Assembly: GCF_035594765.1 (NCBI RefSeq)
Contig: NC_085844.1
Location: forward strand, 157,434,107-157,498,106
Reading direction: 5' to 3'
From: Anolis carolinensis
Lineage: Eukaryota
DNA length: 64,000 nt
Position numbers and translations under genes: made by a program
Notes under the pieces: model-generated
Database searches by the model: none
The model's input: only the letters and a program-made list of their open reading frames with translations
Told to the model about the DNA's origin: nothing
Shown here: one piece after another, positions 1 through 64,000 of the stretch
Layout: each line of letters opens with the position of its first letter
Numbering within the stretch: the first letter of the stretch is position 1

Positions 1-1372
1 AGTTTCTGGTTTCTTTTGTTCTCCTCTATAGATCAGATATTCTTAAGCAGAACGTTTTATGAACACCAAGGTTACACATTTTATTTATTAATTTATTTAG
101 CTTATGAAAAGAAAAATACAGTCTCAGACAACTTTCTATAGAACTTTTAAAAAGTTGCTTCAGTAGGAATACATTTCCTTTCTCCGCCTTCTTCTTCTAA
201 ACGTTTATTTACCTAGTGCCATCTTTTCAGGGGTTCATAGGATTGTAACAGGAAGGAGTCATCTTGATTAGTTGGGCAGGATTTTTTGCATTAAGGTAAT
301 TTCTCAAAGATCTAGAGACCTCTCTCTTGGGAAGCAGATGGGTCAAGAGGATTGGAGATAGGATGGCAGCACAGGCTCTTATTACAAGCCATTCATTATT
401 CTATTTCCATGTTTAACATGCCATCGTAAAAGTGCATTACTTTAATAATCAATAACCCAGCAGGAGGTCTTAACGGGCAGAATTCACTTGGAATTGAACT
501 CCAACAGAAGAGGCAGAAGACCACAGAAAGCCTGCAGGCTATAATTAGAGCACCATAAAACTAGAAGGTAAAGGGTGGCGGAACATATTAGCAGCAAAAC
601 GCTAACTTGCAAGTAATAATTTCAGAATCTTTCATGTTGACATGAGTGTCACTTATATAGGAATAAGTAAAATGTGATGTTTCAGAAGGATAAAATTATA
701 TCCTGAATTCCCAATGCTTCGGGTTTGGAGGAAAATTGGTTAGGCAAGGAGGAGAACCAACACTCCTTATCGGATAGCTTTGTCAGAGCTTTCCTTTTTT
801 GCCCTTCCCTTGTGCTTCATTCACCCACCCTCTTGCCTGTTTCCTTCATTCCCTCTCTACTCCACCTTTCTTTAACATATTACAGAATTTAAAGTACAGG
901 AAACTAATAAAAAATCTCTCATGCAAAGGAACAGTGCATCTGTCTTTACATTGTTTTCTGTTCATGGCTGGGTAGTTTTACATTTTCTGATCAGCGACTA
1001 GCACTGTGACCAGTAAACCAGTTTCTTCAGAGCTTTGGTGGAGTGTCTAGAGGTCCTGCATTATTGATTTTCTGCTTGAACATTCTGGTTACTCTGTCAA
1101 TCACTAGCTTGAAATACAAGATGGCAGTCAATAAGCAAAAAAAAAATCCCAGCTTCATGCTCTCGATAAAATAATTTAGAAGGTTGAGACACAAGCAGAA
1201 AGCAATAACTTCCTGCAGAGGAAGGGGAGAAAGCACATCTTATATCCTGTCTCTGAAACCAATGGCTTTAAAAAGAAATACACAAATTTTAAATTGACTG
1301 CTCTGGAAAAAAAATCATGCCACTGGTATCAGATGTATCTGGGATTTCTTCTGCATTAAGGGAGAAGGAAAC

Positions 1373-1471
1373 ATAGGATTATATGGCAGTGTGGACTCAG
1401 ATAATTCAGTTCAAAGCAGATATTGTGAATTATCTGCCTTAATATTCTGGGTTACATGGCTGGAGGGGCCC
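1373..1471. mobile_element. Partial PIF/Harbinger-like MITE (right half), same family as 23162-23338
   Basis: Shares ggcagtgtggactcagataa/cagttcaaagcagata motifs and ends in ...ggggccc followed by TGA, like the complete copy at 23162. Confidence 0.6.
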
Positions 1472-1890
1472 TGAGATTCCACTTTTAGAAGAAAACTTCA
1501 CTTTTTATGGACAGGAGAGCACTGAATTAATTCAGCAAAAAACTAAAACAATAAAGGCAAAACATGATCCCCAGGCTTTTTAAGTTAAACATCTAAAATT
1601 GGTGTAGCTAATATCTAAGGGATGGAAAGAATATTCATTCCCATGTTGGAAAAAAAGGTTTCACAACAACTGAGAAACTATGTTGAGGAGAATAGACTAG
1701 TAAGAACTTTGCACAGTTTTCATTGTCATAATGTGTAATCACTTGTGGCTGAGTATGATTGTCTTCCAGAAGCTGAGTCTTGACAGTGAGTCTGTAAATA
1801 ACTGTGAAGACCTATTCAGGATCTGCATGGTCTTTTACATTGATGACATACATTTCTAGATGGAAGATAAGAGAGAAGATAAGCTCATGG

Positions 1891-3372
1891 GAACTTGACA
1901 GGGGGAATGTGACCCTGCTGGTTCTCTTAGACATCTCAGCAGCTTTCGATACCATCAACCATGGTATCCTTCTGGGACGGCTCTCCAGAATGGGTATTGG
2001 AAGTGTTGCTTTGCAATGGCTCCGCTCCTTCTTGGAGGCCCATTCCCAGTGGGTGAAGCTGGAAGATTCCTGCTCGGACCCCTGCCCATTGACCTGTGAG
2101 GTCCCATAAGGGTCTATTCTATCTCCCATGCTTTTTTAAAATCTACATGAAACCACTGGGTGAGGTCATCCAGAGTTTTGGAGTTCGGTGCCATCTCTAT
2201 GCAAATGACACTCAACTCTACTACTCTTTTCCACCAAATTCCAAGGAAGCCCCTCAAATCCTGGACCAGTTCCTGGCCACTGTGATGGACTGGATGAGGG
2301 CCAACAAACGGAAGCTTAATCCTGACAAGACAGACATCCTCCAGGTCAGTCGTGTGGCCGATCGGGGCATAGGGTGGCAGCCTGTGCTTGATGGGGTCAC
2401 ACTCCCCCTGAGGATGCAGGTCCACAGTCTGGGGGTCCTCCTGGACTCAGTGCTGACGCTTGATGTCCAGGTGTCAGTGGTGGCTGGGAGGGCTTTTGTA
2501 GAGTTAAAGCTTGTGCGTCAACTGTGACCATACCTCATGAAGTCTGACTTGGCCATGGTGGTCCACGCTTTAGTTATCTCCAGACTGGATTACTGCAATG
2601 TGCTCTACATGGGGCTGCCCTTGAAGATGGTTCGAAAACTATAGCTGGTACAAAGATCAGTGGCCAGATTAATAACTGGAGCTAGCTACAGAGAGCGGTC
2701 AACTCTCCTGTTTAAGCAGCTCCACTGGCTACTGATAAGTTTCCGGGCCGAATTCAATGTGAAGGTTATCACCTACAAAGCCCTAAACGGTATGGGACCT
2801 GCTTATCTCCGTGATTGCCTCCTCCCCTATGAACCTTCACGGGCCCTAAGATGCTCCAGGGAGTCACTTCTCGCTCCCACCTCTGTCTCAAGCATGGTTG
2901 GTGGGGACGAGTGAGAGGGCCTTCTCGGTAGTGCCCCCCCCCCCCCCGACTCTGGAACTCGCTTCCCAGGGAGATTAGACTGTCTCCTTCATTGTCCACC
3001 TTCTGCTGGAGTCTAAAACATGGATGTAGTAGTGCACTTTTGAGTGAAGAGGCAACCAGCCATGTATCTTGTTTTCAAACTGTGCTGCAGTTTAATATTT
3101 CCCCCATTGTATAGGTTTTTGTGTTTTAATGCAATTGGTTCCTTGTTCTCCCCACCCATCTCTATTTTACTCATGGACTTTACTCACTAATCACCCTCTG
3201 TACATAGCAATTGATGCCTTGGTTTTAATAATTGTCATGTTATGTTGTTTTATAACTATGCTATTATATTGTGTTTTAAATTTATGGACTGTTTTTCTTA
3301 TGTAAGCCGCCTCAAGTCCCTTCGGGAAGATGGAAGCAGGGTACAAGAATAAAGTTGTTGTTGTTGTTGTTT
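1891..3372 (+). mobile_element. L2-clade LINE, 5'-truncated, degenerate RT and 3' end
   Basis: Frameshifted ORFs with LLDISAAFDTINH, LYANDTQLY (YADD-like) and LHWL motifs; 3' end tgtaagccgcc..agtccc..AATAAA followed by (GTT)n tail. Confidence 0.9.
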
Positions 3373-4604
3373 CTGTAGCTACGTCTCACAGTTCTACCCC
3401 CAAACCCAGATTTTAAGCAGTGCACTTCCCAATGTGGGCATTTTCATGTTGTTGGAGAGCAGGGAGTCAGTGGGACAAGTCCAACTATTTTCCTGTATGT
3501 GGATATGCTGAATCTTCAGTGTGCTCCAGGGGTCTTCAGAAAGGCTCTGTAAATGACATCCTTGCAGTGTATCTATGCAGTGTTTCCTCAGCTTTAGTTT
3601 TCCATATGTTTTGAACTACACTTTCCAAAATTTTTAATCATTGACCAAGGCAGCTGAGGCTTCTGGGAGTTGAAGTCCAGACTAAAGTTTGGAAATCACT
3701 GAGTTACAGGAAAATAGCTGAATATACCTCCACTGATCCCCTAACTCTTTATAGACCAGCATATTTTAACTAGTAACAGCTTTTCAAGGTCTTAAGGCAT
3801 ATCAGATACCTGGCACACCCAAAATATTGCCTTGTTGAGCAACACACCACGTGGTGGTGCATGTGGAGATAAATTATACCTCAGGTTTTCAGGTTCCAAA
3901 CATCAAAGACTCAAAAGCATATTTTTAAATTGAGCCCAGAAATTAATTGGAAGCCAGTGCAAATTGTAAAACTAAATGTGATTCTAGTGCCCAGTCTCAA
4001 TTAATGCTGTCACAGCCAGAGCTAGAAGCGTATTTTTTTTCTGGATTACAACTCTTGAGTACATGCCAGCTAGCAAGGCTATGGAGGATTCTGGGAGCTG
4101 CCACTCAGAAAAGTAATTTTTCCTAATTCTGGCATGAATTTATTTCAAGTTAACAATGGTTTCTAAGTGGCTTCAGATAGCTCCTTGTTGAACACATTAC
4201 AATAGTTGCACAATTTTGAAGTTACCTGAACACAGCAGAATGTTTTTATCATTCTTTGGAAAGGAGAATTGGATCCTTCTCCAAAATATGGTCTAGAAAG
4301 AGATGTGGAATATTTTTATTGTCTGTTTCTGTTATGTGAGTGAAATCATCTGAGTGTCAAATGAGCTGTTTGGTTCTGCAATCAGCTCAAAAGATAAATG
4401 AGCCACTTCAGTGAAGAGGATTTACTTACTGGATTACTGAAGGGGAAAAAAATCAGGATTGCTTTTGTTTTAACCATGAAAGTGATAAAAATGCACGATA
4501 TCTTTATGGAAACAAAACTTTTCTACACCTGTGTGGATGGATTCATTTATATTCAATCTAGGAATGGGTGATAATTTCATTTCATATCATTTTTAATATA
4601 ATAT

Positions 4605-4653
<49 letters not shown>
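4605..4653. repeat. Compound (TA)n(TG)n microsatellite
   Basis: Direct reading. Confidence 0.95.
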
Positions 4654-4654
<1 letters not shown>

Positions 4655-5164
4655 AAAAAGTCACAAAATTTGAGTAATGGAAAAAAGGGGAAAATGCCCA
4701 CCCTTAACTCCAATACAAAATGGCTTGATCCAGATTTCCTGAAGTATATGTAGATTGAAATTTGAATGTTTTCTGGACTGGGTCTTGGGAATTAGATTAA
4801 ATCAAGCCAGTAGCCAGAGTCCAAAAAGCCATGGTATAAAGGATCCATGGCTGGAAGTGAAGAATAAAGCTGAAGCAACTCAGAGGATGCAATTGAAGGA
4901 CAAGACAATGGGCTAAACACCAATTAAAGGATGCAGAATTACACCAAAACTTGGGAAGACAATTTTGCACAGGTAAAACCTTGATCCTAACATAGAACCC
5001 TTCCACAAGGTCAACCCAAAAGGGGAGACCCAAGGACTTTAAAATGGAATAGAGTTAAAATCTTCAGCACCACCTTTCTTCTGTATACTCATGTAGGGAT
5101 GAGTAAGTATCTGTACTTTGGGTGGTGGTAGCATGTTCAAAGAAGGTCCACTGAATGTATGAAT

Positions 5165-5715
5165 GTATAGGTCCATGTATACTGGCTCTGACTCATGGTG
5201 ACCCTAAAGCAAGATTTGTTCAGAGCGGGGTTGCTATTACCTCTGAGGATGAGTGAGTGTCACTTGTTTAAGGTTAACCAGTGGGTTTTCATGATTTAGC
5301 AAGGATTCAAACTCCATTTTTTAATGATCTCACCACATAAGGAAATTTTAGCATCCTTGGATGCTTCTGCCCCAGATGAGTCATGGAACCCCATGTCGCC
5401 ATCACATGATATAGCCTCACTTCCGGTAGGGCTCCATGGCTCAGGTGAGGTGGTAGTGTTCTATGATGCTGCACTGCCAACATGGGAATCTCCTTGTGTT
5501 CCATTGGGAACAACAGAGCTACTGTGGGGGAAGCTTCATGACCATATGTGAGGTGGGGAAGTGTCAGTTGCCAGCAAGGTGGGACACAGCGTGCCAGGAT
5601 TGCCCTGCTGCCTCCCGATTTGGCACGAAGGCTGGCAAATTGATCCGGAGGACCTCATCAATGTGATGAGGTCCTAAGTCTCTAGTCCAACACTCAAACT
5701 ATGCTATGCTATGCT
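5165..5715 (-). mobile_element. Old tRNA-derived SINE interrupted by a MITE
   Basis: Resembles SINE copies at 53015 and 56113 (gcaagatttgttcagag..., cagtgggttttcatg..., gattcaaactc | tctagtccaacactcaaac). Confidence 0.55.
5325..5674. mobile_element. PIF/Harbinger-like MITE
   Basis: Imperfect TIRs tgatctcaccacat / atgtgatgaggtcc; TAA target duplication at 5322-5324 and 5675-5677. Confidence 0.7.
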
Positions 5716-8700
5716 AGCTCACTACTATTATGCTCCTCCCCCTCTATTTAATACTAATGACAGTATTAGTATGACTGCTACTATTGTATAGTAGTAATTA
5801 GTAGTAATACAAGTAATATTGTATATTTACTACTACTATTGTATATTTACTGCTACTACAAATGTTGACCCTCAACATTTGTAGAATGAAAAATGCAGGA
5901 ATCCTGTGAAAGTGGAAAAACTGCAAATATTTCCAGGGGCTGGGCAAAGCTTCCTTGTGGGCTCACTATTCTTCCATTTCTCCTAAAACTGCAGAGGGGG
6001 GACCATTGCCAACCAACTCTGGAATCACATCTCTAGGCTGCCACACTTGGTTGGTAAAGGAGATCTGCTCTGGTTCCTCCTGAGTCTTTAGGAGAGATGA
6101 AGATACAATGATCCCCCTTTCTTACCAACTTTGGCAGTCATTAAAAGGACATGTTTCTTGGCAATATTTAATTAGAAGAAGTTTGCCATTGTCTTCTTCT
6201 GAAAGTGAGAGGTCACCTAGTAAATTTCCATAGTCAGGCAGAGATAGAATCATAGTCCAAGATCTAAATCATTATACCATGCTGGCATTTGAGTAGCATG
6301 GTCTTTGTAAATCAGAAGTGATTTGAAGAGAAGAAGCTGCAACTCAGAGGATATATACAAATAGAGATAAATACAAATACAGAAGTAATATTCATTCTCA
6401 ACAACTTTCAAACATTCTCTGGCCTTCATATTTCTCCATATTTCTGATACAATTTATAGCCTTAAAAGCTATCCAATAGTCTAAACTATCCAAATTATAT
6501 TTTGACATCAAATACATTTTAGTTGGTATATACTGGTCAACAATTTTAATGATCATTGTTTAAATCTGTGTTTCATGCAGATTAAAATCAAAAAATCAAT
6601 ATAGTTTTATGTGGAACTTGTCTTTTGGGTGAACAGATGTAAAAGTGAGATAGGTCAGAAATAGAATGATTTTCCCTTCCAGAGTTGGACTAACAACAAT
6701 TGCCTGCCTGGTTTCCCAGTTAGGTGAGGATATAAAGTGATATTTTTTTCCATAGTACTGAGAAATGGTTAAAAAAGAAGCAGACATTTGCTCTTGTTAA
6801 GTTGAAAAGTTTCAAATGTGACCCAAAGCTGGATAACAGATCACATCTAGGGTTGAGCTTGATGCCAAGGGAGACATAGTAATGATTCAGTAGGTGGCAG
6901 TCTTCATCGCCAAGTTACAAATCCTGAGCTTCAGTGGGAAAGAAAGGCTTACAATAAAAAGCACATTTCCATTTGATATCTGCTAATGAGAATCTCCACT
7001 TGAGTTGCTTAAGAACACTCCTCCAACAAACTCCCAGCCCACTTACAAGAATTGTGAAAACAGAAGGGAAGCCTCACTAGGAAGGACTTGACCTGCCAAT
7101 TAGTGCAGAGGGAGAGAAGTCATCCTGAGGGCAGAAGTAGGGACTGTTAACACACATAACATATTGTAAATGATGAATAACTTCAACTGACCTCATGTTG
7201 TCCAGGTAAATGTACCTCTCCATCATTGTTTGAATAAATTATTTCCAGGAATGGTAGTTCCAAAAATTAAATTTTCTTAGTTCTGATCTTAACTGCCACT
7301 AGAAGACAAAATGTCTGAATATAAAAGTATGATGTCTTAGTATTTCCCACATGTGATGTAAAGTGATACACAAAGATGCAAAAAAAATCCTAATAGTATA
7401 CACAGCATAGCACCAAACTTGACGGCATAATCAGAATGGGATCTTTGCCTCATGTTTTTTTTTCTTTAAAGTTTCAGTTCCCAGTCATGTTTCTGGAGCT
7501 GTTTCCTTCCATACTTCCTCTTAGATTAGAATCATATTACTGGCTTACACTGATGTAGGCCTCACTTATTTCAATGCAAATACTTTAAAAGACATTGTAG
7601 AATGCAGTATTTTGTATCTCTTTGTGCAATACATTTGCTCCTGAGCAGCTGGAATTTCCTCCCTTTGGGTTGGAGGAAGAGGGGCATTCAGAGGTTGCTC
7701 AACTGACCTTGCATACTTTAGGATAAGGAAAAAGAAGCTTTCAATCTGGTTTGGAGAAGATGACTGTTTTTCTACTCCTGAGGATGTGAAAGGACAGTGA
7801 GACAAAATAGTACTATGTAGACCATTCCCAGAAGTCTCCAACTGTCCTTCTGTACCTATAAGAGAAGCATCAGCAGCAACTTAACCTTTCCAAGCACTGG
7901 AGTAAAATTTACACCCCTGACTAAAATGTACACTCTGCCAGCAGTCTTACTGGAATCCAACCTTCTGATTCCTGTTATCATTCTCCTCCTGTGTTTTGCT
8001 CTCTCTATCTCTGTTTGAACATAATTATACTTTCTTAATCTAACAGGTTTTCTTATCACATTGCCTTGTGATGTAGTCACAGCCATCTGTATCCAAAACC
8101 TGTTTACAATCCCATTTTGTACTATAATAGTTCATTTGTTCTGCCTTGAGACTCCTCAGCTTGTGAGTGTGTCAGAGGTAGGTACATCTGCCTTCTCAGT
8201 TGTTTCATCGGTCATTGTTCAAGGAAGTTATTGCTTCACAGATGTCTTCTGTATCTCTTGTAGATAGCTCCGACATCATGTGTGATCCTGAGGTCCTGTT
8301 CTGATCCACTGTATTTAAAAGTTTCCATATCAGCTCTAATGAGGTGGGTTTTATTTTTTCTGTTTTTAACATCTGACAATTGAATGAGTGACATATGTTG
8401 TGGCTATACCAAATCTTCAATTTGAGCTCACATGCTTTGTCAATTAAGCTTAACTTTTGCCTAGTGTTCTTAGATTATTTTCTCATAGAGTATTCTTTCT
8501 GATTTTGCTACTTTAAAACGTGAGCTGAATCTTTCCCATTAGTTCAGTCTTCAATTCCAAGAAATGTTCTTGTATCTGGCCATTCTGTTTCAAACACAGA
8601 TCTTCTTTCTTAAGGATTGCAAAACTGGACTTTTGTCCCAGACCATCCTAGCCAAAGATTAACAGAAATTGTCTCATTATCTTTCCCTTCCTTTTAATAA

Positions 8701-9552
8701 CTTGCATGTATAACTAGATTCCATGCATGCTGATTTCATGCATGGGTTCATGCTTTGTATCCATGCTACATAGTTATAACAATTTAATATCACTTTAATG
8801 GCCATGGCTCTGTGTGGTATCAAACTTCTCTTATCTATGATCCTGTGAGGCAAGAGGTTATGCCAATGGCAGCAGTGTTACTGGTAGGATCTCCAGTATC
8901 AGATAAATATTTAATGAGGAACCAGATCCAGTTTTCTTCTTTTAAGTTACTTCATACTTCCTTAATTTCTGCTTAGCCTATCCTAACTTTTTCAATTCCA
9001 AGGGCAGGCGTGGATTGCTCCTCCTGCCATCTCAGAATGACTCTTCATTGTAAGTCCAACAGATAAAATGTGCCAAACAACCATTGGACAGAGATAATAG
9101 TAGTGATATTCCCAGAGGATCTCTCAATGGCAACAGAATCATAACTAACACTTTTAATACTATACAGAAGGAAGCATGGTAAACCCCCTTTGAATGTCTT
9201 TTATGACAAAAACCATAAGATGAGACAATACAAAATGAAACGAGATAGTGCCAGAAGCTGAGTCTCCCTGGTTGAATGGCACTGAACAAGTTACTGGATC
9301 AGAGCAGGGGACAGCAAGTAGCACTGCAGCTAACAATGCAACGGGACTCAAACTAAAAGCACATTTAGCTGCAGATATACTAAGTAGTAAAAGGAAAGGC
9401 TGAAGCAGCACAACACATATATAAGAACATGGAATGTGAAAAGCACGAATCAGGAGAAGCCAGACCTCATAAAACAAAACGAAATACTTGGGGCAAGCAG
9501 GCTAAATAGGCAGGAATGGAATATTTGGAGTCATTAATCAGAAGGGAGACTG

Positions 9553-10999
9553 CATAGAATCATAGAATCATAGAATCATAGAATAGTAGAGTTGGAAGAG
9601 ACCACATGGGGCATCCAGTCCAACCCCCTGCTAAGAAGCAGGAAATCGCATTCAAAGCACCCCCGACAGATGGCCATCCAGCCTCTGCTTAAAAGCCTCC
9701 AAAGAAGGAGCCTCCACCACGGCCCCGGGGAGAGAGTTCCACTGTCGAACAGCTCTCACAGTGAGGAAGTTCTTCCTGATGTTCAGGTGGAATCTCCTTT
9801 CCTGTAGTTTGAAGCCATTATTCCGTGTCCTAGTCTGCAGGGCAGCAGAAAACAATCTTGCTCCCTCCTCCCTATGACTTCCCTTCACGTATTTGTACAT
9901 GGCTATCATGTCTCCTCTCAGCCTTCTCTTCTGCAAGCTAAACATGCCAAGCTCTTTAAGCCGCTCCTCATAGGGCTTGCTCTCCAGACCCTTAATCATT
10001 TTAGTCGCCCTCCTCTGGACGCTTTCCAGCTTGTCAACATCTCCCTTCAACTGTGGTGCCCAGAATTGGACACAGTATTCCAGGTGTGGTCTGACCAAGG
10101 CAGAATAGAGGGGGAGTATAACTTCCCTGGATCTAGACGCTATTCCCCTATTGATGCAGGCCAGAATCCCATTGGCTTTTTTAGCAGCCGCATCACATTG
10201 TTGGCTCATGTTTAACTTGTTGTCCACGAGGACTCCAAGGTCTTTTTCGCACACACTGCTGTCAAGCCAGGCGTCCCCCATTCTGTATCTTTGATTTCCA
10301 TTTTTTCTGCCGAAGTGAAGTATTTTGCATTTGTCCCTGTTGAACTTCATTTTGTTAGTTTTGGCCCATCTCTCTAGTCTGTCAAGATCGTTTTGAATTC
10401 TGCTCCTGTCTTCTGGAGTGTTAGCTATCCCTCCCAGTTATGTGTCATCTGCAAACTTGATGATCGTGCCTTCTAACCCTTCGTCTGAACAGAACCGGGC
10501 CCAGGACAGAGCCCTGCGGCAATCCACTTGTCACTTCTTTCCATGATGAAGATGACGCATTGGTGAGCACCCTTTGGGTTCGTTCGCTTAGCCAATTACA
10601 GATCCACCTAACCGTAGTTTTGTCTAGCCCACATTTTACTAGTTTGTTTGCCAGAAGGTTGTGGGGGACTTTGTCGAAGGCCTTACTGAAATCCAGGTAT
10701 GCTACATCCACAGCATTCCCTGTATCGACCCAACTCGTAACTCTATCGAAAAAAGAGATCAGATTAGTCTGGCATGACTTGTTTTTGGTAAATCCGTGTT
10801 GACTATTAGCAATGACCGCATTTGTTTCTAAGTGTTCGCAGACCACTTCCTTAATGATCTTTTCCAGAATTTTGCCTGGTATTGATGTGAGGCTGACCGG
10901 ACGGTAATTGTTTGGGTCGTTCTTTTTTCCCTTCTTGAAGATAGGGACCACATTCGCCCTCCTCCAATCTGCTGGGACTTCTCCCGTTCTCCAAGAACT
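9553..10999 (-). mobile_element. CR1 LINE, 5'-truncated (RT to 3' tail)
   Basis: ORFs 10445-10951 and 9652-10350 encode CR1 RT ([29 protein letters not shown]); (TTCTATGA)n tail on minus strand; ACTGCA repeated at 9549-9554 and 10997-11002; 20-bp deletion near 10487 relative to the 41.7 kb copy frameshifts the RT. Confidence 0.97.
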
Positions 11000-11094
11000 G
11001 CAGTCAAGAAATCAGAAGGCTAACACTTGGAATGGCAGTTTTGTAGAAACTAGACATGATCCTGAAGTGTAAAGATATATATTTTAATATCACA

Positions 11095-11530
11095 CTTTGG
11101 ATTGACATTGCCACCATATTTCTAATTTCTATCTATGGTTGTGAAAGCTGGATTATGACAGGAAAAAACAAATTAATTTGAAGTGTGGTGCTGGAGAAGT
11201 GTTCTTCGGATACTAGAAACTACTAAAACTATGAATAAATGGATCTAGAGAAAATCAAGCCTGAACTCTCCCTAAAGGCCAAGATGACTAAACTGAATCT
11301 GTCATACTTTGGCCATATCATGAGAAAACATGGCTCAGTATAAAAGGCAATAAAGCTTGGTAAGGTAGAAGGTCATTAGGAAAGAACGAGATTGCATTCC
11401 AGGTGGATAGACTCAATAAAATAAATAATGACTCTGCCTCTGCAAGAGCTGAGCAAGGCTATTGATGATTGGGTGGTCTCTTATTCAGGGGTTCATCATA
11501 ACTCAAAGTTGACTTGATGGCAATTAACAA
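11095..11530 (+). mobile_element. RTE/BovB-like LINE 3' fragment (old)
   Basis: tatggttgtgaaagctgg (YGCESW), tggtgctggagaag (WCWR), tactttggccatatcatgag (YFGHIM), aggtggatagac (RWID); 3' end gttgacttgatggcaattaacaa. Confidence 0.8.
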
Positions 11531-12460
11531 TACTAAGTTAGAAATAATATAGTAAACAATTAAATTAGAACAACAGTTTCCAACAACTTAAAAAGCATTT
11601 TAAAATAGATTTTGATGACAAAGAGTATGGCATGTCTCAGTTGAAAGATTTCCAGTTGACAATCTAAAGTAAATAAAAAATTGTTTCCTTCTTGGTGATA
11701 AGAGAGCAGTAAGAGGACAATGTAGCTTTATGAGATAGGCAATTCCACAGCCAGAAGAAAATACCGTCTACTGTATGTTTTCTAACCATGCCTATCATGG
11801 CAGTGAGTCTGAGAAAAAGGCCACCTGAAAGGATCTTAAAGCACAGCTTCACAGCAGTAGATAACAGTCTTTCAGATCATCTGGATCCAGCCTATCTGTA
11901 GCATTTTCTTCTGTAAGGAGTAATGCAGATAAAGAATGAATGGGCAGAGAGTAACCTGATACACCTATGATATTTCCAAGAACGGTTGATTCTTCTAATG
12001 TTGTTTACTTCAATGAATAGGTCCACTCAAACAAAAACAAGAAAACTGAATTTTAGCGTCAAATATCAGCAGACAGCTATCATAAACTTGAATGATTCTT
12101 AATCTCACAATGTAACGATAGAGTCGAGCAGATTCTTGAAGAAACACTAAAAATTCCTATGTCCTCAGGTGAAGGAAAACAACAATACACATGTGCATTT
12201 AAAAGCAAGAGTAAGCTGTGGAGGTCAGTACTGGACACAATAAAGGCTTATCACAAGCAAGAAAGAACAGTGATTCTACCAGAATCAATCCCTCCCAGAC
12301 TTGTCATTCCTTCAATAAATAAATGGACACTGGGGAACTAAAGAGCTGATGGGAAACTAATATTTAGAAATAGAAATGCAGGTGGGTAGAACTCCACATG
12401 CCCATGTCTCAAGTCCTCAGTGAAGAACAGTTTAGTTAGCTTAGTTAGTATAGGCTAAAG

Positions 12461-12740
12461 CAGGGGTCCCCAAACTAAGGCCCAGGGGCCGGATGCGGCC
12501 CTCCAAGGTCATTTACCTGGCTCCCGCCCTCATTTATAATATAATATTTTTATATCAGTTTTAATAATATAATATATTGTATATACATATGATATTGATA
12601 ATAATATTATAATTTATACAATATAATACTAATAATAATACCAAATAATAATATTAATTATATGTTATATATTACATATAATATTACAATATAGTGGTAT
12701 AGTTCAATATAGTAATATATAATGCTAATATTGTGCAATA
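12461..12740 (+). mobile_element. hAT (Charlie-like) non-autonomous element, left end plus AT-rich interior; right TIR not found
   Basis: Starts CAGGGGTCCCCAAACT..GGCCCAGGGGCCGGATGCGGCCC, typical Charlie-type TIR/subterminal; preceded by GGCTAAAG. Confidence 0.7.
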
Positions 12741-12925
12741 ATAATAATAATAAGTTTATTTGTATCCCGCCACCATCTCCCCCGGAGGGGACTTGGGCAG
12801 GCTCACAGAACTAACAAATGCAAAACAATAACAATATACAATACATCAATAAACAATAACATGCACCAATTGTAATATTTGCACATTAACCAAAAAGAAT
12901 AAAAACACACTTATTAAAAACAGAA
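12738..12925 (-). mobile_element. L2-type 3' tail fragment
   Basis: Reverse complement resembles the L2 3' end at 48022-48133 (tgtgagcc..ccaagtcccc..ggagatggtggcgggatac..AATAAA, (TTA)n). Confidence 0.7.
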
Positions 12926-13264
12926 CAGAACGGCAGAACGTTGGATAAGTGAATATGTTGGATAATAAGAAGGGATTCAGAAAAAGCCTATTAAACATCA
13001 AATTAGGTAATGATTATACAAATTAAGCACCAAACATCATGTTATACAACAAATTGGACAGAAAAAGTAGTTCCATGCGTAGTAATGCTATGTAGTAATT
13101 ACTGTATTTACAAATTTAGCACCAAAATATCACAATGAATTTAAAACATTGACTACAAAAACATTGACTACTAAAAGGCCGACTGTGTTGGATAATGCAG
13201 AACACTGGATAAGCGAATGTTGGATAAGTGAAATTCTACTGTAATATGAAACAATTACTGTGGT

Positions 13265-13337
13265 AATCCAGTCCAACCCAATTCTGCCATGGAGGACACA
13301 ATTCAAGCATGCCCAACAGATGGCCACCCAGCCTCTC

Positions 13338-13390
<53 letters not shown>

Positions 13391-13896
13391 GATCATACAA
13401 TCATAAGGTTAGGAGACACCCCTAAGGATCATCCAGTTCAGCTTCCTTCTACCATACAGGACGACACAAACCAAGCACTCCTGAGAGATGGCCATCCAAG
13501 ATCTGCACAATAATAATACAAATCGAATCATAGAATCAGATAGTTAGGAGAGACCCCTAAAGGCCATCCAGTCCAACCCAACTCTGCCATTGGACGATAC
13601 AATCCAAGCACTCCCAACAGATGGCCAGCCAGCCTCTCAATAATAATAATAATAAGAATATGAATAAGAATAAGAATATCATACAATCTTAAGGTTAGCA
13701 GATACCCAGTTCAACTTCCTTATATCATGCAGGAGGACACACTCCAATCACTCCTGACAGATGGCCACCCAATATCTGCACAATAATAATACACATCGAA
13801 TCAGTCCAACCCAATTCTACCATGCAGGACGCAAGCCAAGCACTCCCAACAGATGGCCACCCAGCCTCTCAATACTACTACTACTACTACTACTAC

Positions 13897-13934
<38 letters not shown>

Positions 13935-14901
13935 TCATCATCATCATACAATCCTAAGGTTTGGAGTGACCCCTAAGGATCATCCAGATCAACTTCCTTC
14001 TACCATGCAAGAGGACCAGAGCCGGCCCTAGGTATTTTTCAAGTGTAGGCGAACAGAATTTTGGCGCCCCCCCCAAACCAATCACTGAAAAATAAAAGCG
14101 TTGGATAAGCGAAAATGTTGGATAATAAGGAAGTATAAAGGAAAAGCCTATAAAACATCAAATTACATTATGATTTTAAAAATTAAGCACCAAAACATCA
14201 TGTTTTACAACAAATCAATAGAAAAAGCAGTTCAATACATGGTAATGTTATGTAGGAATTACTATATTTGCAAATTTAGCACTAAACATTGAACAGGGAT
14301 ATAGGGCAGTGTGGACTTAGATAACCCAGATAGCCCTCAGTATTAAAAAAAACTCTAAAATCAGGACAATAAATAAAGAACAACACTCTGAAAACAGAAG
14401 AAATCCAGACAGTAAACAATCAGGGACAGCTAACTCCTCCCAAAAAAAGATTCTCCCAGGCAAGAAGAAGCCAGGCCTTGAAGCCACAGGGCCATTAAAT
14501 GCTAATCAAGGTGATTAATTACAACATTCACACCTGCTTCAAAGAAAAGTTCTTTCTCCCACCCTGGACCTTCTACAGATATATAAACCCCACATACCTA
14601 GCTTCCAAGTTCCCACAGACCTCACAATCTCTGAAGGCCCCAAAGGTGGGCTTGCGTGGTGCGAAGGTGGGTCTGCGCTGGCCGGAAGGCCCAGCGCGAC
14701 CGCTGGAAGGCCCGAAAGAGAAGGAGGTGGAGAGTGGTGCCCTCCTCCCAGGACGATGGTGCCCCCGGGACGATGGCGCCACAGGCAAATGCCTATTTCG
14801 CCTTATGGTTGGACCGCCTCTGAGGAGGACACAATCCAAGCACTCCTGACAGATGGCCATCCAGCCTCTACATAGTAATGATGATGATGAAGATGATTAT
14901 G

Positions 14902-14949
<48 letters not shown>

Positions 14950-15040
14950 GAAGCATACAATCCAAGAGTTTGGAGAGACCCCTAAGGGCCATCCAGCCCA
15001 ACCCTTTCTACTATGCAGCAGGACACAATCCAAGCATTCA
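13265..15040 (-). repeat. Tandem array of CR1 3'-end-derived units separated by (AAT)n tracts
   Basis: About 7 units of ggagagacccctaag..catccagt(c/t)caac..caagcactcc..acagatggcca.ccagcctc, homologous to 9590-9686; one unit split by the hAT at 14017. Confidence 0.8.
14017..14822. mobile_element. Non-autonomous hAT composite element
   Basis: TIRs cagagccggccc / ggaccgcctctg; 8-bp TSD AAGAGGAC (14009-14016) / AGGAGGAC (14823-14830); carries Tc1-MITE, Harbinger-MITE and Penelope-like fragments. Confidence 0.85.
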
Positions 15041-15251
15041 CAACACATGGACAACATATAAATACTATACAATACTACATAGGGACATAGACCCCCTCTA
15101 CCCTCACCACTTTCACAGTACACAAACAACCAAATGCATACTAAACATAAAGACAACCATACAACAGACATTCAATACCACCACTACCTCAACAATTTCT
15201 CACCAACACCACCAGACAACACCACAGCAACGCGTGGCCGGGCACAGCTAG

Positions 15252-15700
15252 TGACCTATAAAGCATCATACTGCTCAGATCCAAGCTATTTGGCATATCA
15301 TGTATCCCAGTACGAACTTGCTTCGGCCCTGAAATCCTCAGGAGATACCCTTCTCTCAGTCCTACCACCATTGCAAGATTGGTTGGTGAAAATGAGAGAG
15401 TGGGCCTTCTCAGTGGCTACCCCTCAACTCAGTGCCCTGCTATCTTTCCAGTAGCCTACTAAAACCTTTCATTTCAGACAGACTTTTAAAGAAGAAAGTT
15501 CTTAAGATTGAGCCAGGGAGTGCTGTGTTTTATGTAGTTTAACAGGTTTTAAAAATGGTTTTAACTATGTATTTGTAATTAATTCTACTTTAATGTTTGT
15601 GTCCTTGGATTTTAATTTACATATTGTATGATTTTTAGTGTTAGTCACTTTGAGTCTCCTTTCAGAGAGTAAAAGCCAAGTAGAAATACTTCTACTACTA
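15252..15700 (+). mobile_element. Old L2 3' fragment
   Basis: VTYKA.. and REWAFSVATPQL similar to L2 C-termini at 2760-2950 and 47490-47670; L2-type 3' end near 15650. Confidence 0.7.
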
Positions 15701-16964
15701 ATAACCACAAATGGGGAAAAAGAACAATCTGGATCTAACCAAGGAACCGAGGTTATACTTATGCCGTAGATAAAATTAAAATGTTCCATCACCTTTGTGA
15801 TGAGTTTTTTTGCTTAAATTCAGCAAACAGGAATGCAATAATATAATGGACAATATAAAGCAAGATAACAATGCTACCTTTTTCTTTCTCTCCAGAGCAT
15901 AATCTCTGTAGTTGTTATATACATCATTGAGCGTTGATTTTCTACAGTAAAGTTCAGCATCTGTTTTGGCATTTGATATATAGCTGTGATCTGTTCTTTT
16001 AATTGCCTCCTAGTAAGATACTAATGACCTTTTTTGTTCTACTAAACACCATTTTTGTTTAGTTGTAAATTAACCATAACCAAACTCTCGAAGTGCTAAT
16101 ACCTTTCACTTCTTTTTGTTGCAGGCTGCTGAATTACGACCTAAGTATGCGTCTCATTAATGATGTAATTAGAAATCTGATTGTAATTTTTAAAAAGCTG
16201 GGTGTAATGGGTAAATTGTCCTCAGAAATACAGAACATGGGGAAAATGGGTTTAAGGACCTCATCAGATAGGCAGGGAAAAAGAGGGGGAAAGCATGGGA
16301 TAGTGGAAAGAACCATCTTACACTGTTCCCTCCTGACCAGGTCTGTCTTCTGCCATTCCAGGTCCTTTCTCCCTTCAGGTCTGTCTTTTTGCCACATTTC
16401 CCCATTTTGTGCCATTAGGAATTGGGTAAGGAGAGGCACTCTGGGCTTTGTTTTTCCATGCTGCCAAAATAGAGGCTCACAGAATCCCACCAAAATTGCC
16501 CTGCGTCATGTGATGGGCTCTGTAGTACTCCATTTCAGCAGCATGGAGAAACTGTGAGAAGACTTCATTTGATGACGTCATAGGTTTCCCTTCGCAAGTA
16601 GCAATACTGATGAAAATCTGTATCTAATACAGTGATTACTATGAGGAATAAATCACTCTTTGAAATCAGTGGGCATTTCTCCCAACATTAATCGTGCAAC
16701 AACTATGTGTGTGTCAATTCTTTCAATATTGCAGCTGAGAGACGAAGGTTTCAGTCCCTTCTGTTGCTGGAAATATGTTTTCAGACGAGGATGGTTAGAC
16801 ATTTTTTAAATTACTTTTTCCAAATTTTGCAGACTTCTTCATAAAATCAATGAAGACAAAATATGAAAATATAGGAAAATGTAAAACCTGATACATCCAC
16901 CTCTCCAGGCAGAGGAATTTGAGTGCTTAGAAATGTCTCTTCAGAGGAGTTTCAACAAATTAAA

Positions 16965-17189
16965 ATCCTCATTCCATATCCCTGAATTCTGCATCCATTG
17001 ATTGTACCGCCCATGGTGTGAAATTTTTTTTCAAAATAATTTCAAAATGCAAACCTTGATTTTGCAATCTTATAAGAGAGATAACATTTTACTTTGCTAT
17101 TGTATATAATAGGACTTTAGCATCCACAGATTTTGGTTTCGATGGGAAGTCCAGGAACCAAATCTCATTGAATACCGAGGGTCACAGTA
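16965..17189. mobile_element. Tc1/mariner (Tigger/MER2-like) MITE, degenerate
   Basis: gcatccacagattttggt..ggaaccaaat..gaataccgagggtcacagTA ending typical of Tigger-type MITEs. Confidence 0.55.
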
Positions 17190-17280
17190 CCATAGAGAAA
17201 GTCTAGCTATATTCCTATAGCTGAATGTAGAGCTATGACGTCACTGGCAGGAATCTCTAAATGACCCTGTTGCTATAAAT

Positions 17281-17392
17281 TAGTGGTTCTCAACCTGTGG
17301 ATCCCCAGAAATCCCAGCCAGTTTACCAGCTGTTAGGTTTTCTGGGAGATGAAGGCCAAAACATCTGGGGACTCACAGGTTGAGAACCACTG
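17281..17392. mobile_element. hAT MITE (internally deleted)
   Basis: TIRs tagtggttctcaacct / aggttgagaaccactg; perfect 8-bp TSD CTATAAAT. Confidence 0.9.
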
Positions 17393-17544
17393 CTATAAAT
17401 CCATCTCAAGTATAATAGATAGCCACTTGCTTTCCGATGAGGAAGAAATTGCTTGGCCCCAGGGGCTGCAGCTGAAAACTGGTGGGCTTTGGGCAGGGTT
17501 GGAGATTTATTGAGGCAAGATTGCAGCCATTGTATTTGGAAATA

Positions 17545-17867
17545 CAGTAGAGTCTCACTTATCCAACATTCGCTTATCCAATGTTCTGGATTATCCAATG
17601 TATTTTTGTACTCAATGTTTTCAATACATCGTGATATTTTGGTGCTAAATTCGTAAATACAGTAATTACTACATAGCATTACTGTATATTGAACTACTTT
17701 TTCTGTCAAATTTGTTGTATAACATGATGTTTTGGTGCTTAATTTGTAAAATCATAACCTAATTTGATGTTTAATAGACTTTTCCTTGATCCCTCCTTAT
17801 TATCCAACATATTCGCTTATCCAACATTCTGCCGGCCCGTTTATGTTGGATAAGTGAGACTCTACTG
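17545..17867. mobile_element. Tc1/mariner MITE
   Basis: TIRs cagtagagtctcacttatccaac / gttggataagtgagactctactg; TA on both sides. Confidence 0.92.
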
Positions 17868-17956
17868 TATAGAGAAATTTGACTGCTATTTAACCATATG
17901 GGAAAGAAGATGCATTACTAATTAAAATTAGTAGGAGTCTTTGTTCTCCCGTAGGT

Positions 17957-18151
17957 NNNNNNNNNNNNNNNNNNNNNNNNNNNNNNNNNNNNNNNNNNNN
18001 NNNNNNNNNNNNNNNNNNNNNNNNNNNNNNNNNNNNNNNNNNNNNNNNNNNNNNNNNNNNNNNNNNNNNNNNNNNNNNNNNNNNNNNNNNNNNNNNNNNN
18101 NNNNNNNNNNNNNNNNNNNNNNNNNNNNNNNNNNNNNNNNNNNNNNNNNNN
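17957..18151. other. Assembly gap (195 N)
   Basis: Run of N. Confidence 1.
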
Positions 18152-20998
18152 CTGTTTCTGTTTTCGTTACAGATTCTACGATGGATATAGTCCATGGTCA
18201 ATTGCAAAATGTTTGCAAAGTGATTTCCTTGTTAAAATGAAAACATCTCATGAAGCATCTATCTACCTTTCCAGCTACACCATTGGGTACACATTTTTAC
18301 CTATTTTGTAACACATATGTGAAGGTCATCAGCACCTGACTTCTCTGGCTACTAGCTGTTCTATTCAATTATGTCTAGAGGAGATGAATGATTCCATAAT
18401 TTGTAATATGTGTCAAACTGTAAGGTATTATGTATCTGGCACAATAATAAAATTAATGATTATGACATTCCTAACAGTTTTTGAAACCAGTTAGTATGCT
18501 GGCAGCGTAGAAACATTTATGTCTTATGCTCCAACACTTCTAATCCCATTCTACATAATTCACCCTGCGTATACCAATGCATTTTATGTCTTAATTCCAT
18601 GAGCTGCTGAATGGAAGTAGATGGGTGGATGAACTTTGTTTTCTTTTACTAAATTTGTATTTTCTTTTTTAAATGTTCTTTCTTGAATATAGGAGGATGT
18701 TTATGTCTCTAAGTGAGAGCCTGTGATTGCTCCAGGGAAGCTGGCAGGAGAATAAACAACCCCCTGCTGAATTCCCACATCACAGACCACACCAGAAACA
18801 AACATTAAACAAACAAGCAAACTCCTAGCAAACCACAAAGATGCCATGATCTTTTTTACTTCCTTAAGAAGCCCAATGTGGACTTCATTAAAATCACCTG
18901 TGTGGAGAGGTATTACCTTTCCTGCTATTTTTTTAAGCAGCCTTGTCCCTAAAGCACTACATTTCTCAACAAATTCCCTACAGAAGTTTATTAAATCAGT
19001 AGTTCAAAATGCAGCTCACAGAGGGAACAAGAGGACCAGTAGTTTTAGCAACATCTCTTGAAAACTTAAAGTATGATTAAAGTGAAACCTATCTCTTCCC
19101 TCCTGCCTTGGGAACTATGTTCCAGGGGCCTTAATCAATTCAAGCAATTATTCTGGTTTTTCTTATGGCTTTCAGAAAACCTCAAAACTCCATCTGTAGA
19201 CTAGACTCATATTTTCCTATAAGAGGCCACTGTCAATATTTTGAGATGGATCATGTAAGGTTGTTGATAGTAGTGCCATCTCTTCCACTCCTTTTTCAGT
19301 CTTAGTTGGAGCAAGTGTGCATGTTTGTATGTGGGGGTTGCCTAACTTGTTTCAGGAGAAAAAATAACCTTGTAAGCAGTGGGATGATTAAGATATAGTT
19401 TCTCCCTGATGAATGCTCCAGGACAAGGGTAACATTGCAGGGATCTTAAAAACCAAACCAAGTTATTGCTATAAATCCCACAACCTTCAATAACATTTCC
19501 TCTGTTATGATGCACCTGCTGAATGACAAATGAGGCATTGTGATATAAACTGGATAGAGAATTATTTCAACAATAACATTTTAATTAATCTCTGTATGCA
19601 CACATTCTTTTGCACAACAGCTGGATGAGTATGTGTGTGCACACATTTGTATAGAGGGATGTCCTGCAAAGTAGAATATGCTTGGAAAGGATTTTTTTAA
19701 AAGTTGGAACACCTTGAGAAACATTGGCATAACATACAGATGTTTTAAGATGAATGAGGAAAGCAACAAGGCAACCTGGGATATTGCTGGTGCAATATGA
19801 TAAATTGTATGGTGAAATAATCTATCATGTACACAGTTAGGGGGTCTGGCTTTGGCTTTCTTCCTCCCTCAGCCTGCTATAACTTATTTTTAAACATATG
19901 ATGTGAAAACATGCTTCCCTCACTTCCATTCCATGCCAGCTCACCCCACTTCCATTCTATACTAAGTGATTCCATAGAAAATAAAATTCTCATTATCTTA
20001 GGAGGAAGAAGAAAAGTAGGTATGCCTTTGATCATAGACACTCCCATTGTCACAAGGATTATAGAAATAAAGAATAACTCATAAAAAAGAGCCTAACAAA
20101 TATTCCTTTTGGGAAGTTTTGCTTTTCATTTGCTCTTGTCAGTGTCTGCAATAAATTTATGCAGCTATTTTGTAAATAAATGAGGATAAAGTAAAAGTGC
20201 TTATAAACCCTTCTATTGGGTTACAAGAGTTTTCCTTTTGTCTTACAGACATGTGACTGTAAGGGATTACAAGACACTCTAAAAGACTCTTTCCTCAAAT
20301 CCCAAGCCATGATCACAGGGCTCAAGGTCATTGATGCTTTGACTTCTAAGGAGCAGTGTTTTGTTATTTATTTAATGCTAATGGAGGCAGTTCCTTTTAT
20401 TGCTGGATTAAAAGTCCCTTGCTTATCTTCCTTTCATGCTGGAGTAGAATGTTCTTTTCTCTTTATTCCTAATGTCTTTGTCATGTCATGCGTGGGTGTT
20501 ATCAGACGGGGAAAGCCATTCATAGCCAAACCAACATTGCTGTGGTAAAAATATGTAACTCAAAGAGCAACAAAGATGGAAGTTAGCCAAATATTTCCTT
20601 CTGAATTCTGGAATGGAATAATATAAAAATGGGACTGAAATAATACATTGCAAATGCCTGGGGACATTATTCTCATATTTATTTTTTTCCTTCTCTTCCA
20701 TAAAATAACATAACCCTGTGATGATCTCACATTCTGAAAATCTCTTCTCCCACTCTGTATTATCAGCTGCTGATGGTGGGAACGTTTCCATTATGATGTT
20801 ATTGAATATGGCCAGACTAAGACATATTCTTGCAGACAACGGACTAGATTGGACCTTTCCACATTAAATGTACAGAAGCTGAGTGAATTGACAACTGATG
20901 GGATTGCATTATTTACCATACTTGAGTCAGTTGGCAAATTTAGGGGCTGTGGATAGGCTATATTGAGCCAATACAGGGAGACACAGAAAGATTTAGAA

Positions 20999-21132
20999 CA
21001 GTAGTTCTCAACCTGGGGTTCCCAGATGTTTTTGGCCTACAACTCCCAGAAATCCCAGACAGTTTACCAGCTGTTAGGATTTCTGGGAGTTGAAGTCTAA
21101 AACATCTGGGGACTCCAGGTTGAGAAACACTG
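20999..21132. mobile_element. hAT MITE
   Basis: TIRs cagtagttctcaacct / aggttgagaaacactg; perfect TSD ATTTAGAA. Confidence 0.9.
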
Positions 21133-23161
21133 ATTTAGAAGGAATAGCTAGAAACTGTCACTGTTGCCTCCCAGCCTCTGCCATCTGAGGCAAATGTAAG
21201 TTAGCAGGAGAACACATATGACTGGGTCTGATTATATGAACAGCTTCATTGGGAAGATGGCAAAGAGCAGCCTTTAATGTCTCACAAAATGTTTGTGTAT
21301 GGTGGTGAGGGAGCTCTAGAAAGCTGAAGAACCTATACGATGTAACACAACATAACAATCCATACACTCACTTTTGAAATGTCCTAATTGGACATCTTCT
21401 TCCTATTCTTCACAGGTATAAATACATTGTCCTACATAATCAATATGGAGCAGTACAAGTCCTGGAGAATTTGGCTCTATTTATTTTACCTAATAAAGTC
21501 ACCCTAAAAGCCCCTTCATATTTCACAGTTATTGTGAAATGATTTCACTTTAGTTGCCTTAGTTCCATCTAAGGAATCACGAGAATTGTAGTTTTGTGAG
21601 GTCCTTAGGATTCTTGGCCAGAAAGCTCTAGTGCCTCACCAAATGACAAGCCCAGAATTATCTAGGATAGGGTTGTGGGAATTAAAATGAAATCATAGAA
21701 CTATAACTGTAATGTGAGCAAGCTCCTACTCTCCCCAAAAAGTTTGACTCTATGCCTTCTACATCCCCCTAGGCCACGAATTACATTTTGCTGTGCCTCT
21801 TTGCATACAAAACCCCTCTTCTCATCTTTCAAATTTCTCCTACAGACTGATTGCATAGTCAGGGAAAATCAGTATCACAGTTTCCTTCCTGCTTGTAGGA
21901 TTCTGTTGCTGGGCCAGAGTTACAGAATGGATGGAGGCAAAACTGAGCATCAGTCAACCTGATTGTTTAGTATAGATTTCATTATGTTGTGGATATTGCA
22001 TTAGAAGAACAAAGGAATAGCAGAAACCACCCGAAATCCACTAGGGGTTGTTTTCCACAGTCTAAATGTCTTATTCTGCAAAATCTAGACTCTCTGCTCA
22101 TCCACATCCACACAAATAGAGAGAGACAGAGAATAGGAGATTTTGTTAGATTTTTGGGGGGAGATGGAACCAAAACCACATTTATAAAATGGAGTTATAA
22201 TTATAAACTTTTGAAAACCCAAGTCTGCAAAATGAAGCTGCCAAGAATACTCGAACAATAGATGATTGCCCCAAAATAATGAAATGGCAGCAGCAAGATC
22301 CCCTTCTGGCTCAAAATGGGGGGGGGGGGGTTGTTGCTGGGATGGGGAACTTTACATTTTGCTCCGGAGCTCAGTATATTAACAAAACTGTCATTATCCA
22401 TACTTTTTTTAAAAGTTGAAGCTTCACAGACCTTTTGGACTGCACAATGGAATATAGTTTGGAAAAAATGGATTTAGTATGTCTGAATGCAAAACTAATC
22501 AGCTCAGTATGACTATTTCATATGGCTAAGCCCATTACAAGTATGCTCGACGTCTTTCATCTCTGTTGAGGATATAGGATATCATTAATGTTACCAGCTG
22601 CATTGTTTTCTTTGAATACTAACAGCAGAGGGGGGAAAGCCCCATTGGTTGCCTTGTTTTCCCACTTACACAGCAATCATCCTGCCAAGCCAAATGGAAA
22701 ACAGGCGTTTGCAATAAAAGCATTTTCCCAAATGCCCTGTTAATTTTTAGTAAACCAAAATAAAATGTGTTGTTATTTATTAAGACTATGTGACCTGCAC
22801 AACATCCAGATGATGTTTTGGTAAAGCACCAGGTTCAGATTATTCTTTGTTAAAAAATCCCTTCACTTTTCTTTGTAGAAAATAAGCAATCATTGATGTT
22901 TGGCTCAACGTATGTTTGGGATTCACTTCATGAAGTATAACTCTTGGTACTTACCTAAAAATTTTAATGGTTCTCAAAATAAAGTACAAGTATTGCTTAG
23001 TTGTACAAAATATTGAGGCTGTGCTAGCCATCTAAAAATGTCTATCCTTTCTGTTGCTTAGTGTCAATCCTTTTCAAGGAAGCATTGTGGAATATCTGTT
23101 ATTTGGTTAAATATTCTAGATACAAATGTGACAGGTAACTCTTATGTCAGTGAGACAGTGA

Positions 23162-23338
23162 AGGCCCTTCCATACAGCCCTATATCCCAGAATATCAAGG
23201 CAGAAAATCCCACAATATCTGCTTTGAACTGGGTTATCTGAGTCCAGATTCCCAGTTGCCATATATCCCAGTTCAAAACAGATATTATGGTATTTTCTGC
23301 CTTGTTATTCTGGAATATTGGGCTATGTGGAAGGGCCC
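23162..23338. mobile_element. PIF/Harbinger-like palindromic MITE
   Basis: TIRs aggcccttccatacagcc / ggctatgtggaagggccc, long internal inverted symmetry, TGA TSD. Confidence 0.85.
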
Positions 23339-24004
23339 TGAATCTTCTCATGTTTAACCTGAATTTTAAATGATTTTGTTGAAAAAGCTAAACCTATTGA
23401 GTAGGTAATGCTCAAAACCTTAGGTTGCTTTTTTAAAATCTGGAGTAACATTTGGGACTGATTCACCATCCAACTTACATTTGGAATTAACAGCTGCTAG
23501 TGGTTAATGTAGGAAAAGAGATCTGTTAGGCTTGTGATTCTGAACTAAATTATCCATTTAATGCCTCTCATAGCATTCTGTGAGAAAAAGCAAAGTTTGT
23601 AGTGGATTTTCAATTTCCCAAGCACTTCTTTATTGGGGAAGAAATACACAAAATGTATTAATTAGGGAAAAATGCATGTGGTAGAAATGTATTCAAAATT
23701 TCCACAGAGAAATAAAAGTCTCACAACCTTGTACAAAGTGTGGGACAAAGATGCAGTTGAAGTTCATAAAAAACCCACAAAATCACAATTGCTAGAAGTA
23801 GATGAAGAAGGGAATGGGAGGGAAGTCAACTTAATTTCCCAAGTGCATAGTACTGTCAACAAGATTAGAAAGGAATTAATTTCATTTCACCTGAGTAACT
23901 TTGTATATCAATACAGTGTATTCAAAAGAAACCAGCCTACAATAAAATCAATAGAGGACAAAGAGTTTGAAATTTACACTGAGTAATTACTTTAAATATT
24001 TATT

Positions 24005-24370
24005 TTAATAAAATGATATACAGATGGTACCTGTCAACAGAAATGATTGCCAAGATGTATAAAAATAGTTCTGGTGATTGCTGGAAATGTGGGGAAAAGG
24101 TGGGTACTTTTTATCAAATGTGGTGGTCATGTAAAAAGCCTCAGAACTTTATCTGCTTGGGATGTTAGATAAATTGATAGAAAATGAGGAAGGTTATTGC
24201 TATACATGATAACGGCAGCAAGAATTACCTATGCTCAAATATAGAAAGGCTCAATGATTCTGTCACAAAGAAGATTGTCTTATGCAAATAAGCGAACTTG
24301 CAGAAATGGATAAAAATACTACATTGATGAAGGAGAAATCTCTAACTTTAAGAAAGACTGGGGACCATTT
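24005..24370 (+). mobile_element. L1-clade LINE ORF2 C-terminal fragment
   Basis: Translates KMIYRWYLSTEMIAKMYKNSSGDCWKCGEKVGTFYQMWWSCKK, a degenerate L1 C-terminal cysteine-rich (CCHC-type) motif. Confidence 0.8.
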
Positions 24371-26102
24371 ATTGTGTTCCTCCAGCAAAGATGGGGCCAA
24401 ATCCCCATCACTGTTTCTTTGGACTAGAAGAGCGTTATTGTATGAGATGTACCAATGCTTCCTTTTCACTAAATGGGTGTAGAAAACTGAGGGTGGTTCC
24501 ACACAACCCTTTAACCTAGGAGCAATCATGTTTTAAAAACACAACTGTGACTGGCTTCTAGTCCACCTCCCCCCCACCCGAAAGTGCATTCTTTTCTTGG
24601 GGGGGGGGTGTCCACATGCTCTGCCGGGCTTTCCAGCAGAGCATGGGGACACAAAAGAAAACCACTTGAAAAGCCTTAAAAAGGAAAATGACTCACCTGC
24701 CATTTCCCCTTCACTGGAGCTCTTCTTGCTTGTATCAATGATGTGCCAAGAGAAAGAGGGCCAGGAGCAATTTTTCTCCTTCCCCCCTCTCCTGTCGGTT
24801 CATTTGGTATGTGCCAGGAGATCTCCGGAGAAGTGGCAATGGCGGTTGGATGAGTTAAAGGTGTTTTTCAAGGAGTTTGGGGAGGGTGTGTGTGCTGTCC
24901 CAGGTTTCTTGGGCTCCAGGAGGCCAAGAAACCCAACACATCTTTAAAATAAAAATAATTTAATGTGTTAAAATAAAAACAATTTCTTTTAAAATGTCCA
25001 GGTGAAATAATAGTGCAGATCTGCATAGTACTGTACATATTAAGACCAGGACAAATAGAAGTTGATTATTCATGGAAATAAAGTGAGAGATTAGGCAGTT
25101 TAGCTTGCATTTTTAAAAGCACTTTGTAATGTAGCCATAGTTCAATAGGTAAGGGCCTATACTTTTCATGTATAAGGTACAAAGTTCAAACTTTGCCCTT
25201 ATTTTAGAAAGGATCTTGAAAGTAAGGCTGGGAAAGAGCTTTGCTGGAAAGTTGCTGCTAGCTGGAGTATAAAGAGGACTAGGTTAAAACAGACACGACT
25301 TGTTCTGTTTTAGCTTCATAAGCCTTTAGGGAAGTGGTTGGCTACTGGCAGCCTTCAGGCAGAATCAAGACTTTCATAAGTTGCAGACTCCATGTACATT
25401 GCAGATAGAACTGAACCATTCACATTTCTAATTGGGAGTCTGTTCTTTGATATATGGATGTGCTATAATCCATGCTCCATATGTCCAGATGATAATAAGG
25501 GGTAATACCTAATAACAGGTAATAAGAGGTACATATGAAAATAATATGAAATGGACAATCTGAAGTTCTGTCACTTTTAATGAGCGCCAGGATTTTATTA
25601 TAGTGCATGTATGCACACATACATATATAATACAAAGGCAGGGAAGGAAAATGTCTCAGGGGAGCTACTGAAGTAAATTAATGGCTGTGACAGTTTTCAT
25701 GGGATTCAGCATTAGAAATTGTCCTTATTTGAGAAAAGAATTCAGCAACAGGATTTTTTCCTAGTGGTGGCCCAAGAGACTATAGTTTGAAGTTTGATTG
25801 CATATACTGTAGCTGGCAAACCTCTGCTGTTTTCAACTATATGTTATCCTTATGGTAGCTAAGGATGGGGCAGAGCCTCACTGAATTTGGCAGTTTTACC
25901 AAAGGTAAACATTTTTTACTTTGCCAGACTCAGTGTAAGAAGTAAGAAGAAATCCACCACTACCACTGCTGGTAATTACACATGTGAGAATAAAAATGGA
26001 GCCCACCAAGGAAAAAAATGACAGGAAGAAAATGTAGGTGAAATTTGAAAAACAAAACAAAACAATGGCATTGAAATGTTTCACATCTCTAGGGATTACC
26101 TA

Positions 26103-26880
26103 GGGAGTCAGCATTGTACAATGGGCTGTGCCGTGCCCCATGAAGACCCTCACTGTTTACCCCTAGTTAAGCCTTTTTTAGTTAGAGGGATTAATATTTT
26201 ATGTACAGTTTCTGGGGGGTCAGTTTAGATAGCCTCTTTACATTTTAAGCCTCCATTGCCCTGCTGCTTTAAGAATCCCTTCAGGTGCAGAGTCTCAGGC
26301 AAGGCACTTCTGGTTCCTGAAAGAGTCAGCTTTTTCGTGACTGGAAGGTGAAAAGAGAGGAAAGCCAGAAGGTCTACAAAATAGCACGTCCAGTTAGAGC
26401 TGTATTCAAATCTAGTCAGAGTTAAATTTTGAGACCACTTTAGAGACAGATAAACACCATACAAGAAAGAGACAATAAGAAGAAATAAAGATTCAAGAGC
26501 CTCAGTTCGGCCAGAACTGTGTCTATCTCTCAAAGACTTTACCTTTCCTCATAAAGACTTGTAGTGGGACTCAGGAGGAGAGAAGGTCTAAAACTCTTGT
26601 CAGTTAATAAATTCCTGTTTGATTCAACTTTATAGTCTCCAATCTGTTCCTTGCACAGACAATTCACCTCCCAAGTAGTTAAGGGGCAGAACAGGCTAGG
26701 TGTTGTAACAGAATTCCAGAAGCCAAGGGTTTGAATGTGTGTTCAGTCATGGACATGCATTGAATGGCCTTGGGCAGATCTCAGTCTAAGAGGAGTAAAT
26801 TCCTCTTAATAAACTTTGCCAGCCTTATGATAGGGTCACCATTAAGTTGCAATTCACTTGAAGTCAAATAACAGCAATAA
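26103..26880 (+). mobile_element. Old tRNA-derived SINE split by an LTR-like insertion
   Basis: Joining 26103-26126 to 26697 onward restores a SINE head (ggagtcagcat..gtgttg..agggtttgaat) continuing to an RTE-like tail (gggtcaccattaagt..acttgaag..aacagcaa). Confidence 0.5.
26127..26693 (+). mobile_element. Probable solo LTR
   Basis: TG...CA ends with imperfect inverted termini tgtgccgtgcccc / ggggcagaaca; AATAAA near 26606; GGC on both flanks. Confidence 0.55.
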
Positions 26881-29800
26881 AGGGATAACCTGTTCTCTGG
26901 CTAGAAATGACTGGTTTGCATAAAAAACCATTTACTAGCTGATAACATATTGTAACATCAATGTCAACTGGCAGTTATTAATCCCCTGACTACATTATCC
27001 TGTCTAGTAATGAAAGAAAAGTTACCAAATTTTGGGAATGTTTATAAATGAATAGGAATGACAATTTGCCAAGTGGAGACTGATGTTAGTGTACATGTAA
27101 CCACTTTCTCAATGAGTTGTTTGTATAGTCCTATAAGAGCAGTTCCAGGCTATCCGAAAGACCATATTTTATCATATAAACATGGATGGATTTAGAGACA
27201 GGCAAAGATGACCCCTTTTAAAGTCCCATTACTTCAGAAGCCCATCTGGTAAAATCATGATGCAGCGCCTTCTTAGTGACAGGTCCCGGATTATCAAATT
27301 TCCTTCCAAAAACAGTTAAATTAGTCCACTCTTTTGGCCTTCCTCCACCAGGCAAATATTTTTCAATTAAGGACAATCATTATCAGCTCACTGCATATTA
27401 TAGTCAGATGTTTTACACTGAATGTGCTGTTTTATTTTTTAAAATATACTGCTTATGTAGTATTAGAATGATGCTTTAAAGTGGTTTTAATTGTATAAAA
27501 GTATCATTAATTAATGTGCATTGTAATATGTATAATTTATTGTGTTTTTATTGGAATCTTTTTAATTATGTTGAAATCAGTCTTACATCCCAACCCAGGG
27601 AGGAGCGCAGGAGATAATCAAATCAATAAATGATAAGAATCTTCTTGGTAGTGAGTAGAACAGAAGCATTTCATTACCGGGTTCCATGGAGACCAACATC
27701 TCTTTTCTTGATGTTGTATTAGCACATTACCTGGGATCATCAGGGCTTGGAGAAGTTACTTTGTGGATTGCAAATCCCAGAATCCCCATCACAGAGTTTC
27801 TGGAAGTTGTGTTACAAGAAAGCCTTAATGATCTTACAGGCAGGCATGTATTTGTCTTCCAAAGAATGTCTGTGAAAAGAAGACAACAAAATGTATACAG
27901 AGTGAAACGTCTGTGTTTTCTTTCTTCCTTGCTATTCTCCTACTGAACAAAAACAGAAACTATTTCTGACCAGCATTGATGCACATATAAAGGGAGGTGA
28001 CTTTACTAGTACAGAGCTTTGCATGTCAACAATGCCACTGCTGGTATGCTGTCAAAAGAGTCGCCAGCTTCGCTTACTAGACAGAGGTTTCCTACCATAC
28101 TTGCTAAGTTGATGCATACTGGAGAGAGTTGGAATGCCTGAGCCAGCTTTCCCTTGTTACAATAAATCCATATTTGTACCTTTCTACATTGTTTAATTTT
28201 AAAAAAGACCCGTAGCTTTCATTTTGCCATTTGCATTAGCATTGAAATGGCATGTTGCTTATAGAATTAATTCAATCATGTCAGGAAGAATATGTTCTGA
28301 AGTGTGCTTTTAAAAATGTAAAGTACTTAATACAACAAAGTTTCTGCAGGTCCCTTTGTGTTCAGACTCATCTACATACAGAGCTGTGATTACAATAATT
28401 TGTAGCATGTTGCTTCCAAAAATGGCATTGTTCATCTACAATCACATTGTGTTTCTAGCTATACCTCTATATTTCCTGTTAAATAAACTAATTAGATGCA
28501 TGTTACACTATGATATTATTCGTATTTTACAAGTTTATCTTAAGTATTAGAGTAGGCAGGGAGAGAGTATTCCCCCCCCCCCCCCCCCATTAAGCTATAT
28601 GGCTTTTTCTTCAGGAACTTATTAACTATATAGTAATGCAAAGCCTTTTGGGTTAAATATGATGGCTATATCACAGATGTATTTAAGGATACTTGTCCAC
28701 TGCCATTTTTCTACCCAAACATTAAAAATGTGTGAAATGTTAGATAGAAATGTCACAGCATTTCTAATCATAGAGAAAATACCGCTTGATGACCATGTGG
28801 TTGGTTAATAGCAACTGGATAGTGACTGTAAATGTTACGATGCAATACCTAAGGAGTGTGGTCATGGCTGAGTCATAACCATGTGAAGATTATTGCAAAG
28901 GGGTTGCATCAGCCAGTATCCCTTATTGATGACCTATCAGTAGGTGGCTATATAAGGAGGATGAAATAATCCATCTTTGTTTTGCTTTGTAACTCAATAG
29001 CATTTGCCTATGTGTTGTATGTGACTATCTGATGATTTTGATTGATTGCAAGTACAAGGAAAGTGGATATGCATATCCTATTTGTGTATTTGTATATATT
29101 GCAACATTAAAGATTAAAGCCTTCAGATATTTTGGATGAAAACCTGAATCAGTGAGTTTATTAAACTGTGTGTGTAGATAAGGTCAGATCCTGGCAGTTG
29201 GACTCTGCTGATAGACAGGGAGAAGCATGTTTTTGCTGTGAAAGGACTCTGCTGTATTTTTGCTTGTTTTTGGGACACTTTCTATCCAGCTTGCAGTGGA
29301 TCAGAAATGTTATGACTTGGAAACAATAAATCACTTCATGACCAGCAAATTCCATGACATGAAACAGCAACACAGTAGGAAGAGTAGAAGAGATCAGTAT
29401 TTCTTTCAGGCTCACCCAGGCAGACTAAGCTCTGCTTTTTGCCACTCTATTCAGAGAAGGGGACAATTCCTTTTTTTATATACAAGTTAAGTTAAAGTAC
29501 CCACAGATAACTTGATCCAGGTTTTTTTTTTGGGGTTGAATTTTTTATTAACATTTCTGGACTTATACATGAATACATGCAGTATGGATCATTTCATACC
29601 TTAACAGCCAGCAGCCACACTAAGTGACAGTTCTGTTTTAGCAGGGGTTCAGGTACATGAGAATGGCTTTTCTAGCCCCCTCCTATCAGTGGAATTGCAA
29701 CAGGGGACCTGCTTCAGATTGTTAACAGATGGAAGTGGGCTGGAAACATTATCCTGTTGCACCTTGATTGCCAACAAAACAGAACTCTGTCACTCAGTGG

Positions 29801-30014
29801 AGCCTCTGGCTCTTAAGGTAGGTGCAGTGAGGTTTTATTTGTGATTGTGGCAATAACAACACAGTCATAAATATAAACACCAAACAATATTATCCTCATT
29901 TATTAGTTACATTTATGTTTCATCTTTCATCCTAAGAGATAAGGCAAGTTGCTCATTTGAGGACATTGTATATTTACACTTTATACAATGTACCATATAA
30001 TATTTGAATTAACT

Positions 30015-30350
30015 CCCGATAGTTCAAAATATGGAAACCAGATTGGTCATAGAAACACCCAGGAGTGAGCATACTGTACCTATACTAAAATCACTCCACT
30101 GGCTGTCACTACATTTCCAGAAAAAGTACAAAGTTTTGGTTATGACCTTTAAAGCCCTGCATTTGGGTCCAGGTCACTTGCAGGATTGCCTTCTTGTGTA
30201 TGATCTGCCCCATACAGTTAGGTCTTCTGGGGGACTACTTCAAGTAGCTAGAACTCGGCTACCAACTGTCACTCAGAGAAACTTTTTATCAGCTACCCCA
30301 GGACTGTAGAAAGACCTACCAGAAGAAATCTGACAGCTAAATGAGCACTA
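30015..30350 (+). mobile_element. Old L2 3' fragment
   Basis: LKSLHWL..KYKVLVMTFKALH..GPGHLQDCL matches L2 ORF2 C-terminus. Confidence 0.8.
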
Positions 30351-32615
30351 ATTGTTTATTTGTTGCATGTGCAGCCTCCCTTTCTTCCCATAAGCTCAAG
30401 ACACTGTATGTGGCTCCACTCCCCTCACTTTCCCCGCACAAAATCCTAACAAAGTAGTCAGGATGAGGCAGTGTGAGCATGTTTTTGTTCATCCATAGGT
30501 AACAGGACAGCATAAGCCTGGCCATCCATTCCTTAAGTGATGGCTAGCTGCCTGTTGTTTCGTACAAGCTTCAGAAAAGAAGACTCAAATGTACAGACAG
30601 GCTGCTCAAATCACTCATGACAGCTTCTTTAATGAGACACGCAGAAAAGACAAATCTAAAGTAATCTGTTCTTCCTCCGCATTTCTCCCTCTTATCTCCC
30701 ATCCTCTGCTCCACCCTTTCCCCTTCCAATTAGCCCTCAGCTGTTTAGGCACAAGCTTTGCGTCCCCGTCTTTGCTTCCTTCTTTTGTTTTGAAGGAAAC
30801 TATTCCTTTCAACTCTTTGGTGGGACCCTCCACACACTCCCTCTTGCAGGGAGAAAATTTGAATTAAGGTGAGCTTCATAATTGGATGGAGACTTGAATG
30901 TAGAAATCTTTAGTTCCAGCTCAACCCTATGCTACTACACCAATGCTACTCAAAATGGTGGTTCCTTGGTCAAGCCATCATTTGCTAAATTTCCAGGAAA
31001 GAAAGAAACAACTGTAATCCATGGCACAAATGTTGTACCAGTCCTTGGCAACTGGAGAAAAATGCTGATCCCAAAAGAAGATGCTCTGCATGCTCCCACA
31101 TTGCACCCATAAGCTTTTCTTCAGAAATAAACTCAAGGCGTTGCTTAAGTTCTTCACTCCCTCCTGAACAGAGTATATACTGCACATGAAGTCATAGAGC
31201 ACACATGTGTGCATTATTATGTTTGCACACATGGTACATCATTCAGCCATGAGTCGCATGTGCATATAAATTTGGAAGTTTGTATGCATGAACCGGATGG
31301 TTATTAAGTACCTCTGTTTTTCAGAAAACTCTTGGGGGATTGTCTTATGAAAACTGCATGAAATCTTTGCACTACACTGAGGAGGGCAAATGTGTTTTTA
31401 AATGCTATCTCTTACATTCCCTACAGGAACCTGGCATAATTTTATGAACATCTTATGGAGCAGAAGAGAGGATTTGTTTGTTTCATCCAGTGGAATTAAC
31501 TAAAATAAGGATTTTATAAGCTGGCCAAGATGACACTATTATGTTATTACATTGCAACCAGAAGTATAGTACTTCAGAAAAAAATAGGACTTTAATCATA
31601 TAAAATGGGGCACCTCCTTTTAGGATTATCTCTGCTAAAATCTATTTGATCTACATTCCAGCTGTGTATGGTATAAGAGCCAAAGATGGATAGGACTGAA
31701 GTTGGATAGACAGAGTTCTCTGGTGATGAAAACATACTTTACAACATCCCCTATATGTAGAAGTCCAGTTCTCTTTACTGTGTTTCAAAATTTAACAGAA
31801 AGATAATGGGAAATAATGAGAAGTGCAAAAAATAAAAGTTACAATTTTCACAATTTTTATGTTATCACAACTACTTCATATGGGCATGTTTAGCTTTCAT
31901 TTGGTTTTGTCCCACTTTGGGCAAAGTCTGGCAACAGTTTGGAGTTTCCTGGAAACTTCAGAGTACTTTGTGGCTTAGGATAGGCACTTATGGATTGACA
32001 GAGAAAAGCTGATCACCAAGAAATGGAGTTTAAGGGACTTTCATAGTCACCACATAGCTTCTAAACTAGTACAGCTCCCAAATGTACCCCCTACATTAGG
32101 GGCATAGATGGAATCACACACAAGACTCACAAAAGTGTAACTATAGGTTTTATATTTGTGACTACCCAACAGATTTCCAGCTAATATTCCTATCGGTTTT
32201 GTACTTCATTTAACTGAAAACCTTTATTCAGTCAACACATTTAATTTACAATATAGAGGAATATGAGATAAAAAAAAACTTGTTTTATTATAAGGAAAAA
32301 GAAATTTAATTTCCTGGTGATTTGGAAAATAGCTATTACCATTGACAATGACAGTTACTACTGCTTAAAGAGTTAACTGTCACTAAAATACATGAAATAG
32401 CATCAAGTAGTTTACTGATGATACAGTACTTCATTCACTACCTGGCACAATTGTAAATCGATGACACTTGGCCAATATAATATGATACAAACATATACAA
32501 GCACATTCATTTGGTTTAGAGCTACTTATATTTATACATATTCTTAGATGTATTATTTTTCTTCTTTGCAAGTGTTTTTGGAGTGATATTATTTTCTTGA
32601 AAATCACCAGGATAA

Positions 32616-32616
<1 letters not shown>

Positions 32617-32659
<43 letters not shown>
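32617..32659. repeat. (TA)n microsatellite
   Basis: Direct reading. Confidence 0.95.
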
Positions 32660-32661
<2 letters not shown>

Positions 32662-32962
32662 TCTTCCTTAACTTCTGATTTCAGATACACCTGGAATGTC
32701 TGTGAAATCATATCCTTGCTCTTTATATAATTCTTACTCTATAGATCAGCTACTGTCTGTGTAAACATACTTCCTTTTTAAAATGTATAATATAAAACAA
32801 CATTTAAGAAGAACATTACCAAAAAAACCCAACATGATATAAAATCACTAAATTATATCTACAAGTAACAAAACTACACTAAAATACTGCAATGAAAAAA
32901 CACAAACAACAAAAAGGGGGAGACAAATGGCTATCATTTTCATTTATTCTACTTCCTCTAAA

Positions 32963-34169
32963 TCTATATATATATAAATGTAATGTTTGTTTTACTATGG
33001 AGTAAACAACAAAACCACTGAACCAAATCACACCAAATTTGGCCACAAAAGACATAGTCATACAAAATATGTTTTTCAGTCAGAAAACCCTAGAAAAATA
33101 GTCCAAATTACAGAGGATGTAATTAGAAAAGTAGGCTTTGCTGCCTTTAGCCCCCCTCCCCCGGCTGCCTTTAGGCCCCGCCCCCTTCGTATCCTAGAAA
33201 CTCCCTCAGCCAAAATGGCACCCAGGACACAGGCAGAGTTCACTTAGGACTGATCCACACTGCCTATAAAATACAGATTATCTGATTTGAACTGGATTAT
33301 ATGGCAGTGTAGATTCAAGGTCCTTCCACACAACTATAGTACCCATTTATAATCTTATATTATCTGCTTTGAACTGGATTATCTTGAGTCCACACTGCCA
33401 TATAATCCACTTCAGTGTGGATTTTATACAGCTGTGTAGAAGGGGCCTCATATAATCCACTTCTAAGCAGATAATATAAGATTATAAATATAATATGAAA
33501 TAATTACTGTGGTATAATAATACAGAACAATATAATTTCTAAAACCAGGACAGTAAATAAAGAACAATAATCTGAAAGCAGGGAAATTGGGCATTCCAGA
33601 AAGGAAACAATCAGGGCCAGCTAACACTTCCCAAGAAAGGATTCTCCCAGGCAGGAAGCAGCCAGGCTTTGAAGCTGCAAAGCCATTTAATGCTAATCAA
33701 GGTGCCTAATTGCAGCATTCATACCTGCCACACCGAGACTATTCATTGCTATTTAAACTGGCCAACCAAGGATTCCGCAAGGTAGAAAGTGGCCAGGCTT
33801 GCAAGCAGCAAGGCTATTCAGTTCTTTTCAACCTGGCCAACCAAGATTTCCCCTACGTGAAAAACCCCCAGGCTTTGAAGCCACAAGGCTACTCCATCCC
33901 ATTCAACCTGGCCTAGCAAGGATGCCCTATGTAGAAAGCAGCCAGGCTTTTAAGCTGCAAGACTATTCAGTGCAATTCAAGCTGGCCAAACAATTATTCC
34001 CCTACAAAGGAAATAGCCCAGCTTCAAAGCGGCTCTTTGATTGAGGGTGCTACTCCAGCTACTCCAGAAAATGACCAGGCTTTGAGGCTGCAAGGCTATT
34101 CACTAATATTCCACCTGGCCAACAAATGATTCCCATAAGCCACAGCAACATGTGGCTAGGCAAACCTAG
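32963..34169 (+). mobile_element. Non-autonomous Helitron
   Basis: A|TCTATATATA 5' end, hairpin agccaca-gcaaca-tgtggct at 34138-34157, CTAG|T 3' end, no TSD (A^T insertion). Confidence 0.85.
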
Positions 34170-34482
34170 TATAAAATATAAAAGTACTTCCATCTATTAT
34201 TCAAACCCATTATTCTTCAAATCCTTATAGTGATACTCTCCTTTCCTGTTGACCTTGTAAATATACTTTCACCAATTAAAACCCGTTCACATTACATAAT
34301 GATAGCAATATGGTTTCAGTTTGACCACTTTGACTCCATTCTTGAATTTGTAAGTTTGATAAGATATTTTGAATTATCACTGAGAGATCTCTAGTGCCTC
34401 ACCAAACTACAATTGAATGGGATTTAACTGTGACATTTAGAGTGGAATCATATGTTATACTTGTGTTGTGTGAGAATACCTT

Positions 34483-34773
34483 CAACTTCATCACATAGGG
34501 CCCTGTCCCATTGATGGCTGACGCTTTCTCGCCAACCGTGGTAGGTAAATTGGGTTTTGGGTCTTTCCTCCCATCTGATGGGGGAAATGGCAATGCAGCC
34601 ATTGGGAGCCAGTCAGGGTCCCAATGCACCTTGCCCCGATACCCCAATGCAATGGGGGAAGGAGGGAGGGCACGCGGGCTGCCACCAGTCACCACATGCA
34701 CCTTCTGTTTCACTGGTGATTGCTGGTGAAATAGAACAAAACAGAGGAAGGGGGCATCAATATGATGAGGTCC
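34483..34773. mobile_element. Harbinger-like MITE related to 5325-5674
   Basis: Ends caacttcatcacata / tatgatgaggtcc resemble the ggacctcatcacat TIR; GC-richer interior. Confidence 0.5.
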
Positions 34774-35940
34774 ATTAAGTTTCAATCAAATAATTAATCA
34801 ATAATTAATCAAAAGCAATTATCAAGAGCACAGTCCTACATCGTCTATTCAGAAATAAATCCTATTGAACTGGATTTAATTTCTAGAATGTAAAGACCTG
34901 CATCTTAATGTGCTTTTCCAAATTGGGTATATTATTATTGCTATATTACTATTACTATTAATGTAACACTGAAAATGTTAAAATGCTTAAATGGGATGAA
35001 ATTATATCCCTTCTACAAGTTGAAAAGAAGTCGGTGTAAATTGTTGCCATCTTTACCGAAACTCTTTGAAATTCCTCATGTTTCACCTAAAGAGGACCTG
35101 AACATTTGTTTAGGAAAAATGCAATAAAAACAGAAATACATAAAGTCACTGCCTCCAAATGTTAAGTAATATCATCAAAACTTTTTGGGGTTTCAAGAAA
35201 ATCCAAAGGTTGTAAAATGAAAAAAAAAAACCCACTCCAAATTTCTATCAGGTGCAATTTTGGTTTAGTCAAAAGTCTCAACAGCTTGAACTTTATGCTT
35301 ACAGAATTAGAAAACAAGCTTTGCTATGGTTTTTTGGCATATAAATTACAAGTGAAGATATAATAAATGCATCACCCAAATATCTGTGGGCTTTTCTATT
35401 ATAATTCCTGCTGGCATAGTTAAGAGTTTTATAACTTTCTTGTAAAACATCACCCTGAGCTCAAACTTGGCAAACTATGTTTTATACTGAAAAGCTGATT
35501 TCATAGTCAAAGCTTGAAAATAACCCATTAAGAACATTTGCAATTTCTTTGGGTAAGTTCAAAGTGCATTTTTTTCTGTTGGATTTTTATGGTGTGTGAG
35601 TCTCGGCAGGTTTTAATTACTGCCACAATTTTTGCAAATGTTTAACCTTTATTGATGGATAATGAAGTTCAGCATAGCTAAAGAAATTGGTAGACTAGCT
35701 GGAATTATTGTAATGATTTAATAAAAGCTTATTGAAAAGCTGGATTTTACTTTTAAAATATATAATTGTGGGCAGGGTTGTTAGGCTGTATTTTCCTGAA
35801 ATCAAATCAGTTACGGCTTTGATTCCTTTCAGCATATTTACTGCAGACTTCAAACATGGAATATGTTCTATTGGGTTCTTTTTTATAGAAAAGTATGGGC
35901 CTTTCATATCCACAGGGGTTACATTCCACTAGTGGACCTG

Positions 35941-36091
35941 GTGCCCTTCCACACAGCCATACAACTCAGAATATCAAGGCAGAATAACCCACAATATCTG
36001 CTTTGAACTGGAAAATCTGAGTGCACACTGCCATATATCCCAGTTCAAAACAGATAATGTGGGATTTTATTCAGCTGTGTGGTTTGGGCCT
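35941..36091. mobile_element. Harbinger-like MITE (23162 family) nested in a degenerate Tigger-like MITE (about 35893-36178)
   Basis: gtgcccttccacacagcc...gctgtgtggtttgggcct; flanks gggcctttcatatccacagggg..ggaaccgtggttaagagg..tgta. Confidence 0.7.
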
Positions 36092-36939
36092 TAGCGACAG
36101 TTCCAGAGGGAATATTTTTTGGAGCAGGTAAGTGCAAGTGTTGATATCGGAACCGTGGTTAAGAGGATCATATTGTATTCAACATTTTCTCACCATTCAC
36201 CGACACTGTAGACATAATGGCTACAGTTACTTGATTAGAGTCATAGCTTACAGAGTTGCATAATCGATAATAATGGCTTAATGCTGAATGAGGCATTATG
36301 GTTTATTACATTATTGATCTGAAAATTTGCTTGCCAGGATATACAACATTAATATACAACATTGCTATACAACAATTAATGATTTGTTCTAGGAGCTGTT
36401 GGGTCTGATTCTGAGTCATATTAAATACAAATTGTGGGGCATATGTAGCAAGGAAAGGGCAAGAATTAAACCTAATTCTAGGAATGCTCAAGAATAGCAC
36501 TTTGTCTTTATCATTAAGGGGATGGACCTAATGCATGATTCTTGAATGAATATAGAAACTGGAAAATAACCATTCAGTTTTTATACTATTTGGATGTTAA
36601 GGTAAGATGTCATCTCAAAATACCTCACCTAAATACATATAACATTGGTATTTTTTAGTTAAAATAAGTAATAAATGTGAGAGGCAATGCAAGATCTCTC
36701 AAATTCATAAAGCAGAACAATAATTATTTCCATACCCACTCTTTATACACAGAGTCTAGCCAAGAAAGAAACAAGCTTAGTTTTCTTTGTAAAGTATATA
36801 AAATAGGTTTACTTATAAATGCATGCCCATAATCAAAAACATGGTATAATGGGATAGAGAAGAAAGAAAAAAATGGCTTCTGGTTAAAGTGATGCATGAA
36901 GAGAGAGAATATGGTAAAATAAATGAAATGAAAGTACTC

Positions 36940-38222
36940 ATGAGAATGGGATTTGGAGGCATTGTACTACAGTGGTTTCAGTGAGGGACTCCTGCTCAGC
37001 CCCATGGCTGTTGTCCTGTCGGGTTCAATTCTGTCTTCCATGTTGTTTAACATCAACATGAAACTGCTGGGAGAGATCATCCAGGGTTTTGGAGTTCGGT
37101 GCCATGTGTATGCAGATGACACCTAACTCTATTACTTGTTTCCATCTGATGCCATCCTGCCCCTGAACTGGTGTCTGTCAGCGTTGAGGGACTGGATGTG
37201 GATGAACAAATTGAAATTGAATTCAGACAAGACAAAGGTACAACTGGTGAGTTATAGGGCTGATGGGGGTCTTGGGCTGCAACCTGTGCTAGATAGGGTC
37301 ATACTCCCACTGAAGGCGCAGGTTTGCAATCTGGGGATCCTCCTGGACTCAGCTCTGACCCTGGAGGCCCAGGTGTCAGTGGTGGCCGGGAGGGCCTTCT
37401 CACAGTTAAAGCTCGTGTGCCAACTGTGTCCATTCCTTGAGAAGTCAGATCCAGCCATGGTAGTACATGCCTTAGTCACATCTAAATTAGATTATTGTAA
37501 CACACTTTACATGGGGCTGCCCTAGAAGAATGATCAGAAACTTCAACTAGTCCAAAGATCAGTGTGTAGACTGCTCACAGGGGCAGGATATAGGGAAAGA
37601 ACTACCCTGCTCCTGAAGCAGCTACACTGTCTTTCACACTGTTTCCGGTTGCAATTCAACGTGCTGACTTTAGCCTATAAAGCTTTAAATGCTTTGAAGG
37701 ACTGCCTCTTCTCCTACAAACCCACACTAGCCCTGAGATCATTAGGAGAGGCTCTTCTCTCGGTCCCTTCTCAGTGGTGGCCCTGCGGCTTTGGAACTCC
37801 CTTCCTAGAGAGATGAGATTGGCCTCCTTCTTAATGGCCTTTCACTCACAGATTAAAATCTTTTTGTGGGCCAATGGCTTCCCTGACAACCCCAAATAGA
37901 CAGTGGCCAGACAGCTCTGGTAATTCCACATTCAATACACTATTTTAGACTTGGCAATGTTTTATATGGCCTAAGAAAAAATGGTTTTCTAGGAGCTCAA
38001 TATGGAAAAACCTCAGTAGCCTGAGATTTAGGGAATTTTAATGACCAACTTTTTAACTTATTAATTTGTTTAAGCATAGTATGTATTGTGTGTTACCTGT
38101 TCATTTTGTTTATGATGTTTTGTTTTTGTTTTGGTGAATTCTTTATGTTATGTGTATTTTTGCTGTTTACTGCTTTGAATCCCACCCATGGGAGAAAAGT
38201 GGGAATAAATAAATAAATAATA
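36940..38222 (+). mobile_element. L2-clade LINE, 5'-truncated, degenerate
   Basis: tatgcagatgacacc (YADDT), KLKLNSDKT, SKLDYCN; (TAAA)n tail. Confidence 0.9.
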
Positions 38223-38325
38223 CTTTTTAAACATGACATTCACACTAGCAATTTGTGAGTATAAACTTGCAAAGATTGGAAATGCTAACAATTTTAGGAT
38301 AGGAAGAAGAATTCACAATACACCA

Positions 38326-39875
38326 TCTATATATATATAAAAGAATAAAGTTGTTTGCACAGTAACTATAACAACAAAACTAAATGTCCCAGAAATACAA
38401 AACTTGGCAACACAATGCAAAAGCCTTGCCTCCCGGTTGTAACAACACAACCACACCACAAAACCACAATCCGGACCCACAAAACTCACAACAACGCATT
38501 GTGACTATAACAACACAACTAAACGCCCCAGAAAAACGAAACTTGGCAACACAATGCAAAAGCCTTTCTTCCCAGTTGTAACAACAAAACCACACAACAA
38601 AACCACAATCCGGACCCGCAAAACTCACAACAATGCATCGTGACTATAACAACGCAACTAAATGACCCAGAAATACAAAACTTGGCACACAACTAAACGC
38701 CCCAGAAATACAAAACTTGACAACACAACACAAAAGCCTTGCCTCCCAGTTGTAACAACACAACCACACCACAAAACCACAATCCGGACCCACAAAACTC
38801 ACAACAACGCATTGTGACTATACAACACAACTAAACCAGATGGCCATTTGTCTGAGGGGTTTGGGTGGGGTCTTCCTCCATGACAAAAAGAAAGAAAGGG
38901 GTTGGACTGGATGCAAACTACATATCCCAGCATCCCATGGCATGGAGTCCATGCATTTCAATTAGAGGCCTCTTCCTTCTCCCTTTCCCCATCATCCAAC
39001 CCACTGACCCAGTTCCATGGCTCCGCAGGCAGGAAAGACTGGGACGGATAGAACGAAGGAAGGAGGGAGGGAAGGGAAGTGAAGAAACGACAAGGACAAG
39101 AGCCCTCCCTCACTGCCCGGAAGGCCAAGAGCAAAAGGGAGAGAAAGACCATTGATCCAGTTATATTTACCCTCCTTTCTGACCAGTATGTTCTTATCAG
39201 CGAGCTCAGGATCGGAGCAGAGAAAGGGAACAGCATAGGAATAAAGGAAACAAGGAGAGCACCCATTATATCTATCCATCCACTCATCTATCCATCCACT
39301 CACCCACTAAGAATAAACACCCACACAGGCAAGAATCAGCCATGCATTGAAGCTACAAGGCCATTCAGTGCTCATCCACCTCACCAATCCCTACATTCAC
39401 ACTTGGCCTCCAAAAAACCCAATTACAATAATATCAATGACAACAACAACAATAAGAATCAACACCATCACAGGCAAGAAGCAGCCAGGCACTGAGGCTG
39501 AGAGGCTAGTCAGTGCTACACTGGGCCTCCAAAAAAACAATACAGTAGCATCTACCTTATCCAACCTTCATGACCACTACAACAACAACAATAATAAACA
39601 CCTACACAGGCAAAAAAAAAAAGACTATTGTACCACAATAAAAATATCAACCACACTCAGCAGAATCAGACATCACGATTAACCACAAACCAAAGACAAC
39701 AGGGATCTCAAGCAATTATCAATCAACACAAAAATTGAAGAAGGTAACAGACTTCAAATACTACTACTAATGTGAGTATAAAGAAGTGTGGAGGTCACAG
39801 CATAAATACAACCTAATGTAGACTGACCAACACCACCAGACTAAGCCACAGCAACACGTGGCCGGGCACAACTAG
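38326..39875 (+). mobile_element. Non-autonomous Helitron with internal minisatellite
   Basis: A|TCTATATATA start, gccac-agcaacac-gtggc hairpin, CTAG|T end. Confidence 0.85.
38362..38835 (+). repeat. About 140-bp tandem repeat (about 3.3 copies) inside Helitron
   Basis: actataacaac..cccagaaatacaaaacttggcaacacaa..aaccacaatccggaccc..ctcacaacaa repeated. Confidence 0.9.
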
Positions 39876-40866
39876 TTTAGAATAAAATACATACAAAAAT
39901 TGATATTTTATGCAAAATATGTTAAAATGGATGCAAATATTCATGTGTTTTTCTTAAATTAGATCTTGATGTTTAACCTTGATTTGCTGAGTGTTGTGAA
40001 TCTCATTTTTCACCAGAAAAACAACACACTCTCTTCTGTAGTCTTTTTCTCTCTTGTGTACTTTTAAATGTTGGTACAATTTGCCTTTAGTTGTACTTCT
40101 CTCTCTTTGAAAAACCCTCTTCCTCAAGACTTGGAGACCATTATTCTCTCTCTTTTTGCTCTCTGTATATTTTTCCTAACAGCAATTCTGAATTCTTTTT
40201 TGTACGTCTGCTTGGTTTTATGGAACTCATCTTAACCATTTGTTTTTCACCACATTGAATTAAATAGTTCTTTATGGAAAACACACACATTATAATACAG
40301 AATTTAAAATGTTATGACACCAACAGAAATAAATTGGCTTGTATAAAGAATGTAAACCATTGTTCATGGTGGTTAAGAGAAATGGTAAGGTGACCATTAA
40401 ATATACTTTCTATCATATTAGATTAACTAGTATAAAGCATCACCCAGCTTTGCCACTAGCAATGCATTTAGAACATTTTTTTTAAAAAAATCTATAATGG
40501 TATAACTCCTTTTTTCTGTCCCCAGGATCTCCCATCATTTACTGGTACTACTATTCTGTTTTTTTAAAAAAGAGACAGTATTCATTTCTCCCAAATGTGT
40601 GAATAAAAACCTGCTCAAAAATATTTTTGTTTTATATAGTCCTGTCCTTGATACTTTATAGTCTGTCTGATGGTTCTTTTTCTTGTATTATTTCTGATGT
40701 ACTTAATTTCATAGATCCTAAATTCTTTATAAAAATTCTGTTCAGGTGGAGTGCCTTTTTCTATTCTTGCAATATTTCTACAGAGTTGAAAATGGGGGTA
40801 TACACACATACAAATAATGTTTAGAGAGGACACATTCCCAAATGAATGCACATAGCCTGCTTTCCT

Positions 40867-43800
40867 ATCGCATTCAAAGCATCCCCAACAGGTGGCCATC
40901 CAGTCTCTGCTTAAAAGCCTCCAAAGAAGGAGCCTCCACCACAGTCCGGGGCAGAGAGTTCCACTGCCGAACAGCCCTCACTGTGAGGAAGTTCTTCCTG
41001 TTCAGGTGGAATCTCCTTTCCTGTAGTTTGAAGCCATTGTTCCGTATCCTGTCTGCAGGGCAGCAGCAAACAAGCATGTTCCCTCCTCCCTATGACTTCC
41101 CCTCACATATTTGTACATGGCTATCATGTCTCCTCTCAGCCTTCTCTTCTATAGGCTAAACATACCCAGTTCTTTAAGCCACTCCTCGTAGGGCTTGTTC
41201 TCCAGACCCTTGATCATTTCAGTTGCCCTCCTCTGGACACATTCCAGCTTGTCAATATCTCCCTTCAACTGTGGTGCCCAGAATTGGACACAGTATTCCA
41301 GGTGTGGCCTGACCAAGGCAGAATAGAGGGGTAGCATGACTTCCCTAATCTAGATGCTATACCCCTCTTTATGTAAGCCAAAATCACATTGTAGGCTCAT
41401 GTTTAACTTGTTGTCTATGAGGACTCCAAGGTCTTTTTCACACATACTGCTGTCGAGCTAGGCATCATCCCCCATTCTGTATCTTTCCATTTCATTTTTT
41501 CTGCCTAAGTGCAGTATCTTGCATTTGTCCCTGTTGAACTACATTTTGTTAGTTTCGGCCCATCTCTCTAATCTGTCAAGATCATTTTGAATTCTGCTCC
41601 TGTCTTCTGGAGTGTTAGCTATCCCTCCCAGTTTGGTGTTGTCTGCAAACTTGATGATCGTGCCTTCTAATCCTTCGTCTAAGTTGTTAATAAAGATGTT
41701 AAACAGAACCGGACCCAGGACGGAACCCTGCAGCACTCCACTTGTGACTTCTTTCCAAGATGAAGAAGATGCATTGGTGAGCACCCTTAGGGTTCGTTCG
41801 CTTAACCAATTGCAGATCCACCTAACCGTAGTTTTGCCTAGCCCACATTTGATTAGCTTGTTTGCCTGAAAGTCATGGGGGACCTTGTTGAAGGCCTTAC
41901 TGAAATCCAGATAGGCTACATCCACGGCATTTCCCCCATCTACCCAGCTTGTAACTCTATCAAAAAAAAGAGATCAGATTAGTCTGGCATGATTTGTTTT
42001 TGGTAAATCCATGTTGACTATTAGCAATGACTGCATTTGTTTCTGTTTGCAGACCACTTCCTTAATGATCTTTTCCAGAATCTTGCCTGGTATCAACGTG
42101 AGACTAACCAGACAGTAATTGTTTGGATAAGGACCTTCTTGAAGATAAGGACCACATTCGCCCTCCTCCAATCTGCTGGGACTTCTCCCGTTCTCCAAGA
42201 ATTCTAAAAAAATGATTGCTAGTGGTTCTGAAATAACTTCCGCTAGTTCCTTCAATACTCTTGGGTGTAGTTGATCCGGCCCTGGAGACTTAAATTCATT
42301 TAGAGCAGCCAGGTATTCTGGATGACTTCTTTCCCTATTTGGGGTTGGATTTCCCCCAATCCTTCATCCACTCCATGTTACTGAGGTCGAGTCTGGCTTT
42401 CTTTTTGTGAGAAGACTGAGGCAAAGAAGGCATTCAATAGTTCTGCCTTTTCCCTATCCCCTGTCAGAATTTCCCGATCTTCTCCTTGCAGAGGCCCTAT
42501 CGCCTCCTTGTTCTTCCTTTTCCTACCAACGTAAGCAAAGAAGCCCTTTTTATTGTTTGTAATGTCTCTGGCAAGCCTGAGCTCGTTTTGCGCTTTGGCC
42601 TTGCGAACCTTTTCCCTACAGGAGTTGGCTATTCGTTTGAATTCTTTGTGGGTGATTTCTCCCTTTTTCCATTTCTTGTGCATGTCTTTTTTTAGTCTTA
42701 GACCAGTTAGAAGTTCTTTGGACATCCATTCTGGTTTCTTTGCACTTGTCTTGTTTTTATTCTTTGTTGGCATTTGCGCCTTGAGTATTTCACTTTTGAA
42801 AAACTCCCATCCATCCTTGACTCCCTTGTCTTGCCGCTCAGTATTTCTTTTCTTTTCTTTTCTTTTTTTTTGGAAGTCAGCTCTCCTAAAGTCCAGAATG
42901 CGGGTTTGACTTTTTTTTTTCCATTTCGGCCTTCCTTTGTATCACAAACTGCAGGAGCACATGGTCGCTTACCCCTAAGGATCCAACCACTTCAACTGCA
43001 TTGATCTGGTCCTCTGCATTTGTTAGGATGAGGTCAAGAGTAGCCAATCCCCTTGTTGCCTCTTCTACCTTCTGGACCAGAAAATTGTCTGCAAGGCAGG
43101 CGAGGAATTTGTTTCACTTTGTACTCTTGGCCGAATTTGTTTTCCAGCAGATATCAGGATAGTTGAAATCGCCCATGACTACTATATTTCTTCTTTGTGC
43201 GTGTTTGGTCAGCTGCTGACAGAAGGCTTCATCAAGTTCTTCATCCTGGTTCGGAAGTCTGTAGTAGACACCCGCAACGAGATCTTTTTGAGTCCCGGTT
43301 CCCTTGATTCTTATCCAGATGCTTTCAAGCTGGTTTTCCGCTGGATTGCCATCTTGCATCTCTTCTGCAATGTAAATGTTTTTGACATATAGGGCTACTC
43401 CCCCTCCTCTCCCCTTTGTTCTGTTTCTGTGAAAGAGATTATAGCATTCAATGGCTACATTCCAGTGATGGGAGTCATCCCACCACGTTCCAGTGATGCC
43501 TATGGCATCGTAAGTGTGGTGTTGTGCTAAAAGTTGGAGTTCATCTTGTTTATTCCCCATGCTCTGTGCATTAGTGTAAAAACATGTAAGCCCCTGGGAC
43601 CTTCCCCTGTACCTCTGGGATTACTGTGTTCTTGGTAATTGGTGTTTGTGCAACCCTCCATTTAGCCTTATGGCGATTCCCTGTGGTCATGGGTAAAATG
43701 CTGCTCGCAAGGCTATTGTCCCCCTCCCCCGGCTGACCTAGTTTAAAGTGCGCCTGATTAAGTTTGCTAATCTGTGAGCAAAAAGGTGTTTTCCTACTTG

Positions 43801-43945
43801 TGTGAGATGCACCCCATCCCTTGCCAGTAGGCCTTCCTCCTTGAAAAGCAGGCCATGGTCAAGGAAGTCAAAGCATTCCTCCTGACACCATTTTCTGAGC
43901 CAGTTATTGACCTGTACTATTTTTCTGTCCCTTGCCAAATCAAAA
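40867..43945 (-). mobile_element. CR1 LINE, degenerate; ORF1 C-terminus through RT; lacks 3' tail
   Basis: Fragments QVNNWLRKWC..DGVHL (esterase), MGNKQDEL..GDFN (APE), FADNTKL (RT); multiple frameshifts and deletions. Confidence 0.97.
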
Positions 43946-44121
43946 GGCAACATGTCTGAGTGGTGACATGAGATAATATGAAATTTCTCTTCATGTCATT
44001 TGCTCTGCAGTGGTCCATTCACACATGGGCAAGCCCTACTTGATGTTGTACTCGTTGTAATCTCATGACGATGATGAACATGAATATATGAATCAGCTCA
44101 AAGATTAATTTAGGATGCTTG

Positions 44122-44800
44122 CAGGCCCGGCCCAACACGGGACGCTAGCCACGCCCCCGCGTTGGGCGCCATGTTCCCAGGGGCGCTATCGAGCCCCTGG
44201 GAGGCGTGGCCACACTTGGCCCAGCCTCCGGCGCCCTGGCCCTGCCTCCCGCGCTGTGGGAGGCATGGCCACGCGACGCGGGAGGCGTGGTCAAGTCTGG
44301 CCCCGCCTCCTGCGGCGCCTGCCGTAGGGACAGGGTGGCTGCCGCGGGAGGCGGGGCCGGCCACGCCTCCCGCAGCGCACGCCCGCTGCAGCTTGGCTGG
44401 GACAGGGTGCCCGCCGCGGGAGGCGTGGCCAGCCCCACTTCCCTAGGCGGGCACACTGTCACAGCCAAGCTGCAGCGGGCATGCGCTGGAAGGACCGGAT
44501 TCCCGCTGCAGCCTGCCTGGGACAGGGTGTGGCTAGCTCTGGCCTTGCCTTCTGCCGCGCGCGCCTTGGCCAAGCTGCCCACGCTGTGGGGGGTGGGGTC
44601 AGGGCGCCCGCACGCAGCGTAGGAGGCGGGGCCAGGTCTGGCCATGCCTCCCGCGCTGCCCCATGCCATGGGGGTGGGGTCAGGGCACCCGCGCGTGGTG
44701 TGGGAGGCGGGGCCAGATCTGACCACGCCTCCCGTGGCACGGTGGGGGGGGTGCAAAATTTTTTTTGCATACCCCTGAAGATTCCCTTGGGCCGGTCCTG
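44122..44800. mobile_element. GC-rich non-autonomous hAT-like element
   Basis: TIRs caggcccggccc / gggccggtcctg; 8-bp flanks GATGCTTG / GAGGCTAG (6/8). Confidence 0.75.
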
Positions 44801-44971
44801 GAGGCTAGCGTTCATTGGTAAAGGAAGCATTATGAACACCCTGTCTTGGCATTTTTCAGATATCTTGGGTTCTTCTCTTAATTGTCACCTGAGACCAGCG
44901 ATTATTTCAAGTGAAGGAGAGGGAGATAAAAAGCAAGCTTGTTCCACAGCTCCTCCTCAAATAGTTTAATA

Positions 44972-45294
44972 CAGTAAAGTCTCACTTATCCAACATAAAC
45001 GGGCTGGCAGAATGTTGGATAAGCGAATATGTTGGATAATAAGGAGACATTAAGGAAAAGCCTATTAAACATCAAATTAGGTTATGATTTTACAAATGAA
45101 GCACCAAAACATCATGTTAGACAACAAATTTGGCAGAAAAGGTAGTTCAATACACAGTAATGCTATGTAGTAATTACTGTATTTATGAATTTAGCACCAA
45201 AATATCACGATATATTGAAAACATTGACTACAAAAATGCGTTGGATAATCCAGAACGTTGGATAAGCGAGTGTTGGATAAGTGAGACTCTACTG
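44972..45294. mobile_element. Tc1/mariner MITE (same family as 17545, opposite orientation)
   Basis: TIRs cagtaaagtctcacttatccaac / gttggataagtgagactctactg; left TA. Confidence 0.92.
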
Positions 45295-45307
45295 TTTACT
45301 ACTGTTT

Positions 45308-45515
45308 GGGGTCTTGTGTGGTTTCCGGGTTGTATGGCTGTGTTCTAGTAGCATTTTTTCCTAATCTTTCACCTGCATCTGTGGCTGACATCTTCAGAGG
45401 ATCCAGCCACAGATGTAGGAAAAACATCAGGAAAAAATGCTACTAGAACACGGCCACACAAACAGGAAATCACACAATCCCCCAGTGATTCTGGCCAGGA
45501 AAGTCTTCAACAACA
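45308..45515. mobile_element. Penelope-like terminal-repeat-derived inverted repeat
   Basis: About 80-bp inverted arms 45308-45387 / 45404-45483; minus strand reads CTGAAGA..GAAA hammerhead-like core. Confidence 0.7.
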
Positions 45516-47278
45516 TATTTACTATTGTTTATTTTGTGGGAAAGGGCTTACTGAGATTTGCGTTTTTTCTCTTATTTTACTATTTATTTTCTATTCATGT
45601 CATGTGTTTTTCTGGCCAACCATGGAATAGCAAAAATTGGGTTTTAGAAAGGTGAATTTGTTTAACCTAACACCAAGTTAAATTTGAAAAGGTGCAAGAA
45701 TGGTCCCCAGTGTGGGATCATCTGAGGCCAAGTGTCACCCCTTGACATCCTCCTCAGCTTTCCCCTGGGTGACCCAACTGCAACCCAATAGCTGTACTGG
45801 TCTCCATCTGGCCATCTACGGGAAGGCAGACCCAAATAAGGGCAAACCCCCAGTCAATCCCAAAATCTCAGGTCCTAAATAGGGCTTTAGAGCCCTCGCC
45901 TTCATCCCCACTACCTGCATTGTGTTGTCCAAAAGGAAGTGAAGAAATGTATACAGAGCTAATAACCACTTAGCTTCATCCCAAAATCATTGGTATCATG
46001 GCACATTGCACCTGGCATCATCAACACTGGCAATTTCTCAATCAGAAACAACAAAAAGCAAAACTTCTCCCAAAGCACCTCATCGTGTTGGAGTTTGGAA
46101 TCGATCTGTAGTGAGTATAAAATTGTAGGCAAAAATTCTCTTGTTCTATTAAATATACAGAACCCCACCTGGGAGACATTTTGGCTGTAGGGCAGAGTAA
46201 AAAACTACATTAATTATTCAAAATAACACCCACTCTTCCTCCATCTCCACAACAGATAATGCTACACTTCTCTTACAAATGATTCAACATTTAGATGATG
46301 TTTTGGGCTGCCATTACATCATTACAGGCATGAAATGCAGTTTCGTCTATTTTCTGTGTCTTTCAATGTGGATAATCACTTTTTGAATGGGTATTTGGTA
46401 GCTCGGATGGAGTTGAAAAGAACAAACATATGCAATTTAATCTGGATAATATGGAAACACTGGTGGATGTGAATGTTTTTGTGGCACCAGAATAGCTCAA
46501 AACTAATTTGGTCGGGTTTGAATTATCCTAAAGTCTTTGGTGCACATTTCTGGAGTGCTTTTGGATATTGATTAGTGAGTCCACTTGCCTAGATAAAAAG
46601 GACTGAATAAAAAGTATGTATGATTTAGTCATAATCAGATTTGGTCATTGTAATACACAATGGTCTAACTACCTTCACAATTGGACAACACTTTTTCAAG
46701 AATGAACTTCATTGTGCACTTCCATTGCACAATACACTCTTTATGCATCCACTTGCACTATGTTGCACTATGTTACACTATGGTGCCACATGCACAACTC
46801 AATCTTCTGCCATGTTTAGGGGTCAACAACCATTGCAAAATGTCAACTAATTTGTCCCACTCATGTAGTACAACTTATGTATGTTATTAACAAGATTGTT
46901 CCTTCTGTTTGAAATACCTTTCAGACAATTGTCATATGTTGCAGCTGGCATCAAAAGGGGTTGGTGGTAGGTTGTTTACTGAAGTGTATCATGTCAATTG
47001 GGGAGGAATTACATTGGCTCCCATTTTATTTCCAGATCCAAAATTAAAGGGCAAGCCATTACTTTTAAAACCCCAAAGAAGGGGTGGGTAGCCGCTTAAA
47101 ATCAGGGGGATGTAACCACCATTCCTTTTTCTTCAGAATCCTATGGCATTTTTCAAAACAGATTGACTAGGAGTGCATTTTGAATTCTGAAAATATATCA
47201 ACAGTTGTTTGAGAGGCAAAAAACAAAAAGCGGATCCTTCAAATACTCTTCAAATGGAGAATCTCACTGTTTGGAGAC

Positions 47279-48074
47279 TTATGCCTTAGTTACCTCTAGA
47301 CTGGACTACTGTAATGCGCTCTACGTGGGGCTTCCCTTGAAGACGGCCCGGAAGTTACAGTTGGTCCAACGTTCGGCCGCCAGACTAATAATGGGGGCGA
47401 GTTACAGGGAGAGATCTACTCCCCTGTTTAAGGAGCTCCACTGGCTGCCGTTCATCTTCCGGTCCCAATTCAAGGTGCAGACCATCATTTATAAAGCCCT
47501 AAACGGTTTGGGACCCGCCTACCATCGTGACCGTATCTCCTACCATAAACCTGCCCGACCTCTCCGATCATCAGGGGAGGCCCTCCTGTCGCCACTACCT
47601 ATATCTCAGGCCCGCCTTGTAGGAACAAGGGAGAGGGCCTTTTCTGCGGTGGCCCCTCGCTTGTGGAACTCACTGCCCATTGAAATCAGGCAAGCCCCCA
47701 CCCTTTTAGCCTTCAGGAAAGATTTAAAAACATGGCTCTTCCGGTGTGCTTTCGGAGAGTAAATGTTCTATGCTACTCCCCCCCCAATATTTATCCTCTA
47801 GACTGGTTCACTATCTGATGTCCCGTCCCTCAAGGTTTTTATTCTGATCCCTTTCTCACCCAGAGTTTTAATTTTTAATCTAGTTTTTAAATGTAGTGTT
47901 CATGCGGCCTGCTCTTGTTATATTGCTGTTTCGATCTTATGTTGTACTGTTTATTTTATGTAATGTATTATTTAATTGTATTATGTTATGGTTATATTGT
48001 ATTGTCTTGGGCATGGCCCCATGTAAGCCGCCCCGAGTCCCCATTGGGGAGATGGTGGCGGGGTATAAATCAAG

Positions 48075-48133
<59 letters not shown>
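47279..48133 (+). mobile_element. L2-clade LINE 3' end, young, heavily 5'-truncated
   Basis: Open frame ALVTSRLDYCNALY..LHWLP..RERAFSAVAPRLWNSLP ending 47762; CpGs retained; long (TTA)n tail. Confidence 0.92.
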
Positions 48134-48134
<1 letters not shown>

Positions 48135-50275
48135 GGGATGTGGCCCTCCTTTTTGGGAGAGGCCAAACATTTATTTTTGGCAATGGGGATCTCATATGTA
48201 CAATGTGGACCTTAGTGTATGGATTGTAACTGAGGATCATGAAGGTCCCACGCCATTTTCAAGGGTCTGCATTTAGGAAACCCAAAGGACCTTTATCTTA
48301 GATAGCAGGTCCTTGTTATAATCTCAGAAAGATTTTTGAGATCTGCTTCAAAACACTTACTTGTTTTGTTCTACAGGAGACAGTGACTTGGAACAGAAAT
48401 TTTCTCATAGTGACAATGAAAACATTGAACTCCCTTCTGGGAAGAGGTAAACCTCTTGCCTCATTGTTAAACTTCTTGGCAAGTAGAACCAATTTTCTTC
48501 AGGATTTAACTGCCCCAAAGGTGGTTTTTAATGCAATTGACATTTTGTTTATATATGTGCATTTTGGTGTGCTCATGTTTGCATTGTCGCAGTAAGTATG
48601 TATCTCTGGTACATATGGAATTAATATAGTAGAAAGCATGTTCCATCCTTCCTAGCACTGAAGACATGAGATAGTTTATAGCCACAAACTTTGTTGTAAC
48701 TACTCACTTCAAAGAGAGCACGTTTACTTTTAAATGTATTGCATTTTTCTTTACAGCTATTTTAGCATGTCAATTTCTTTTGCAATTACTTACAAACAAT
48801 TGCTATGATTTCAGCTGCAGCAATAGCATGACACTCTCTAACATTAGGGAGAGTTTGATGCCTCAGATTTTGTTGGTAGTTATATTTTTTGCCAGGCATA
48901 TATAGATATTGTAGTTATTAGATTTCTATTGCCAGGTGTACACAGATGCTGTTTCATGAGCCAAAACAACCTGATTTGCTTTCTCTGCTATGGATTTTGA
49001 CCTGGTTGAGTGAGGACATCCTATTGGTATCTCCAGCAGCAGAATTGCTGGAGCTGACCCTGGTAGTTACCCACTTTTTGCTTAAAATAAAAGAAATCAA
49101 GGATGTAACCAAAGAGCTATGGATGCATGCTGGTTTGTTTCTCAAATATGAATCTACTCTGTACAAAATTGCCACATATTTACTCCATCTCTTATTGCTA
49201 TCCTCATTCCAAGGGAAACCATAGTCAATGTTGGGACCCTCAGGCTATGCACTTAAGTTTGGGAAAATCTCAATACGAATATAATTTCTTGTAGCAAAAT
49301 CTTTCCCTCTGGTGCTTTTGCATAAAATGCATGAAACCTCCTCATTATTGCTTAAATGCCCTTGCCAGTTTAAAACTATATATTTCATTGTGGGGATTTG
49401 CTTCCAAGCACCTGCTCATTTTGTAATCTCAGAATTCACTTCCATCCAAGGTTATAGCTTTCTCTCTCTCCCTTGCCCTGCTGTCTTTGAGTTTTCAGAC
49501 TGATGAATTTTTTCCCTTGCACAGCTCACCAAGGGATGTTCTGATCTGCTTTCCATATCCAGATGCAGTTTAATTGTTTAACATAAAGACATATGCTGAG
49601 ATTTAGAAAGCACTCTCCCCAGAACCTAGTATGATAATTATTGCCGATTGAAAACTATATATTATCAGCTAGAGATCGCTTTTGTCCTTCAATTAAAGCA
49701 TGCTTAGATGGGCAAGATATGATAAACTCGGCAATAATTAGAAAGGTTTAATCATTCTTATTTCACACAGTGATTTGCTATACTTTGACAATGAGAGAAA
49801 ACATAAAGTTGGGAAGTGTTATTTGGTCATTTGCAAATTTGTTTGGCTTTAGGAAGAAAAAGGATGTCTCATTTTACACTTCATGATACAAGCTAGGATT
49901 ATTAGCCAGGAATGCAAACACAGTGCTGAATGTTAAAACACAGACGGCAGAGTCAAATAAATAAATACATGGAAAGAAAGAATCATAGATCACAAATATG
50001 ACAATACCCCCTTTTTTGGGGGAAAATTTTAATCCTCTGAATGGAGAAAGTATTTGAATAAATTAAGCACGAGAGGGAAAATAAATATATTTAAATGTTT
50101 AAAATAATATATACATTTGCTCAAAAATCTCTCCCCAAGTTCCACCTAGCACAATGCATGCTTCTTATAGCTTCATCTTTTTATTCTTGGCAAGAATGTA
50201 TCACATAGAACCTTTAATACTCAAAAGGAACAAGATCCCATTTTTTTGCATGGAAATGGGTGATTACCTACTTTC

Positions 50276-50960
50276 TGTCACAGAACCCAAGAATGACAAA
50301 TACTCAGTGTTGGGAATACCAAAGGCTACAACTTCTTTATTGATTACAAATGACAAACAGGGTTGGCCATCATGCATGGGCCCTGGATTAAGAATCACAC
50401 AGTTCACTACTGACCGATACTACTTAACAATGCCAGGGGGTGATCCAGGGCTTATGCCAAACGCCTGCAAGTTGTGATTTTTTTCGCGTCAGGAGCGACT
50501 TGAGAAACTGCAAATCACTTCTGGTATGAGAAAATTGGCTGTCTTCAAGGTCGTTGCTCAGGGGACGTCCAGATCTTTGATGTTTTACCATCCTGTTGGA
50601 GGCTTCTCTTATGTCCCCGGGTGGGGAGCTGGAGCTGACAGAAGGGTTTAACCCATTGTGTCACTGGGGCTCTGGCAAGTTGTGATGAAGGGACAAATCT
50701 CCAACAAAACCACCAAATAACATAACAAATATGCAGGGTGGGTGGGTTGGGATAGCCGAAAGATGCACTGGCTGAGGAGTGGCCTGGCACAGCCAGTCAG
50801 GGGGCAGGGCAGGACCTGCTGGTGATTGGCCGGCCAGCCATGCCAGGGGAAGCATACCCGGCACAGGGAGCTCCTGGGAAGAAGGAGCCCCCCCAGATGC
50901 AGTGGTGGGCAGGAGGATGCCTGCCGCTGCAACATCCCCGCCCGGTAATTTGGTCACGAC
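50276..50960 (-). mobile_element. Possible solo LTR
   Basis: Ends tgtcacagaacc / ggtcacgac; TTTATT (minus-strand polyA signal) near 50337; GC-rich interior; abuts a 5S-derived sequence. Confidence 0.35.
50479..50674 (-). mobile_element. tRNA-derived SINE (AnolisSINE2/Vingi-tail-like), internally deleted
   Basis: Minus strand gagccccagtgacacaatgggttaaaccc..ctcaagtcgctcctgacgcgAAAAAAA; 12-bp TSD GCAAGTTGTGAT (50467-50478, 50675-50686). Confidence 0.85.
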
Positions 50961-50961
50961 T

Positions 50962-51626
50962 TATCTTGGAAGCTGAGCAGGATTCAGCCCTGCTTAGTAG
51001 TCGGATGAGAGATTGTTAAGAAATACTGAATTTTGTAGGATATATTTCTGACAAAACTATTTTGTTATACTCGTTTATTATTTATTTATTTACAGTATTT
51101 ATATTCTGCCCTTCTCACCCCGAAGGGGACTCAGGGAGGAATATAATGAACACATATATGGCAAACATTCAATGCCAACAGACAAACAACATATATAGAC
51201 AGACACAGGCATTTAACATTTTTTTCCAGCTTCACGATTCCGGCCACAGGGGGAGCTGTTGCTTCACTGTCCACTAATGGCTGTACTTCCTCATTCCTTT
51301 CCTCGTGTTTTGCTGGCAGTTTTATGAAGTTGTCAATTAGTTAAATTAGCCTCCCACATAAAGCGTACCTAAATTTCCCTACTTGACAGATGCAACTGTC
51401 TTTTGGGGCTGCATAGGTCAACAGCAAGCCGGGCTATTTAATGGTCGGGGGCTTAACCCGACCTGGGCTTCGAACTCATGACCTCTCGGCCAGTAGTGAT
51501 TTATTGCAGCTGGTTACTAGCCAGCTCCGCCACAGCCCATTGCCTAAGAAAATCCTATAGAGTTCTTGTGGTTGCCAAAAGTCAACAGGCGACTTAGGCA
51601 TATCTACACACACACACACACACACA
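50962..51626 (+). mobile_element. 5S rRNA-derived SINE with RTE-like tail and (CA)n end, split by another SINE
   Basis: atcttggaagctgagcagg..ttagtagtcggatgagag..aaatact..tgtagg is a degenerate 5S rRNA 3' half; resumes at 51539 ttgcctaagaaaatcctat..caggcgactt..(CA)n. Confidence 0.65.
51074..51538 (-). mobile_element. tRNA-derived SINE with L2-type tail
   Basis: Minus strand box A TGGCGGAGCTGG, box B GTTCGAAGCC; tail ctgagtccccttcggggtgagaagggc..(TAAA)n. Confidence 0.8.
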
Positions 51627-51740
51627 TCACATACTATATTTTCCAAGATGGAGACTTAATAACTGAATATAATTAGACTTCCACATTAATGGGAATCATA
51701 ACATGGTTGAACTTCCTGTCACATTGAGTTATGTAGCCGT

Positions 51741-51959
51741 GATGCATCTACACTGTTAAATTAATGCAGTTTGAATAACTTTAACTGCCAATACTGAATG
51801 TTATGGAATCATAAGGTTTCTAGTTTTATGTGATATTTAGCATTCTATGCCAACAGGTGCTGTTGTCTTTCCAAACTACAATTCCTATGATTCCATGGCA
51901 CTGAGCCATGGCAGTTAAAGTGGTGTCAAACTGAATTAATTCTACAATATAGATGCACC
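51741..51959. mobile_element. Palindromic MITE (Harbinger-like)
   Basis: Termini gatgcatctacact / aatatagatgcacc with long inverted arms; decayed relatives near 8770, 21540, 34310. Confidence 0.65.
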
Positions 51960-53014
51960 ACATGTTCACTTGAACAGTTATAGCTTCTTTTCAGACCTTT
52001 CCTGTCAATACGGGAGTTGGAAATGGAGAAGATAAAGTTGAAATATGCACTTCAAACAATGTCTACACAGTTATAAAAATTAAAACTCAAATAGGGCTTC
52101 TTTCCACTATGGAACTTACCCAACTACCAAACTAGGTTTTTAGGTAGTTGCATGGCTATTAATCTACATCTGCCAGAGTAAACACTACCCCTGCTTTGGA
52201 AAGAGAGTGCAGTAATGCACATTAAACTTTACTCTTCCCCCCTCCCCCCCCCCCTCACCTCATCAAAAAATTCTTCAAAACGTGTCATTCATTCTTGGTA
52301 TCTGCAACTCATTCAAAACAGTTATTCCACCATACAAGGCTGTTCCCCCTTTCCCCATCCCAGTTTCTGTGCTTCAGGGAAGATTTAATTCAGGAAACCA
52401 CATGTTAAAAAGATACATGTGGAGTGAGCAGAATATTGGGATGCTGAGAGTGTGTAATACAACTCATGCTTGCTTTTTATTAAAATGCAATCTCAAGGCA
52501 GAGCTTGCTGCTAGACCTTGAAGGTTGTAAGGGCTACCCCTCTTTGGTGGCCCCTTTCTGTAATAACATTTTTTATTATTGTCATTTAGCTCCAGGACAG
52601 ACCTTATGAAACAGAAACAGACATGTCTGAACTCATTCTTGTTGTATTTATTTTTTTCATATGTAAAACAGCTTTGCTGTAGGGTGGAGAGCTGTCTTTA
52701 TATGCCTACTATTTGCATGTCTTCACTATAAACATAGATCTGTAATGTTTGAGTACTATTCAGTTATTACCCCAAGTTATATGAATAAAATAAAACAGAT
52801 TCTTGCATAAATAGTGAACTTCAGTTTAATATGAACACCGTTTTAAATTGTATTAAATCTATAATGGCAAAACTTCCTGTTTGTTGCCTGGATTGAATGG
52901 CAGTTCTCCTTAGAATATCCCCATTAAAATAAATGGAACTTTAGCTGTAGTCAGCAAGTCATATTAATTTTAACAGGCTTTCTCATAGTAGGTCCAATAT
53001 TGGATTTAACCCTT

Positions 53015-53230
53015 GCTGTGACTGTTGTGTGCCTTCAAGACATTTCTGATTGTGTCAATCTTATTGGGAATTTTGCTGCCGAGATTTGTTCAAATTGAGT
53101 TTGCCATTGCCAGGATGAGACAACATTGTTTGCCCTGAGTTACCCAGTGGGTTCCCATGGGTGAGTGGGGGTTTAACTCAGTCTCATGGAGTCTTTGCCA
53201 AACATTCAACCATTACACCACATTGGCTTC
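53015..53230 (-). mobile_element. Old tRNA-derived SINE
   Basis: tgttgtgtgccttcaag..gagatttgttca..tttgccattgcc..cccagtgggttcccatgg..aaacattcaaccattacaccac. Confidence 0.55.
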
Positions 53231-53251
53231 CAGGATCTTATCAGTTTAGTG

Positions 53252-53386
53252 CAGTGGTTCTCAACCTGTGTGTCCCCAGATGCTTTGGCCTTCAACTCCC
53301 AGAAATCCTAACAGCTGGTAAACTAGCTTGGATTTCTGGGTGTTGTAGGCCAAAACACCTGGGGACCCACAGGTTGAGAACTACTG
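53252..53386. mobile_element. hAT MITE
   Basis: TIRs cagtggttctcaacct / aggttgagaactactg; TSD GTTTAGTG / GTCTAGTG. Confidence 0.9.
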
Positions 53387-55359
53387 GTCTAGTGTGTACC
53401 TGGTTTCGTTGCCTTGGGAGTCAAATGGTTTGAAAAACCTATAATAAAAATAGATTTTGAAGTATTTAGGTTTGGTCAAACATCCCTCTTTCTCTGTTAA
53501 AAATCTGTAGGATTTTTCCATCCTAGTTATGAAAAGATTGCTGAATATTTATAACAAATGCAGTTCTCAACCATCTGCATTGGTCAGATTCAGTAAATAG
53601 AGCTCTTCTGGGCATGCTAAAAACTATGTAGTACCAGCCTCCCACACAGCTATTAAAGGTGAGGTAGTTATCAGAAAAATGATATTGTACACTTTATTCA
53701 GCTCCATAAATGTGACATCTGAATTCAAATCAAGACCTTTAAGAGCTAGGCACTCATAGCTTTCTGCCTGGATGGGCAAATCTGACAGTTTTGCTTTCAC
53801 CCACATTTGAATAGTTTAAGACTCAAGTTCTTTCTACTGCACTGATGAAGTAATTTGCACATTTTTCAAAGTTCTTGTTAAAAAAACCTGAACTGAACAA
53901 AATTCTTGTCCATCCCTAATTGGTTAATAAGTGGCAGCTCATGGCCAATTTCCAAGGATAATCATTAGTTATCATTCACTCGAGGCCATTTTAGTACCAA
54001 TTATGATTGCTATAGATCAGAAAAAGGTGGCTGCCAGGGGTGGGGGGTGGGAGGCATTTGTTCGGATATTAGCTAAGGTATCTTGCCCAGGGAAGAAAGG
54101 AAGAACAAAAGTAATGATATAAGTATGGCCTGGAAGAAGACAGATGGTGGTGTGGAGTTGTATGGTCCCAGAAAAGAAGGGTGGTGGTGCTGGAATAAAG
54201 GACAAATGCAGATGTGTCATGTGTGCATATTTTTAAGAAAAGGCAGTGTGGAAGTTATTATTATCATATTAAATAATGGATCCCTTCAAAACCTTTGCCT
54301 TAAACTGGTTATGGAAGCCTCTGTAGCTTCCCTTTATCACCCTCAAATCATATTTGAAATGGAATTGAAATGGAACAATATGAAATAATACAAACAAATT
54401 TCTACCTGATATCAAGTGAATGTGTGTGTGTGTGTGTGTGTGTATTTCAATGTTCCTTGAGAGCAGAAAGATGTATTTTATAGCTTAGTAGCATCTTTTC
54501 AAATGCTACATTTCAGAACAGGAGGGTGACCAATTTAAATGAAAATTATTGCCCCCTCCCAATGCTCTTTCTTCTGCTTTGTGGATTTCTCTCACCCCAA
54601 CCACCTTACCATTCTCCTTCTGCAGATGTCTAATTTCTGCTTTTGTTCCCAAGCCTTTTTCAACATCTTTGGCTCTGGACTTTCAGAGACTAGAAAATGA
54701 AGGGTTATCAAATGAGCCGGCTGCCTTAAATTATTGATACTCCCCCACCCCTTCTTGTATTCCTTCCCTTGATGTTTTGGATCAGAAACACACTTCTGCG
54801 TATAAATGTCTTCCAGGGAGAGAAGTGTTTGAAAGAAACAAACCTGAAGTTGCTAACAATTGGAAGGCCAGAATGTCCAAGGCAAGGGCTTGGCTTCATT
54901 TGTGGCATTGCATAGGGAATATTTAAAATAAGTGCTACCAATGGGCTCATTCACATGGATGGCTGCTGGGAGGCAGCATCTGTCTTTGCAATTCTGTTGG
55001 CATTACTGCAGCCGGCTAACATGTGCAAATAATTGATCATATGGCCTGTGCAGTGTGGGTGGATGAGAAATCATGGAAGGTTGTAGCCTTTGATTTTCAG
55101 AAACAAAATGGTATAGTATTTCTTTCTTTCTTTATTCATTTGTCTCTTTATTGCCTTTCTAAACATTTTTCTTGTTAGATAAAAAGGCTATATACAATCG
55201 ATAAAAAAGAGAGTACCTGCCTGCAGGTTTCCAATCTAAGAAAACTGTGGCACAAAAGGAAAGGGGATGGGTAAAGAAGAGCAAGGGAAAGAATGTAGAG
55301 CCTTTCACAGGATTTGTAGGGTCACAATTTTGTTCTGCGTTGACCAGATCTCTTTCAGT

Positions 55360-55835
55360 ACAGTGGCCATTTCGGGACACCACAGTTTAAGGAAAATATG
55401 GACAAGCTGTCCAGGGAAGTGTAGCCATTAGCCAAGATGATCCAAGGTCTGGAAACCAACCCTTCTAAGGAATGATCTAGAAAGCTGGGTATGTTATGCT
55501 TGGAGAAGAGAAGACTGAAAAATGACATGATAGCCATCTTTCAATTGCTGAAGGGATGTCCTGTAGGAGATGGAACATACTTGTTTCTTACTGCTTTAGA
55601 AAGTACAATGGGAACCAATGGTTTCAAAGAACAAGAACAAGAAACACCACCTACACATTAGAAAGAAATTTTTAACTGTAAGATCAGTTTTACAGTGGAC
55701 TGCCTTGAAGAATCATGGACTCTTCTTCTTTGGAAGTCTTCAAACACAAGTTCATTTTTGTTTTAGTTGTGTCCAAACAGAGTTTGGAGTAGATGGTCAT
55801 TGTACTCTATTCCAACACTAAGATTCGATTATTCA
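55360..55835 (+). mobile_element. Old CR1 3' fragment
   Basis: Degenerate homology to CR1 3' end (ccaagatgatccaaggtctggaaaccaa, gagaagagaagactga..gacatgatagcc, acattagaaagaaatttttaactgtaaga, ttccaac..attcgattattc). Confidence 0.8.
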
Positions 55836-55955
55836 TGCTTTCTCTCTAGAGCATCAATATGCTGTGAATTAGCAGGTGACAGCCCTTCCCAGCAGGCTTG
55901 TATTTCTTCCTGTGTGTGTGTGTGAGCGAGAGAACTGCTACCTCTCTCAATTGGC

Positions 55956-55956
<1 letters not shown>

Positions 55957-55989
<33 letters not shown>

Positions 55990-56055
55990 ATGCCTTTAAG
56001 CCACTTTGAGTCTCCTTGTGGAGAGAAAAAGCAGGATATAAATAAACATAATAAC

Positions 56056-56088
<33 letters not shown>

Positions 56089-56110
56089 CATCATCATCAT
56101 CATCATCAAC
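55957..56110. repeat. (TTG)n, short L2-type tail, (AAT)n(CAT)n microsatellite cluster
   Basis: Direct reading. Confidence 0.85.
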
Positions 56111-56112
56111 AT

Positions 56113-56310
56113 CATTGTTTACTACTCATGGCAACACTATCATGGAGAGATGGCAAAATTTGGCAAAATTTGTTCAGAGTGGAGCTGCCATTGTCTTCCC
56201 TGAGGATGAGTGGCTTCCCCAAGATCTCCCAGCGGGTTTCTATGGCTGTGAAGGAATTAAAACCCTTGAGTCCTAGACTAACACTTAAACTATTATACCA
56301 TACTGGTCAC
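56113..56310 (-). mobile_element. Old tRNA-derived SINE
   Basis: Same motifs as 5165 and 53015 copies. Confidence 0.5.
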
Positions 56311-59300
56311 TTAAGATGTAAGATTTTTATTTTTGTATATGTATGTGCAAGCCTTCAAGTTACCTGCTGCTTATGGCAACCTCATGCTGACTCAGAAATC
56401 TACATTTTGTTTTAAGATTGCACAAGAGGCCAGAAGGGATAGGATATTTTCTCTGATCTTTAAAGTTTTATTGTATATGGTCAGGCAAGAAGCAATGAAA
56501 ATTGTGACTTTTCCATCTGTAGCATGTGTAATGGGTTAACTGGAAACACTACTGTCAATACTGTGTGAAGAAGGGTTATTCCAATGGCCGAACTTACATC
56601 TACCAGAGCCTAGAATGCCCTGATTTCTCCTATTTCCAAGGTGTGAGAATACAGCATGCCTGTGATGTGTGCGATCACATAATATATTCTATGATGCTGG
56701 ATGGAGTTGTGTGGGGAATCCTCTTATCATTCCCCTATGCTACCAAAATATTCCTAATCCTATGACCACTTGCTATTATATTTCTTATTGCAAAAAATGA
56801 GAAGAGAAGGAAAATTAACAGAAATTAAGAGAAATTAAAAGGTAGGCAGGAGGAAAGATAAAAATAAATTGATTGCCTTTTTTAAAGGATAGTTGAAGAT
56901 AGAGCCTTGCCCTATACCTTCCAAATTAGTTGCTGGAGAAACCATTGTCTTGTTTATACTTGTCAGTTCTGTGTGATATATTACAGCTAATAAAATGATG
57001 GTCTCACCAAAATATTGACAAGCATGTTGGCACTGTTCCTGAAGTGTGCTGGCACCATGGAGTACACTAGTCATTACAAAACGTGGTGCTAAAGCAGTAC
57101 TTTCTCGATGCCAGGTGAACCCTGCAGAGGAGAGGGCAAAAAGTGTGCAGAATGCAGTTGACAAAACCTTTTGCAACACTATTGGATCAAAAACAGCTAG
57201 ACATATTTTCAGTTTTCAATTCAGACAGCAGGATGCTGATGGTGTGTGCATAAAAATCTGTCACACTGGGGTACAGGAGCCAGACAAGCAGGAAAGGTAA
57301 AAAAGTAGAGACAAAAATGTTCTATTCTTTTATCTTTTTATTTTAAGAAATATCCTTGTTCAAAATTAAACCTTGTATTACCAACCAAATACACATACAC
57401 ATAAACATGCACACTTCCAATTCACATTTCAATTTTCTAGTGCACAAAATATATTCAGCTACACTTTAGAACAATGCCTGCAGTGATCCAACTGCTCTAT
57501 CACAGTATACATGTATGTATTGCAGTCTTTTCCTCATTTGAATCCCAATTTGGGGAAAAGGGTGAGCACATCCTTATCTTCATCCTCATCCTCACCGTCT
57601 GTGCTGATAAATTGATAGGACATATTAAAGGTAGAATAAGAAACATATCCACATATATTCCAGAAGAGGGATATCATACTGGACTCTTTGTGTCCTTGAG
57701 TGAACAAAGAGCTTCTTATTAGTTTACAAAGAAACTCGACAATGTCTTTGCAGTTTTTCAATGCACCTTTTTGGTCAATTGGTTAACACTTTTTCCACCA
57801 CCAAACTACTTGAAAGCAATATTTTTCTGTAGTGTTTTGGTGGACGTAATGTTGCCACCTAAATACCTCGTATTTCACCTGCAGCCACTTCCCATCCTTC
57901 CCAAAATACTAAATACAATATGACAATAAAATCAGTTTGGAGTGAATAGGAGCCAGCCTACAAAGTGAGGTGACATGTTGTTCTTGGTTTTTAAACTGTA
58001 TGTTACCTTAATGTTGAATATGATGAATTGTTAGCCCCTTTAGTTGAAAAAGAGGCTGGCATATTTAAAATAAATAATAGCAAAACCCATCTTTGGATGT
58101 ATGTATGCTTATACATACTCCCTTGTGGAGTAGTAGCAGTTCTGTAGAAGCTTTGCACTCTTTTACCTTTACTCTTTTAAGCCTTGGAATCCCAACATTT
58201 CTGATGGGGAAAAGGGGGTAAACTAAAACTATGATGCTTAACCTCATCCAGGCATTTTAATTTTGTTACGGAAATAAACTTACAAGATTTTACCACATTG
58301 TGACCTGAAGAGTTATAAACAAACATGTCCCTGAACTTTAGCAAATTTGCCCATCTTGCTTCTCCCCTCTTTGTCTGTTAAGCAGAGCAAGAATTGATGG
58401 GTTGTCCTCATAAATTTATTGCATTATTGCTGGTCACTTCTTTGTCACTGTTGTTTGTAGACAGCTGCACAAAGCAAACATTCCCTCTTATGAGAGCATG
58501 TGATTTCTGACTCTTAAGTGTCTGAATAGTGTGGAATATCTTTAATTCTGCACCCATGAACACTTCAATAAATAATGAAATGTTGTTGTACTCTGAAATA
58601 CATTTGAATCTCATTGTGTATATACTTAGTGAAGAGTTTTTTATGGTTCTTATTATTGTCCTATGTTTCATTGAAAGATTGGAGCTAGCCAATCAAGTTA
58701 GAATTAGAGCCACTGTCTATTTCATTCATAGTTTCTGTTTCTCCATTTACTTCCAACTAGGTATTAGCATTGATTGGATCCAGACTTAGTCATACTTTTA
58801 TAGACTCATTAAAATCAATGAGACATAAGCTAATTGTAACCAATTCAGGAGCCATTGATTTCAATGTGGCTGCTGTTTTGTACGACTAAGTCTGGATCCA
58901 GGTGATAATCTTCAGTCAGAAGGGACGTTTTCCAGGCACATTTTATGTGAGCTTCATAGCAGGAGTTACCTTAAAAATTCAGTTTTAGGGGAATAAAAGG
59001 ATTTTTGCAAAAAGGTTTTTCTCTTAACAAAGCTAAAAGAATGTTGCTTTTGGTTGGAGATTAATGTTAACAATAACATATTCTTCCAGCGCTCTCACTT
59101 GCTTTCATTAATTATTTTTCTATAGGGACCAGATTGTACTTGAAAATGACTTTTTTTCAAAAGAGGCAGCTATAGCAACAGAAGTTAGAGATGGAAAATT
59201 CCTTACAGGTCATTTAGTGCATTTCTTTGCTAATACAGCATTGCTCCCTGTGGTATTTTTAAAAAGGCTATTTTTCAGTGCTTTGCCAAGTTCCATTTTA

Positions 59301-60012
59301 AATGACTCACACAAAATGGGGCTTTTGTAGTCACAGGTAAATGTGTTCTATAGTGTTCTTGATGATAGTTATGGCAAACTAGGATGTATTGCAGGACAAT
59401 AAACAGAGAAAGGTCTTGGTTTGCAGTTTGATGTATCTCTGTTATTCCCAAACCATTCTGAGATCGTGTTTTCTCCTTCACAAATTACATTGTTAAGGTG
59501 CATATTGCTACATATGTCTGAGCATCCTTACTCATTTGATGAGAAAGCTGATATAAATAGGTTATGTTTTCTTCAAGAAGAATTGACCCTCCACTTTCAT
59601 CTCAAAGTATTTTCCTTTCCATAACCTGGGGCAAGAATATCATAAAGGATACAAACAAAGCAAAATACTCTTTGTTGGCCCACTTGGAAAAAAAATTCAA
59701 CACCCACAATCAGGTAAACATGGAAAATAGAAACTGAGCAAGTTTGAGTAGCGCAGAAAATGTTCTGGTTATGGGTGTGTTGGAATGCGCTAAGGACACA
59801 AATGAGAGGCGAATTCACTAAAGAATCCAATAGGAATCAGTTAGGGAAACTATATAATGTAGTCAGGGCAGATCTGTTTAGAGCTTTTGGAGCTGTGCAT
59901 GAGGAAAGAGTTCAGGACTTTCCTGTTTAACATATGTTATCTAATAAATGTTCACTTGTTTTACCTTCTACAACTGGAGCTTACATTTTCATTTAATAAT
60001 TGATTAGAAGAC

Positions 60013-60262
60013 TAGAATCATAGAATCATAGAATAGTAGAGTTGGAAGAGACCTCATGGGCCATCCAGTCCAACCCCCTGCCAAGAAGCAGGAAATCGCA
60101 TTCAAAGCACCCCCGACAGATGGCCATCCAGCCTCTGTTTAAAAGCTTCCAAAGAAGGAGCCTCCACCACAGTCCGGGGCAGAGAGTTCCACTGCCGAAC
60201 AGCCCTCACTGTGAGGAAGTTCTTCTTAATGTTCAGGTGGAATCTCCTTTCCTGTAGTTTGA
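60013..60262 (-). mobile_element. CR1 3'-terminal fragment (250 bp) with (TTCTATGA)n tail
   Basis: Near-identical to 9570-9812 and 40867-41032. Confidence 0.95.
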
Positions 60263-60675
60263 TCCCAGAAGGGCAGTTGGTTCTCGCAGAAGCAGAGGAA
60301 GCAGGAGGACATTTTTGCTCCCTGGCTTCAGGTAGGATTTGGCTAAGATTTGGCTAAGATTTTAAACTGAGTTTGGGCTTGGCTCCTGTGGTCAAAGTCT
60401 AACTGTTGTGTGACTGTGTGTTGAAAGAGAGCCAGGTACTTAAGTTGATTGACAGCAGGCATTGTCCCCTGTTAATTGAGTTTCTGGGAAAGCTTTATTT
60501 GCCAGTGTGAGTTTCTGCCAGAGCCTGATCCCAGAAGGGCAGTTGGTTCTCGCAGAAGCAGAGGAAGCAGGAGGACATTTTTGCTCCCTGGCTTCAGGTA
60601 GGATTTGGCTAAGATTTGGCTAAGATTTTAAACTGAGTTTGGGCTTGGCTCCTGTGGTCAAAGTCTAACTGTTGT
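60260..60675 (+). repeat. CR1 5'UTR tandem repeat (266-bp unit plus 150-bp partial unit), putative internal promoter
   Basis: tgatcccagaagggc... starts at 60260 and again at 60526; second copy matches to 60675. Confidence 0.85.
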
Positions 60676-60835
60676 AGAAAAGGCACCTTTACTAACTATC
60701 CTTTGCAGTACATACAGGAAACAAAGCAACATAAACAAATACACAAAGACGTGGTTTGTTGCAGTCTGCACATAAAGTGCGTGCATATTACTTAACTGTA
60801 CAAAGATCCCACTTGGCCACCACGCTCACCAAGAG

Positions 60836-62107
60836 ATGCAACAAAAGCAAAACATTCCCATCACATGCACCAGCTGTCGCATGTTCCGCTTTTTCACACA
60901 AAAACTAGACAACTACATCTGCTCCAAATGCAAACAGATGACTCTGATGGAGCAGAGGATCCAACAGCTCGAGCACCGTATTAAGACCCTTAAGGACATT
61001 CAGGCACTCGAGCTCTTCTTGGACACTGCACAACACGCTGCTGTAGATCAGCAGCCTGCATCACACCAACACCACCAAGACCATGATCAGGAACCTTATG
61101 GGGAGATCAACTCAAAGGTAGACAACCCTCAGGCTTGGAAGGAGGTCACCCATAGAAGGAGACGCAGGACCAGGCAGCCTCCACAGAACTCCTCTGCTCA
61201 GCTGCATTTACACAACAGATTTGAAATTCTTACATCATTAACATACAATCAGGAAACACATCTTGTGGAGGACCACAGTTTCTTAGATACCACTCAGTGG
61301 ACCATCCTGGATCAATGCGCAGGGGATAGCCCTGACAGGGACAGTGCATCACCACAGTCACACTTATGTAATCATGCAAATGCTCCATCCCCAATCATAG
61401 ACCAGGAGCAACAGGAACATCCTTGGGAGAGTAATGGGCTCTCGGATGTATCTCAATGGATTGTCATTGATGAATGCACTGGGGATGTTGAGGAGGAGGA
61501 CAACACTTTACACCTACATGATTCACTTCAACAGGAACACTCTTCAGGGGACATACACACTGTCTTGCACAAAAGGGACCCTGTCAATCCTCAAAGGAAA
61601 CAGGTCTTGGTAGTAGGTGACTCCCTCCTTAGAGGAACGGAAGCCATCATTTCCAGACCGGATGGGATGGCTCGAGAAACATGCTGCCTCCCGGGGGCAA
61701 AAATACACCATATCACTCAGAGGCTCAGCAGGCTCCTAAAGCCCCATCACCCTCCCCACCTTATGTTGATTCATGTAGGTACCAATGACACCGCTAGGCA
61801 TACTTTTCAAAAGATCACAAATGATTTTCGAGCTCTGGGAACAAAGCTAAAACTGTATAATGTACATGTGATCTTTTCATCCCTCCTCCCCGTTGTAGGA
61901 CATGGCTCTACAAGGGCCGGAAAAATAGTACAGGTCAATAACTGGCTCAGAAAATGGTGTCAAGAGGAGCATTTTGGCTTCCTTGACCATGGTCTACTCT
62001 TCCAAGAGGATGGACTACTGGCAAGCGATGGGGTGCATCTCACACAAGTAGGAAAACATCTTTTTGCACACAGACTCACAAACCTCATCAGGCGCACTTT
62101 AAACTAA
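60836..62107 (+). CDS. CR1 ORF1p: N-terminal CxxC..CxxC zinc finger/coiled coil and C-terminal SGNH/GDSL esterase domain
   Basis: 423 aa; CTSC..CSKC, heptad MEQRIQQLEHRIKTL, blocks VVGDSLLRG, PGA, HVGTND, DGVHL. Confidence 0.93.
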   Translation: MQQKQNIPITCTSCRMFRFFTQKLDNYICSKCKQMTLMEQRIQQLEHRIKTLKDIQALELFLDTAQHAAVDQQPASHQHHQDHDQEPYGEINSKVDNPQAWKEVTHRRRRRTRQPPQNSSAQLHLHNRFEILTSLTYNQETHLVEDHSFLDTTQWTILDQCAGDSPDRDSASPQSHLCNHANAPSPIIDQEQQEHPWESNGLSDVSQWIVIDECTGDVEEEDNTLHLHDSLQQEHSSGDIHTVLHKRDPVNPQRKQVLVVGDSLLRGTEAIISRPDGMARETCCLPGAKIHHITQRLSRLLKPHHPPHLMLIHVGTNDTARHTFQKITNDFRALGTKLKLYNVHVIFSSLLPVVGHGSTRAGKIVQVNNWLRKWCQEEHFGFLDHGLLFQEDGLLASDGVHLTQVGKHLFAHRLTNLIRRTLN

Positions 62108-62140
62108 ATCCGCTGGGGGAGGGGAACAACAGCCTGGCGA
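62098..62140 (+). promoter_or_regulatory. Putative -1 programmed ribosomal frameshift signal (U_UUA_AAC plus downstream G-rich stem)
   Basis: ORF1 codons ACT TTA AAC TAA; -1 frame TTT AAA CTA AAT.. is ORF2; conserved at 43741-43747 (minus). Confidence 0.55.
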
Positions 62141-64000
62141 ACACTATATTACCCACGACCACAGGGAACCGCCGAAAGGCTAAAAGGAGGGCTGCACAAA
62201 CACAGCAAGGACCAAGTACAGAGAGCACAATAATCCCAAATAAACAGTTCGAGGGGAGGTCACAGGGGCTTACATGTCTTTACACTAATGCTCAGAGCAT
62301 GGGAAATAAGCAAGACGAACTCCAACTCCTAGCACAGCACCACACATACGATGTCATAGGCATCACTGAAACCTGGTGGGATGACTCCCATCACTGGAAT
62401 TTAACCATTGAGGGCTATAACCTCTTTCACATAAATAGAACAAAGGGGAGAGGAGGGGGAGTAGCTTTATATGTCAAAAACAGTTACGTTGCAGAAGAAA
62501 TGCAAGACTGTAATCCGGGAAACCAGCTTGAAAGCATCTGGATAAGAATCAAGGGAACCGGGACTCAAAAAGATCTTGTCGTGGGTGTCTACTACAGACC
62601 TCCGAGTCAGGATGAAGGACTTGATGAAGCCTTCTGTCAACAGCTGACCAAACAGGCACAAAGAAGAGATATAGTAGTCATGGGCGATTTCAATTATCCC
62701 GATATCTGCTGGAAAACAAACTCAGCCAAGAGTACAAAGTCCAACAAATTCCTCACTTGCCTTGCAGATAATTTTATGGTCCAGAAGGTAGAAGAGGCAA
62801 CAAGGGGATCAGCAACTCTTGATCTAATCTTAACAAATGTGGAAGACCTGATCAATACAGTTGAAGTGGTTGGATCCTTAGGGGCAAGTGACCATGTGCT
62901 CCTGCAGTTTGCAATACAAAGGAATGCTGAAACTAAGACAAGTCAAACACGCATTCTGGACTTTAAGAGAGCTGACTTCCAAAAAATGAAGGAATTACTG
63001 AGCGGCATTCCATGGACGCCGATATTAAAAAACAAGGGAGTTAAGCATGGATGGGAGTTTTTCAAAAGTGAAATACTCAAGGCGCAAATGCAAACAGTGC
63101 CAACAAAGAAGAAAAATAAGACAAGTGCAAAGAAGCCAGAATGGATGTCCAAAGAACTTCTAACTGAGCTAAAGCTCAAAAGTGACATGCACAAGAAGTG
63201 GAAAAGGGGAGAAATCACCAAAGAAGAATTCAAACGTATAGCCAACTCCTGTAGGGAAAAGGTTCGCAAGGCTAAAGCGCAAAATGAGCTCAGGCTTGCC
63301 AGGGACATAAAAAACAACAAAAAAGGTTTTTTTGCTTATGTTGGTAGAAAAAGGAAGAAAAAGGAGGCGATAGGGCCACTGCAAGGAGTAGATGGGGTGA
63401 TGGTGACAGGGGATAGGGAAAAGGCAGAACTGCTTAATGCCTTCTTTGCCTCGGTCTTCTCACAAAAAGAAAGCCATCTTCAACCTCAGCAACATGGAAT
63501 GGACGAAGGATTGGGGGAAATCCAACCCCAAATAGGGAAACAAGTTGTCCAGGAACACCTGGCCACTCTAAATGAATTCAAGTCCCCAGGGCCAGATCAG
63601 CTACACCCAAGAGTACTGAAGGAACTAGCGGAAGTTATTTCAGAACCACTGGCAATTATCTTCGAGAGTTCTTGGAGAACAGGAGAAGTCCCAGCAGATT
63701 GGAGGAGGGCGAATGTGGTCCCTATCTTCAAGAAGGGAAAAAAGAACGACCCAAACAATTACCGTCCGGTCAGCCTCACATCAATACCAGGCAAGATTCT
63801 GGAAAAGATCATTAAGGAAGTGGTCTGCAAACACTTAGAAACAAATGCGGTCATTGCTAATAGTCAACACGGATTTACCAAAAACAAGTCATGCCAGACT
63901 AATCTGATCTCTTTTTTCGATAGAGTTACGAGTTGGGTCGATACAGGGAATGCCGTGGATGTAGCATATCTAGATTTCAGTAAGGCCTTCGACAAAGTCC
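62098..64000 (+). CDS. CR1 ORF2p (APE endonuclease + reverse transcriptase), partial, runs off window; start uncertain (first ATG 62299)
   Basis: Hand translation is stop-free from 61987 to 64000: CLYTNAQS, ITETW, YRPP, GDFN, DLIL, SDH, PGPD, NYRPVSLT, YLDFSKAFDKV. Absent from the ORF track because it has no stop in the window. Confidence 0.95.

Follow-up and report, generated by a model that had tools for sequence, protein, structure and literature searches.

The window that we analysed, 64,000 nucleotides of the Anolis carolinensis genome, contains on its forward strand a full-length CR1 retrotransposon whose second reading frame runs past the end of the window. The 5' UTR (60263..60835, start approximate) contains about 1.5 copies of a ∼270-bp unit, and an older antiparallel CR1 3' fragment adjoins it at about position 60262. 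ORF1 follows at 60836..62107 and encodes 423 amino acids from its first ATG, with a C-terminal SGNH/GDSL esterase and the ending R-T-L-N-stop. The esterase was identified by a match to PF13472 (E 1.8e-10), and over the region searched ORF1 was 100% identical to UniRef proteins from A. carolinensis. ORF2 lies in the -1 frame (62098..64000 on the same strand), encodes an APE endonuclease (EN) and a reverse transcriptase (RT), and comprises 978 codons when counted from the heptamer described below, ending at the window-equivalent position 65034, outside the window. Both frames are intact in the full-length CR1 at this locus, and the CR1 3' end (locus L165) consists of 8-bp ATTCTATG-type tandem repeats with no poly(A). 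On the basis of domains, tail and homologues rather than of an RT tree, the element is an esterase-ORF1 CR1 LINE. The esterase-ORF1 CR1s of vertebrates are the same family, sharing the SGNH esterase in ORF1, the APE-RT ORF2 and the 8-bp ATTCTATG-type tail repeats; according to the available portion of PMC13343379, all canonical CR1s of vertebrates encode an esterase ORF1 or cluster with those that do.

The CR1 family is young. The best 30 matches differ from the window copy at 0–2 of 351 bases, and the pattern of the ORF1/ORF2 junction gave at least 1,887 matches in the genome as against 15 for a reversed control. When other CR1 lineages were sought within the anole's own genome, only two subfamilies and one variant were returned.

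Geometry of the ORF1/ORF2 junction

The 3' end of ORF1 reads ACT TTA AAC TAA, so that the heptamer U_UUA_AAC (62098..62104) ends directly before the stop codon (62105..62107) and its first T is the third position of a codon. U_UUA_AAC is the slippery heptamer at the coronavirus ORF1a/1b junction. The rule for -1 frameshift heptamers, X_XXY_YYZ, as given in the accessible text of PMC3542737, is thus matched in phase at 62098–62104. While the stop is TAA in the window copy, it is TAG in about half of the young copies and TGA in one agamid consensus. An earlier sequence-only reading of this DNA had placed the heptamer in phase immediately before the ORF1 stop and ORF2 in the -1 frame, open from 61987, and we confirmed both, the open stretch extending from 61987 as far as the window end. 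The length of the open stretch upstream of the heptamer varies among copies and is not conserved. Downstream of the heptamer a linker in the -1 frame (62105..62268) contains neither a stop nor an AUG and leads, 57 codons from the heptamer, to the first strand of the endonuclease. The same arrangement is found in an older, broken CR1 copy on the minus strand (43720..43747), where the heptamer is accompanied by TAG, a 10-nt spacer and a run of G; the retention of heptamer and stop in that copy (43738–43747), as noted before, was upheld. Contigs from four sequencing runs guessed to be RNA showed neither splicing nor editing at the junction, which they cross without a splice joint or an indel, bearing in mind that contigs drop rare forms.

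Counting both strands, the window has 6,762 stop triplets, of which only 36 (0.5%) have any X_XXY_YYZ heptamer before them. Because such heptamers are this rare before stops, and because the same site recurs in distant CR1 lineages (see below), its presence at the junction goes beyond chance.

The missing early AUG

The first in-frame ATG of ORF2 (62299..62301) falls within the endonuclease domain and, as the sequence-only reading had stated, after the asparagine encoded at 62287–62289. This asparagine closes the motif LTCLYTN (62269..62289). In an AlphaFold model of the endonuclease (mean pLDDT 85.9), LTCLYTN forms strand 1 (model residues 3–10), the Met of 62299 comes after that strand, and the fold matches the L1 endonuclease. 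A profile search aligned the Asn of LTCLYTN with Asn14 of L1 ORF2p, while a single-sequence search of the PDB was weak (E 0.66). Asn14 is reportedly needed for L1 activity. Judging from this model, a protein begun at the AUG of 62299 would lack strand 1 and the conserved Asn.

One codon upstream deserved particular care. At 62155..62157 the window copy has ACG (Thr), whereas the minus-strand copy indeed has ATG, as had been pointed out earlier together with the question of whether this reflected CpG decay or the true start of ORF2. In the young family, ACG was present in 30 of 30 copies selected by their flanks only, and overall 86 young copies divided into 75 ACG, 5 ATG, 4 ACA and 2 unscored. 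Thirty copies of the old subfamily, ranked by likeness to the ATG-bearing minus copy, had 13 ACG, 12 ATG, 4 ACA and one AAA, and this decay on two strands, to ATG or ACA, matches that at the other eight CpG sites of the old subfamily. With ACG in the young copies and a CpG decay pattern in the old ones, we settled the question in favour of decay and rejected ATG at 62155 as the true ORF2 start; the site is no start codon.

Near-cognate initiation would do without an AUG. A ribosome arriving by leaky scanning, by internal entry or on a shorter transcript could begin at CUG (62113 or 62134) or at the ACG of 62155, with the downstream G-run slowing the scanning ribosome or being a promoter element. 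These codons do exist in frame, and the ACG is kept in both subfamilies. However, the old subfamily has CCG at 62113 and CTT at 62134, no near-cognate codon is conserved across lineages, and the heptamer would go unexplained, so that we regard this route as highly improbable.

Conservation of the junction in other CR1s

Among 80 homologues of ORF1, 53 end in L-N (from lizards, a snake, turtles, an alligator, birds and frogs). Conservation of the L-N-stop ending could in part reflect constraint on the protein. For DNA from other animals we used 41 metagenome loci found through upstream protein motifs and called bird-type from their protein matches; 25 of these reached the ORF1 tail, and of the 25, 19 could be scored, 3 stopped short of the junction and a further 3 yielded none. 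The first three T of the heptamer were kept in all 19 and the whole heptamer in 14; the five changed heptamers, like the three loci without a junction, belong to decayed copies. Adding three anole copies (one of them picked by its heptamer pattern) gave a set of 22 junctions, in which the synonymous positions of the heptamer were T in 22, A in 20 and C in 20, as compared with a mean majority of 0.62 at third codon positions in the 12 ORF1 codons upstream. The codon before the heptamer Leu may specify Ala, Ser, Thr or Val. The heptamer is thus conserved beyond coding need and, judging from these synonymous positions, the constraint at the junction is on bases and not on residues.

Published consensus sequences extended these observations. 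The supplement of PMC13343379, with approximately the first 400 letters of each consensus covered, gave 23 matches to the heptamer followed by TA; judged from context, 17 of them (16 CR1 and one Crack consensus) lay at an ORF1 end. As inferred from species abbreviations, the heptamer with a stop occurs in alligator, crocodile, bowfin, bullfrog, chimaera, two rays, catshark, dogfish and coelacanth. Since a search of the supplement with the heptamer itself is circular, we also searched for its synonymous alternatives, and found none at an ORF1 end among the 23 places displayed of 46. A further search with the downstream motif and with other endings yielded three more rows with the heptamer, carrying TGA or no adjacent stop. 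The supplement of PMC11303007 gave no matches when searched for the junction, and a first metagenome scan, a viral scan and a prokaryote-genome scan gave no usable matches. Taken with the synonymous sites of the bird-type loci, the consensuses bear out the proposed conservation of a phase-correct heptamer, which appears to be common to the CR1s of sharks, rays, chimaera, coelacanth, bowfin, frog, crocodilians, agamid and birds, with a stop that varies.

Conservation alone names no process, and the bases of the heptamer might instead serve a role outside decoding (protein binding, packaging or a DNA element), coupled with protein constraint on L-N, while ORF2 is made by another route, including from the AUG at 62299. 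Our failure to find a stimulator structure in 12 copies (below) would agree with such a role. We nevertheless consider it quite improbable, as it does not account for the exact fit of phase, frame and stop position, and as a protein from 62299 comes without strand 1 and the conserved Asn.

The region between heptamer and endonuclease bears on whether ribosomes shift or restart. A match to strand 1 was available in 12 bird-type loci; six had stop-free linkers in the -1 frame, of 111–285 nt and all multiples of three, and the other six were out of frame with stops or deletions. Among predicted proteins, F-K-L-x-x-x-G is found in frame with strand 1, 33–97 amino acids away. A Met precedes strand 1 in 19 of 20 such F-K-L proteins (one of the 20 being a mis-hit) and falls within the first 10 codons in only one. 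The absence of an upstream ATG hence stood in the anole and did not stand as a general feature, a linker Met being the rule elsewhere. Between the young and old subfamilies, pN/pS of the linker was 0.141/0.249, as against 0.128/0.195 in the +1 frame; this points to weak purifying selection on the linker, close to that of the +1 frame and too weak to discriminate.

Termination followed by reinitiation would have the ribosome restart in the -1 frame near the ORF1 stop, at an AUG or, in the anole, at a non-AUG codon, releasing a free ORF2 protein, with the conserved bases tethering or positioning the ribosome. SART1 and human L1 resemble CR1 in being LINEs with a bicistronic RNA in which ORF2 lies downstream of ORF1, and in the accessible parts of PMC5972666 and PMC3708506 reinitiation is described as known for SART1 (UAAUG plus a downstream structure) and proposed for L1. 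UAAUG is also present at the stop in three shark consensuses, and 5 of 19 bird-type loci have an AUG that follows the stop at a distance of two bases. Nor is the lack of an AUG decisive against reinitiation, because initiation of ORF2 in mammalian LINEs is thought to be AUG-independent (PMC5009743, available text). On the other hand, whereas SART1 relies on UAAUG coupling and L1 has a 63-nt spacer (PMC5972666, in the portion available), the anole CR1 has overlapping -1 frames without an AUG before the endonuclease, and no AUG there overlaps the stop or lies within ∼14 nt of it. The position of the AUG is unconserved across lineages (codon 4, 5, 6 or absent), and two consensuses retain a heptamer that no stop adjoins, although consensus noise is possible there. 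Reinitiation moreover gives no reason to expect an in-phase X_XXY_YYZ, or a fixed -1 frame joined to linkers 33 codons long or longer. We therefore judge it, the main rival to frameshifting, unlikely as the general explanation, although the AUG at or near the stop in some lineages, and the linker Met in most others, indicate that reinitiation may act alongside frameshifting or in place of it there.

Proposed frameshifting and its candidate stimulators

Because ORF1 ends on a conserved heptamer and ORF2 has no usable start, the copying enzyme is likely to arise from a -1 slip. Comparative sequence evidence thus leads us to propose that CR1 probably makes its EN and RT by programmed -1 frameshifting at U_UUA_AAC before the ORF1 stop, which would give an esterase-EN-RT fusion of ∼1,400 amino acids. 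Most ribosomes would terminate, releasing the 423-amino-acid ORF1 protein, and a minority would slip back by one base, in tandem, on the Leu and Asn tRNAs. The shifted ribosomes would pass through the flexible linker of 57 codons into ORF2, and the predicted product would be a Gag-Pol-like chain of 423 + 976 = 1,399 amino acids in the order esterase-linker-EN-RT. Frameshifting of this kind was the core of the sequence-only reading. It holds as the best explanation of the junction and gains support from the conservation at synonymous sites, the fixed -1 phase and the tracing of the ATG to CpG decay; the stem offered as its stimulator was refuted.

That stem was to form between CGCUGGG and CCUGGCG, and it needs a G at 62112 that only 1 of 30 flank-selected copies carried and that none of the contigs from the four sequencing runs showed. 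As only a minority allele could form it, the stem-loop was rejected. Nor did a comparison of 12 copies from four groups disclose a conserved hairpin or pseudoknot arm, with folding z-scores of -1.2 to +1.4. Known eukaryotic -1 sites usually have a structure 5–9 nt downstream, as stated in available text of PMC3542737. With no conserved stem and z-scores in this range, we do not file the junction as a canonical structure-stimulated site. CR1 is like the viral -1 sites and retroviral gag-pol in having an in-phase X_XXY_YYZ and in the proposed fusion of a structural or ORF1 protein to a polymerase at a low ratio (PMC3542737, same portion), and differs from the viral sites in that no stem-loop or pseudoknot was found 5–9 nt downstream.

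The G-rich segment itself, earlier placed 5–6 nt downstream, in fact starts 10 nt after the heptamer (GGGGGAGGGG, 62115..62124), and is a candidate stimulator. All 21 junctions that were scored have a G at position +11, irrespective of the codon, and the Gly codons of the run are nearly always GGG, which points to a motif at the RNA level. Six published consensuses, ranging from chimaera to crocodilians, keep the run at exactly this spacing; the run is not universal, being absent, shifted or closer in several low-quality fish consensuses. A linear motif at a spacing of 9–11 nt is what protein-stimulated frameshifting employs, and by analogy the CR1 arrangement resembles the arterivirus nsp2 -2/-1 site, where nsp1beta and PCBP act on a C-rich motif with a 10-nt spacer (PMC4937337, as far as its text was available) and no structure is involved. 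The CR1 motif is G-rich whereas that of arteriviruses is C-rich, and a binding protein is known for the arterivirus motif only. ViennaRNA predicted a two-tier G-quadruplex in 4 of the 12 copies and in none of the three young anole copies. Natural use of G-quadruplexes in frameshifting was stated as not known in the accessible text of a 2016 review (PMC5009743), and for that reason the G-run merits a test of its own.

We also considered pairing over a distance. The top partner of the G-run in both a young and an old copy was the stretch encoding W-N-S-L-P, which lies ∼90 nt upstream of the ORF2 stop. This pairing was reached by only 3 of 200 synonymous shuffles but by 10–24 of 100 dinucleotide shuffles, and other G-rich 15-mers scored -15.7 to -20.9 against -20.9 for the G-run. 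A C-run partner was lacking in two passages of bird 3' ends. Having failed the dinucleotide-shuffle control, the pairing, scored in the lizard, was rejected as evidence. The stimulus would be the least certain step of the mechanism. It is probably no local hairpin; speculative candidates are the stop next to the heptamer and, 10 nt downstream, the G-run, which might be bound by protein, fold as a quadruplex or pair over a long range. A broader proposal, which we hold tentatively and rate as possible rather than probable, is that a Gag-Pol-like -1 frameshift has been in use throughout the esterase-type CR1s of jawed vertebrates from a time before sharks and bony vertebrates diverged, driven by a single-stranded G-run 10 nt downstream, protein-bound or in a quadruplex, without a hairpin or pseudoknot.

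In the full-text literature that we searched, which did not include the founding CR1 descriptions (Haas 1997 and Kajikawa 1997), CR1 frameshifting was nowhere reported. The available portion of PMC13343379 contains no discussion of a translation signal at the junction, and that of PMC11303007 no mention of frameshifting. The nearest precedent comes from Dictyostelium, where TRE5-A and TRE3-A are stated to need a -1 frameshift in a figure legend of a review (PMC5911963). Like the anole CR1 they are APE-type non-LTR elements with a stated -1 frameshift for ORF2; they belong to another clade and have another ORF1, and are likened to CR1 here by the legend's statement alone. The earlier generalisation that characterised LINEs use reinitiation and not frameshifting accordingly holds for SART1, and as a proposal for L1, but not for these two elements as the legend describes them.

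Translation of LINE ORF2 is described as unclear in passages of PMC3708506 and PMC5009743, and in most vertebrates the retrotransposons of the CR1 group predominate (PMC13343379, available text). If the frameshift is true, the working enzyme of CR1 would be a fusion of ∼1,400 amino acids, database ORF2 proteins that begin at an internal Met would be truncated, and the ratio of ORF1 to ORF2 would be set at a single site of 7 nt. The anole family, being young, abundant, AUG-free and intact in both frames, is the cleanest test case for this here. Were the broader proposal also true, the single-stranded G-run would represent a natural frameshift stimulator of a new class, and a shift driven by it would leave the esterase tethered to the reverse transcriptase.

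Insertion site and 5′ UTR of the young CR1

The young, plus-strand CR1 lies within an older, antiparallel CR1 3′ fragment (60016-60262, minus strand), which resumes past the 3′ end of the young element in L165, the locus that supplies this end outside the window. No clear target-site duplication was detected, only 2-3 bases being common to both ends. The 5′ UTR contains ∼1.5 copies of a ∼270-bp unit (60263-60675). At 60675, contigs from four sequencing runs continue with this same unit, and so the number of units is higher in other CR1 copies. Elsewhere in the window, a repetitive, GC-rich stretch (44110-44970) lies upstream of the old minus-strand CR1 copy.

G-run pairing and database proteins

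The top pairing partner of the G-run (62115-62124), in the young and old anole copies alike, was window-equivalent 64943-64962 (L165), with 12 pairs; this pairing had no significance relative to dinucleotide shuffles. Among database proteins, the ORF2 cluster for the young CR1 family (P0081, 514 members) starts at the internal Met of ORF2 and therefore lacks endonuclease strand 1. The ORF1 homologue P0036, a CR1 protein ending in R-A-L-N, is recorded as Klebsiella pneumoniae from a contig of 2.9 kb, and probably represents host contamination in a bacterial assembly.

ORF1 ends in related elements

Among 30 young CR1 copies, the ORF1 stop (window 62107) was divided nearly evenly between TAA (14) and TAG (16), a sub-lineage change that retains the stop while altering Asn/Asp in the -1 frame. 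Two bird-type copies from metagenomes (L125:1420-1445 and L136:1950-1975) have an L-R-stop ORF1 ending together with an altered heptamer, and L125 has two in-frame ATGs 3′ of the ORF1 stop. These altered junctions could reflect either decay or a lineage that changed over to AUG initiation. In the PMC13343379 supplement, a consensus labelled as Crack, AldAff_Crack-2, has the heptamer and TAG at the end of an esterase-like ORF, hinting that the heptamer signal may go along with esterase ORF1.
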